From Caulobacterales bacterium (GTDB lineage: Bacteria; Pseudomonadota; Alphaproteobacteria; Caulobacterales; Aquidulcibacteraceae): a stretch of DNA of 64,000 nt. The stretch spans positions 22,167 to 86,166 of the forward strand of contig JAFLCU010000016.1 of the NCBI GenBank assembly GCA_017303355.1. Direction: 5' to 3'. The translations under genes and the position numbers were made by a program. This document shows positions 1 through 64,000 of this stretch, in pieces; position 1 is the first letter of the stretch, and each line of letters begins with the position of its first letter. The notes under the pieces were generated by a model. That model did no database searches and was not told the origin of the DNA. It worked only from the letters and a program-made list of their open reading frames with translations.

Positions 1-963
1 GTGTGTGCGGACGCGCTGCATCGCGGCGGCCATCGCGAGAAGGCGCTTGCGACGTTGGAGCAGGCGCTGCGTCTGGCGCCCGATACGCCGGCATTGCTGA
101 GCGCCTATGGTATAGTGCTCGATGAATTGGATCGCCCGGAAGAGGGGTTGAAAGCGCTGCGCACAGTGGCGCAATTGGCTCCGAATTCTTGGAGCGCCCA
201 GCGCAATTTGTTGTCGACGTTGCTGCGCGCGGGCCGCGCTGACGAAGCGCTGAAAATCGCCCGTGACTTGCGCAACCGCGACCCGGACGAACAATATTTG
301 ATTGCGATCGAAGCGACCGCGCTTCGTATGCTTGGCGACGGCGCCTATGGCATGCTCTATGATTACGATCGTTTCGTGCGCACGTATGAAATCCCCACGC
401 CGCGCGGCTATTTCACGACGGAGAATTTCAACGCGTCGCTGGGCGATGTCCTGCGCGCGCAGCATCGTGCGTTCGCGCATCCGCTGGACCAGCAATTGCA
501 CAATGGGTCGCAGACCAATCGCAGCTTACTGCAATTCAACGATCCCGCGATCAAGGCCTTCACGGGCGCCGTCGAGGGCGCGGTGCGCGACTATATCTCG
601 CGCTTCAAAGTCGAGCAGGCGCATCCGTTCACACGCCGCGTAAGCGAGCGGTTCCGCTATAGCGGGCTCTGGTCGGTGAGACTCGGCGCGGGCGGCTTTC
701 AGCCGAACCATGTGCATGATCGCGGCTGGATCAGTTCCGCCTATTACGTCTCGCTTTTGCCGGCTGAGCGGCCAAACGATCCGCGCCAAGGCTGGCTCAA
801 GCTGGGCGAGCCCAACCGGCCGCCGGCGGGCTGCGGGCCCGAGAAATGGCTTGAGCCCAAACTGGGGACGTTGGTTTTATTTCCCTCCTACATGTGGCAC
901 GGCACAGCCGCGAGCGAAGGCGCTGAACGTCTCAGCGCATCGTTCGATGTAGTCCCAAGCTGA
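1..963 (+). CDS. TPR-repeat protein with C-terminal putative 2OG-Fe(II) oxygenase domain (TIGR02466/PF13759-like); 5' end cut by window
   Basis: ORF is open to the window edge. TPR-like helical repeats are followed by NHVHDRGWISSAYYVS ... LVLFPSYMWHGT ... RLSASFD, the motif set of that family. Clearly paralogous to the C-terminus of 1677-3470. Confidence 0.8.
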   Translation: MCADALHRGGHREKALATLEQALRLAPDTPALLSAYGIVLDELDRPEEGLKALRTVAQLAPNSWSAQRNLLSTLLRAGRADEALKIARDLRNRDPDEQYLIAIEATALRMLGDGAYGMLYDYDRFVRTYEIPTPRGYFTTENFNASLGDVLRAQHRAFAHPLDQQLHNGSQTNRSLLQFNDPAIKAFTGAVEGAVRDYISRFKVEQAHPFTRRVSERFRYSGLWSVRLGAGGFQPNHVHDRGWISSAYYVSLLPAERPNDPRQGWLKLGEPNRPPAGCGPEKWLEPKLGTLVLFPSYMWHGTAASEGAERLSASFDVVPS

Positions 964-973
964 ACACACACCG

Positions 974-1687
974 ATGACCACCGCGCCACGACGATTCTAC
1001 AAAAGCGCGAGCGCTATCGAAGCCGATAGCGGATTTGCGGTCGCCCTGGATGAGCGACGCCTCAAAACGCCGGGAGGCCGCGCCTTCGCCGCACCTACGC
1101 GCGCGCTGGCGCAGGCAATGGCGAGCGAGTGGGATGCGCAAGCCGAACACATCACGCCCGCCAGCATGCCGCTCACGCAACTTGCCTTCGCGGCCGTGGA
1201 TTGGACGGGCGTCAGCCGCGATCAGCGCATCGAGTATGTGCAATCCTTTGCCGTGACCGATCTGTGTTGTCACCGCGCCGATGCGCCCGCCGAATTGGTG
1301 GCGCGCCAAGCCGCGCACTGGGACCCGCTCGTCGCCTGGGGCGCGGTTGAACTGGGCGCAAAATTGGCGGTGGTGACGGGCGTCATCGCCGCCGAGCCGA
1401 GTGCGGAGGCGCTCGGTGCGGTGCAGGAGGCCGCCGCCGCGCTGGATGACTTTCGGCTGACAGCCGTGACGCAAGCGAGCGGCTTATCAGGCTCGGCGCT
1501 GATCGCGTTCGCGCTTCTGCGCGGGCGAATTGATTCAACGCAAGCCTTCGAGGCCGCGGCGTTGGATGATCTCTGGAGCCTTGAGAAATGGGGCGAGGAC
1601 GCGGAGGCGCGCGCGCGTGTGGAGCGGGTGCGTGATGAGTTCATGGCGTTAGGCCGATACATCGAAGCGCTGGCGGATGGCGCCTGA
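974..1687 (+). CDS. ATP12-family F1-ATPase assembly chaperone
   Basis: 237 aa. N-terminus RRFYKSASAIE..GFAVALDERRLKTPGG...LAQAMASEWDAQ is the typical ATP12/ATPAF2 signature. Overlaps the next gene by 11 nt. Confidence 0.85.
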   Translation: MTTAPRRFYKSASAIEADSGFAVALDERRLKTPGGRAFAAPTRALAQAMASEWDAQAEHITPASMPLTQLAFAAVDWTGVSRDQRIEYVQSFAVTDLCCHRADAPAELVARQAAHWDPLVAWGAVELGAKLAVVTGVIAAEPSAEALGAVQEAAAALDDFRLTAVTQASGLSGSALIAFALLRGRIDSTQAFEAAALDDLWSLEKWGEDAEARARVERVRDEFMALGRYIEALADGA

Positions 1688-3470
1688 GGTTGTTCTCCGC
1701 GAAGCCGAGGCGCTGCTGCGCGGCGGCGATGCGCTTGCCGCGGAGCGCAAGCTTGCGACGCTGTGGGCCGATACGCGTGACGCGCCGGGCGCGGCGCTTC
1801 ATTTGCTGGGCCTGATCCGGCTTGGGCAAAAGCGACACGCGGACGCCGAGCGCTTCCTGCGTCGCGCCATCGCCGCGGAGCCAGGTATCGCGCGCCATCA
1901 CGCGGCGCTTGCGGATGTGTTCGCGCAAGCGGGCGTCCACGCCGCCGCCGCCGATGCATACGCCGCCGCCCTCGCTCTCGACCCAGATTTTCCGAATGCG
2001 CGGCAGGCCTACGCGCGGGCGCTATTGGCCGCCGGCAAGAGCGCTGACGCGGAGCGCGAGCTGCGCTATTTGCTGCGCGACGCGCCGAGTGCTGATCTCT
2101 GGGATATGCTTTCGCGCGCGCTGCGGCAGCAGGACAAGCTTGAGCAATCCTTGGAGGCGTCGGACGCCGCTTTGGCGCTCGCGCCAAACAACAATTCTGC
2201 CGTGCACGGCCGCGCGACCGCGCTCTCGCGACTGGGCCGCAATGATGAAGCCATCGCGGCGTTCGATGGTCTTATCGCGCGCGGTGTGCAGGCGCCGCCC
2301 GTGTGGCTGCAGCGCGGCGTGGCGTTGCTCAATCAGACCCGTCACGCTGAAGCGGAGGCCGCGTTCGCGGATGGCGTGAAACGCTGGCCAAGTGATCAGC
2401 ACCTGCACGATGCATTGGCGCATACGCGATGGATGCGCGGGGCCGGCGCCGATTTTGCCCGCGATTTCGAGGCCGCCGTCGCCCGTCAACCGGACTCGAC
2501 GGCGCTTCGCCTCGCGTGCGCGAATCTGTTGCGCCGCGCCGACCAGCGCCAACGCGCCGAGCAGTTGCTGCGCGAAGGTATCACACGCACGCCGGACGAT
2601 CTGTGGCTGCAAATGTCGCTCGGCGTGCTGCTTGATGAACTCGACCGCACAAGCGAGGGACTGCCCTTGCTCCAAAGGGCGCTGACGCGCGCGCCGAACG
2701 TGCTCAATATTCGCGGCGCGGTGGTCAATGCACTGTTACGCCTCGGGCGCGGCGATGAAGCGTTGCGCGAGATCGAGCCCTGCCGCACCGCCGAACCTCT
2801 GAACCAGGAATGGATTTGCTACGAAGGCATGGCGCTGCGCCAACTCGGTGATCCGCGTTACAATGAATTGTGTGACTATGATTTGATGGTGCGGCCGTTC
2901 GATCTGCCGACGCCGCCGGGTTATGGCTCGCTGATGGAATTCAACGCGGCGCTGCGCGAAAGCCTGCTGAGCCTGCACGTGCTGGAAACGCATCCGCTGG
3001 ATCAGTCCTTGCGGCTTGGCTCACAGACCACGCGTTCATTGTTGACCATCGAGGACCCGGTCATTCGCGCTTATCTGGCGGCGCTGCGCGAGCCGATCCT
3101 GGCCTATACTGATCTCATGCGTGCGCCAAACCATCCCTGGAGCGGGCGCAAGACGGGCGGGTACAAGCTCTCGGGCGCCTGGTCGGTGAAGCTCAAGCCC
3201 CAGGGCTATCACATCAATCATTATCACCCGGCGGGCTGGATCAGCTCCGCCTACTACGTTTCCGTGCCCGAGGCAGCCGCTGGCGATGATCAGCAGGGTT
3301 GCATCAAATTCGGTGAAGCACGCTGGCCCACGCCTGGCATAACCACGGAGAAAGTGGTGCGGCCGCAGGTGGGGAGACTGGTTCTCTTTCCCTCCTATAT
3401 GTGGCACGGGACGATCCCGTTCTTGGAGGGGGAACGCATCACGGCGCCGTTCGACGCGCTGCCGGCCTGA
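1677..3470 (+). CDS. TPR-repeat protein with C-terminal putative 2OG-Fe(II) oxygenase domain (TIGR02466/PF13759-like)
   Basis: 597 aa. Long TPR region, then INHYHPAGWISSAYYVS ... LVLFPSYMWHGT ... RITAPFD. Paralogue of 1-963. Confidence 0.85.
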   Translation: MAPEVVLREAEALLRGGDALAAERKLATLWADTRDAPGAALHLLGLIRLGQKRHADAERFLRRAIAAEPGIARHHAALADVFAQAGVHAAAADAYAAALALDPDFPNARQAYARALLAAGKSADAERELRYLLRDAPSADLWDMLSRALRQQDKLEQSLEASDAALALAPNNNSAVHGRATALSRLGRNDEAIAAFDGLIARGVQAPPVWLQRGVALLNQTRHAEAEAAFADGVKRWPSDQHLHDALAHTRWMRGAGADFARDFEAAVARQPDSTALRLACANLLRRADQRQRAEQLLREGITRTPDDLWLQMSLGVLLDELDRTSEGLPLLQRALTRAPNVLNIRGAVVNALLRLGRGDEALREIEPCRTAEPLNQEWICYEGMALRQLGDPRYNELCDYDLMVRPFDLPTPPGYGSLMEFNAALRESLLSLHVLETHPLDQSLRLGSQTTRSLLTIEDPVIRAYLAALREPILAYTDLMRAPNHPWSGRKTGGYKLSGAWSVKLKPQGYHINHYHPAGWISSAYYVSVPEAAAGDDQQGCIKFGEARWPTPGITTEKVVRPQVGRLVLFPSYMWHGTIPFLEGERITAPFDALPA

Positions 3471-3493
3471 AGCGCGAAAAATTTGGAGATGGC

Positions 3494-4252
3494 ATGGATA
3501 CGGACGCGATTTTAACCGAGGCGGAAAGCGCCCTCCGCGGCGGCGATCTAAATGCCGCGGAGGCGGTGCTGACGAGGTCGTGGCCGGACATCGCGAAGAT
3601 GCCGGGCGATGCGTTGCACCTGCTGGCGGACATTCGCTTTCGAAGCGGTAAAGCGGCCGATGCGGAGAGTTTGCTGCGCGCGGCGACCAAGGTGGAGCCG
3701 GATTCTCAACGACACCACATTGCACTCGGCCACACCCTCGCGTCGGCTGGGAATTTCAAGGCGGCGTGCGAATCCTATCGGCGCGCGCTGCAGATCAACG
3801 AGGCTTGGCCAGGTCTTTTGCGGACACTGTCGCAGACCGCGCTGGACGCCGGCGACTTGGTCGAGGCTGAGCGCGCTGCTCGCCGTCTTATCGACACCGC
3901 GCCCACGGCGATGGCGTGGAGCGCCTTGTCCAGCGCGCTGCGTGCGCAAGCCAAAGGCGCGGAAGCGTTGGCGGCGGCCGATGAGGGGATTCGCCTCGAG
4001 CCGAACGAGCGGTCGGTCCAGCATAGCCGTGGCGCGAGCTTGCTTATGGTTGGGCGCGCGGCGGAGGCTCTGACCATCTTCCAGGAACTCGTTGCCAACG
4101 GTGTGCGCGAGCCGGTTCTGTCGGTCAATCACGGGACCGCTTTGTTGATGCTGGGGCGTCGCAGCGAGGCTGATGCTGTGTTTGACGACGCGTTGAAGCG
4201 TTGGCCGCACGCGCCGAACCTGCGCGCGCAGATTGCTGCCCGGCGCCGCTAG
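3494..4252 (+). CDS. TPR-repeat protein (no oxygenase domain)
   Basis: ATG at 3494 preceded by GGAGA. N-terminus MDTDAILTEAESALRGGDLNAAE parallels MAPEVVLREAEALLRGGDALAAE of the upstream paralogue. TPR only, then stop. Confidence 0.75.
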   Translation: MDTDAILTEAESALRGGDLNAAEAVLTRSWPDIAKMPGDALHLLADIRFRSGKAADAESLLRAATKVEPDSQRHHIALGHTLASAGNFKAACESYRRALQINEAWPGLLRTLSQTALDAGDLVEAERAARRLIDTAPTAMAWSALSSALRAQAKGAEALAAADEGIRLEPNERSVQHSRGASLLMVGRAAEALTIFQELVANGVREPVLSVNHGTALLMLGRRSEADAVFDDALKRWPHAPNLRAQIAARRR

Positions 4253-4323
4253 GGCGGGTGCTTGCTAGGGGCGGCGCGCACGGCTAACCCGGTTCCACGA
4301 CCGAACTGGGGAGCCTGCCGCTC

Positions 4324-5856
<1,533 letters not shown>

Positions 5857-5957
5857 GGGGTGTTTTCCGGCCTGCCGGGCTGAGGCGCGACGAAGCGCGC
5901 TCGTTCTGCGATGGGGCGGGGTCGCAAGCGTGGTTTGTGGCGCATAGGTTCTCGCGC

Positions 5958-6491
5958 ATGCGCTGCTGGTTTCTCGCCGCCCTGATGCTCACGCTCGCCG
6001 CGTGCGAAGCGCCGCGCCAAAGCGCAGAGCAAACGCCGCCGGCGTCAGAAGCGCTGCTGACAGGCCGCTATGTGCCGTCCTCGGATACAGCGCTGCATTA
6101 TACCGGCGGCGTCACCGTTGAGCGGGCGGGTCTCGTATTCGACAAAGGCGCCATCCTTTACACGCGCGCTCTCGATCCGCGCAGCGGCTACGACTTGACC
6201 GCACTCGGCGGCGATTCATACGCGGCGATCGTGTTGGGCCCATCCGACCTCACCATCGAGTTGCGGCGCGTTACACAACAAGTGCTGCGCGAAGGCGCGC
6301 CGAGCCTCTGCGGCGAGAGCCGTCCCGAATACGTGGCGCTGGCTTACGAGGCGCGCGCACGCACGATCACGCTGTTGGTATTCACCGGTGATGAACCGCC
6401 CGGTCCGCAGGCAACGCAGAGCCGCCTTTGCGCGACCTTTGGTTATGCGGCGCCCGATGGCGCGCGCACGCGGGAGGGTGTGGTGCTCTAA
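5958..6491 (+). CDS. hypothetical lipoprotein
   Basis: Internal Met followed by MRCWFLAALMLTLAAC (signal peptide plus LAAC lipobox). The start was placed by arithmetic on the ORF-track frame. No recognisable domain. Confidence 0.55.
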   Translation: MRCWFLAALMLTLAACEAPRQSAEQTPPASEALLTGRYVPSSDTALHYTGGVTVERAGLVFDKGAILYTRALDPRSGYDLTALGGDSYAAIVLGPSDLTIELRRVTQQVLREGAPSLCGESRPEYVALAYEARARTITLLVFTGDEPPGPQATQSRLCATFGYAAPDGARTREGVVL

Positions 6492-6983
6492 CTATTCTGG
6501 CGGCTTGCCGAATGGATTGGTCGGATCGCCAAGCTCATAGAATTCGGCGCCCTTGGTGGTTTGCATTTGCAGATAGCGTTTGCCGAGTTCGGGGTAGTCG
6601 ACGACATCGATCGGCTTGTCCTCGCCGCCCATCAGATAGACGCATTCATCTTCGAAGCTGTTGCGCAGGAGATGCGGTGCTGACGGCGTGGCGAAGCCCA
6701 TGAAGTCGCCGGCGCTGACTTCGGTTTCCTTGCCGTCGATGACGGCGATGGCGCGCCCGGAGAGAATGTAGAGCCATTCCTCCTCAAGCATGTGCGCATG
6801 ATAGGCGAAGCTCTCCTTGCCGGGCGGTAGGCGCACCAAGCTCACATGCGCACGGCTCATGCCGGCGAGGCGCGAGAGGCCGGCGGCGCGGAAGAGCGAG
6901 TTCGGGTTGAGCTTCTGTGTGAACGGCCGCAGCGCTGGTTGGATTTCACCCGCGCGCCAGAGCGCTTTTTTCGACTCAGCCAT
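6492..6983 (-). CDS. cupin-domain protein
   Basis: 163 aa. G-x5-H-x-H...E style cupin core (PPGKESFAYHAHMLEEEWLYILSG ... GDFMGF). Confidence 0.75.
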   Translation of the reverse strand: MAESKKALWRAGEIQPALRPFTQKLNPNSLFRAAGLSRLAGMSRAHVSLVRLPPGKESFAYHAHMLEEEWLYILSGRAIAVIDGKETEVSAGDFMGFATPSAPHLLRNSFEDECVYLMGGEDKPIDVVDYPELGKRYLQMQTTKGAEFYELGDPTNPFGKPPE

Positions 6984-7033
6984 AGGTCACCTCGCGTGGA
7001 AATCTAAACCACACCGGCGCGCTTGGGCGATAA

Positions 7034-7777
7034 TCAGAACCGAACAGGCTCGTACGGGCGCCATTCTCCGCTCAGCAGCAATTCAAGCGGCTGGAATTGC
7101 GCCTTGTAGTCCATCTTCTCGGAATTTGGGATCCAATAGCCGAGATAGAGGTGGGCAAAGCCTGCGGCGCGCGCCTGCTGGAGGTGATCGAGGATCGTGT
7201 AGATGCCGAGGCTGCGGCGGCCTTCGCGGGGATCAAAGAACGAATAGACCATGGAGAGCCCGTCACCGAGCACATCGACCAGCGCCGCGCCCGCGAGTTC
7301 GCCCTTGTCCGACCCCGCCGTGTAGCGATACTCGACGATGTGGGTGTGGACCGCCGTTTCCTCCACCATCGCCGCGAAATCGGAGAAGGACATGTCCGCC
7401 ATGCCGCCATCGGCGTGGCGTGAACTCAGATACCGGCGCAGCAGCCAAAATTGTTCTTCGGTCGCTTTCGCCGGTTTCAGCGCGCGCAATAGATCGGCGT
7501 TGCGCGCCATGATCTTGCGCCAGCGCCGCGTGAACTCGAATTTATCAACGACAACGCGTGCGGAGATGCACGCATCGCAAGATTCACAGGATGGGCGGTA
7601 GGCGATGTTTTGCGAACGGCGGAAACCCGCATGGGTCAGCACGTCGTGCAAGCCTTCGGCATCCAGGCCATCGAGCGCGGTGAAGACTTTGCGCTCGCGC
7701 TTGCCCGGCAAATACGGGCACGGCGAAGGCGCCGTCAGAAAGAACCGCAGGTTCTTGGTTGGAAATGGCTTGGTCAC
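7034..7777 (-). CDS. bpt: arginyltransferase-family aminoacyl-tRNA-protein transferase (Bpt, Asp/Glu leucyltransferase)
   Basis: 247 aa. N-terminal CPYLPG...E and CxxC motifs, and a C-terminal ATE_C-like YLGYWI block. Confidence 0.85.
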   Translation of the reverse strand: MTKPFPTKNLRFFLTAPSPCPYLPGKRERKVFTALDGLDAEGLHDVLTHAGFRRSQNIAYRPSCESCDACISARVVVDKFEFTRRWRKIMARNADLLRALKPAKATEEQFWLLRRYLSSRHADGGMADMSFSDFAAMVEETAVHTHIVEYRYTAGSDKGELAGAALVDVLGDGLSMVYSFFDPREGRRSLGIYTILDHLQQARAAGFAHLYLGYWIPNSEKMDYKAQFQPLELLLSGEWRPYEPVRF

Positions 7778-7999
7778 GAGAGACCCATGGTCGCCGAACC
7801 TTTCCGATCGTCAAGACGGCGCACGCATTGCGCGGCGCCCCGCTTAACAAAGCCTTGCGCCATAACCGCCGTTACGCCGCCGCACTAAAAATGTCGCAAG
7901 ACACGCCTTTAACGCTCCCATCTGGGGAAAACTTTGCTACCATACCGCCATTGCCGTTCGGTCTGGGGGAACGTTCGGCCGGAAACAGAGGAGGGCGCC

Positions 8000-8224
8000 A
8001 TGGCGCAACCTGTGACGGCCATTCTCGCACGCCAAGGCGAACTGGCCGAAAAAGCATTGGAATTCACCGGCGACGCCAATGAGGCGGGGCTGCTGGTTGG
8101 CAGGGTCATGGGCCACGCCTTTGATGCGTTCCACGACAATGTTCCAGAAGACGTGCTTGCGCGCGCGATGCGGCGTGAACTGGATCGCATGATCGAGCAA
8201 TTGCGGGTGTCGGCGCGCGCTTAG
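8000..8224 (+). CDS. hypothetical small protein (74 aa)
   Basis: ATG at 8000 preceded by GGAGG at 7990-7994. No recognisable domain. Its stop codon overlaps the msrB stop on the other strand. Confidence 0.45.
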   Translation: MAQPVTAILARQGELAEKALEFTGDANEAGLLVGRVMGHAFDAFHDNVPEDVLARAMRRELDRMIEQLRVSARA

Positions 8225-8685
8225 AGGTGTTCGCTGCGTTCCAATGGGTCGGGCAACGCATCGCCGTCAGGGACAAAGCTCAGCGACGCGGAATTGATAC
8301 AATACCGCAAACCCGTGGGCCGCGGGCCGTCGGGAAACACGTGGCCCTGGTGGCTGTCACACCGCGCGCAGCGCGTTTCGATCCGGCGCATGCCGTAGGA
8401 ATTGTCCTCGATGCTGATCACGTGCGCCGGATCATGCGGGCCGGTGAAGCTGGGCCAGCCGGTGCCGCTCTCAAATTTGGCGTCCTGACGGAACAACGGC
8501 AGCCCGCAGAGGCGGCAGCAATAGACGCCCGGCTTTTTCTGATTGAGCAGGCCGCCGCAGAACGGCGCCTCGGTGCCATGATGCAGCAGCACGCGGCGCT
8601 CTTCGTCGTTGAGATCGGCCTCCAAGCGCAGACGATCGCTGTCGCTGGGCGGCGTGAGGTCGAAACCGGTTTGGGAAAGGGTCAT
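8221..8685 (-). CDS. msrB: peptide-methionine (R)-S-oxide reductase
   Basis: CxxC...CxxC zinc motifs (CCRLCG, RCARCDSHQGH) and catalytic RYCINS. ATG at 8685 with AGGA upstream is preferred over the TTG at 8712. Confidence 0.9.
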   Translation of the reverse strand: MTLSQTGFDLTPPSDSDRLRLEADLNDEERRVLLHHGTEAPFCGGLLNQKKPGVYCCRLCGLPLFRQDAKFESGTGWPSFTGPHDPAHVISIEDNSYGMRRIETRCARCDSHQGHVFPDGPRPTGLRYCINSASLSFVPDGDALPDPLERSEHL

Positions 8686-8734
8686 GAGACTATCCTGGGG
8701 AGCGGACCCCAATTCGTCCAGACCGGCGCGCTGG

Positions 8735-9148
8735 TTACACCACGGTCTCGCGGTCGCCGTAGAGCTTGGCCAGATGCGTCATCAGACTTTGAGCGCCGGC
8801 GCGGATTTGCTCGTCGGTGAATTTGGTGCGGAGCTGGCGCGTCGCGTCTGCGAGACCCTTGGGTTCGAAGCTCAGCTTGCGGCGGTGCTTCTTGGCGATG
8901 TGTTCGATCAGCAGATCGGCTTTCTCGGTGGCGGGCGCCATGATCGGTTTGAGCGCCGCTTCCAGTTCCCGAACCAACGGATCGCCCTTGGGTTTCGCGG
9001 GCGTTTTCTTTTTCGCAGGCAGCGTAGCGGCCAGAAGCGAGCGATCGGAGTGCGCGCGCGCGAGTTCAAACAGCCGCTTCAATTCGGCGCGCGATCTGCG
9101 CTGACCGATCTGGCGCAGCAGCTTTGCGTCATCGGCCGACAGCTTCAT
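8735..9148 (-). CDS. hypothetical basic alpha-helical protein, partner of the TIR-ParA gene
   Basis: 137 aa, Lys/Arg-rich (RQIGQRRSRAELKR, LPAKKKTPAKPKGDP). Its ATG overlaps the stop of the upstream gene (ATGA at 9145-9148). No domain recognised. Confidence 0.7.
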   Translation of the reverse strand: MKLSADDAKLLRQIGQRRSRAELKRLFELARAHSDRSLLAATLPAKKKTPAKPKGDPLVRELEAALKPIMAPATEKADLLIEHIAKKHRRKLSFEPKGLADATRQLRTKFTDEQIRAGAQSLMTHLAKLYGDRETVV

Positions 9149-18236: not shown

Positions 18237-19120
18237 CCGCCTGCCTTTTCCCCAGCGGATTGCTCCCTTGTCCCAAGCGCATCCGCAAGCCGTGTCTTCG
18301 CGCTGCCGGGGCGCAATGGTTTTTGCTGGCTTTCATGTGGCGCCCAGCCTGTCGCGGTGAGAATCTCGAACGTGGCGCGCACACGGCCATCGGGCTCGGC
18401 AAAGCGAGCGCGATAGATTTCAAACGCGCGCGCCAGGATGCGGCGGCTCAGGCCGCGCGGGCTACGTTGTGTGAGCGCCGCGGTTTCGCCCATCGCCCGC
18501 AAATCCGACAGCAAGCGCATTGGGTCAGCGTAGCGGACGGTGATCACGTCACGATCAGCCGCCGGCAGCGCGTAGCCCGCGCGCTGCAAAAGGCCGGCGA
18601 CATCCTGCAACGCCGCAAAGGGCGCGACACGTGGACCCGCGCCGCCTGTCAGTTCGGATTCGGCTTCGATCAGACACAAGCGCAACTCGTGCAGCGTCTC
18701 GCCGCCAAAAATGGAAGCTAGCAGCAAACCATCCGGTTTCAGCGCCAAGCGCAGCTGAATGAGTGCGCCGGGCAGATCATTCACCCAATGCAGCGCCAGC
18801 AGCGATACGATGAGATCGAAGCTCCGCGCCGCAAAGGGCAAGTGCTCGGGATCGATATCCTCCCATCCCGTTTCGATGATCTGGCCGATCCGCGCGGAGA
18901 GCTCCGGCCTGGCGCGCAACTCTTCCGAAAACAAGCCAAAGCCGCCGAGAACCAAAACGCGCGCGAACGGCCGGGGCACGGCTTCGAGACGATCGGCGAG
19001 ATCGGCGGCCACACGTTCCAGCAAAAATGAGGCGTCGCGATAGGTCGCGCGGGCGCGTCGCTTGCGCTGCCGCACAAGGCGTGGCTCGAATGGGCCGGTT
19101 GCGGATTGGGGGCTCGACAT
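18233..19120 (-). CDS. class I SAM-dependent methyltransferase (BioC/NDUFAF5-like)
   Basis: 295 aa. FDLIVSLLALHWVNDLPGAL and LKPDGLLLASIFGGETLHELR resemble the NDUFAF5-like alphaproteobacterial family. Confidence 0.7.
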   Translation of the reverse strand: MSSPQSATGPFEPRLVRQRKRRARATYRDASFLLERVAADLADRLEAVPRPFARVLVLGGFGLFSEELRARPELSARIGQIIETGWEDIDPEHLPFAARSFDLIVSLLALHWVNDLPGALIQLRLALKPDGLLLASIFGGETLHELRLCLIEAESELTGGAGPRVAPFAALQDVAGLLQRAGYALPAADRDVITVRYADPMRLLSDLRAMGETAALTQRSPRGLSRRILARAFEIYRARFAEPDGRVRATFEILTATGWAPHESQQKPLRPGSAKTRLADALGTREQSAGEKAGG

Positions 19121-19164
19121 TGGCCATATCCTATCGCTCGAGCGCCGGATTCCGGAAACGCGGC

Positions 19165-19881
19165 GTGATCTCGCGGCTGTCGGACCTGATCTGGCCGCCT
19201 CGGTCGCTGCTGTCGGAAGAGATTGTCGATCGGCCCGGCGTGATCGAGGCCAAGCTTTGGGGGGAACTCCGCTTTCTCGCTGACCCCCGGTGCGCGCGAT
19301 GCGGCTTTCCCTTGCCCGAGGAGATCGGGGCGACGGCCGTGTGCGGGGCCTGCGCCGCCAGCGCGCCGGTGTTCGACACAGTGCGGGCGGCGCTTGCGTA
19401 CGATGACCACGCGCGGCGCTTGGTGCTGGACTTGAAGCGCGGCGGCCGCCGCGATGGCTTGCCCGTGTTCGCGAAATGGATGGCCGCCGCGGCGGAGGAT
19501 GCGCTGGAGCGCGCCGATTTCATTGCGCCAGCGCCGATGCATTGGACGCGCCTTGCGGTGCGCAGTTTCAACCAAGCCGCGTGGCTGGCCCAGGCGCTTT
19601 CGCGCGCCAGCGGCAAGCCCTGGAAACCGGGCGCGCTGGCGCGGGTCAAACGGCGGAAAAGTCAGGCGGGGCTCTCGGCCTCGGAACGGCGCCGCAACGT
19701 CGGCGGGGCGATCAAGGCGCGGGGCCGCCATGCCGGAAAGATAGTGCTGCTGGTGGATGACGTTTTCACCACCGGGGCGACATTGGAGGCGTGCGCGCGG
19801 GCTCTGCGCAAAGCTGGAGCTGCGGAAGTGCATGCCGTCACCCTGGCGCGGGTGGTCCGGCCAACTGATATTACTCTTTAG
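19165..19881 (+). CDS. comF: ComF-family phosphoribosyltransferase-domain protein
   Basis: N-terminal Cys clusters (CARCGFPL...CGAC) and the PRTase motif VLLVDDVFTTGATL. The start is uncertain: I chose the in-frame GTG at 19165, and the track ATG at 19027 would overlap the divergent methyltransferase. Confidence 0.75.
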   Translation: MISRLSDLIWPPRSLLSEEIVDRPGVIEAKLWGELRFLADPRCARCGFPLPEEIGATAVCGACAASAPVFDTVRAALAYDDHARRLVLDLKRGGRRDGLPVFAKWMAAAAEDALERADFIAPAPMHWTRLAVRSFNQAAWLAQALSRASGKPWKPGALARVKRRKSQAGLSASERRRNVGGAIKARGRHAGKIVLLVDDVFTTGATLEACARALRKAGAAEVHAVTLARVVRPTDITL

Positions 19882-19898
19882 GAGGTGTTGAGTCGGTC

Positions 19899-20156
19899 AT
19901 GCGGCCAGTCGTCGTCTATACGCGCGCCTATTGCGGCTATTGCAGCCGGGCGATGGATTTGCTGCGGCGCAAGGGCGCGGCCGTCACCGAGATCGACGCC
20001 ACGGGTGATCCCGACAGGCGCCAGGAAATGATCCAGCGCTCGGGCCGCTTCACCTTTCCGCAAATCTTTGTCGGCGACACCCATGTGGGCGGCTGTGACG
20101 ATTTGCATGCGCTGGAGCGCGCCGGCGGCCTCGATCCGCTGCTATCGGGAACCTGA
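19899..20156 (+). CDS. grxC: glutaredoxin 3
   Basis: 85 aa. CGYC active site, TFPQIFVGDTHVGGCDDL. Confidence 0.9.
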   Translation: MRPVVVYTRAYCGYCSRAMDLLRRKGAAVTEIDATGDPDRRQEMIQRSGRFTFPQIFVGDTHVGGCDDLHALERAGGLDPLLSGT

Positions 20157-20983
20157 TGCGTAAACTTCGTACCGCCGTTGTCCAATTGCGTTCGGGCATT
20201 GAGCCCGCCGCTAATCGCGCCGCCGCAATGCCCTTGCTGCGCGAAGCCGCATCCGCTGGCGCGCGCCTGATCGCGACGCCGGAAAACACCACGCGCATGG
20301 ATCGCAACCGCGAACGCATGTTCGCCGCCGTCGGCCCGGAGAAGGGCGATCCGGAATTGCTGGCCTGGGGCCGCGCGGCGCAAGAACTGGGCGTGTGGCT
20401 GCTGATGGGCTCTGGTCCGATCGCGACTGGCGACGGCAAGGTGTTCAACCGCTCATTCTTCTTCGATCCCGACGGCAAAATCGTCGCCCGCTACGACAAG
20501 ATCAATTTGTTCGATGTAACGCTCGGCGGCACGGAGAATTATCGCGAGAGCGACACGGTGCAGGGCGGCGGCCAAGCAATTGTCGTTGACGGCCCGATGG
20601 GCGCCAAGCTCGGCCTCACCATTTGCTACGACGTGCGCTTCGCGTCGCTCTATGCGTCGCTCGCGCGCGCGGGCGCCGAGATCATCGCCGTGCCGGCGGC
20701 ATTCACAGTTCCGACTGGCCAAGCGCATTGGGAAATCCTTCTGCGCGCGCGTGCGATCGAAACGGGCTCGTTTGTGATCGCGCCGGCGCAAGGGGGACGC
20801 CATGAGGACGGGCGCGCCACTTGGGGTCATTCGATGATTATCGATCCCTGGGGCAAAGTGCTGGCGCAGCTCGATCACGACGAGCCCGGCATGATCATCG
20901 CCGATCTCGATCTGGATGAGGTCGCCGCGGCGCGGGCGAAGATTCCCGCATGGCAAGGCGGCCGAGAGTTCAAGGCGCCATGA
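20156..20983 (+). CDS. carbon-nitrogen hydrolase (nitrilase superfamily)
   Basis: 275 aa. Glu/Lys/Cys triad context (TPEN, YDKINLFD, LTICYDVRF). Confidence 0.85.
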   Translation: MRKLRTAVVQLRSGIEPAANRAAAMPLLREAASAGARLIATPENTTRMDRNRERMFAAVGPEKGDPELLAWGRAAQELGVWLLMGSGPIATGDGKVFNRSFFFDPDGKIVARYDKINLFDVTLGGTENYRESDTVQGGGQAIVVDGPMGAKLGLTICYDVRFASLYASLARAGAEIIAVPAAFTVPTGQAHWEILLRARAIETGSFVIAPAQGGRHEDGRATWGHSMIIDPWGKVLAQLDHDEPGMIIADLDLDEVAAARAKIPAWQGGREFKAP

Positions 20984-21405
20984 TCCGCTACGATTTGCGG
21001 TGCGCGAACGGGGATGAGTTCGAAGCGTGGTTCGGCTCGATCGCCGATTACGACAAGCAAGCCGCGTCCGGCCTGGTCGAATGCCCGCATTGCGGCTCCA
21101 AGCATGTCGAGAAGGCGCCGATGGCGCCGTCCGTGGTGACGGGCCGCAAGCTGGATTCACGCAAGGAGCGCGCCATCGCGATGGCCATGGCCGCGAAAGT
21201 ACGCGATCACATCAAAGACAATTTCGACTATGTTGGCGACAAATTCGCCGACGAGGCGCGCAAGATGCACAGCGGTGAAAGCGACGAGCGCGCGATTTGG
21301 GGCGAAGCGACGCCCGAGCAAGCGGCCGAGCTTGCGGAAGAGGGCATCGCGGCCGCGCCCTTGCCGGCGGAACTCGCGCCAACGCCGCCGACGAAGCTGA
21401 ATTGA
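20980..21405 (+). CDS. DUF1178-family protein
   Basis: MIRYDLRCANGDEFEAWF...ECPHCGS is the typical DUF1178 zinc-ribbon-like N-terminus. ATGA overlap with the upstream gene. Confidence 0.8.
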   Translation: MIRYDLRCANGDEFEAWFGSIADYDKQAASGLVECPHCGSKHVEKAPMAPSVVTGRKLDSRKERAIAMAMAAKVRDHIKDNFDYVGDKFADEARKMHSGESDERAIWGEATPEQAAELAEEGIAAAPLPAELAPTPPTKLN

Positions 21406-21416
21406 CGCAGACTCGC

Positions 21417-21430
21417 TTGACGTAGATCAA
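21417..21430 (+). promoter_or_regulatory. FNR/FixK-type box TTGACGTAGATCAA upstream of hemN
   Basis: Perfect TTGA-N6-TCAA palindrome (9 of 10 matches to TTGAT-N4-ATCAA) in the 59-bp gap before hemN, a classical member of FNR/FixK regulons. Confidence 0.55.
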
Positions 21431-21464
21431 TGCTCGCCGGGCGCTCACTGGCCATCTGAGCCGC

Positions 21465-22796
21465 GTGGATCCGAATTTTCTCAAATACGCCGAACAAAGC
21501 GCGCCGCGCTATACAAGCTATCCGACCGCGCCGCATTTCAACGCGTCCGTCGATGGTGGCGTTTACCGTGGATGGCTGGGTGAGCTGCCGGCGGACGCAT
21601 CGCTCTCGCTCTATCTGCACACGCCGTATTGCCGCGAGATGTGCTGGTATTGCGGCTGCCATGCTTTCGCGGTGAAGCGCGATGAGCCGGTGGCGCAGTT
21701 TGTCGAGGCGATCCAGGCGGAGATTGACGCTGCCGCGGTCGCCACCGCCGCGCGGCGCGTCACGGAAATTCACTGGGGCGGCGGCACGCCCAATTCGCTG
21801 AGTCCGGAGCGGTTCGAAGCCATCGCCACACGTTTGGCGCAGCGCTTCGATCTCAGCGCTTGCGAGCGCCACGCCGTTGAGATTGACCCGCGCTTGCTGA
21901 CGCCGGAGCACGTCGCCGCAATGGCGCGCATCGGCGTCAATCGCGCGTCGCTGGGCGTGCAGGATTTGGATGAGGCCGTGCAACGCGCCATCGGCCGGGT
22001 GCAGCCGTTCGAGCAGGTGCGCGATGCGGTGGACATGTTGCGTGCGGGCGGCATCAAGGCGCTGAGCTTTGACCTGATGTACGGCCTGCCGCACCAAACG
22101 CTTGAAAGCGTGCGCCGTACGGCGCAACTGGCGCTTTCGCTCCAACCCGCGCGCTTTTCCGTGTTTGGCTACGCACACGTGCCGTGGTTCAAGACCCGCC
22201 AGCGTCTGATCGATAGCGCGGCGCTGCCTGATGCAAGCGCGCGGCATGCGCTGGCCGAAGCGCTCCGCGAGACGCTCGCCGGCGCGGGTTACGTCGAGAT
22301 CGGATACGATCATTATGCGCGCGCTGAGGACCCTATAGCCGTGGCGGCAAAGGGCGGGGCGTTGCAGCGCAATTTTCAAGGCTTTGTGGAAAGCACGTGT
22401 GACGCGTTGATAGGGTTCGGCCCCTCGGCCATTTCCACGCTCCCGCAAGGTTACGCGCAGAATGCGGCCGAGGTCGGCGCGTGGCGGGCGGCTGTCATGG
22501 AGAGCGGCTTCGCCGTGAAACGTGGCAGGGGCCTGACCGAGAATGACCGCCTCCGCCGCGATCTGATCATGCGGCTGCTGTGCGATTTCGAGTTGGACCT
22601 CGCGGACCGTGGCGGCCTGGCGGCCTTCCCCGAGGCGCTTCCGGAACTCCGGGCCTTGGCCGCCGACGGGCTGGTCGAGCTGAGCGACGACCGCATCACT
22701 ATCCCTCAAATCGGCCGCGCCTTCGCGCGGCTGGCCGCTCAGGCCTTTGATGCATATCGGGATACCGGCTCGGCCCGCCATTCCCTCGCCGTGTAG
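21465..22796 (+). CDS. hemN: oxygen-independent coproporphyrinogen III oxidase (radical SAM)
   Basis: GTG start. PRYTSYPTAPHF N-terminus and radical-SAM CxxxCxxC (CREMCWYCGC). Confidence 0.9.
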   Translation: MDPNFLKYAEQSAPRYTSYPTAPHFNASVDGGVYRGWLGELPADASLSLYLHTPYCREMCWYCGCHAFAVKRDEPVAQFVEAIQAEIDAAAVATAARRVTEIHWGGGTPNSLSPERFEAIATRLAQRFDLSACERHAVEIDPRLLTPEHVAAMARIGVNRASLGVQDLDEAVQRAIGRVQPFEQVRDAVDMLRAGGIKALSFDLMYGLPHQTLESVRRTAQLALSLQPARFSVFGYAHVPWFKTRQRLIDSAALPDASARHALAEALRETLAGAGYVEIGYDHYARAEDPIAVAAKGGALQRNFQGFVESTCDALIGFGPSAISTLPQGYAQNAAEVGAWRAAVMESGFAVKRGRGLTENDRLRRDLIMRLLCDFELDLADRGGLAAFPEALPELRALAADGLVELSDDRITIPQIGRAFARLAAQAFDAYRDTGSARHSLAV

Positions 22797-22804
22797 GCGC
22801 GCGC

Positions 22805-22833
22805 TTGCCAGTTGGGGGCTGGCTCTCTATATC
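22805..22833 (+). promoter_or_regulatory. candidate sigma-70-type promoter for rpsB-tsf
   Basis: TTGCCA (22805-22810), 17-nt spacer, TATATC (22828-22833), about 115 nt upstream of the rpsB ATG. Pattern match only. Confidence 0.35.
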
Positions 22834-22948
22834 CCCGGCGCACTTCGCACGCGGGAGCGGCGGGGCGGTCTAAAAGCGGCCGTTTCCTCCATCCGGTCCA
22901 AGGAAGCTTGGTCTCTCTCGCGGCGGCAAACCGGAAAAGGAACGAAAC

Positions 22949-23752
22949 ATGGCGCTGCCTGAATTCAGCATGCGTCAGCTCTTGGAAGCTGGCGCGCACT
23001 TTGGTCACCAGACCCACCGTTGGAACCCGAAGATGGATCGCTACATCTTCGGCGAAAAGGCCAACATTCACATTCTCGACCTGTCGCAGACGGTGCCGTT
23101 GCTGCACCAGGCGCTGCTGAAGGTGCGTGAAGTCGCCGCGAACGGTGGCCGCATCCTCTTTGTCGGCACCAAGCGTCAGGCCGCGGACCACATCAAAGCC
23201 GCCGCGCAACGCTCGGCGCAATATTACGTCAATTCGCGTTGGCTGGGCGGCACGCTCACCAATTGGCAAACGGTCTCCAAGTCGATCGCGCGCCTGCGCG
23301 AACTTGATGCGATCGCTTCCGGCGGTGTTGTTGGTCTGACCAAGCGCGAAGTGCTCGATCGCACGCGCGAGCGCGATAAGCTCGACCGTTCGCTGGGCGG
23401 TATCGCGGCCATGGGCGGCGTGCCTGATCTGATGTTCGTGATCGACACGAACAAGGAAGCGATCGCCATTCAGGAAGCCAAGAAGCTTGGCATCCCGGTG
23501 GTGGCGATCGTCGACAGCAATTGCGATCCGGATGAAGTCACCTTCCCGATCCCGGGCAATGACGACGCCGCGCGCGCGATTCAGCTCTATTGCGACCTGA
23601 TCGCCGACGCGATCCTCGACGGCCTCACGGAAAACCAAGTCCGTGGCGGCCGCGATATTGGCGCTTCGGAGCGTCCCCCGGTCGAGCCGGTGGTGCGCGA
23701 ACGTACGCCGGTCGAGAGCCCGATCGATGGCCCGACCGGCGCGAATTACTGA
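22949..23752 (+). CDS. rpsB: 30S ribosomal protein S2
   Basis: [22 protein letters not shown] is the canonical S2 N-terminus. Confidence 0.95.
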
Positions 23753-23815
23753 CACGCACGCAAGCTAAGTTGGGCGTGCTTCGAAGAAGCCCGCTCGAGA
23801 TTTAGGAGTACGAAC

Positions 23816-24757
23816 ATGGCGGAAATTACCGCTGCGCTGGTCAAGGACCTGCGCGAAAAAACTGGCGTCGGCATGATGGATTGCAAGAAGGCGCTAGCGG
23901 AAACCAACGGCGATCTCGAAGCCGCCATCGATTGGCTGCGCGCCAAGGGGCTCTCGAAGGCCGCCAAGAAGGCCGACCGCGCCGCAGCCGAAGGCATTGT
24001 CGCGATCGCGATCGCCGCCGACCACGGCACGGTGATTGAACTCAATTCGGAGACGGACTTCGTCGCCCGCAACGCCGATTTCCAGAAGGCCGCTGGCGAT
24101 TTCGCCAAGCTGGCGCTGAAGGCGGCTGACCACGACACGCTGCTGAACAGCGTGCATGAAGGCCAGAAGGTCTCGGAAGCGGTCACCCAGCTTATCGCCA
24201 CGATTGGTGAGAACATCACGCTGCGCCGCTCGGCCAAGCTGCAGGTCGAGAACGGCGTCATCGCCGCCTACGTCCACGCCAAGGTGGACGGCAAGGATCA
24301 TTTGGGCCGCATCGCGGTGCTGGTGGCGCTTGAATCGACGGGCAAGAAGGATGAGTTGGAAAGCTTCGGCAAGAAGCTCGCCATGCACATCGCCTCGGCC
24401 AACCCGCTGGCGTTGACCGAAGCCGACATCCCGGCCGATCGCGTCGAGCGCGAGAAGGCGGTTCTGCTGGAACAGCTGAAGGAAGACCCGAAGGCCGCCG
24501 GCAAGCCGCAACAGGTGCTCGACAAGATGATCGAGGGCCGCATGCGCAAGTTCTTTGAAGAATCCGTGCTGACCAAGCAGGCCTTTATTTTGAACCCGGA
24601 TCAGACGGTCGAAGCGGCGGTCGCCGAAGCCGCCAAGGCGGCCGGCGCCCCGGTTGCGATCAAGTCGTTTGTCCGTTTTGGCGTCGGCGAAGGCGTCGAG
24701 AAGAAGGCGGACGATTTCGCGGCGGAAGTCGCGGCGATGTCGGGCCAAAAGAGCTAA
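23816..24757 (+). CDS. tsf: elongation factor Ts
   Basis: [39 protein letters not shown] is the canonical EF-Ts N-terminus. Confidence 0.95.
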
Positions 24758-24779
24758 GCGGCTCTGGAGCCGAGAACGA

Positions 24780-24815
24780 GGGGCGCGGGCTTCGGTTCGC
24801 GCCCCTTTTTCTTTG
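24780..24815 (+). terminator. rho-independent terminator after tsf
   Basis: GGGGCGCG (24780-24787) pairs with CGCGCCCC (24798-24805), followed by TTTTTCTTT. Confidence 0.8.
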
Positions 24816-24899
24816 CGTTGTGGATATGTTCCCGATCGCGCAGTTCGCCTGAACAGGCGGCTGACTTCACACCCGCCCCTGGTCTATAGATTCGTACTC

Positions 24900-25643
24900 A
24901 TGAGCCTTGCCGAACAAGTTCCGAGCCCAGCGCCGCGCAGCTACAAGCGCGTGCTCCTGAAGATTTCCGGCGAAGCGCTGATGGGCGAGGGCCAATACGG
25001 CATCGACCAAGCGACATGCGAGCGTATCGCGCAGGAAGTGTTGGACGCCGTGAAGAATGGCGCCGAGATTTGCCTCGTCATTGGCGGCGGCAACATCTTC
25101 CGCGGCATGCAAGGCGCCGCGAAAGGCATGGAGCGCGCCAGCGCCGATTATATGGGCATGCTGGCGACGGTGATGAACGCGCTCGCCATGCAAAACGCGA
25201 TTGAATCGCTTGGCGGCCAAGCGCGCGTGCTCTCCGCAATCCCGATGGTGACGGTGTGCGAGCCCTATATCCGCCGCCGCGCGATGCGCCATATGGAGAA
25301 GGGGCGGATCGTGATCTTCGCGGCGGGCACCGGCAATCCGTTCTTCACCACGGACACCGCCGCCGCCTTGCGCGCAGCCGAAATGGGATGCGACGCGCTG
25401 CTCAAAGGCACGCAGGTCGATGGCGTGTATTCGGCCGACCCGAAGATCGTGAAGGACGCGACGCGGTACGATCATCTTACCTATCACGATGTGATCGCAC
25501 GCGATCTGCGCGTGATGGATACGTCCGCGATCTCGCTCATGCGCGACAACGGCATCCCGATTGTCGTGTTTTCAATTCATACACGCGGCGGCCTGGCCGA
25601 AGTTCTCGCTGGCCGCGGCGTCTGCACTACCATTAGCGACTGA
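24900..25643 (+). CDS. pyrH: UMP kinase
   Basis: [13 protein letters not shown] ... [12 protein letters not shown] at 24900 chosen; the track ORF extension overlaps tsf and its terminator. Confidence 0.9.
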
Positions 25644-25653
25644 GGATTGGACC

Positions 25654-26220
25654 ATGGCAGCGCCCGCGCCGTTCAAGATCGATGACTACAAGAAGCGGAT
25701 GGATGGCGCGCTGACCGCGCTCTCCAACGAGTTCGGCGGATTGCGGACAGGCCGTGCGTCGCCGCAGTTGCTCGACCCCATCACGGTTGACGTTTACGGC
25801 GCGATGTCGCCGCTCAATCAGGTTGCGAGCGTGACGGTGCCCGAGCCGCGCATGATTTCCGTACAGGTTTGGGACCGCAGCGCCGTAGGCGCCGTGGACA
25901 AAGCGATCCGCGCTTCGAGCCTTGGCCTCAATCCGATCATCGATGGCCAAACCTTGCGCATTCCGATTCCGCCGCTGACCGGGGAGCGCCGCGCAGAGCT
26001 GGCGAAAGTGGCCGGCAAGTACGCGGAAAGCGCGCGAGTCGCCGTGCGCAATGTGCGTCGCGACGCGATGGACCATTTGAAGAAACTCGAAAAAGATCAC
26101 GCGATCAGCGAAGACGAGCACAAAAAGCTCGGCGCCGAAGTGCAGAAGGCGACGGACGATCACATCAAGAAGATCGACGATTCCTTGAGGCACAAGGAAG
26201 AGGAAATCACGCAGGTCTGA
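25654..26220 (+). CDS. frr: ribosome recycling factor
   Basis: [27 protein letters not shown] is the canonical RRF sequence. ATG at 25654. Confidence 0.9.
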
Positions 26221-26236
26221 CCGGCCGCGGCTTATC

Positions 26237-26980
26237 ATGGCGCAGCCCACTCACCCCTCATCCACGGCCAGCGCGCCGCGCCACATCGCCATCATCATGG
26301 ACGGCAATGGTCGGTGGGCGAAGCAACGCTCGCGGCCGCGCACGTTCGGCCATGGCGAGGGGGTCGAGGCGCTTCGGCGCACGGTGGAGGCGGCCGGGGA
26401 CCTGGGCGTGCGTTATCTGACGGTTTTCGGCTTCTCGACCGAAAATTGGCGCCGGCCGACGGAAGAGGTCAGCGCGCTGTTTGATCTGCTGCGCCTCTAC
26501 GTCGCGCGCGACCTCGATAAGCTCGTGAAAGAAGGCGTACGCGTCCGTGTCATCGGCGAGCGTGCGAGCTTGCAGAGCGATATCGCGCAGATCATCGGAA
26601 ACGCGGAAGCCAAGACCCGCCATAACGACAAGCTCAACCTGATCATCGCCTTCAATTATGGTGGCCAAGATGAGATTGCCCGTGCGGCGAAGAAATTGGC
26701 GGCCGATGTCGCGGCCAACAGAGTTTCAACGGCGGAAGTGAACGCGGAGAGCTTTGCGCGTTATCTCGACACGGCGGAGTGGCCGGCGCCGGACATGTTG
26801 ATCCGCACCTCAGGCGAGTATCGGCTGTCGAATTTCATGCTGTGGCAAGCGGCCTATTCAGAACTTGTCTTCGTCGACACGCTTTGGCCGGATTTCGACA
26901 AAGCGGCGCTGGAAGCGGCGATCGGCGAGTACAACAAGCGCGAACGTCGCTTTGGGGGAACAGATCCTGTCGTCCCCTGA
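26237..26980 (+). CDS. uppS: undecaprenyl-diphosphate synthase (cis-isoprenyl transferase)
   Basis: HIAIIMDGNGRWA and RTSGEYRLSNFMLWQAAYSE motifs. Confidence 0.9.
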   Translation: MAQPTHPSSTASAPRHIAIIMDGNGRWAKQRSRPRTFGHGEGVEALRRTVEAAGDLGVRYLTVFGFSTENWRRPTEEVSALFDLLRLYVARDLDKLVKEGVRVRVIGERASLQSDIAQIIGNAEAKTRHNDKLNLIIAFNYGGQDEIARAAKKLAADVAANRVSTAEVNAESFARYLDTAEWPAPDMLIRTSGEYRLSNFMLWQAAYSELVFVDTLWPDFDKAALEAAIGEYNKRERRFGGTDPVVP

Positions 26981-27827
26981 GCCGCCGGCGCATCCGGAGC
27001 GCGGGGATTGGTCCGATCTCGGCGCGCGTATCGCGTCGGGCTTGGTGTTGGCCAGTCTGGGCGTCGCGGCGGCGTGGCTGGGCGGGCCGTGGCTTGCCGG
27101 CGCATGCGGCGCGGCTGTGGTCGCCATGAGTTACGAATGGGCGCGCATGAGCGAGCCTGAAGCATTGATGCCCGCGTTCTTGTTTTCACTCGCCGGGTCG
27201 TTGGGCGCGGTGCTGTTCGCGAGTTGGCAGCATCTTGGGTACGCTGTTCTATGGCTGACGGTTTGCTGTGTCGTGTCGGGCGCGCTTCGGCGCCGGACGT
27301 TTGTCGGTTTCATCGAAACCGCGGGCGGCGCCTTTTATATCGGACTGCCCGCGGCGCTGTTCCTCTGGCTCCGCAATCGCGCACCGGAGGGGCTTGAGAC
27401 GATCCTCGCGCTGTTCTTCGTGATCTGGGCTTCCGACATATTCGCGTATTTTGGCGGCAAGCTCATCGGCGGGCCTAAGATCGCGCGGGGGCTTTCGCCC
27501 AACAAGACCTGGGCCGGCATCATTGCCGGCGTGTTGGCTGGCGCGCTTGCGGGGCTTGGCTGTGGCCATCTGTTTCACGCAGGCGCGAACCTGCACATAT
27601 CCTGGTTTCTCATTGGCGCGCTGATCGCGTTCACGGGATTGATGGGCGACTTGTTCGAGTCATTCTTGAAGCGACGCTTTGGCGTGAAGGATGCGAGCCG
27701 GCTCATTCCGGGCCATGGCGGCGTGCTTGATCGCATCGATAGTTTGATGGCCGCGACGCTCCTGGTTGGCGCGGCTATGGCCTTCGGCCCGCGCGCGACT
27801 GCGCTGCTGTTTGGGAGCGGGCTGTGA
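26955..27827 (+). CDS. cdsA: phosphatidate cytidylyltransferase
   Basis: CDS signature SDIFAYFGGKLIGGPKI..SPNKTWAG and GHGGVLDRIDS. The start is uncertain: there is no ATG upstream of the conserved first TM region, so the in-frame TTG at 26955 was chosen. Confidence 0.75.
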   Translation, partial: GEQILSSPEPPAHPERGDWSDLGARIASGLVLASLGVAAAWLGGPWLAGACGAAVVAMSYEWARMSEPEALMPAFLFSLAGSLGAVLFASWQHLGYAVLWLTVCCVVSGALRRRTFVGFIETAGGAFYIGLPAALFLWLRNRAPEGLETILALFFVIWASDIFAYFGGKLIGGPKIARGLSPNKTWAGIIAGVLAGALAGLGCGHLFHAGANLHISWFLIGALIAFTGLMGDLFESFLKRRFGVKDASRLIPGHGGVLDRIDSLMAATLLVGAAMAFGPRATALLFGSGL

Positions 27828-29014
27828 CCGCGCGCAGCGTCTCCATCCTGGGCGTCACCGGCTCGATCGGCCAATCGACTAGGCGCGTCATTGAGGAGGT
27901 CCGCGCCCAGGGCGCTGAGATCCAAGTCGAGGCGGTGACCGCTGGCGCGAACTTGCCTGCGCTTGTTGAAGCCTGCCGGTCGCTGAGGCCTAGATTTGCG
28001 GCCGTCGCCGACCCCGCCTTGCTTTTGGACGCGCGCGACGCGCTGGCCCCGCTCGGCGTTGAGGTTGGTGCGGGTGTGGGGGCGTTGGAGGAGGCGGGCG
28101 CCCGGCGGGCTGATTGGGTGATGTCCGCCATCGTAGGGGCGGCGGGGCTGACGCCGACAATGGCCGCCGTTCGCCGAGGCGCCTCTGTTGCACTGGCGAA
28201 CAAGGAATGTCTGGTCTGCGCTGGCCCGCTCTTTATCGAGGCGGCCAAGGCGCACGGGGCGCGGCTGCTGCCGGTCGATTCAGAGCACAACGCCATCTTT
28301 CAGGTGCTCACGCATCCTGAACGGGTCGAGAAGCTGACGCTTACCGCCTCGGGCGGTCCTTTTCGGACCGCGAGCAAGGAAGCCATGGCCGTCGCCACCC
28401 CGGACCAGGCGTGCGCGCACCCGCGCTGGAGCATGGGGCGGAAGATTTCAGTCGATAGCGCCACCCTCATGAATAAGGGGCTGGAACTGATCGAAGCGTC
28501 GTATCTGTTTGGTTTTAAATCTGATTTAATCGACGTTCTGGTCCACCCGCAGAGCACCATCCATAGCCTCGTGCATTACGTCGATGGTTCCGTGCTCGCG
28601 CAAATGGCGACGCCGGATATGCGCATTCCGATCGCGTATGCGCTGGCGTGGCCGGATCGGGCGCTCGTATCGGCCGCGCGGCTCGACCTCGCCGGCGTCG
28701 GACAGCTCACGTTTGAGGCGCCTGACTCGGAGCGATTTCCCGCGCTAGGCTTGTGCCGGGCCGCGCTCAATCGAGGCGCGGCGGCCACCACCGCCATCAG
28801 CGCCGCCAACGAGATCGCCGTGGAGGCGTTTCTGTCCGGACGCATTGGTTTCCTCGACATTTGCCGCGTAGTCGAAGAGGCTATGAGCGAACTTGAGGGG
28901 GCTGAGTCAGGGCTTATCGCAAAATCGCCCACATCCTTCGATGAGGTGGCTGCGGTGGATCAGGCCGCGCGCGGCGCGGCACAACGGATTGCGGGAAGTC
29001 TGGCGGCAGCCTAA
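27824..29014 (+). CDS. dxr: 1-deoxy-D-xylulose-5-phosphate reductoisomerase
   Basis: SILGVTGSIGQST NADPH motif, LANKECLV, DSEHNAIFQ. Confidence 0.9.
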   Translation: MTARSVSILGVTGSIGQSTRRVIEEVRAQGAEIQVEAVTAGANLPALVEACRSLRPRFAAVADPALLLDARDALAPLGVEVGAGVGALEEAGARRADWVMSAIVGAAGLTPTMAAVRRGASVALANKECLVCAGPLFIEAAKAHGARLLPVDSEHNAIFQVLTHPERVEKLTLTASGGPFRTASKEAMAVATPDQACAHPRWSMGRKISVDSATLMNKGLELIEASYLFGFKSDLIDVLVHPQSTIHSLVHYVDGSVLAQMATPDMRIPIAYALAWPDRALVSAARLDLAGVGQLTFEAPDSERFPALGLCRAALNRGAAATTAISAANEIAVEAFLSGRIGFLDICRVVEEAMSELEGAESGLIAKSPTSFDEVAAVDQAARGAAQRIAGSLAAA

Positions 29015-29061
29015 ACGGCTGACGGCGCTCCATAAAAGACATGCGCGGAGGAAGCGGTCGA

Positions 29062-30255
29062 ATGCCGGACGTACTGCAGAACATCCTGATCTATGCGGGC
29101 TCGTTCGTGCTCGTGCTGAGCGTCGTGGTGTTCGTGCATGAATTCGGCCACTTCCAGGTCGCGCGCTGGCGCGGCGTGGCGATCGATACCTTCTCGATCG
29201 GCTTCGGCAAAAAGCTGGTCAGCTGGCGCGACAAGCAGGGCGTGGAATGGAAGATCGGCGCGTTGCCGCTGGGCGGCTACGTAAAGTTCGCGGACGACGC
29301 GGACGCCATGTCGACGGCGCCACGCGAAAAGATCGAGAGCCCGGAAGCGTTGGCGGAAGCGCGCCGCAAGGGGCTTTTTCACGCACAGCCGCTCTCGACG
29401 CGTTCGATGGTGGTGGCCGCTGGCCCCTTCACGAATTTCGTTTTCTCTATTCTCGCCTTCGCGCTGCTGGCGCTGATCATGGGACGGGAAACAACCGACC
29501 CGAGCACAATTCCCGCACGGATCGCCACCGTCGCCGCCGAATCCGCCGCAGCGGAAGCGGGGCTGCAAGCTGGCGACGTCATTCGCAGCGTTGACGGCGT
29601 AGGCACGCGCAATTTCACGGAATTGCAGGCGCAGGTCGGGCCGAGCGCCGGCCGACCGCTGCATCTTGTCGTGCAGCGCGGCGACGAACAAATTCCGCTG
29701 CAAATCACGCCGACGCGCGCCGCCAATGGCCGCGCCGTGCTCGGTGTGACCGGCCCGCTGCCGCTGGACTCCGAGCGGACCATTCAACGCTTCGGGCCAT
29801 TGGAGGCGCTGAGCGTAGGCGCGGCCAACACGTGGGGCATCATCGCGCAGACGGGCGCCTATATTGGCGGCGTGTTCAGCGGGCGCGAGACCGGAGATCA
29901 GATCGCCGGCCCGCTCGGGATCATCAACGTCTCGGGACAAGTCGCGACCTCGGCGCTCAGCGCTGGCGGCGGCGATGACACGGCGCTAGGCGAACGGGTT
30001 GGCTTTCTTGCGCTGGCCTTGCTCAACCTCGCCGCAGTGCTTTCGGTCGCCGTCGGCTTTGTGAATTTGCTGCCGATCCCGATCCTGGATGGCGGCCACT
30101 TGCTGTTTTACGGCATCGAAGCGCTGCGTGGGGGCAAGCCATTGCCGCCGTCTGCGCAGGAATGGGCGTACCGAGCCGGTTTCGCCGTAATGGCGAGTCT
30201 CTTCTTGTTTGCAACCTGGAACGATATCACGAGGCTCTTTCCGGGAGCACAGTAA
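29062..30255 (+). CDS. rseP: RIP site-2 metalloprotease RseP (M50 family)
   Basis: HEFGHF zinc motif in TM1, a PDZ region and C-terminal NLLPIPILDGG. Confidence 0.9.
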   Translation: MPDVLQNILIYAGSFVLVLSVVVFVHEFGHFQVARWRGVAIDTFSIGFGKKLVSWRDKQGVEWKIGALPLGGYVKFADDADAMSTAPREKIESPEALAEARRKGLFHAQPLSTRSMVVAAGPFTNFVFSILAFALLALIMGRETTDPSTIPARIATVAAESAAAEAGLQAGDVIRSVDGVGTRNFTELQAQVGPSAGRPLHLVVQRGDEQIPLQITPTRAANGRAVLGVTGPLPLDSERTIQRFGPLEALSVGAANTWGIIAQTGAYIGGVFSGRETGDQIAGPLGIINVSGQVATSALSAGGGDDTALGERVGFLALALLNLAAVLSVAVGFVNLLPIPILDGGHLLFYGIEALRGGKPLPPSAQEWAYRAGFAVMASLFLFATWNDITRLFPGAQ

Positions 30256-30339
30256 CAGCGCCTCGTCCTTGTCTTTCGCGGCGGGATGGGGTCTTACAAA
30301 CGCGGCGCTGGGGAGCGCCACAAAGCGTCGAGGGCGTGA

Positions 30340-32787
30340 ATGAAGCGGGTTCTGCGGGATGTCGTTCTCGGCGCGATGAGCGTCGCTACGGTTGGAGCCG
30401 GTTCGGTGCTCGCCGCATCGACTGATGCTTATGCGCAAGAGGGTCAGCAGGGCGCCGCGCCCGCGGCTGAGCAAGCGTCGGGCGTCGCCATTCGGCGCAT
30501 TCAAGTTGAAGGCAATCAGCGGATCGAAGCGGCGACGATCACATCGTACCTGCTCGTCCGTCCGGGCGACACGTTCGATCCCGAACGCATCGACTTGTCA
30601 CTGAAGACATTGTTCGCGACCGGCCTCTTCGCCGACGTGCAAATCGAACAGCGCGGCTCCGATCTTGTTGTCTCGGTCATCGAAAACCCCGTGATCAATC
30701 GCGTGATTTTCGAAGGCTTGAATACGCTCGATGAAGAAGACCTCGAAGAAGAAGTCCAAGCGCGCCCACGTTCGGTGTTCACTGCCGCGCGTGCGCAGGG
30801 CGACGTGCAGCGGATCATCGAAGTGTATCGCCGCGCCGGCCGCTTCGCCGCGCAGGTCACGCCGCAGGTGCGCGAACTCGATCAAAACCGCGTGGATCTT
30901 ATCTTTGAGGTCGACGAAGGCCCCGTCACCGGCGTGCGCGACGTCAACTTCATCGGCAACGAGGTCTATTCGGATCGCCGCCTCCGCGACGTGATCGTGA
31001 CGACCGAGTCGAGCTGGTGGAATTTCTTCCAGAGCAACGACAATTATGATCCCGACCGGCTTGAGTACGACCGCGAACAGCTTCGCCAATACTACAACAA
31101 CCGGGGCTACGCGGATTTTCGCGTTGTGTCCGCGGTGGCGGAACTTACGCCGGACCAGAAGGATTTCTTCATCACCTTCACGGTGGAAGAGGGCATCCGC
31201 TACGAGTTTGGCGAAATCCGAATCCAGACCGAATTGAATCGCCTGCCGGAGGATTTGCTGCGCGCGGCCGTGCCGATCCGCTCGGGTACGGAATTCCGCG
31301 GCGAGCTGATCGAAGACGCCATTGACGCGATGAGCTACGTCGCCGGTTCAGTCGGCTATGCGAACGTCGACATCGTGCCGGTGGTCGAGCGTGACGCGGA
31401 AAACCGCGTCGTGAACATCACGTTCGAGGTCAATGAAGGGCCACGCGTCTTCATCGAACGGATCGACGTCGTGGGCAATACGCGCACATTGGATCGCGTG
31501 ATCCGTCGTGAAATGATGGTCAGCGAAGGCGATGCATTCAATCGCGTGTTGCTCGACCGCTCACGCCAGCGCATTCGATCGCTCGGCTTCTTCGAAGACG
31601 TGACGGTGGAGGAGTCCGACGGCTCGCAACCGGATCGCTCCGTCGTGACCGTGACCGTCGAGGAGCAATCGACGGGCGAACTGGCGTTCGCCGCTGGCTA
31701 TTCTTCGACCGAGAGCTTCCTGTTCGATGTGTCGATCACCGAGCGCAACCTGCGCGGCCGTGGTCAGTTCCTCCGCTTGCGCGCTTCGTCGAGTTCGCAG
31801 CGTCAGCAGGTCGATATTCGCTTCACGGAGCCGCGCTTCCTCGGGCGTGAGATTGCGGCGGGCATCGATCTCTATTCGCTGCGCACCGATTTCATCTCGC
31901 AATCGTCGTTCGAGAACCAGTCGACAGGCATCGGCCTGCGGACGAGTTTCCCGGTTTCGGACCGAACGAGCCTCGGGCTGACCTATTCGCTCATTCAGGA
32001 CGACACCCAAATCGAAGACGTCGCCGTGGATCTCGGCGGCGGCAATTACGTCGATCAGTGCGATTTTGATAATCCCGCGCGTCCCTACCTTTGCGATCAG
32101 GAAGGCACGTTCCTGACCTCGGTGTTTGGCTTCACGGTCAACTGGGATCAGCGCAATGATCCGGTCCGCGCGACGCGCGGTTACGACATTCAGTTCAGCC
32201 AAGACATCGCCGGCGTCGGTGGCGAGGTGAATTATCTGCGTACGGAAATCGACGGCGGCATCTATTACGGCCTCTGGGGCGGCTTCCGGGCGACCTTCCG
32301 CGGCTCGGCAGGATTCATCGATGGCTGGGGCGGTGACGACGTTCGCATCAATGACCGCTTCTTCAAGGGCGGCTCGTCTTTCCGCGGCTTTGACGTGGCC
32401 GGCCTTGGCCCGCGCCAATTGGTCGTGAATGATGACGGGACGATTGAATCCGAGGGCGACGCCATCGGCGGCAACATCTACGCCATCGGCACGCTGCAAT
32501 TGGACGTGCCGCTGCCGCTGCCGGAATCGTTCTCGCTCGGCAGTGCGCTGTTCGTCGATTTCGGCACCGTTGGCGTGGTGGATTCGGCCAGCCGTCGTTC
32601 GGTCGATATTGATAGCGATTCCAGCCTTATTGTTGACGACTCTACCAGCTTGAGAGCATCCGCTGGCGTATCGATCTTCTGGGACTCTCCATTTGGTCCC
32701 GTGCAGTTCGATTTCGCGCAGCCCCTCGCATACGAGGAATACGATCAACTAGAAGAGTTCCGGTTCTCGACCCGGACCCAATTCTGA
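30340..32787 (+). CDS. bamA: outer membrane protein assembly factor BamA
   Basis: 815 aa. Signal peptide, POTRA repeats, beta-barrel ending in FSTRTQF. Confidence 0.9.
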   Translation: MKRVLRDVVLGAMSVATVGAGSVLAASTDAYAQEGQQGAAPAAEQASGVAIRRIQVEGNQRIEAATITSYLLVRPGDTFDPERIDLSLKTLFATGLFADVQIEQRGSDLVVSVIENPVINRVIFEGLNTLDEEDLEEEVQARPRSVFTAARAQGDVQRIIEVYRRAGRFAAQVTPQVRELDQNRVDLIFEVDEGPVTGVRDVNFIGNEVYSDRRLRDVIVTTESSWWNFFQSNDNYDPDRLEYDREQLRQYYNNRGYADFRVVSAVAELTPDQKDFFITFTVEEGIRYEFGEIRIQTELNRLPEDLLRAAVPIRSGTEFRGELIEDAIDAMSYVAGSVGYANVDIVPVVERDAENRVVNITFEVNEGPRVFIERIDVVGNTRTLDRVIRREMMVSEGDAFNRVLLDRSRQRIRSLGFFEDVTVEESDGSQPDRSVVTVTVEEQSTGELAFAAGYSSTESFLFDVSITERNLRGRGQFLRLRASSSSQRQQVDIRFTEPRFLGREIAAGIDLYSLRTDFISQSSFENQSTGIGLRTSFPVSDRTSLGLTYSLIQDDTQIEDVAVDLGGGNYVDQCDFDNPARPYLCDQEGTFLTSVFGFTVNWDQRNDPVRATRGYDIQFSQDIAGVGGEVNYLRTEIDGGIYYGLWGGFRATFRGSAGFIDGWGGDDVRINDRFFKGGSSFRGFDVAGLGPRQLVVNDDGTIESEGDAIGGNIYAIGTLQLDVPLPLPESFSLGSALFVDFGTVGVVDSASRRSVDIDSDSSLIVDDSTSLRASAGVSIFWDSPFGPVQFDFAQPLAYEEYDQLEEFRFSTRTQF

Positions 32788-32801
32788 GGAGAAGGCGCGA
32801 T

Positions 32802-33449
32802 ATGCGTTTGATGAGCATTCTTTCCGCGGCCGCCGTGGCGGTAGCGGTAACAGCCGCTGCTGCGCCTGACGCATCCGCGCAGCGTAACCGTAACCAAGGC
32901 GGCGGCGCCGCCGTCGTGCTGAATTATGAGCGGGTCCTAGCGGAATCCGCGCTTGGCCGCGACATGCAGCAAAAGCTGAACCAGGTCCGCACGCAGATCG
33001 GTGCTGAAGCCCAGGCGCTGCAGCCGGAAGGGCAGTCGATCGAGCAAGAGCGCGAGCGTCTGACCACGGCGACACGCAACATGACGCCGCAGCAAATCCA
33101 GAACAGCACGACCTATCGTCCGCAGTTCGAGCAATTGGCGCAGCGTCTGCAGCAATTCCAGCTGCGCGGCCAAACCCTGCAAGGCGATTTCGAGTGCACG
33201 CAATTGATCGCGCTGCGCGATTTCCGCAACCAATCCGAACCGGTGATCCGCAGCGTGATGCAATCGCGCGGAGCGGCCGTCGTGATCGGCGCCGGCAATG
33301 TGCAGATGTTTCAACCGGACTCTGACATCACCACCGCCGTGATCCAAGCGCTGGACGGCAACCAAGCCACGCGCACGGCCACGGTCGCGCGTCGCGCCAT
33401 TGCGGAATGCCAAGCGCAGCAACCGGCCCCAGCGCCGGCCGGCCAGTAG
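32802..33449 (+). CDS. OmpH/Skp-family periplasmic chaperone
   Basis: Signal peptide plus a Gln/Arg-rich coiled region, at the conserved position between bamA and lpxD. Confidence 0.8.
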   Translation: MRLMSILSAAAVAVAVTAAAAPDASAQRNRNQGGGAAVVLNYERVLAESALGRDMQQKLNQVRTQIGAEAQALQPEGQSIEQERERLTTATRNMTPQQIQNSTTYRPQFEQLAQRLQQFQLRGQTLQGDFECTQLIALRDFRNQSEPVIRSVMQSRGAAVVIGAGNVQMFQPDSDITTAVIQALDGNQATRTATVARRAIAECQAQQPAPAPAGQ

Positions 33450-33490
33450 GCAGCCGTGACATTGGGCTTCGACGGCGCCATGACGGGCGC

Positions 33491-34495
33491 ATGATCGATC
33501 CCCGCTTCTACGAGGCGCTCGGACCGGTGACGGTCCGGGCGCTTTCGCCATCTGGCGACATCGGCGGCGACGCCGAGCACCAGCTCACGGGCGCGGCGCC
33601 CGCCGACCGCGCTGGTCCCGCAGACCTTTGCTACTATGAGGGGAAGAAGGCGGCTGTGCTGAGCAGCGCACCTGGCGCCTGCATCATCGCGCCCGCCCAG
33701 GCGCACCTTGCGCCGAAGGCGGCCGCGCTGATCTTTTCCGAGCGACCGCGCTCGCTCTTCGCGCGCTTGGCTCCAGCGCTCGTTCGGCCGCGCACGTTTA
33801 CGGTGAGTGAGCCGGCAATTGATCCAAGCGCCAAGCTTGAAGATAACGTGCGCGTTGGTCATGGCGTCGTAATTGGCGCGGGCGCGCAAATTGGCGCGGG
33901 CGCTGAGATCGGGCCGAATAGCGTTATTGGCCCAGGCGTCGCCATTGGCCGGCGTTGCCGCATCGGCGCGCGCGTCTCGATTGGCTTTGCGTTGATTGGC
34001 GACGAGGTGAATGTTCTGGCCGGCGCAGTGATCGGCGAGCCGGGCTTTGGCGTAGCCGGCGACGCGTCCGGCCCCATCGATGTGCCGCATCTGGGACGCG
34101 TCGTGATCCAGGATCGGGTGACCATTGGCGCGAATTCAACGATCGACCGCGCGGTGTTTGACGACACCATCATCGGCGAAGGCGCCAAGATCGATAATCT
34201 CTGCCATGTCGCCCATAATTGCGTTATCGGGCGCGGCGTGCTGGTCGCCGCGTTCGGCGGCATTTCGGGATCCACGACGATTGGCGACAACGCCACCTTG
34301 GGCGGCAGGGTTGGCGTCGCCGACCATCGTGTTATCGGCGCGGGCGCCACCCTTGCGGGGGGCGCGGCCGTGTTCCAAGACGTGCCCGCAGGCGAGGTCT
34401 GGAGCGGCTATCCAGCCAAGCCGCTACGTAAATGGCTCCGCGAGGCGGCTTGGCTCAGCCGGCGCGCCGCAGGCGGCCGTGAAGAGGGCAAATAA
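33491..34495 (+). CDS. lpxD: UDP-3-O-acylglucosamine N-acyltransferase
   Basis: MIDPRFY N-terminus and left-handed beta-helix hexapeptide repeats. Synteny. Confidence 0.9.
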   Translation: MIDPRFYEALGPVTVRALSPSGDIGGDAEHQLTGAAPADRAGPADLCYYEGKKAAVLSSAPGACIIAPAQAHLAPKAAALIFSERPRSLFARLAPALVRPRTFTVSEPAIDPSAKLEDNVRVGHGVVIGAGAQIGAGAEIGPNSVIGPGVAIGRRCRIGARVSIGFALIGDEVNVLAGAVIGEPGFGVAGDASGPIDVPHLGRVVIQDRVTIGANSTIDRAVFDDTIIGEGAKIDNLCHVAHNCVIGRGVLVAAFGGISGSTTIGDNATLGGRVGVADHRVIGAGATLAGGAAVFQDVPAGEVWSGYPAKPLRKWLREAAWLSRRAAGGREEGK

Positions 34496-34496
34496 G

Positions 34497-34967
34497 TTGA
34501 GCGAACAAGCAACGCGCTCTGGCGAGAGCATCGAGATCGGCGAAGTGCTGCAGCGTCTGCCGCACCGCTATCCGTTCCTGCTGATCGACCGCGCCACGGA
34601 TTATGTCGCGAATACCAGCATTCGCGGCATCAAGAATGTCACCATCAACGAGCCGTTTTTTCCCGGACACTTTCCCGGCGCGCCGGTGATGCCAGGCGTG
34701 TTGCAGATCGAGGCCTTGGCGCAGACAGGCGCACTGCTCATGTCCAAGACGCTTGAGGCCGATATATCAAAACACCTGATCCTGTTCATGTCGGTCGAAA
34801 GCGCGCGTTTCAAGCGCCCAGTCATGCCGGGCGACGTGATGGAGATGCCGGTGGAGGTGCTCTTCCAGCGCCGCAACATCTTCAAATTCCGCGGACGCGT
34901 TGAAGTGCGCGGCGAACTTGCCACCGAATGCGAGTTCGCGGCGATGAAAGCGGACCGTCCAGCATGA
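34497..34967 (+). CDS. fabZ: 3-hydroxyacyl-ACP dehydratase
   Basis: LPHRYPFLLIDR ... FFPGHFPGAPVMPGVL. In-frame TTG start two nt after the lpxD stop. Confidence 0.85.
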   Translation: MSEQATRSGESIEIGEVLQRLPHRYPFLLIDRATDYVANTSIRGIKNVTINEPFFPGHFPGAPVMPGVLQIEALAQTGALLMSKTLEADISKHLILFMSVESARFKRPVMPGDVMEMPVEVLFQRRNIFKFRGRVEVRGELATECEFAAMKADRPA

Positions 34968-35755
34968 GCGCGAAAATTCATCCCACCGCCGTTGTCGATA
35001 GGAGCGTTGAGCTGGGCGACGATGTTGAGGTCGGCCCCGGCTGCGTCATCGGGCCGAACGTTAAGCTCGGTGATCGCTCACGGCTCGTCGCGCACGTCTT
35101 CATTGAAAGCCACACGTCGCTCGGCAAGGACAATGTCGTGTTTCCGTTCGCCGCGCTTGGCGGCGCGCCGCAGGATTTATCGTATCGCGGCGAAGCCACG
35201 CGGCTCGAGATCGGCGACAACAATGTGATCCGCGAACACGCCACGCTCTCACGCGGCACCGCGCGCGGCCGCTCGGTCACCTCGATCGGCAATGATTGCC
35301 TGATCATGGGCAATTGCCACGTCGCGCATGATTGCGACGTCGGCAACAATGTGATCATGGCGCAAACGGCGACCATCGGCGGTCACGTAAAGGTAGGCGA
35401 CTTTGCCTTCCTTGGCGGTCTTGCCGGCGTTCACCAGCACGGCCGCATTGGCCGTTACGCCTTTGTCGGCGCTTCCGCGCTGATGACGACGGACCTCATT
35501 CCGTTCGGCTCCGCCATCGGCAACCACGCGCACCTGGGCGGCCTCAATGTGGTCGGCCTGAAGCGGCGCGGCTTCTCGCGCGAACAGATCCACGATCTGC
35601 GCGCGGCCTATCGCTTGCTGTTCGCGGAAGAGGGCACGTTCCAGGAGCGTCTGGAGGATTGCGCCGAGCTCTACGCTAACAATCCGCACGTGATGGAAAT
35701 CGTATCGTTCATTCGCGTCGATGCGGCGCGTCCGCTCTGCATGCCGCGAGACTGA
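34964..35755 (+). CDS. lpxA: acyl-ACP--UDP-GlcNAc O-acyltransferase
   Basis: IHPTAVVD N-terminus, hexapeptide repeats. ATGA overlap with fabZ. Confidence 0.9.
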   Translation: MSAKIHPTAVVDRSVELGDDVEVGPGCVIGPNVKLGDRSRLVAHVFIESHTSLGKDNVVFPFAALGGAPQDLSYRGEATRLEIGDNNVIREHATLSRGTARGRSVTSIGNDCLIMGNCHVAHDCDVGNNVIMAQTATIGGHVKVGDFAFLGGLAGVHQHGRIGRYAFVGASALMTTDLIPFGSAIGNHAHLGGLNVVGLKRRGFSREQIHDLRAAYRLLFAEEGTFQERLEDCAELYANNPHVMEIVSFIRVDAARPLCMPRD

Positions 35756-35760
35756 CGCGC

Positions 35761-36618
35761 ATGGCGCCGTGGTCCAAGCTCGGCATTATCGCGGGCGGCG
35801 GCGAATTGCCGGTCGTCCTTGCCGAGCACTGCGCCGCGCGCGGGCGTCCGTATTTCGTTGCACGCGTCACGCCGTACGCGGACGCGGCGCTGGGCGCGCA
35901 CCCGGGCGCTAGCCACAATCTTGGCCACATGGGCGCGCGCATGGAGGCGATGCGCGAAGCGGGTTGCGATGCGGTCGTCCTGCTTGGCCAAGTGCCGCGC
36001 CAAGATCCGCGCCATCTCAATCTCGACGCAGGCGGCATGGCGATGGTTCCGGCGCTGCTCGCGGCCGCGCCGCAAGGCGATGACGCTTTGCTGCGCGCCG
36101 TGCTTTCCGAGCACGAACGCGCCGGCTTTCGCGTAATCGGCGCCGACGAAGCGATGGCTGAATTGCTGGCGACGCGCGGCGCATGGGGCGCGCTGGCGCC
36201 GAGCCCGGCGCAGCACAAAGATATCGCCCGCGCCGCAAAAATCGCCTCGGCCATTGGCGCATATGATGTTGGTCAAGGCGTTGTCGTATCTGACGGTATA
36301 GTGCTTGCGGTTGAAGCGCAGGAAGGAACCGACGCCATGCTCCGCCGCGTGAGTGAATTGCCGTTGGCCGTGCGTGGAACGCCTGAGGCGCGCCGGGGCG
36401 TGCTCGTGAAGCGGCCCAAACCGATTCAGGAGCGACGCATTGATCTGCCGACGATCGGCGTGCGCACGATCGAAGGCGCGGCCAAGGCGGGCTTGGCCGG
36501 CATCGCTGTCGAAGCGGGCGGTGCGCTTGTTGTGCGGCGGGCAGATGTGATCACCGCCGCTGATCGCGCGGGCATTTTTGTTGTCGGCTTTACGCCGGCG
36601 GATGTCGGCGAAGCGTGA
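35761..36618 (+). CDS. lpxI: UDP-2,3-diacylglucosamine diphosphatase LpxI (DUF1009)
   Basis: LGIIAGGGELP N-terminus and EGTDAML motif. Sits at the lpxA-lpxB position, as in alphaproteobacteria that lack lpxH. Confidence 0.85.
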   Translation: MAPWSKLGIIAGGGELPVVLAEHCAARGRPYFVARVTPYADAALGAHPGASHNLGHMGARMEAMREAGCDAVVLLGQVPRQDPRHLNLDAGGMAMVPALLAAAPQGDDALLRAVLSEHERAGFRVIGADEAMAELLATRGAWGALAPSPAQHKDIARAAKIASAIGAYDVGQGVVVSDGIVLAVEAQEGTDAMLRRVSELPLAVRGTPEARRGVLVKRPKPIQERRIDLPTIGVRTIEGAAKAGLAGIAVEAGGALVVRRADVITAADRAGIFVVGFTPADVGEA

Positions 36619-37754
36619 GCGGAAAGATATTTCTTGTCGCGGCGGAATCATCCGGCGATGCGCTAGGCGCCGATCTCGCGCGCGTGCTGAAGCAACGCGA
36701 CCCGACGCTTGAACTCGCTGGAGTGGGCGGCGCGCTGATGGAAGCGCAGGGCATCAAAAGCCAAGTCGATATATCCGGCCTCGCTGTGCTGGGCTTCGTC
36801 GATGGTTTGCTGGCCTACAAGCGCGTCAAGATTGCTGTCGAGGCGGCGGTCGCGGCAATTCTCGCGGCCAAGCCCGACGTCGTTGTGCTGATCGATTCAT
36901 GGGGCTTCACGCTGCGCGTAGCGCTGGGCGTGCGCGCCGCCGCGCCGGAGATCAAACTCGTCAAATATGTTGGCCCCCAAGTGTGGGCCACGCGGCCTGG
37001 CCGGGCGAAGACCTTGGCGGCAACGGTGGATCACCTGATCTGCATCCACGAATTCGAGGTCCCATTCTACACGCCTTACAATCTGGCCTGCACCGTGTGC
37101 GGTCATCCCGCGCTTGGGCGCTTCAAGCAGGGTGATGGCGCCGCGTTCCGAACGAAGCACGGGCTGGCGCCCAATGAAAAGCTGTTGCTTGTGCTGCCTG
37201 GAAGCCGCCCCAGCGAGATCCGCCGCATCGGCCCCACACTCTGGCGTGGCGCTGAGTTGCTGAAGCGCGACCGTCCCGATCTGCGCCTCGTCGTCGTCGC
37301 CGCGAGCGCCGTACGCGACGCTGTTGTCGCGCAAGCCCCGGCGTCGGCCTTGATCGTCGACGAAAGTGAGAAAGAAGCCGCGTTTGCCGCCGCAACGGCG
37401 TCGCTCGCCGCGTCCGGCACGGTGACAACGGAGGTGGCGCTCCAAGGCGCGCCTCTGGTGATTGGCTATAAGCTTGGCTGGATCACCTGGGCGCTCGCGC
37501 GCGCCTTCTTGCTCAAGAGCAAATACACCACGCTGATGAATGTGGCGGCTGACGCGGAGGTGGCGCCTGAGATCATTCAAACGCGCTTTACGGTCGCGAA
37601 CCTGGCGAAAGCGGCGGCGTCATTGCTGGACGATCCCGCCAAGCGCGAAGCGCAGGTGCGCGCGCAAAACGAAGCGTTAAAAAAAATGGGGCGGGGCGGC
37701 CGCCCCGCCAGTGAGATTGCGGCGGACGCCGTGCTTGGCGTAATGCGCGGCTAA
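36615..37754 (+). CDS. lpxB: lipid-A-disaccharide synthase
   Basis: IFLVAAESSGDALGADL N-terminus. GTG start overlaps the lpxI stop. Confidence 0.9.
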   Translation: MSGKIFLVAAESSGDALGADLARVLKQRDPTLELAGVGGALMEAQGIKSQVDISGLAVLGFVDGLLAYKRVKIAVEAAVAAILAAKPDVVVLIDSWGFTLRVALGVRAAAPEIKLVKYVGPQVWATRPGRAKTLAATVDHLICIHEFEVPFYTPYNLACTVCGHPALGRFKQGDGAAFRTKHGLAPNEKLLLVLPGSRPSEIRRIGPTLWRGAELLKRDRPDLRLVVVAASAVRDAVVAQAPASALIVDESEKEAAFAAATASLAASGTVTTEVALQGAPLVIGYKLGWITWALARAFLLKSKYTTLMNVAADAEVAPEIIQTRFTVANLAKAAASLLDDPAKREAQVRAQNEALKKMGRGGRPASEIAADAVLGVMRG

Positions 37755-37758
37755 ACAA

Positions 37759-37786
37759 GAAACGCGGACCCGAAGGTCCGCGTTTC
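37759..37786. terminator. bidirectional terminator hairpin between convergent lpxB and gltA
   Basis: AAACGCGGACC-CGAA-GGTCCGCGTTT is a perfect 11-bp stem, A-run/T-run flanked, sitting between two convergent stops. Confidence 0.8.
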
Positions 37787-37811
37787 GTGTCTCTTCAAAA
37801 CAGATCGACGC

Positions 37812-39119
37812 CTAGGCGCGCTGATTGAGCGCCGTATAGTCGCGCTTCGGTGCGCCAGTATAAACTTGGCGCGGGCGGCCAATCTTCTGGCTTGCGTCTT
37901 CCATCATCTCGGTCCACTGCGCAATCCAGCCGACCGTGCGGGCGACCGCGAACAGCACTGTGAACATCGAGGTCGGGAAGCCCATCGCGCGCAGCGTGAT
38001 GCCGGAATAGAAATCGATGTTCGGATAGAGTTTGCGCTTCACGAAATATTCGTCGCTCAGCGCGATCTTCTCGAGCTCCATCGCAACCTTGAGGATCGGA
38101 TTGTCCTCGGCGCCGACTTCCTTGAGCACAAGGTGGCAGAGTTTCTGCATCGCCTTCGCGCGCGGATCGTAATTCTTATAAACGCGGTGGCCAAAGCCCA
38201 TCAGGCGTACTTCGGAATTTGGATCTTTCACCTTGGCGATGAATTCTGGAATCTTATCAACCGTGCCGATCTCTTCGAGCATGTTGAGCGCGGCTTCGTT
38301 GGCGCCGCCATGCGCCGGACCCCAAAGGCACGCGATGCCCGACGAGATACACGCAAACGGATTGGCGCCCGACGAACCGGCTAGACGCACGGTGGAGGTT
38401 GAGGCGTTTTGCTCGTGGTCGGCGTGCAGGATGAAGAACACATCCATCGCGCGCGCGAGCACCGGATTGACCTTGTACTCCTCGGCCGGCACCGCAAAGC
38501 ACATGCGCAGGAAGTTCGACGCGTAGTCGAGTTCGTTGCGCGGGCTCACGAACGGTTGGCCCACCGAATATTTGAACGCACGCGCCGCGATCGTCGGCAT
38601 CTTCGCGATCAGGCGATGGCTCGCGATCAGGCGTTGCTTCGGATCGTTGATGTCGGTGCTGTCGTGATAGAACGCGGCCAGCGCGCCAACCGTGCCGACC
38701 ATGATCGCCATCGGGTGCGCGTCGCGGCGAAAGCCTTCGAAGAAGCGATCGAACTGCGCATGCAGCATCGTGTGATAGGTGATGTCGCGCGTGAACTTAT
38801 CGAGCTGCGTTTTGTTCGGCAGTTCGCCGTGCAGCAGCAGATAGCAGCTTTCGATGAAACTCGATTTGTCGGCCAGCTGATCAATCGGGTAGCCGCGGTA
38901 GAGCAGCGTGCCTTCGTCGCCGTCGATGTAAGTGATCTGGCTTTCGCAGGACGCCGTCGAAGTGAAGCCCGGATCGTAAGTGAAGGCGTTGCTGTCAGTG
39001 TAGAGTTTGCGGATGTCGATCACATCCGGACCGACCGATCCGCCGTACACCGGCAATTCAAGCTGCTTGTTATTGACCGTGAGCGTCGCGGAGGATTTTT
39101 TAGTCAGCTTGCTTTCCAT
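37812..39119 (-). CDS. gltA: citrate synthase (type II)
   Basis: [14 protein letters not shown] and the full-length pattern. Confidence 0.95.
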
Positions 39120-39131
39120 GTGCGGTCTTCC

Positions 39132-40520
39132 TCAAACTTGATCCGCGATGCGCGCCAGCGCTTCCTCGCGGCCCAACAATTCCAATGCTTGTCCCAGATC
39201 GGGCGCTGGGCTTCCGCCCGTCAGAGCCGCGCGCAAGCCCGGCCCGATTTGCCCCAACCCAACACCTTCGTCGGTAGCGAAAGCCTTAAGCGCGCTGCCC
39301 AGCGCGGCCTGGTCCCAATCGGGCTCCGCCGCGAGCTTTGTGTGCAGGCGCCGCAAACGCTCCTTGAAGTCGTCTTTCATCAAGGATTTAGCTCTCTCGT
39401 CAAGCGCGAGCGGGCGGCTCGCCAGAACAAATCGAGCTTGATCGGCCAAATCCGGCAAAGTCTTTGCTCGTTTTTTCAGCACCGGAACCGCCTGCGACAA
39501 GGTATTGCGCGCGCCAGCGGAAAGCGTTGCGCCGTCGCGCGCTTCGATGTGATCGACCAGCAATTGGGTCAGGCGTGCATCATCGGCCTGCGCCATGAAG
39601 TGCGCATTGACCGAGTCGAGCTTCTTGAAATCGAGCCGCGACGGGGCTTTGCCGATCTGGCCGATCTCGAACTGGGCGACCGCTTCCTCTTTCGACAGAA
39701 TATCATCGTGGCCGGGGCTCCAGCCGAGGCGCATGAGGTAGGCGTTCATGGCTTCGGGCAAATAGCCCATGTCGCGCCATTCGTGCACCGCCTGTGCGCC
39801 GTGGCGCTTGGAGAGCTTCTTGCCGTCTTCGCCGTGGATCAACGGCACATGCGCGAAGAGCGGCGGGGTCCAGTCCATTGCCTGAAAGATCGGGATTTGA
39901 CGCGCCGCGTTGGTCAGGTGGTCGTCGCCGCGGATCACGTGCGTCACGCCCATATCGTGATCGTCCACGACCACCGATAGCATATAGGTGGGATTGCCGT
40001 CGGCGCGCAGCAAGACGAGGTCGTCGATGTCGCGCGCCTTGATGCGCACGTCGCCTTGGATCAGGTCGGCGTTCAGGACCTCGTCCTCGTCGGGCGCGCG
40101 CAGCCGCACCACGAACGGTGCGTCAGGCGACGGCGGCGCCTTGCCATCCCGATACGGCGAACGGATCGCGCGGCCTTCGGCGTGCGCTTGGTTGCGCAGC
40201 ACCTCCACCTCTTCCGGCGTCGCATAGCAGCGGAACGCCGTGCCGCGCTGAACCATCTCCTCGGTCGCCTCGCGGTGCCGCTGCGCCCGGGCGAATTGGT
40301 AGGTGATCTCCCCGTCGTAATCGAGCTCGAGCCAATCCAGGCCGTCGAGAATGGCCGCGATCGCCGCGTCGGTGGAGCGGGCGCGATCCGTATCCTCGAT
40401 CCGCAGCAGGTATTTGCCGCCCATACGCCGCGCGAACAGCCAGTTAAAAAGCGCCGTGCGCGCGCCCCCAATATGGAGGTAACCTGTGGGGGAGGGGGCG
40501 AAGCGTGTGACGACGCTCAT
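39132..40520 (-). CDS. gltX: glutamate--tRNA ligase
   Basis: RFAPSPTGYLHIGG (HIGH) and KLSKR (KMSKS). ATG at 40520 chosen. Confidence 0.9.
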   Translation of the reverse strand: MSVVTRFAPSPTGYLHIGGARTALFNWLFARRMGGKYLLRIEDTDRARSTDAAIAAILDGLDWLELDYDGEITYQFARAQRHREATEEMVQRGTAFRCYATPEEVEVLRNQAHAEGRAIRSPYRDGKAPPSPDAPFVVRLRAPDEDEVLNADLIQGDVRIKARDIDDLVLLRADGNPTYMLSVVVDDHDMGVTHVIRGDDHLTNAARQIPIFQAMDWTPPLFAHVPLIHGEDGKKLSKRHGAQAVHEWRDMGYLPEAMNAYLMRLGWSPGHDDILSKEEAVAQFEIGQIGKAPSRLDFKKLDSVNAHFMAQADDARLTQLLVDHIEARDGATLSAGARNTLSQAVPVLKKRAKTLPDLADQARFVLASRPLALDERAKSLMKDDFKERLRRLHTKLAAEPDWDQAALGSALKAFATDEGVGLGQIGPGLRAALTGGSPAPDLGQALELLGREEALARIADQV

Positions 40521-40587
40521 TTCGGGCAACACGACCTTTCAGAAGCGGGCGCGTGGTAGCACGCGCCCGGCGCTTTCTCCTAGCCGT

Positions 40588-42708
40588 GTGCTGGGGGAAG
40601 TCGTCGCACTGCAGCGCGACCGCTGGATCCTTTGGCTGGCCCCCGCCTTGATCGTCGGCGCGGCGCTCTGGCTCACCGCGCCGAGTGATCCGGCATGGTG
40701 GCTTGGTCCGACACTCTTCGCTCTTGGCGTGGCCGCCGCGTTTGGCTTGGCCGCGTGGCCCGATCATAGCCCTTCGACATTCGCCGCGCGCGCGCGGGCC
40801 GCGTTTGCCGGTGTCTTTGCGCTGGTTGCGGCGGCCGGATTGGGCGCGACATCCGCGCAAACGAGGGCCTGGAGTGTCGCCGATCCGCGCTTAGAGACGT
40901 CCGAAGAGCCTAGGGCGGTCGAGGGCTGGGTCGTTTCGAACGACGCCAATGATAATGGTCCACGCTTGCGTCTGCTCGTCCGAGACGTCGAAGGCATGGA
41001 TGCGCCGCCACGCTATGTGCGTTTCTCCATAGCCGAGGCGGGGATGCTGACGCCTGGCCGTGCGGCGCGCTGCTACGGTGTGCTAGGCCCGCCGGCGGCA
41101 CCCATGGTGCCCGGCGGCTATGATTTCGCACGACGCGCTTATTTCGAACGTCTGGGCGCGACCGGATTTGCCTATGGCCGCTGCCGGCCGCTCGACCTCG
41201 CGCCGCCGCCTTCATGGATCGACCGTCAGCGCTTGTTGCTCGCGGCGATGCGGTGGGATTTGTCCGCGACGATCCAGGAAGCGTCGCCAGGGCGCGGTGG
41301 CGCGATCGCCGCGGCGCTGGTGACGGGCGATCGGAGCTCGGTCGATGAAGCAACCAATGCGGCGCTTCGCGATTCAGGGCTTGGACATTTGCTCTCAGTT
41401 TCTGGCATTCACATGGGCGTCGTCGGCGGTTTGGTGTTTGCGATCCTGCTCTGGACGCTGTCGCTCATTCCGCCGATCGCCTTGCGCTGGCCAGTCAAAA
41501 AGATTGCCGCGATAGGCGCTCTTGTCGTGTTGGCGGCGTATCTCGTTGTTTCCGGCTCGAGCGTGCCGGCGCTGCGCTCATTCGTGATGGCGTGCGTGGC
41601 GTTCGGCGCCATCTTGCTCGACCGGCCGGCGATCTCGATGCGTGGTTTGGCGCTGGCGGTGCTGATCGTGACGTGCCTGTTTCCAGAATCGGTGCTGGAG
41701 CCGGGCTATCAGATGTCGTTTGCGGCCACGCTTGCACTTGTCGCGCTCTTTGAGATGATGAAGCGGGCGCCGCATGAGCAGGCGCTGCCGACGCCCGGGC
41801 CAATGATCGGCGCGCTGCAATCGATCTCGCGCGGTATTGGCGCGACGTTGCTCATCTCGTTTGTCGCCGGCCTCGCGACCGATCCGTTCGCGATCTACCA
41901 TTTCCAGCGCTTTTCGATTTACGCGCTGCCGGCGAATCTCATCACCGCGCCGATCATGTCGTTCTTGGTGGCGCCAGCAGCCGCAGGGGCGGTGCTGTTG
42001 GCGCCCTTTGGTCTCGCCGATCCCGCGATCGAGTTGATGGCGAGCGCGCTCGACATGATCGCGGCGGTGGGCGCGACATTCGGCGAACGACCTGAAGCGA
42101 TACGCGCTTTGCCTCGGCCGCCGGACATTGCGTTTCTGGTGTGTGTGTTCGCTCTATTGTGGGCGTGCTTGTGGCGCGGCGCGCTGCGCTGGGGCGCGCT
42201 GCCTATATTCATATTGAGCGTCGGGCTCTATGTCGCCGCGCCGCAGCCTGCCTTAGCTTTCGATGACGATATGCGAGCGGTGTACGCTCGTCTGGACGAT
42301 GGATGGCGTCTCATCGGCGACGCACGGCGTTCCACGTATGCGCGCGACCGCATGGGTGCAATGCTGGGCATCTCACCACCACAGATCGAGCGCTTGGCGC
42401 CGCCCGAGACGTGCAGTGAAGCGTCGTGCGTTTGGACGACGAAGGGCCAAGAGTTCGCCCTTGTTCTACGAGAAGAGGGGGGGGCGCGCGCTTGCATCGC
42501 CAATGCGATCGTTGTTGCGCGCGTTTCCATGCCCGCCGATTCCACGCAACTCTGTGCACTTCGCGCCCTCATCGACGAACCAAACCTTCGCCAACGCGGA
42601 GGCGCACTGGTCTATCTCGAGCGTGACGAGGTGCGTGTTGAACGCGCTTGGCCGGCGCAGGTTCGGCGCGCCTGGACGCCAGCCGCGCCATCTCTTGATC
42701 AGGAATAG
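40588..42708 (+). CDS. comEC: ComEC/Rec2-family membrane protein (no metallo-beta-lactamase domain seen)
   Basis: Polytopic. Competence-domain motif [14 protein letters not shown]. No HxHxDH motif in the C-terminal part. The start is uncertain: GTG at 40588 chosen, because the track ATG at 40486 would overlap divergent gltX. Confidence 0.75.
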
Positions 42709-43373
42709 CGCCGGATCATCGCGACCAGCTTGCCTTGGATGCGCACGCGGTCCGGCCCGAAGATGCGCGTCTCATAAGCCGGGTTTGCTGCTTCCAATGC
42801 GATCGAATTGCCGCGCTTGCGCAGGCGCTTCAGCGTGGCTTCCTCCTCATCCACCAGCGCGACGACGATATCGCCGCTATTTGCGGTGTCGCTGCGTTTG
42901 ATAATGACCATGTCACCGTCGAGGATGCCCGCCTGGATCATGGAATCGCCTTTGACCTCAAGCGCGTAATGATCGCCAGAGCCAAGCAAATCCTCCGGCG
43001 CGGAAACGCGGCCAACCTCGTTTTGGATCGCCTCGATCGGCACGCCAGCGGCGATCTGGCCAAGGATCGGAATGCCCGCGCCACCGCCGCCGCGGCCCTC
43101 GCCGACAACGCTCGGCCGGAATGCGTTGCGGCCCTTGGGCGGCGCGGCGGGCGCTGCGCTATCCGGCAGCTTCAGAACCTCAAGCGCGCGCGCCCGGTGG
43201 GGCAGGCGGCGCAGGAAGCCACGTTCCTCAAGCGCTGTAATCAAACGGTGGATGCCAGACTTGGACGCCAAATCGAGCGCTTCCTTCATTTCATCGAAGG
43301 AGGGCGAGACGCCGGTCTCTTTGATCCGCTCGTGAATGTAGAGCAGCAATTCTTTTTGTTTCGCTGTCAGCAT
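42699..43373 (-). CDS. lexA: LexA repressor
   Basis: [29 protein letters not shown] winged-helix N-terminus. Ser/Lys dyad context (VKGDSM ... TLKRL). Confidence 0.9.
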
Positions 43374-43404
43374 GATCTGGGACCAAATAGTGAACGATTT
43401 CGGC

Positions 43405-43419
43405 GTTCTATATCCGTTC
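43405..43419. promoter_or_regulatory. alphaproteobacterial SOS (LexA) box GTTC-N7-GTTC
   Basis: GTTCTATATCCGTTC lies 32-46 nt upstream of the lexA ATG (reads GAAC-N7-GAAC on the lexA strand). Confidence 0.7.
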
Positions 43420-43443
43420 CTGCGAGCGGTCAACCCATGCGCG

Positions 43444-44226
43444 TTAACCAGAAAGCAGCGCGCGCGTTGCGGCCGCGACATCTGCTTGGCGCATGAGACT
43501 TTCGCCGACCAGGAACGCTCGTGCGCCCGCGCTTTGCAGTCGGCTGATATCCGCATGCGTGAAGATTCCTGACTCCGCGACGAGCAGTGCATCCTCCGGC
43601 AGCAGTCTCGCTAAGCGTTCAGTGATTGCGAGATCGGTGTCGAACGTGGCGAGCGAGCGGTTGTTTACGCCAATGAGTTTGGCGCCGAGCCAAAGCGCGC
43701 GCTCCATCTCGGCTTCGTCGTGCACCTCAACCAGCGCGTCCATACCATAAGCATTGGCAGCGTCCTGCAGATCGGAGGCGAGCGCATTGTCGACGGCGGC
43801 CATGATGATCAGGATCGCGTCGGCGCCGATCGCGCGGCTTTCGGCGATCTGCCACGCGTCGACCATAAAGTCCTTACGCAGCACCGGCAGCGCACACGCC
43901 GCACGCGCCGCGACAAGAAAGTCTTCGTGTCCTTGGAAGCTTGGCGCATCAGTCAGCACTGAGAGGCATGTCGCGCCCCCGGTTTCATACGCCTTCGCCA
44001 GCGCGGGCGGGTCGAAGTCCTCGCGGATGAGGCCTTTGGATGGACTCGCCTTCTTGATCTCGGCGATCAACGCCTTGCCATCTACGTGCTCGCGCAATGC
44101 GTTGGCGAAGCCGCGTGGGCGGGACTGCCGGCGGATTGCGGCGTCGATGTCGTCCCACGCGCGTTCTTTCTTTCGCGTCGCGACTTCGTCGTGCTTGTAG
44201 GCGATGATGCGCTCCAGAACGTTCAT
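43444..44226 (-). CDS. trpC: indole-3-glycerol phosphate synthase
   Basis: [13 protein letters not shown] and LVEVHDEAE motifs. Confidence 0.9.
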
Positions 44227-45269
44227 GGCGCGCTCCGCGTAATGTCGATCAACCGGTTCAGTGCGTCCAACGCTTGGCCGCTCGCGATGCTCTCACGCGC
44301 CATTCGCCAGCCTTCGAGTTCAGCGTCCGCGCTGATTGCGCCAGCCGCGACCAGAGCCGCCGTCGCGTTCAGCAACACGGTTGCTTCATAGGCCGAGCCC
44401 GCCATGCGTCCTTCCAATAAGGCGCGCAGCGCGTTTGCGTTGTGCGCCGCATCGCCGCCGCGAAGCGCCTCGCTGGGGTTCGGCGGGACATCGAACTCAC
44501 GTGAGAGCGCGCCGACATCGATATTGTGAAGCGGTCGCATGCCGCCATCCGCGCTCAGGAAGGTCGCGCGATTGTCGCCGTTGGCGTCAACGAATGTCAG
44601 CTCATCTATTCCACCCGCGCCGTGCACGACGACGGCTTGTTCGGCGCCGAGCTGCTTTAGCGCCGTCGCCATGGGCTCGACGAATTCGGCGCTGAACACG
44701 CCAACCAATTGACGGCGGACGCCAGCCGGATTTGAGAGCGGCCCGAGCAGATTGAAAATAGTTCGGTGGCCCAATTCGCGGCGCGGCGCCGCTACGAAGC
44801 GCATCGCTGGATGATGGTTCTGCGCAAACAAGAACGCCACACCAGCTTGGCGCAACGCGCGCTCCAGCGTTGTTGTGTCGGTCGTGAGCTTTAAGCCTAA
44901 CGCCTCCAACACATCGGCGGCGCCCGATTTTGAACTCATCGCCCGATTGCCGTGCTTGGCCACGGGCACGCCACAACCGGCGACGACGAATGTCACCGCG
45001 GTGGAGATGTTGAGCGTGTGGGCGCCGTCGCCGCCAGTGCCGCATACGTCGATGGCGCCGGGTGGCGCTTCAACGCGCACCATGCGTCCGCGCAATGCAC
45101 GCGCGCCGGCGGCGATCCAAGCGGCGTCACGCATGTGCGGGACAGTAAGCGCCAGGAAGCGCTTGATGTCGTCATGACTGGCGTGGCCGTCCATGACGGT
45201 CGCGAACGCGGCGTCGAGATCAATGGCGCCGCCACGCTCCAGCTCATCGAGCAAGGCCGCGAAGCTCAT
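44223..45269 (-). CDS. trpD: anthranilate phosphoribosyltransferase
   Basis: [17 protein letters not shown] and [21 protein letters not shown]. Confidence 0.9.
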
Positions 45270-45841
45270 CGCAGACCAGCGGCGGCGAGGAAATTGCCGA
45301 TCATGGCGTGGCCGTGCTCGGAGGCGATCGATTCCGGATGGAATTGAACCCCAAACAGCGGGCGCGTTTTATGCGACATGCCCATCACTTCGCCGTCGGC
45401 GGTCTCCGCGTCGATCGTGAATTCGGCGGGGAACGTCTCGCGCTTGATGGCAAGCGAATGATAGCGCGTGGCGCGGAAGGGGGAGGGAAGGCCGCGAAAG
45501 AGGCCGCCGCCCTTGTGCGTCACGTCCGAGACCTTGCCGTGCATGATCTCCTTGGCGCGCACGACGTCGCCGCCGAAGGCTTGGCCCATCGCTTGATGCC
45601 CGAGGCACACGCCGAAGATCGGCAGCGTGGCCGGTGCCTGGGCGAGAAGATCGAGGCAGATGCCCGCTTCGTTCGGCGTGCATGGCCCTGGCGACAAGAT
45701 CACCGCGCGCGGCTTGCGCTTCAAAACGTCCGTGACGCTCAGCGCGTCGTTGCGATGCACCTCCGTGGGCACGCCGAAATCGGCCACGTAGTGGACGAGG
45801 TTGTAAACGAAGCTGTCGTAATTATCGATGACGAGGATCAT
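45266..45841 (-). CDS. trpG: anthranilate synthase component II (glutamine amidotransferase)
   Basis: MILVIDNYDSFVYNL, GVCLGHQ, GVQFHPES. Confidence 0.9.
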   Translation of the reverse strand: MILVIDNYDSFVYNLVHYVADFGVPTEVHRNDALSVTDVLKRKPRAVILSPGPCTPNEAGICLDLLAQAPATLPIFGVCLGHQAMGQAFGGDVVRAKEIMHGKVSDVTHKGGGLFRGLPSPFRATRYHSLAIKRETFPAEFTIDAETADGEVMGMSHKTRPLFGVQFHPESIASEHGHAMIGNFLAAAGLR

Positions 45842-45971
45842 GGGTCACGGACCTTCCGCATTGACGAGCAGGGTGTTGCGTCGTCAGGCGCGCCATCGTG
45901 GGCAGGTGGCCAAGTGTTTGATCATCGTTCGCACTTTATCCAGTTTTTCGACGTCGTCTAACGCCATTCGC

Positions 45972-47522
45972 TCAAGGATAGCGCCAAGCCTCGCTCGCCG
46001 CCCTAAAGAGGGCGCGGGATTTGTGCAGCGTTTCCTGCAATTCGGCTTCGGGGTCGCTATCGAGCACGACGCCCCCGCCTGCCTGCACGTGCAGCATGCC
46101 GCCCTTCACGATGCCGGTGCGCAGGGCGATACAGGTGTCCATGTCGCCGCCGGCGCCGATATAGCCCACGCCGCCCGCATAGATGCCGCGCTTGTGAGGC
46201 TCGACCTCGTTGATGATCTCCATCGCGCGCACCTTGGGTGCGCCGGTGACCGTGCCGTGCGGGAAGCCCGCGAGCAGGGCGTCGAGAGCGGCGAGGCCAT
46301 CGCTCAGCTCCCCTTCGACGTTCGAGACGATGTGCATCACATGGCTGTAGCGCTCGATCACGAACGAATCCGTGACGCGAACATGCGCCGAACCAGCCTT
46401 CGCCGTCGCCATGTTCGAGCCGGCGGGCGCGCCGCGCTTCGCCACGCGGCCCAGATCATTTCGCGCGAGATCGACCAGCATCAGATGCTCGGCGCGCTCC
46501 TTGGGGTCCGCCAGCAATTCTTGTTCGAGCGCGTGATCTTCCGCCGGCGTCGCGCCGCGCGGGCGCGTGCCGGCGATCGGGCGGATGGTGACCGTGTCGC
46601 CGCGCAGCCGCACGAGAATTTCGGGACTGGAGCCCGCGACAGAGAAGTCACCGAAGTTCAGAAAATAGAGGAACGGCGATGGATTGAGGCGGCGTAGGGA
46701 ACGGTAGAGCGCGAATGCGGAATGCTTGAAAGGCGCCGAGAAGCGTTGGCTGGGGACGACCTGAAAAATATCGCCGGCGCGCGCGTACTCTTTGCAGCGG
46801 CCAACCAACGCGCGGTAATTTTCCGGCGTGGTGTTCGAGCGCGGCTCGACCGTTTCCGCGCTTGTTGGGTCTGGCGTCGGCTGACGCGCCAGGCTGCGGT
46901 CCAAGGTTCGCAGCACGCGCTCAAGCCGTTGCTTCGCCGCTTCAAGCGCTTGGGCGGGGGATTGGCCGGCGCGTTTGCGGGCCGGCGTCACAAGCGTGAT
47001 CTCGCTCGTGACATTGTCGAACACCGCGATGATGGTCGGGCGCATCAGCAGTGCGTCGGGCGAGCCAATCGGGTCCGGCGCATTGTCCGGCAAGCGCTCG
47101 ACCTGGCGCACCATGTCGTAGCCAAGATAGCCAAAGAGGCCCGCCGCCATCGGCGGCAAGGGAGCGGGGAGCTTGAGCGCCGAGCGCGCGATCAGTTTGC
47201 GCAAGCTCTTGAGCGGCGCGTCCCTTTGCGCACGAAACGCGGTGTCGGCAAAGCCGCCGCGGCTAATCTCGGCCTTGCCCTCGCGGACCCGCCAGACGAG
47301 ATCCGGTTTCAGGCCAATAATCGAGTAGCGGCCACGAAAGTCGCCGCCTTGCACGCTCTCGAGCAGAAACGTGCCAGGCTTTTCTGGGCCGAGCTTCAGC
47401 AGCGCGGAAACCGGCGTCTCCAGATCGCTAATGCGGCGCGCCCAGACAACACCGCCGCCCTCTGCATAGGCGGCGGCGAAGTCGCTGAGTTCGGGCGTGA
47501 ACGCGTTAGCGACGCCGCTCAT
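45972..47522 (-). CDS. trpE: anthranilate synthase component I
   Basis: 516 aa. LESV..G..GRYSIIG N-terminal block and the chorismate-binding C-terminus (GAPKVRAMEII, GIYAGGVGY). Confidence 0.9.
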   Translation of the reverse strand: MSGVANAFTPELSDFAAAYAEGGGVVWARRISDLETPVSALLKLGPEKPGTFLLESVQGGDFRGRYSIIGLKPDLVWRVREGKAEISRGGFADTAFRAQRDAPLKSLRKLIARSALKLPAPLPPMAAGLFGYLGYDMVRQVERLPDNAPDPIGSPDALLMRPTIIAVFDNVTSEITLVTPARKRAGQSPAQALEAAKQRLERVLRTLDRSLARQPTPDPTSAETVEPRSNTTPENYRALVGRCKEYARAGDIFQVVPSQRFSAPFKHSAFALYRSLRRLNPSPFLYFLNFGDFSVAGSSPEILVRLRGDTVTIRPIAGTRPRGATPAEDHALEQELLADPKERAEHLMLVDLARNDLGRVAKRGAPAGSNMATAKAGSAHVRVTDSFVIERYSHVMHIVSNVEGELSDGLAALDALLAGFPHGTVTGAPKVRAMEIINEVEPHKRGIYAGGVGYIGAGGDMDTCIALRTGIVKGGMLHVQAGGGVVLDSDPEAELQETLHKSRALFRAASEAWRYP

Positions 47523-49441
47523 TGAGTCTCTTCGGCGTTGGTGTTGGTGTTCGCGTTTGAGTTCGGGAAGCGTTGCTCCAGCAGACGCTCGTTGCGACGA
47601 GGATTCATCGATGTGACGATGTCCTGCTGCAGCGCCTCGGCATAGCTTGAGGTCAAGCTCTGCTGGATTTGCTGGCGGCCCGCTTCAACCGCTTGCGGAT
47701 TGGCGGAGATGTCGACGCGATTGATCGTTTCGACGACAGCCACCAGCACCGCCTCGCCATCGACGCGGATGTCGGTGGAGACGCCGCCAGGCTGGGCCGC
47801 GAAAATCTGCGACGGCAATCCACGCGCGGGAATGTTGCTCGCCGCACGGCGATCCACCGGGCGCGACGCCACCACGATGTTGAAACGGTTTGCGCGCGCG
47901 GCGGCGGCGAACGCCTGCCCGCCATTGACCGCCGTGACGACGGCTTCCCCCATCTCGCGCATGCGGCTGGCGCGTTCGCGCCGCAGCCAGCTTTGGCGCA
48001 GATCGTCGCGCACTTCGTCGAACGGACGCACGCTTTCGGGGATAACGCGGTCCACCGAGACAATGACGTCGGCTTCGCCAACCGGCATGAAGTCGCTGGA
48101 TTCACCCTCGGCGGTTTGGAATGCGGTGGCGAGAATGTCTTCTTGGCCCTCGACCGCCGCTACCGGCGCGCCGGTTTGATCGCGTCCGCCAGCTTCGACG
48201 GCTGGCACGACGACCGTGGGCAGGCCGGCGGCGCGTGCGGCGTCGGCAACGGACGTGCCGCCGGCGCGCGCATCTTCAAATGCGCCAATGGCCGTATTGA
48301 GCAATTCCGCGGCCTCATCATGCGCGATCGCGGTGCGGAGTTCCTCGCGCATCGAGGCTAGCGTTGGCTCAACGGCCGGCGTGATCGATTCCACGCGTAC
48401 GACAACGAACGGGCTAAGCTGGCCGCGAACAACGCGCGCGGGCGCCCGCGCCGCCATCGAGAAGACAGCGTCCGCGACTTGACGATCGGTCACTTCCGCG
48501 CGTGCTTGGCTTTCACCGCGCAGCGCCTGCATGCCCAGCGCTTGCGCGATTGCGTCAGCGCTTTCGCCGCGACCCAAGCGGGCGACGGCGTCGTTGGCTT
48601 GCGCTTCGTTTTGGGCGGTGAGGCGTAGATATGTGCGGCGTTCCGGTTGCGTGAGTGCTGCGCGGCGCGCTTCATATTCTTCTTGAACGCGCGCTTCGGG
48701 TACATTGACGCGGCCGACGAAATCATTCGCCCGCGCATAAACGAGCGTCAGCGCACGAAATTCCGGCAGTCGGAGCTGCGCTTCGCTTTCCTCGTAGAAG
48801 GTTTGCAATTGCGCTTCCGTCGGCGCCGGGATCGACGCCAAGCTCGGCGCGGGCGCCTCGGCGATCGAAATCGTGCGCGTTTCACCTTCGTAGGCGACGG
48901 CGAGCGCGCCGTAGCTTGACGGCGCGCGCGCGCCGGCCACGAGCGAGTCCATAAGCATCTGCATGGTCATGTCGCCGCGAATGTCGCGTTCGAACTCGGT
49001 GCGGGTGTAGCCCAGCTGCGCGAGAAAGGCGTCGTAGGCGGTTTCATCGAACGCGCCCGTGACCGGGTTGAGCACGGCCGGAATTTCGCGAATGCGCGCG
49101 GCGACCTGTGCGTTGCTTGCGCTCACATTGACCTTCTCGGCATATTCCTGGAGCGCGGCGCGGCCGATCATGGATTCCAAGAGGCGTGCATGATAGCCAG
49201 CATCGATTGCCTCCTGTTGGGTCATGTTGTTGCCCTGGTTGCGTTGCGCGCGGAGCGTCAGCTCCAGTTCGCGGGCGAGCATGGGCGGCGTGATCTTGCG
49301 CCCGCCGACTTCCGCCAGGTTTTGCGAACCCACGCCGCTGAACACGTCGTTGACGCCCCAGATCGCGAACGCGATCACCAGGAGGAACAGCAGGATGTAG
49401 GCGATCCAGCCGCGCGTCAGACTTCGCAATTGTGCAAGCAT
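47519..49441 (-). CDS. PpiD/SurA_N-type periplasmic chaperone (peptidyl-prolyl isomerase family)
   Basis: N-terminal TM anchor (WIAYILLFLLVIAFAIWGV) and a long periplasmic SurA_N-like domain. Its stop overlaps the trpE start. Confidence 0.75.
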   Translation of the reverse strand: MLAQLRSLTRGWIAYILLFLLVIAFAIWGVNDVFSGVGSQNLAEVGGRKITPPMLARELELTLRAQRNQGNNMTQQEAIDAGYHARLLESMIGRAALQEYAEKVNVSASNAQVAARIREIPAVLNPVTGAFDETAYDAFLAQLGYTRTEFERDIRGDMTMQMLMDSLVAGARAPSSYGALAVAYEGETRTISIAEAPAPSLASIPAPTEAQLQTFYEESEAQLRLPEFRALTLVYARANDFVGRVNVPEARVQEEYEARRAALTQPERRTYLRLTAQNEAQANDAVARLGRGESADAIAQALGMQALRGESQARAEVTDRQVADAVFSMAARAPARVVRGQLSPFVVVRVESITPAVEPTLASMREELRTAIAHDEAAELLNTAIGAFEDARAGGTSVADAARAAGLPTVVVPAVEAGGRDQTGAPVAAVEGQEDILATAFQTAEGESSDFMPVGEADVIVSVDRVIPESVRPFDEVRDDLRQSWLRRERASRMREMGEAVVTAVNGGQAFAAAARANRFNIVVASRPVDRRAASNIPARGLPSQIFAAQPGGVSTDIRVDGEAVLVAVVETINRVDISANPQAVEAGRQQIQQSLTSSYAEALQQDIVTSMNPRRNERLLEQRFPNSNANTNTNAEETQ

Positions 49442-49538
49442 GTAAGCATCCGATAAGCGTAAGGCGGCGGACCATAGAGACGCCCCCACAAGGGGGCAAT
49501 CGGCAGAGGGCGCCGAAACTGAACGAGGGGGAGGGCCG

Positions 49539-50294
49539 ATGGCCGCGCGTAAGCCGTTGATCGCGGGAAACTGGAAAATGTATGGCCGAAGCGCCGCGCT
49601 GGGGGAAATCCCCGCGCTTTGGGCCCAGGTTGGCGGTGTCGCGGGTGCGATCGATGCGCTGATTTGCCCGCCGGCGCCCTATATCGCCGCCGCGCGCCAG
49701 GCAGCGGCCGCGACCGGCGTGCAGATTGGCGCGCAGGATTGCAGCCCTGCGGCGGATGATTCCGCCCGCACGGGCGAGGTGAACGCCGCCATGCTGGCCG
49801 ATGTCGGCGCCCGCTACGTCATTGTTGGGCATTCCGAGCGCCGAACGCTCCACGCCGAAAGCAATGACCTTGTGCGACACAAGGCCGAGGCCGCCCTGGC
49901 GGCGGGGCTGACGCCGATCGTTTGCGTCGGCGAGACCTTGGCCGAGCGCGAGGCTGGCCGTGTCGCGGAGGTCGTGGGCGCCCAGGTGCGGGAAAGCACG
50001 CCGGCTGACGCTAGGATTGTGGTCGCCTACGAACCGGTCTGGGCCATCGGCGGCGCCAGCACGCCGACCATTCCCGAGATCGAGGAGGTCCATCACCTCA
50101 TCCGCGAAACCCTTGCCGAGCGGCTCGCCGGGGAGGCGAATGGCGTCCGCATCCTCTACGGCGGCTCGGTAGGCCCCAAGAACGCGGCCGAAATTTTCGC
50201 CGCGATGGGCGTCGATGGTGCGCTGGTCGGCCGCGCTAGCCTCAAAGCGGCTGATTTTGCGGCAATTATTTTAAGCCACCCGGCTGCGAAGTAG
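49539..50294 (+). CDS. tpiA: triose-phosphate isomerase
   Basis: IAGNWKM, VGHSERR, AYEPVWAIG. Confidence 0.9.
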   Translation: MAARKPLIAGNWKMYGRSAALGEIPALWAQVGGVAGAIDALICPPAPYIAAARQAAAATGVQIGAQDCSPAADDSARTGEVNAAMLADVGARYVIVGHSERRTLHAESNDLVRHKAEAALAAGLTPIVCVGETLAEREAGRVAEVVGAQVRESTPADARIVVAYEPVWAIGGASTPTIPEIEEVHHLIRETLAERLAGEANGVRILYGGSVGPKNAAEIFAAMGVDGALVGRASLKAADFAAIILSHPAAK

Positions 50295-50403
50295 GCGTGC
50301 TTTTGCGCGGGCTGGCGTTTAAGATCAGCCTCGGCTATTGAGCGCCCTTTCGCGCGCGCCCATCTGGGCGGCGTGCGTTCGGCCGCGCGGAGACGGTGGG
50401 TCT

Positions 50404-51108
50404 ATGGAATTGATCGTCCTCATCATTCACTTGGTGGTCTGCATCTGCCTGATCGGGCTTGTGCTTTTGCAGCGCTCGGAAGGTGGCGCGCTGGGTATGG
50501 GCGGTGGCGGCGGGGCGTTGATGAGCGGCCGCGGCGCCGCCGACGCTCTGGCCAAGATGACCCAAGTGGCGGGCGGTTTCTTCCTCGTCACCTCGCTCGG
50601 CCTGACCCTGCTGTCGAACGGCGGCGCGGCCAACGCCGGCACGTCGATTTTTGATTCACTCCCGACGACGCAAAGCGCCCCGGTCGTCCCAGCGACGCCG
50701 CCGGCCACGACGCCGGAAACGCCCGATCCGACCGAGAGCAGCGCGCCGCAAGCCGCTGAAACTCAGTTGGCAGCGCTTTCGCCCTCGACGCCGGCGGAAA
50801 CGACCGTTGCGCCGGCGCCGACCTCGGCTTCCGCGCGCGCGGCGCCTCTAAACACCGCCGCCACGACTCCGGCGACCACGCGCCCGGCGACGACACGCCC
50901 GGCCAGCGCGCCGGTCCAGACCGCCGCCAACAACACCCAGCGCACGAACACGACTCCCGCTTCGACGGCGCCCAACACGCGCACGGCCACCACGCCGGCC
51001 CCAACCACCGCGATCACACTCGATCCGGCGCAATTGGAGCCCGAATCGGTGAATGAAGGCAGCGGGCTTGAAGTTGTCCGCCGTGAGCGGGCTGGCCCAG
51101 ACCAATAA
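50404..51108 (+). CDS. secG: preprotein translocase subunit SecG with a long Pro/Thr/Ala-rich C-terminal tail
   Basis: MELIVLIIHLVVCICLIGLVLLQRSEGGALG is the canonical SecG TM1 plus Gly-rich loop, followed by a second TM. From about nt 50629 onward the sequence is a low-complexity P/T/A tail. Confidence 0.8.
   Translation: MELIVLIIHLVVCICLIGLVLLQRSEGGALGMGGGGGALMSGRGAADALAKMTQVAGGFFLVTSLGLTLLSNGGAANAGTSIFDSLPTTQSAPVVPATPPATTPETPDPTESSAPQAAETQLAALSPSTPAETTVAPAPTSASARAAPLNTAATTPATTRPATTRPASAPVQTAANNTQRTNTTPASTAPNTRTATTPAPTTAITLDPAQLEPESVNEGSGLEVVRRERAGPDQ
50869..50898 (+). repeat. imperfect 15-nt tandem duplication inside the secG tail (encodes PATTR PATTR)
   Basis: CCGGCGACCACGCGC followed by CCGGCGACGACACGC. 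Confidence 0.6.
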
Positions 51109-51152
51109 GCTCGGAAAGAGCTGGGGTTCGAGAAACGAGACTTCCGGGCTGA

Positions 51153-52799
<1,647 letters not shown>

Positions 52800-52881
52800 G
52801 GGCTGCATCCAAAACCCAGTCTGGTCGCATCCTCAAGGCAGAGGACGCCCGAACTGCGTCCGCAGGCTAGGGAGTTCTCGT

Positions 52882-53496
52882 ATGCGTTCGGTTTTGGTTG
52901 GTTGCGCGCTGGTCATGGTTCTGGCGACGCCGGCGTTTGCTGAACAACGCAATCTTTCAGGTTTCACCAAGGTAAGCGCCAATGCCGGCACGGACGTTAC
53001 GGTCGTCGTCGGCTCTGGTTTCAGCGTTGACGTCACCGGCCCGGGCGCCGCCCGCGTCGTCACCCGCATTTCCGGCGACACGCTCGTGATCGAACGCCGC
53101 AGCGGATTCACTTGGGGGCCATCGCCGCACGCCGACGTGCGGGTGACGATGCCGCGCGTCGATGGACTATCCGCCGCCAGCGGCGCCGATCTCATCGCCA
53201 CAAACGTCAACGCCGACACGATCGAGTTGGATTCCTCATCTGGCGCTGATCTGCGCGTCAGCGGCAGCTGCCGTACCTTCACCGCCGATGCGTCGAGCGG
53301 CAGCGACATCTATGCCGAAGCTCTGCGCTGCGAGAATGGCAGCGTCGATGCGTCTTCAGGCGCGGACGCGCGCGTGTTCGCAACCGGCCGGCTCAATGTC
53401 GAGGCCTCTAGTGGCGGCGGCGTGATCGTGCACGGCAACCCCGGGATCGGCGACGTCGATCTCTCGTCCGGCGGTTCCATGCGCCGCGCCAGCTAA
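52882..53496 (+). CDS. DUF2807 (head GIN domain) secreted protein, paralogue A
   Basis: Signal peptide, then F[TN]-x-[VI]-x-A...V-x-V repeats of S/A-S-G-A-D units (DASSGSDI, DASSGADA, EASSGGGV), typical of the DUF2807 beta-helix. Confidence 0.75.
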   Translation: MRSVLVGCALVMVLATPAFAEQRNLSGFTKVSANAGTDVTVVVGSGFSVDVTGPGAARVVTRISGDTLVIERRSGFTWGPSPHADVRVTMPRVDGLSAASGADLIATNVNADTIELDSSSGADLRVSGSCRTFTADASSGSDIYAEALRCENGSVDASSGADARVFATGRLNVEASSGGGVIVHGNPGIGDVDLSSGGSMRRAS

Positions 53497-53561
53497 CCGC
53501 GGCGACGCAAAGCCAATCGACACCCGCGTCGCTTTGTGTAAGCAGGCGACGCGAGGTGACG

Positions 53562-54116
53562 ATGATTTGGCTGAGTACGGCGGGCGGCGCGCCCGCGACC
53601 GAAGCAGGCGGCGCGCCGATGGCGCTTTTCGTGATCATCGTGGCGATCGTCGCGTGGTTCGGTCTGCGCGCGCTGGTCCGCGGCTTGCGCGCAGGAAAAA
53701 CCGCCGCCGCCATTGGCGCTGATTTCCGCTCCTATGCGATGGAAGCGCTGGCGAATGCGGCCAATATCGATGGGCGCGTCAACGACGCCGAGCGCGGCGC
53801 CATCGCCCAAGCGATGCGTGAGTTAACCGGCGCGGCGGTCGAGGCCGCTTCCGTCGATGCCGCGCTCGCGAGCGCGAAGCTGAGCAAGGACGAATTGGTC
53901 GCGTACTTGGCGGATCGCTCCGCCGCATTCTCGCGATCGCAGAAGACGGCGCTGCTGAAAGCGTTGCTCTCGGTCTTCGTGGCGGACGGCCAGTTCGATG
54001 AAACCGAGCACGCCGCCTTGGTCGATTACACGGCGGCCATCGGCTTCGACCGTCAAAGCGCGCCTGAGATGCTGCGGCGGCTCTCACGGGATTTCGTTCG
54101 GGGCAGCATCACCTAA
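53562..54116 (+). CDS. TerB-like (tellurite-resistance TerB fold) protein with N-terminal TM helix
   Basis: TM helix ALFVIIVAIVAWFGL, then DGRVNDAERGAI ... ADGQFDETEHAAL, the paired DG-x-x-x-x-x-E motifs of TerB-family domains. ATG at 53562 after GAGG. Confidence 0.65.
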   Translation: MIWLSTAGGAPATEAGGAPMALFVIIVAIVAWFGLRALVRGLRAGKTAAAIGADFRSYAMEALANAANIDGRVNDAERGAIAQAMRELTGAAVEAASVDAALASAKLSKDELVAYLADRSAAFSRSQKTALLKALLSVFVADGQFDETEHAALVDYTAAIGFDRQSAPEMLRRLSRDFVRGSIT

Positions 54117-54202
54117 ATGCATCCAAGCGGCGCTTGGCCTGCATCCCAGTCTCAGAAGCGGCGCGCCAGGGTTGGCGACGCTCTGATCTGAAGGGGAATT
54201 TC

Positions 54203-54814
54203 ATGCGTCTCATGGCGACCGCCGCTGTCTTGGCTCTGGCGATGGCGGCTTCCGCCTCGGCCGAGACCCGTAATCTGCGCGGCTTCAACTCGATTGGCGC
54301 CTCCGATCAGATGCGCGTCGAGATCAGCGTAGGCGGCGACTATGCGGTGGAAGTGACAGGCGCCGACGCCGATCGGGTGCGCACGCGCGTGGAGGATGGC
54401 GCGCTGTTGATCGATCAGCGCAATCGTCCGTGGTTCGGCAGCCGCCACCTGAACGCCGTCGTGCGCGTGTCCGTGCCTGAATTGGAGAGCATCGCCGCCG
54501 CGCGTGGTGTTGAGGTCAGCGCGCGTGGCGTGGAGTCCGAGCGCTTTGACATTGCAGCGGCCATGGGTGCGGAAGTGCGCGTCTCGGGCACGTGCGGCGT
54601 GCTCGACGCCACCGCGGCCATGGGGGCATCGATCCGCGCCGACGAATTGCAATGCCGCGTCGCCGATGTCTCCGCCGCCATGGGCGGCAGCGCGCGCGTC
54701 TATGCCAGCGAGACCTACGAAGGCTCTGCCTCGATGGGCGGCTCGATCGATATCTCGGGCGATGGGGCCAGCCGTGGTCGTTCGACCGCGATGGGTGGCA
54801 GCATCAACGACTAG
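54203..54814 (+). CDS. DUF2807 (head GIN domain) secreted protein, paralogue B
   Basis: Signal peptide MRLMATAAVLALAMAASASA. Same layout as 52882-53496, with AAMG[AG]S repeats. Confidence 0.75.
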   Translation: MRLMATAAVLALAMAASASAETRNLRGFNSIGASDQMRVEISVGGDYAVEVTGADADRVRTRVEDGALLIDQRNRPWFGSRHLNAVVRVSVPELESIAAARGVEVSARGVESERFDIAAAMGAEVRVSGTCGVLDATAAMGASIRADELQCRVADVSAAMGGSARVYASETYEGSASMGGSIDISGDGASRGRSTAMGGSIND

Positions 54815-54826
54815 GGAACCCGGCGC

Positions 54827-55753
54827 GTGCGGCGGCGTTTGCCCTGCGCCATGGAACCCCTCGCTGCGGAAATTGAGGACAAGCCCAAGCGCCGGCCTAT
54901 CCCAGAAGTCGGCGCGAAGGCGCTTGTCCTTTTCAATCAGAAGGCCGGCAGCGTCTCCGCCGGTGACGATGAAAAGCTTGCCGATGCGTTGCGGCAGGCC
55001 GGTGTCGACTTCGTGATGGTCGGGCCGGAAAAACTTTCGCGCCGTTTGCTTGAAAGGGCGAAGGGCTACGACGTGTTGATCGTATTGGGCGGCGATGGCA
55101 CCGCGCGCACCGTCGCGGAGCTCGCGCCGCGCGATGGGCCGCCATTGATCCTGCTGCCCGGCGGCACGCTGAACATTCTGCCCAAGGCGCTCTATGGCGA
55201 ACTTGCGTGGCCGGATGCGCTGAGCGCCGCGCTTGAGCGTGGCGTGGTCAAGCGGCTCACCTCGGGGCGCGCCAATGGCGAGCCGTTTTATGTTGCCGCC
55301 TTGTTCGGACCGACCACGCTTCTGGCGCGCGCGCGCGAAGCCATGCGCGAAGGCAAGCCGCTCGCCGCATGGCGACGGTTTCAGCATGCGTGGAAACGTT
55401 CCTTTACCCGCAGCATCCGCGCGCGCATCGGTCGTGAGCCGATGCGGAAGGCGGAGGCGATCGGCGTGCTGTGCCCGTCGTTCTCTGGCGGCATTGAGGC
55501 CGACACGCTGGAATGGGTGAGGCTCGACGCGCGCCACGCGCTGGATTTCGCCAGGGTCAGCCTTCGTGCGCTGACGGCGGACTGGCGCAATGATTCCTCC
55601 GTGGAGATCGCGCCCTGCAAAAGCAGCGACATCGTCTCGCTCGGCCTTATTCCCGCGACTCTCGACGGCGAGCCACGCACCTTTGTTTCTCGCGTTCGCG
55701 TGACGTATGATCCGAAAGGGCCGCGCGTCATTGCGTTGGAGGATCGCGCCTAA
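54827..55753 (+). CDS. diacylglycerol-kinase-family lipid kinase (DAGK_cat / YegS-like)
   Basis: VLIVLGGDGTARTV and LLPGGTLN motifs. The start is uncertain (GTG 54827 or ATG 54851). Confidence 0.8.
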   Translation: MRRRLPCAMEPLAAEIEDKPKRRPIPEVGAKALVLFNQKAGSVSAGDDEKLADALRQAGVDFVMVGPEKLSRRLLERAKGYDVLIVLGGDGTARTVAELAPRDGPPLILLPGGTLNILPKALYGELAWPDALSAALERGVVKRLTSGRANGEPFYVAALFGPTTLLARAREAMREGKPLAAWRRFQHAWKRSFTRSIRARIGREPMRKAEAIGVLCPSFSGGIEADTLEWVRLDARHALDFARVSLRALTADWRNDSSVEIAPCKSSDIVSLGLIPATLDGEPRTFVSRVRVTYDPKGPRVIALEDRA

Positions 55754-56569
55754 GTGCAGCTTGTACACCTGACGGACTTGCACTTCGGGTGCGAGGACAA
55801 GGACGCGTTAAGCGCGGCGGCAAAGTATGTGGCCGAGCACAAGCCAGACGCGGTGATCGTGACTGGCGACATCTCCAAGGATGGCTTGAAGACCGAACTC
55901 GAGGCGGCGTGCGAATGGATGCGCGCGCTCACGGCGCCCGTGATGCTGACGCCGGGCAATCACGACGTGCCGTATTACGAGATGATCGGGCGCCTGCTCT
56001 ATCCGTGGGCTCGCTATGAGCGCGCCGCGCATGGCATCCATACGCAAGCCTGGCATACGCCTGACTGGAGCATCGTGCCGGTGAATACGGCGCGCGCCTG
56101 GCAGTTTCGCCTGAACTGGGCGCAAGGCGAAATTTCGCGCGGACAGACGGCGATTGCCGGCGCCGAGTTGCAGCGCGCCGCGCCGGGCGCCCTGCGGATC
56201 GTGATTACGCACCATCCGCTGGACTGGCCGAATGACGCGCCAATCAAAGGCGTCACGCGGGGCGGGCTCCGAGGGCAGGAGCGGCTGATAGATTCTGGCG
56301 CCGAACTGTTCTTAAGCGGCCACCTGCATTTCGCCTCGGCCCGCCTGGTTGGCACCCGGGCGCTTTCGATCACCAGCGGCACCTTGTCTCAGCGGGTGCG
56401 TCACGAACCGTGCGCCTTCACCGTCATCCGCAGGCCGGATCCTCGAGCCATCGAAACCGAGGTGATCCAGGTCGTTCAGGGCGTCTGCCGTACCGCCACG
56501 ACCCGCCGTTTCGCCCTGGCGGAGCTCCCCGCGCTGGATCAACCTGCGGAAATCCACGCTGAGGCCTAA
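55754..56569 (+). CDS. calcineurin-like metallophosphoesterase
   Basis: [20 protein letters not shown] and ITHHP motifs. GTG start directly abuts the preceding stop. Confidence 0.8.
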
Positions 56570-56681
56570 TCTCCGCCAGGACAGGGGCAGGCGAGGCCTT
56601 GCCCGGCGGCTCCGTTTGGACTATCAGCCCCGCTTTCCCGGATTTGCCGGGTCACAGAATTCTTACCGGAGCATACCGGCT

Positions 56682-58224
<1,543 letters not shown>

Positions 58225-58404
58225 CAGGAACAATCGCGACCAGCGATGTCGCGCGCTCAGTCACGTTCAATAGCGTCCCACGCTCCCCATTGCGGTGAGG
58301 CGAAAGCCTTGCTGTTGGTGAACGCGCGTTAGCGAAGATTTCTAATCTGAAATCAAGAAAACTAAGGGAAACTCAAGTGTTGGCTTGAGTGTGCGTGGGA
58401 CGAC

Positions 58405-61038
58405 GTGACGGCGAATTCTTCCCTCCAGAAGGCGCGCATGCGCGCGCGTTCCAGGCTCCTATCCGCGGAGGGTAATGGCGTCGTATTTGCGCACGAGACA
58501 GGCTACACGCCAGCGAATGACGCTGATGATTTCGCCCTTGGCGAAGGCGCAATGGATGCGGACATGCCGGCGGCCGATTTGGCGCCGGTGATCATCGAAG
58601 CGTTCGATCTCGGCGCCAATGAGCCGGACGAGCCACCGTTTGATCCTCCGGAGTTCGATGCGGCCGAAGACGAGTTGGCGCTCATTGTGGCGTCCGTGTC
58701 GGCGGCTGAAACGGCGAAAGCCGTTGATGCGGCGCCATTGGAAATCGCGGCCGAGCCCATAGACGCCTGTGGTGATGATGGTGAAGAAGCCGTTGACGCC
58801 GAAGGTTTCTACGAAGAGCCGCCGCCCTTCGACCCGCCGGACGAGGACGAAGAGCCGGCCGTCTTCTCCAAGGTGCGATTGCCGGCCTTGAACGAGACAG
58901 CGCCCGCCCCAGCTGAGTTGCTGCTTGTTAAATCAAGCACGGCAACCAGCGCGCCACGCTTGCCGCAACGCACATTGCTCCATTCCGACGAAACGGTGGA
59001 AGCGAAGGCGCCGCCGCAGCCTGTGCCGCCAATCAGCATTCATATCTTCTGGGACCGCGCGGAGATGGGCGCGGTGTTCGCGGCACTCGAAACGGATAAA
59101 CGCATGGCGCGCGCCAGCGGGGGCGCGGCCCGTGGTGGGTTGGACGCAGCCATTGCACGCTATAGCGATGAAGCGAGCCCCGATCTGCTCATCGTCGATA
59201 CCGATCTTGGCGTTCCTCAATTGCTGGTCGGCCTTGATCGTCTGGCCGAGGTGTTGGACGCGCGCACGCGGCTGATGATTGTGGGCGCGGTGAATGATAT
59301 CGGCCTGCTGCGTGAACTCGCACTGCGCGGCGTCAGCGAATATTTCGTACCGCCCGTCGGCGCCGATGCGATGGTGGAATCCATCTGCGCGTTGTTCGCG
59401 AGCGTGAACACGTCGCGTGTTGTCGCCGTCATGGGCGCGCGAGGTGGGGTCGGCTCATCGACTGTGGCGCAGAACATTGCGTGGTCGATCGCCGAGCGCC
59501 AGCAATTGGGCGCCGTGTTGGTTGATCTTGATATCGCTTTTGGCTCCGCGGCGTTTCACATGCAGCTGGGCGCTACGCCTACATTGGCCACAGCACTCGA
59601 AGCGCCCGAAGACCAAGCAGCGTTGGAGCGGAGCGTGACGCGCGCCTCGCCACGCTTCCAAATTCTTGCCGCGCCGGCGAACGTGGCGCCTGGCGCCGAC
59701 ATCGGTGTTGAAGCGCTCGCGGCGTTGATTGGCAACGCACGACGCATGAGCCCATATGTCGTACTCGATCTTCCGCATCATTGGGCGGGATGGGTGAAGC
59801 ATGCCTTGGCGCTTGCCGATGAGGTTCTCATTGTCTCCGCGCCTGATCTCGCGGGACTCGCGGCGACGAAGAACCTTTTGGAGCAGGCGAAGGTTGCGCG
59901 GCCAGGCGCCAGCGAACCTATGCTGGCGCTCTCGATGGTCGGCGTGGCGAAGCGACCGGAAATTCGCCTGAAGGATTTCGCGGAGGCCGCTGGGGTTGCG
60001 CCGATTGCTTCTATCGCTTTCGACCCGCTGAGTTTTGGCGAAGCATGCGGCACGGGCTTGATGCTCTGCGAGGCGGCGCCGAAATCACCCGCCGCGGCGA
60101 TGATGGACGCGATCGCAACAGTGCTGACAGGCCGCGAGGTGATCGCGCGCAAAACCCCGGTGCGCGAACGCTTTGTCACGCGCGTGGAAGCACCGACGAT
60201 TGCGCCTGTGGTTGAGCGGGTCGACGTGGCGTCTGGGCCCGATGTCACCAACGCGACGCCGCTTCCGGCGGTTGATCCAGCGCCGCTGGAATTGACCACG
60301 CTGGCGCCGCCACAGTCGCGCCCATCGCGTCGCGCGTGCAGCCGCGCGGCGGCGCGCCGACGCGATGAGGAACGCAAGCAACGTCCGCGCACGGCGCGGC
60401 CGGGGCTGGTGCGCGCGGCGTTGGCGGCGGTCACCTTGATCGCGCTCGGCGCCTGGTACGCGCAAAACGGCGCCGAGGCGACGACGACAAGCGCACCCGC
60501 GCCAGCGCCGGCGCCGATCGATTTGAACGAGCGTTATGCGGCCGCCGAAAGCATGCTGCGCAGCGGCGAGACCGGAGAGGCTGTTGCGTTGATGCAGCGC
60601 GTGGCGCAAGCCGGCTTGCCTGCGGCGCAGTATCGCTTGGCGAAATTCTATGAAGGCGGCGAAGTGCTTGCGCGCGATCTGGAGATCGCTCGCGCTTGGA
60701 CCGAGCGTGCGGCGCGCGGCGGCCATGCGCAAGCGATGCACGATCTTGGTGTTTATTATGCGCGTGGGGAGGGCGGCGTGCGCGACGATGCATCAGCGTT
60801 TCGCTGGTTCCGCCAGGCGGCGCAGCACGGTTTTGCGGATAGCCAGTACAATCTCGGCGTGATGTACGAGCAAGGGCGCGGCGTCAGCGCCAATGTGGAT
60901 GAAGCGCTGTTCTGGTTCACGCTTGCCGCAGGTAGTGGCGATGCGGATGCCGCCGCACGCGTCACCGCGATGGAAACGCTGGTGACGCCGATGCAGATCG
61001 AACAAGCGCAAGCGCGCGTCGCGGCGTTTGGCCACTGA
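58405..61038 (+). CDS. multidomain protein: acidic N-terminal region / CpaE-TadZ-like pseudo-receiver + ParA-MinD-type domain / TM helix / periplasmic Sel1 repeats
   Basis: 877 aa from GTG 58405 (alternative ATG 58438 after AGAAGG). Pseudo-receiver aa 210-335. VVAVMGARGGVGSSTVAQN...VLVDLD...YVVLDLP is CpaE/TadZ-like. TM helix LVRAALAAVTLIALGAWY (aa 668-685). Sel1 repeats (AQYRLAKFYEGG, AMHDLGVYYARGEG, SQYNLGVMYEQGRG). Confidence 0.8.
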   Translation: MTANSSLQKARMRARSRLLSAEGNGVVFAHETGYTPANDADDFALGEGAMDADMPAADLAPVIIEAFDLGANEPDEPPFDPPEFDAAEDELALIVASVSAAETAKAVDAAPLEIAAEPIDACGDDGEEAVDAEGFYEEPPPFDPPDEDEEPAVFSKVRLPALNETAPAPAELLLVKSSTATSAPRLPQRTLLHSDETVEAKAPPQPVPPISIHIFWDRAEMGAVFAALETDKRMARASGGAARGGLDAAIARYSDEASPDLLIVDTDLGVPQLLVGLDRLAEVLDARTRLMIVGAVNDIGLLRELALRGVSEYFVPPVGADAMVESICALFASVNTSRVVAVMGARGGVGSSTVAQNIAWSIAERQQLGAVLVDLDIAFGSAAFHMQLGATPTLATALEAPEDQAALERSVTRASPRFQILAAPANVAPGADIGVEALAALIGNARRMSPYVVLDLPHHWAGWVKHALALADEVLIVSAPDLAGLAATKNLLEQAKVARPGASEPMLALSMVGVAKRPEIRLKDFAEAAGVAPIASIAFDPLSFGEACGTGLMLCEAAPKSPAAAMMDAIATVLTGREVIARKTPVRERFVTRVEAPTIAPVVERVDVASGPDVTNATPLPAVDPAPLELTTLAPPQSRPSRRACSRAAARRRDEERKQRPRTARPGLVRAALAAVTLIALGAWYAQNGAEATTTSAPAPAPAPIDLNERYAAAESMLRSGETGEAVALMQRVAQAGLPAAQYRLAKFYEGGEVLARDLEIARAWTERAARGGHAQAMHDLGVYYARGEGGVRDDASAFRWFRQAAQHGFADSQYNLGVMYEQGRGVSANVDEALFWFTLAAGSGDADAAARVTAMETLVTPMQIEQAQARVAAFGH

Positions 61039-61044
61039 ACAAAC

Positions 61045-61068
61045 GGGCCGGAGAGCGATCTCCGGCCC
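61045..61068. terminator. bidirectional terminator hairpin between convergent 58405-61038 and glnA
   Basis: GGGCCGGAGA-GCGA-TCTCCGGCCC is a perfect 10-bp stem. No strong T-run on either side. Confidence 0.6.
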
Positions 61069-61095
61069 GCTGCTGCGTGCACTGATCCGAGGCGC

Positions 61096-62499
61096 TTACG
61101 CTTTGTAGTACATGTCGAATTCCACCGGGTGCGGGTGGGTTTCGAAGCGATCGAGTTCTTCCTTCTTCAGATCGATATAGGCGTCGATCAGATCGTCGGT
61201 CATGACGCCGCCCTTCAGTAGGAAGTCGCGGTTGCGATCGAGCGAGGTGAGCGCTTCGCGCAGCGAACTCGCTACGTGCGGCACTTCCTTCAATTCTTCC
61301 GGCGGCAGGTCGTAGAGGTTCTTGTCGAGCGGATCGCCCGGATGGATCTTGTTTTGGATGCCATCGAGGCCCGCCATCAGCAGCGCGACATAGGTGAGGT
61401 ACATGTTGCCCGCCGGGTCGGGAAAGCGCACTTCCACGCGCTTGGCCTTCGCGCCCGTGCCGTGCGGAATGCGGCACGACGCCGAGCGGTTGCGCGCCGA
61501 GTAGGCGAGCAGCACCGGCGCTTCGTAGCCAGGCACCAGACGCTTGTACGAATTCGTCGTCGAGTTCGCGAACGCGTTAATCGCCTTCGCGTGCTTGATC
61601 ACGCCGCCGATGAAGAAGAGGCAGTTTTCGCTGAGATCGGCGTAGCGATCGCCCGCGAACGTGTTGTTACCACCTTTCCAGATCGACATGTGCACGTGCA
61701 TGCCCGAGCCGTTGTCCTTGAAATAGGGCTTCGGCATGAAGGTCGCGGACTTGCCGTACGATGCAGCCACTTGGTGGATGATGTACTTATACAAGTTCAT
61801 GTTGTCGGCCATCATCGTCAGCGTGTTGAACTTGAGGCCAAGTTCGTGCTGCGCGGGCGCGACTTCGTGGTGATGTTTTTCCGGGTTCAGGCCAAGCTGG
61901 CCCATGATTTCGAGCATCTCGCCGCGCATGTCTTGCAGCGAGTCGATCGGCGGCACTGGGAAATAGCCGCCCTTCGGGCCAGGCCGGTGGCCGAGATTGC
62001 CGCCCTCGTAGGTACGGTTCGTGTTGAAGGGCAATTCCGTGGAGTCGAACGAATAGCCCGTGTTGTGTGGGTCGGTTGACCAACGCACGTCGTCGAATAC
62101 GAAGAATTCCGCTTCGGGGCCGACATAGGCGACGTCGCCGGCGCCCGATGATTTCACATACGCTTCGGCGCGCTTGGCGATGCCGCGCGGACAGCGCGAA
62201 TAGGGCTGCAGCGTGCCGGGCTCAAGAATGTCGCAGAACATCGCCAGCGTCGTCTGCTGATAAAACGGGTCGATGTGCGCGCCTTTAGGGTCAGGGCGCA
62301 TGACCATGTCGGACTCATTGATGGCCTTCCAGCCGGCAATCGACGAGCCGTCGAACATCGTGCCTTCGGTGAAGATATCCTTGTCGATCATGCTGACGTC
62401 GAAAGTGACGTGCTGCATTTTACCGCGAAGGTCGTTGAAGCGCAGATCGACGTATTGGACTTCTTTGTCCTTGATCAGCTTCAGAATCTCGTCTGACAT
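61096..62499 (-). CDS. glnA: glutamine synthetase type I
   Basis: [23 protein letters not shown]-terminus, MHVHMS, and the adenylylation-loop region [12 protein letters not shown] at 62499 after GGTGGAG is preferred to GTG 62511. Confidence 0.95.
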
Positions 62500-62536
62500 C
62501 GGATACTCCACCGAGCGTTATTGTTGACGTTATTTA

Positions 62537-62569
62537 TGGGCTGCGCGCGGCTCGGTCCGACGCAGCCCA
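62537..62569 (-). other. intercistronic stem-loop between glnB and glnA
   Basis: TGGGCTGCG (62537-62545) pairs with CGCAGCCCA (62561-62569). On the mRNA strand it is followed by an A/T-rich stretch but no clean U-run. Confidence 0.5.
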
Positions 62570-62590
62570 GGAATCAGCATTGAGAAAGGA

Positions 62591-62950
<360 letters not shown>

Positions 62951-63101
62951 TTAATGATCACCGCCTCGTCTTGGACGTCCGGGCGCGAGTCGGAAAGGCG
63001 CGGGGCAGCCCGGAACCGCTGGGGCGACAACGGCGCCTGCTAATAGGGCGCCGGCGCCCATGAAACAGGCTTTTGCGGTATGCTGGGATGTGGGCAAACG
63101 A

Positions 63102-64000
63102 ATGCGTGACGACGGCGGCATAATTTCAGTAGCTGAAATGCGCGCCATCGACGCGGGCGCCGCTGCCGCTGGCGTGCCGACCGCGCGGCTCATGGCCAAC
63201 GCGGGCGCCGCGGTCGCCGAGGCGGTGATGGCGCGATTTCCGGCTGCGCCGGTGGCCGTGCTGTGCGGACCTGGCAACAATGGCGGCGATGGCTGGGAGG
63301 CGGCGTGCTTACTGCGTGCAGCGGGCTGGCCGGTGCGTGTGTTCAGCGCTGTGCCGCGAGAAACGCTGGCTGGCGACGCCGCGGCGGCGGCGCTGGGTTG
63401 GGACGGCGAGGTGTCCACGCTGTCGCAGACGCCAGATGACGCCGCGCTCTACATCGACGCGCTGTTTGGCGCCGGATTGACGCGCGCGCTTGATGGCGAT
63501 GCGGCGCGTCTTGCGAAGAATTTGCCACGTGAACGCGTGATCGCGGTCGATGTGCCAAGCGGCGTCGATGGCGACAGCGGGCGTGTCATTGGCGACGCCG
63601 CGTTCCAAGCCAAGCTCACGGTGACGTTCGTGCGCAAGAAGCCAGCACATGTGCTGCAGCCAGGGCGCTGGCGCTGTGGCGAAATCATCGTTGCGGATAT
63701 CGGCGTCCCTGAGAGCGTCGTGCAGGCTCGGCAGACCAGGCTATGGGAAAATGATCCATCGCATTGGGTAGTGCCGTGGCCAAGCGCTGAAAGCCATAAA
63801 CACCAACGCGGAAGCGTGATCGTCGCGAGCGGACCGCGTGCGCGCACGGGCGCCGCGCGCTTGGCCGCGCGCGCCGCATTGCGCGCGGGCGCCGGGCTTT
63901 CAACGGTATTGAGCCCAAGTGATGCGCTCGCGGAGAACGCAGCGCAGCTCACGGCCGTGATGTTGAAGGAAGCCGCCTGCGATGCTGACTATGCGGATGC
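63102..64000 (+). CDS. nnr: bifunctional NAD(P)H-hydrate repair enzyme Nnr (YjeF epimerase/dehydratase); 3' end cut by window
   Basis: Not in the ORF track because it is open at the window end. My own translation gives ISVAEMRAIDAGAA...LCGPGNNGGDGW...DALFGAGL...VDVPSG, then HKHQRGSVIVASG, which starts the dehydratase half. The start is uncertain (ATG 63102, or ATG 63060 / GTG 63090). Confidence 0.8.
   Translation, partial: MRDDGGIISVAEMRAIDAGAAAAGVPTARLMANAGAAVAEAVMARFPAAPVAVLCGPGNNGGDGWEAACLLRAAGWPVRVFSAVPRETLAGDAAAAALGWDGEVSTLSQTPDDAALYIDALFGAGLTRALDGDAARLAKNLPRERVIAVDVPSGVDGDSGRVIGDAAFQAKLTVTFVRKKPAHVLQPGRWRCGEIIVADIGVPESVVQARQTRLWENDPSHWVVPWPSAESHKHQRGSVIVASGPRARTGAARLAARAALRAGAGLSTVLSPSDALAENAAQLTAVMLKEAACDADYAD

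What the first reader, a model, noticed from the sequence alone, without database searches (positions are those of the whole stretch)
58405..61038. Orphan 877-aa fusion: acidic PPFDPP-repeat region + CpaE/TadZ-like module + TM + periplasmic Sel1 repeats
Seen, domain layout: (i) a very acidic N-terminal ~150 aa containing two copies of a PPFDPP[ED] motif (aa 77-83 and 140-146); (ii) a pseudo-receiver plus ParA/MinD-type domain of the CpaE/TadZ kind (aa ~210-580); (iii) an Arg-rich stop-transfer segment and one TM helix (nt 60406-60459); (iv) a Pro/Ala linker and about three Sel1 repeats (nt ~60616-60954), predicted periplasmic. Seen, Walker A: the P-loop reads GARGGVGSST (nt 59434-59463). Arg stands where ParA/TadZ proteins have the signature Lys, and there is no GK[ST] lysine, so ATP hydrolysis may be lost. 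Seen, context: no tad/cpa pilus genes are in the window; the flanks are eno and glnA. Established: CpaE/TadZ proteins are polar-localising hubs for Tad/Cpa pilus assembly. In Caulobacter their polar placement depends on PodJ, a bitopic protein with a cytoplasmic region, one TM and periplasmic TPR/Sel1-like repeats. Inference: this ORF looks like a Rosetta-stone fusion of a CpaE-like module onto a PodJ-like membrane/periplasmic anchor, that is, a possible self-anchoring polarity or positioning scaffold. The repeated PPFDPP motif could be a short linear docking motif.
Basis: partly seen in the sequence, partly recalled or inferred. Interest (0 to 1): 0.65.

Follow-up and report, generated by a model that had tools for sequence, protein, structure and literature searches.

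The report
Membrane-anchored CpaE paralog, PodJ-like tail
This gene is a real, conserved extra copy of the pilus-positioning protein CpaE whose loose membrane-binding tail has been replaced by a true membrane anchor and a periplasmic domain most like that of the polarity protein PodJ, so one protein joins two parts that are known to work together as separate proteins in Caulobacter.

Summary
It is not an orphan: more than 110 proteins share the architecture, all from the Vitreimonas/Terricaulis clade (Aquidulcibacteraceae). It is a paralog of canonical CpaE/TadZ. In a tree of the receiver+ATPase core the fused proteins are monophyletic (199/200) and nested in that clade's canonical CpaEs (196/200), and they evolve about 5x faster. 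One isolate and four MAGs carry both a complete cpa/tad locus with its own cpaE and the fused gene elsewhere. The 'odd' Walker A is not a defect of the fusion: all CpaEs examined lack the GK[ST] lysine, and the Arg is shared with the clade's canonical CpaEs. The P-loop is nearly invariant. Canonical CpaEs end in a MinD-like amphipathic tail; the fused protein has a linker, one TM helix (N-in) and three Sel1 repeats instead. The best matches of those repeats in rhizobial replicons are PodJ periplasmic domains (43-45% identity). The PPFD[PA]P motif is conserved family-wide and occurs once in the clade's canonical CpaEs. The likely role, inferred and not shown, is a bitopic trans-envelope scaffold for placing the Tad pilus or another polar organelle. 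It is a new variant of a known kind.

The parts
58405..61038 (+). Whole ORF, 877 aa, GTG start, stop at 61036-61038
   Evidence: Identical in an independent Logan contig (L001). Intact in assemblies from four studies.
58429..58455 (+). Extreme N-terminal basic motif KARMRARSR (aa 9-17; family consensus [QK]KAR-x-R-[AS]-R)
   Evidence: Conserved at the N-termini of fused members. It supports the GTG start over the ATG at codon 12 used in the 866-aa database call (P0001).
58465..59016 (+). Acidic, intrinsically disordered region (aa 21-204)
   Evidence: 44 D/E against 12 K/R in aa 1-204. pLDDT below 50. Family pairwise identity 0.31 with many gaps.
58525..58542 (+). DDFALG (aa 41-46), a vestige of the canonical CpaE N-terminal motif [DE][DE]F[AVMIL]L[EGDN]
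   Evidence: The motif is present in 108 of 120 canonical clade CpaEs but in only 8 of 110 fused members.
58633..58653 (+). PPFDPPE motif, copy 1 (aa 77-83)
   Evidence: Local pLDDT rise. Window identity 0.59.
58822..58842 (+). PPFDPPD motif, copy 2 (aa 140-146)
   Evidence: Nearly invariant columns P141, F142, D143 and P145.
59017..59403 (+). Atypical receiver domain (ARD) of CpaE/TadZ type (aa 205-333)
   Evidence: PDB 4n0p, E=3e-24. Foldseek TM-score 0.91, rmsd about 1.1 A, 42% identity to Caulobacter CpaE CC_2943. pLDDT above 90.
59404..60144 (+). ParA/MinD-type atypical ATPase domain (AAD; aa 334-580), ending in the conserved LTGR
   Evidence: Pfam ParA and AAA_31. PDB 3ea0, TM-score 0.88; 3fkq (TadZ) aligned over 378 columns spanning both domains.
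59434..59463 (+). Deviant Walker A, GARGGVGSST (aa 344-353). Arg346 stands at the MinD K11 'signature' position and Ser351 at the K16 position.
   Evidence: G347, G348, G350 and S352 are invariant and R346 nearly invariant.
60145..60324 (+). Disordered cytoplasmic linker (aa 581-640). It takes the place of the amphipathic C-terminal tail of canonical CpaE.
   Evidence: pLDDT below 50. Identity 0.24. Canonical tails ...KIPFLKR and ...KSFIKKLLGK follow directly after LTGR.
60325..60402 (+). Arg-rich juxtamembrane helix (aa 641-666)
   Evidence: Helix 641-659. 13 K/R in the 30 residues before the TM.
60403..60471 (+). Single transmembrane helix (aa 667-689), N-in/C-out
   Evidence: Kyte-Doolittle 19-mer score 1.73. 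It is the only strongly hydrophobic segment after the ATPase domain. Positive-inside rule met in 78 of 82 members. Helix 669-689.
60472..60522 (+). Periplasmic Thr/Pro/Ala linker (aa 690-706)
   Evidence: pLDDT below 50. A natural in-frame 6-nt deletion lies here in a variant strain.
60523..61035 (+). Periplasmic Sel1 domain (aa 707-877): an N-terminal capping helix pair, three Sel1 repeats and a C-terminal capping pair. No PG-binding domain.
   Evidence: Pfam Sel1, E=1.8e-24. pLDDT about 97. Most conserved region of the family, identity 0.58. Best matches are PodJ periplasmic domains.

Best explanation
The gene encodes a lineage-specific, membrane-anchored paralog of the Tad-pilus positioning protein CpaE/TadZ.

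Shown:
- It arose by duplication of the canonical cpaE of the Vitreimonas/Terricaulis lineage (Aquidulcibacteraceae). The duplication came after that lineage had changed the Walker-A signature Lys to Arg and gained an N-terminal PPFD motif.
- The copy left the cpa locus.
- It lost the short basic amphipathic C-terminal tail of canonical CpaE. In its place it has a disordered linker, an Arg-rich helix, one TM helix and a periplasmic three-repeat Sel1 domain. The closest relatives of that domain found here are PodJ periplasmic domains.
- It expanded its acidic N-terminal disordered region and multiplied the PPFD[PA]P motif to 1-3 copies.
- It coexists with a complete cpa locus that keeps its own cpaE.

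Inferred:
- It works as a bitopic trans-envelope scaffold.
- In the cytoplasm it keeps CpaE-type behaviour. This means nucleotide-dependent dimerisation through an invariant P-loop, possibly also with canonical CpaE. It also means ARD-mediated localisation and docking of a shared partner through PPFD[PA]P motifs.
- In the periplasm its Sel1 domain binds a conserved envelope ligand, such as the secretin/pilotin complex or a cell-wall component. PodJ's TPR/Sel1 domain is proposed to do the same for CpaC in Caulobacter.
- The net effect would be to fix where the Tad machine, or another polar envelope machine, assembles.
For: Identity and origin:
- Domain hits and fold matches to Caulobacter CpaE ARD, a ParA ATPase and TadZ 3fkq.
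- More than 110 homologs with the same layout.
- NJ tree: fused clade monophyletic in 199/200 replicates and nested within the Arg-type canonical CpaEs in 196/200.
- Shared derived characters: GARGG P-loop and PPFD in both paralogs, against GAKGG and no PPFD in Hyphomonas, Ponticaulis and Henriciella.

Coexistence:
- Isolate U9-1i has both genes about 21 kb apart on one contig.
- Four MAGs have both.
- Canonical copies sit in flp-cpaA-B-C-D-E-F-tadB-tadC loci.

Tail replacement: canonical CpaEs end ...KIPFLKR or ...KSFIKKLLGK right after LTGR.

Topology.

Constraint:
- Sel1 0.58, PPFDPP windows 0.58-0.59, AAD 0.52 and ARD 0.48, against 0.24-0.31 for the disordered and linker parts.
- Invariant P-loop, DxD and Walker B residues.
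- 12 synonymous to 5 non-synonymous strain SNPs.

PodJ link:
- The Sel1 domain's best matches are PodJ homologs.
- PodJ directly recruits CpaE (PMC9684454).
- PodJ's periplasmic TPR domain is needed for pili and is proposed to chaperone CpaC and to relay the signal from the cytoplasmic scaffold to the outer membrane (PMC12637624).

Precedent for TadZ fusions that link to a polar hub: Bdellovibrio TadZA-RomR.
Against: - No experimental data exist for any family member.
- The gene is never next to cpa genes and has no conserved neighbour. Contexts include glnA, the dcw cluster, RNR, AspRS and rpoN.
- Its core evolves about 5x faster than canonical CpaE, which fits a changed function as well as it fits a relaxed or adaptive interface.
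- PodJ similarity is limited to the Sel1 repeats. The juxtamembrane/TM profile does not hit PodJ, and the PG-binding and coiled-coil parts are absent.
- The PodJ comparison used a plasmid/chromid collection, not complete proteomes.
- The clade's cpa loci already have a TadD/CpaO-type TPR lipoprotein, so a secretin-chaperone role is not obviously vacant.
- No CtrA box lies upstream.
- AF2 gives no confident docking of the PPFD motif.
Confidence: 0.55

Rival explanations
1. Strict Rosetta-stone replacement. The protein is a chimera of cpaE and the 3' part of podJ. It replaces a lost PodJ in this clade and acts as the self-anchoring polar landmark for the Tad pilus.
For: The Sel1 domain's best matches are PodJ periplasmic domains. 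The bitopic layout is the same, with an Arg-rich juxtamembrane segment. PodJ recruits CpaE directly. The family is confined to one clade.
Against: The juxtamembrane/TM profile does not match rhizobial PodJ. No PG-binding domain or coiled coils are present. Whether the clade lacks podJ could not be tested: supplements lack the data and the representative search was uninformative. Sel1 repeats are so common (209,109 hits) that convergence or another donor cannot be excluded.
Confidence: 0.2
2. Neofunctionalised paralog unrelated to pili. It would be a membrane-anchored ParA/MinD-like positioning protein for another envelope process, such as division, prosthecal budding, holdfast or flagellum. 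It would keep only the CpaE fold.
For: It is never in a cpa locus and has variable housekeeping contexts. In U9-1i it lies directly upstream of the dcw cluster. Its core evolves about 5x faster. It has lost the canonical DDFVLE motif in 102 of 110 members. The clade includes prosthecate, budding species.
Against: It retains the PPFD motif shared with canonical CpaE, the ARD and all nucleotide-site residues. This suggests a shared partner or heterodimerisation. Every genome in which both genes could be looked for has a cpa locus too. The dcw adjacency is seen in one genome only.
Confidence: 0.25
3. Regulatory sensor or sequestrator. The periplasmic Sel1 domain senses an envelope signal, as ExoR-type Sel1 proteins do. 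The cytoplasmic CpaE-like module would then titrate or release canonical CpaE, or the PPFD-binding partner, to switch pilus assembly on or off.
For: The Sel1 domain is the most conserved region. There are weak NCBIfam similarities to ExoR and MotX. Multiple PPFD copies could out-compete the single copy of canonical CpaE. The permanent membrane anchor contrasts with the canonical amphipathic tail.
Against: There is no evidence of signalling domains or regulated proteolysis sites. ExoR similarity is far below the cut-off (29 bits against 450). It cannot be told apart from the scaffold model with sequence data.
Confidence: 0.12
4. Artefact: a frameshift or mis-assembly joining two genes, or a decaying pseudogene.
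For: None found. The database start call differs (866 against 877 aa).
Against: More than 110 independent homologs share the architecture. There is an identical independent contig. The frame is intact in four studies' assemblies, with 12 synonymous to 5 non-synonymous SNPs and only an in-frame indel. Functional residues are invariant.
Confidence: 0.01

Closest known systems
CpaE/TadZ (Caulobacter CC_2943; Aggregatibacter TadZ; PDB 4n0p, 3fkq)
   Same: Acidic N-terminus, then an atypical receiver domain, then a ParA/MinD-type domain whose Walker A lacks the P-loop lysine. It nests phylogenetically inside CpaE. It shares the PPFD motif and the Arg-type P-loop with the canonical CpaEs of its own clade.
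   Different: It is not encoded in a cpa/tad locus. It is about 400 aa longer. The C-terminal amphipathic tail is replaced by a linker, a TM helix and a periplasmic Sel1 domain. It has 1-3 PPFD[PA]P copies and an extra N-terminal basic motif. It has mostly lost the DDFVLE motif. It evolves about 5x faster.
PodJ (polar organelle development protein; Caulobacter, Sinorhizobium PodJ1)
   Same: Bitopic with the N-terminus in the cytoplasm, a disordered cytoplasmic region next to a basic juxtamembrane segment, and a periplasmic three-repeat Sel1/TPR domain with a capping helix (43-45% identity to rhizobial PodJ). PodJ is the known recruiter of CpaE and is needed for Tad pili.
   Different: It has no coiled-coil cytoplasmic domain and no C-terminal PG-binding domain. 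There is no detectable similarity in the juxtamembrane or TM part. Its cytoplasmic part is a CpaE module instead.
MinD
   Same: The same ATPase fold family and membrane association at the C-terminus. The canonical CpaE tail KSFIKKLLGK resembles, from my recollection of the E. coli MinD sequence (about KKGFLKRLFGG), its amphipathic membrane-targeting sequence.
   Different: The Walker A lacks both lysines. The membrane attachment is an integral TM helix, so nucleotide-switched membrane cycling of the MinD type is not possible for the fused protein.
Bdellovibrio TadZA (TadZ-TadA fusion; bioRxiv 10.64898/2026.07.08.737194)
   Same: A natural fusion of a TadZ module to another Tad-related part. 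Its TadZ region contacts a polar hub (RomR), which shows the modularity of Tad positioning.
   Different: That fusion is to the cytoplasmic motor ATPase, lacks the ARD and stays in the tad locus. This one keeps the ARD, is fused to a membrane/periplasmic anchor and lies outside the locus.
Actinobacterial CpaE homolog Ssd (TIGR03815)
   Same: It is the best NCBIfam hit (54 bits).
   Different: The score is far below the family cut-off (154 bits). The lineage and architecture differ. This is not a member.

Membership tests
CpaE/TadZ | [quoted passage not shown] | tested here: met
   PDB 4n0p, E=3e-24, aa 205-333. Foldseek TM-score 0.91, rmsd about 1.1 A, 42% identity.
CpaE/TadZ | ParA/MinD-type domain with an atypical Walker A lacking the canonical P-loop lysine | tested here: met
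   GARGGVGSST. Canonical CpaEs read GAKGG[CTV]G[AS]S[TV]. The signature Lys is Arg here and also in the clade's canonical CpaEs. Fold match 3ea0, TM-score 0.88; 3fkq over both domains.
CpaE/TadZ | Phylogenetic placement within the CpaE clade | tested here: met
   NJ tree of 87 cores. Fused plus Arg-type canonical CpaEs are monophyletic in 196/200 replicates. This used NJ only; maximum likelihood was not run.
CpaE/TadZ | Encoded in a tad/cpa locus between cpaD and cpaF | tested here: not met
   No cpa gene is in the window or next to any of 16 fused loci. Canonical copies occupy that position.
CpaE/TadZ | Polar localisation and requirement for secretin and pilus assembly | not testable with these tools
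   Needs microscopy and genetics.
PodJ | Bitopic, N-in, with a periplasmic Sel1/TPR domain | tested here: met
   Single TM. K+R 7.7 before against 1.9 after, in 78 of 82 members. Sel1 x3.
PodJ | Sel1 domain specifically related to PodJ's | tested here: inconclusive
   The best matches in the plasmid/chromid collection are PodJ of Sinorhizobium and Neorhizobium (43-45% identity; BLASTP 101 bits, E=3e-29). No whole-proteome or Caulobacterales PodJ comparison was possible.
PodJ | Cytoplasmic coiled-coil domain | tested here: not met
   The cytoplasmic part is IDR + ARD + AAD. Only the Sel1 region of Neorhizobium PodJ (aa 1044-1234) aligns to the fused genes. A query of its first 900 residues found nothing in the loci.
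PodJ | C-terminal peptidoglycan-binding domain | tested here: not met
   The protein ends at the Sel1 capping helix. No PG_binding_1 hit. PodJ ORFs have the domain.
PodJ | Juxtamembrane/TM homology | tested here: not met
   An HMM of the family's juxtamembrane + TM segment gives no significant hit to rhizobial PodJ.
MinD/ParA proper | Deviant Walker A xKGGxxK[ST] with both lysines | tested here: not met
   Arg and Ser stand at the two lysine positions. minD_bact scores 39 bits against a cut-off of 213.
Sel1 repeat (PF08238) | Score above the Pfam gathering threshold | tested here: met
   85.7 bits against 30.7, three stretches.

The most novel reading that the evidence does not exclude
The fused protein is itself the polar landmark of Aquidulcibacteraceae. 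It would be a one-polypeptide equivalent of the Caulobacter PodJ-CpaE axis, and its periplasmic Sel1 domain would define the assembly site. PPFD[PA]P would be a previously unrecognised docking motif through which both CpaE paralogs bind one shared hub, or through which the anchored paralog captures the soluble one.
Probability: 0.2. Interest if true: 0.7.

Novelty: new variant of a known kind. Interest (0 to 1): 0.5.

Why it matters
In Caulobacter the first step of Tad-pilus assembly is a cytoplasmic PodJ-CpaE scaffold that somehow instructs secretin assembly in the outer membrane. How that signal crosses the envelope is an open question (PMC12637624).

A natural, conserved fusion of a CpaE module to a PodJ-like periplasmic domain is independent comparative evidence that these two parts act together. 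It also offers a simpler system for dissecting the link.

The family points to three testable elements:
- A conserved short motif, PPFD[PA]P, shared by anchored and soluble CpaE.
- A MinD-like amphipathic tail on canonical CpaE.
- An Arg-type P-loop that is under strong constraint.

None of these is described for CpaE in the papers I could search.

Tried and rejected
1. 'The fused Sel1 domain replaces a missing TPR pilotin': rejected. TadD/CpaO-like TPR lipoproteins sit next to tadC in Arg-type loci (L005, L013, L026, L091) and in Hyphomonas (L075).
2. 'PodJ homology extends through the membrane': an HMM of the juxtamembrane + TM segment gave no significant PodJ hit.
3. A representative search with the Sel1 domain, meant to find clade PodJs, was swamped by giant multi-repeat Sel1 proteins (209,109 hits). 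It was uninformative.
4. Conserved operon partner: none. The glnA adjacency is limited to the Vitreimonas subgroup. Neighbours elsewhere are unrelated housekeeping genes.
5. CtrA box or GANTC upstream of fused genes: none. No sigma-70-like promoter was found by consensus scan.
6. PodJ presence or absence in the clade from the literature: not in the text or the held supplements of PMC12700997.
7. The AF2 model of canonical CpaE was of low confidence (pLDDT 68). It gave no confident tail helix and no docking of the PPFD motif.
8. The primary TadZ paper (PMC3305808) is not held, so statements about the TadZ Walker-A lysine rest on secondary citation (PMC10482377) and on my memory.


Full report
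**Observation**

The ORF at 58405..61038 (+) is 877 aa with a GTG start.
- The first 204 residues hold 44 D/E against 12 K/R. They contain PPFDPPE (aa 77-83) and PPFDPPD (aa 140-146).
- Residues 205-333 match the solved N-terminal domain of Caulobacter CpaE (4n0p, E=3e-24) and of Sinorhizobium CpaE2 (4myr).
- Residues 334-580 match ParA/MinD ATPases.
- Residues about 740-850 give three Sel1 repeats.

An AlphaFold2 model built on 83 family sequences shows the following:
- aa 1-204 disordered, with small confidence rises at the two motifs
- aa 205-580 at pLDDT above 90
- a disordered linker at 585-640
- a helix at 641-659
- a TM helix at 669-689
- a Sel1 solenoid at 707-876, pLDDT about 97

Foldseek returns Caulobacter CpaE ARD (TM-score 0.91, 42% identity), a ParA ATPase (3ea0, TM-score 0.88) and the two-domain TadZ structure 3fkq.

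The Walker A is GARGGVGSST at nt 59434-59463. No CpaB, CpaC, CpaD, CpaF or TadB homolog is in the window. The neighbours are rpmF, eno, glnA and glnB.

**The gene is real**

An independent contig is identical. Assemblies from four different wastewater or sludge studies cover the gene. A variant strain differs by 12 synonymous and 5 non-synonymous substitutions and a single in-frame 6-nt deletion in the AP-rich linker.

**It is not an orphan**

A search of 5.8 billion proteins found 184 relatives. The best 120 are listed, and about 110 of them are 710-1130 aa with the same ParA+Sel1 layout at 39-82% identity. The named ones come from Vitreimonas flagellata, Terricaulis, alphaproteobacterium U9-1i and Hyphomonadaceae or Caulobacterales MAGs. 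This clade has recently been named Aquidulcibacteraceae, sister to Hyphomonadaceae (PMC12700997). GlnA and GlnB of the window are 97-98% identical to those of V. flagellata. The window organism is therefore a relative of Vitreimonas, from activated sludge.

**It is a paralog, not the locus's own CpaE**

- Two shorter hits (P0120, P0113; 485-486 aa, no Sel1) lie between cpaD and cpaF in complete flp-cpaA-B-C-D-E-F-tadB-tadC loci.
- A scan of species-representative genomes with a core-module alignment returned 80 loci.
- tblastn classification split them cleanly. In 13 loci the module is followed by Sel1, and none of these has a cpa neighbour. L050 and L078 are also of the fused type by motif and tree, but no Sel1 was detected in them. 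The rest sit in cpa loci.
- Four assemblies hold both kinds: ES-bin-98, PRO2, Terricaulis H10.93 and SMAG_U12079.
- In the isolate U9-1i both genes are on one contig about 21 kb apart.

**Origin**

- In an NJ tree of 87 cores rooted with Sinorhizobium CpaE1 and CpaE2, the fused proteins form one clade (199/200 bootstraps).
- This clade nests within the canonical CpaEs of the same lineage (196/200).
- Two derived characters agree with the tree. Canonical CpaEs of Hyphomonas, Ponticaulis, Henriciella and Robiginitomaculum read GAKGGVG[AS]ST and have no PPFD. Canonical CpaEs of the Vitreimonas/Terricaulis lineage read GARGG[VI]GAST and carry one PPFD near residue 35-43. The fused proteins read GARGGVGAST and carry 1-3 PPFD[PA]P[DE].
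- For the same pairs of genomes the fused cores are 0.65-0.91 substitutions per site apart, against 0.11-0.18 for the canonical ones.

**Walker A**

- Arg346 stands at the MinD K11 'signature' position and Ser351 at the K16 position, which can be read directly from the sequence.
- The second lysine is missing from every CpaE examined, including Sinorhizobium CpaE1 and CpaE2 (GAKGGCGSSV, GAKGGTGSST).
- The Arg is shared with canonical CpaEs that sit in intact cpa loci.
- Within the fused family G347, G348, G350, S352, the DxD motif (D374, D376) and the Walker B Asp (D455) are invariant or nearly so, despite the fast overall rate.
- E. rectale TadZ is reported to have ATPase activity without either lysine (cited in PMC10482377).

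The P-loop is therefore a constrained, clade-typical CpaE site. It is not evidence of decay.

**What changed at the C-terminus**

All canonical CpaEs end 17-20 residues after the conserved LTGR with a basic amphipathic tail. In the Arg-type clade it reads ...KKxSLxDKIPFLKR and in Hyphomonas ...EKSFIKKLLGK. It resembles the MinD membrane-targeting sequence as I recall it, which is a resemblance from memory and not a test. AF2 gave only weak helical turns there.

In the fused proteins LTGR is followed by a remnant of the first few tail residues, a 60-90-aa disordered linker, an Arg-rich helix, a single TM helix, a Pro/Ala linker and the Sel1 domain. K+R averages 7.7 in the 30 residues before the TM and 1.9 after it, and 78 of 82 members have more before than after. 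There is no second hydrophobic segment. The topology is therefore N-in/C-out, with Sel1 in the periplasm.

**PodJ likeness**

- The Sel1 domain (aa 700-877) was searched against 72,556 plasmid and chromid records. 667 of them hold Sel1-like matches.
- The best-covered matches are in Sinorhizobium and Neorhizobium replicons.
- Both are PodJ homologs. The Neorhizobium ORF is 1305 aa with coiled coil, TM, three Sel1 repeats and a PG-binding domain. The Sinorhizobium ORF is the same but split by a frameshift.
- The alignment is gap-free over three repeats and the capping helix (43% identity, 101 bits, E=3e-29).
- In the reverse direction, only the Sel1 part of PodJ matches, and it matches all the fused proteins.
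- A profile of the juxtamembrane + TM segment does not hit PodJ. The fused protein has no PG-binding domain and no coiled coils.

The PodJ-like claim is therefore supported for the Sel1 domain only, and on a biased collection.

**N-terminal motifs**

- Exact PPFD occurs 140 times in 92 of 110 N-termini, against 1.5 expected (maximum 6 in 500 shuffles). PPFD[PA]P occurs 124 times against 0.08 expected.
- The 18 members that seem to lack it carry A/M/L-PFD[PA]P.
- The consensus is [DE][DE][ED]E-P-P-F-D-[PA]-P-[DE]-x-[DE]-D-[LI].
- The motif windows are 0.58-0.59 identical, within a region that averages 0.31.
- Canonical clade CpaEs also have a strongly conserved DDFVLE-type motif upstream of PPFD (108 of 120). 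The fused proteins have mostly lost it (8 of 110; the window keeps DDFALG at aa 41-46).
- Fused proteins share an extreme N-terminal basic motif, [QK]KAR-x-R-[AS]-R. This supports the GTG start.

**Context**

The glnA adjacency is confined to the Vitreimonas subgroup. In U9-1i the gene lies directly upstream of rsmH-ftsL-ftsI-murE-murF-mraY. Elsewhere the neighbours are RNR, AspRS, a TonB receptor, a K+/H+ antiporter or rpoN. There is no conserved partner gene and no CtrA box.

**Mechanism**

The shown steps are the paralogy, the architecture, the topology, the pattern of constraint and the coexistence with a cpa locus. The rest is inference.

Three published points bear on it:
- PodJ's disordered region directly recruits CpaE (PMC9684454).
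- CpaE is needed for secretin localisation (PMC12637624).
- PodJ's periplasmic TPR/Sel1 part is needed for pili and is proposed to chaperone CpaC and to relay the cytoplasmic signal outward (PMC12637624).

Given these, the most economical reading is a bitopic scaffold that joins CpaE-type cytoplasmic contacts to a periplasmic Sel1 contact. Those cytoplasmic contacts would be nucleotide-dependent dimerisation (possibly with canonical CpaE), the ARD and multivalent PPFD docking.

Rivals are a neofunctionalised positioning protein for another envelope process, a sensor or sequestrator, and a strict PodJ replacement. I could not determine whether these genomes still encode PodJ.

**Novelty**

The searches I ran in the held library turned up no description of a CpaE-TM-Sel1 protein. 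Databases label the family 'AAA family ATPase' or 'pilus assembly protein CpaE'. The nearest precedent for a TadZ fusion is Bdellovibrio TadZA. I rate this a new variant of a known kind, of moderate interest.

Noticed in passing
L005, L009-L088 (canonical cpaE 3' ends), e.g. L075:11120-11179: All canonical CpaEs examined end in a short basic amphipathic tail right after LTGR (...KIPFLKR or ...KSFIKKLLGK). It looks like a MinD-type membrane-targeting sequence. I know of no description of this for CpaE.
   Followed up: partly
window 58429-58455; L002 about 9953-10000: A conserved N-terminal basic motif, [QK]KAR-x-R-[AS]-R, lies upstream of the database start calls. The window's own 866-aa call (P0001) cuts through it, and the V. 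flagellata annotation (P0037, 888 aa) omits it. Both starts are probably too far downstream.
   Followed up: partly
window 28515-28529: A single perfect CtrA-box-like site, TTAAATCTGATTTAA (0.04 expected in shuffles). It lies within or near ORFs 27824-29014 (+) and 28576-28932 (-).
   Followed up: no
L092 (U9-1i, BBSY01000002.1: 1681232-1699940): In isolate U9-1i the fused gene lies directly upstream of the dcw cluster (rsmH-ftsL-ftsI-murE-murF-mraY) and about 21 kb from the cpa locus.
   Followed up: partly
L078:3320-5302: A fused-type member (GSRGGVGAST, PPFDPPD, hit to the juxtamembrane/TM profile) that stops after the TM region, with no Sel1 domain detectable downstream. It is either a natural truncated variant or a local error.
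   Followed up: no
L089 (Sinorhizobium sp. K101 'plasmid pK101a', 3.5 Mb) 1892-5729: The podJ homolog is split by a frameshift into 1061-aa and 260-aa ORFs. The 3.5-Mb 'plasmid' record is chromosome-sized and nearly unannotated.
   Followed up: no
window 61096-62929, compared with L002, L004 and L047: GlnA and GlnB are 97-98% identical to those of Vitreimonas flagellata, while the adjacent YjeF-like gene is 69% identical and the fused protein's core 45-48%. This is a very uneven rate of divergence across neighbouring genes.
   Followed up: partly
window 60484-60510 (aa 694-702): The SAPAPAPAP periplasmic linker carries a natural in-frame 6-nt deletion in a co-occurring strain, seen in two other studies' assemblies.
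   Followed up: yes
L039:10001-12085 and L028 about 10789-12714: In some canonical loci my crude ORF calls run cpaE into cpaF, or give odd overlapping antisense ORFs. These are probably frameshifts in MAG assemblies or high-GC ORF artefacts.
   Followed up: no
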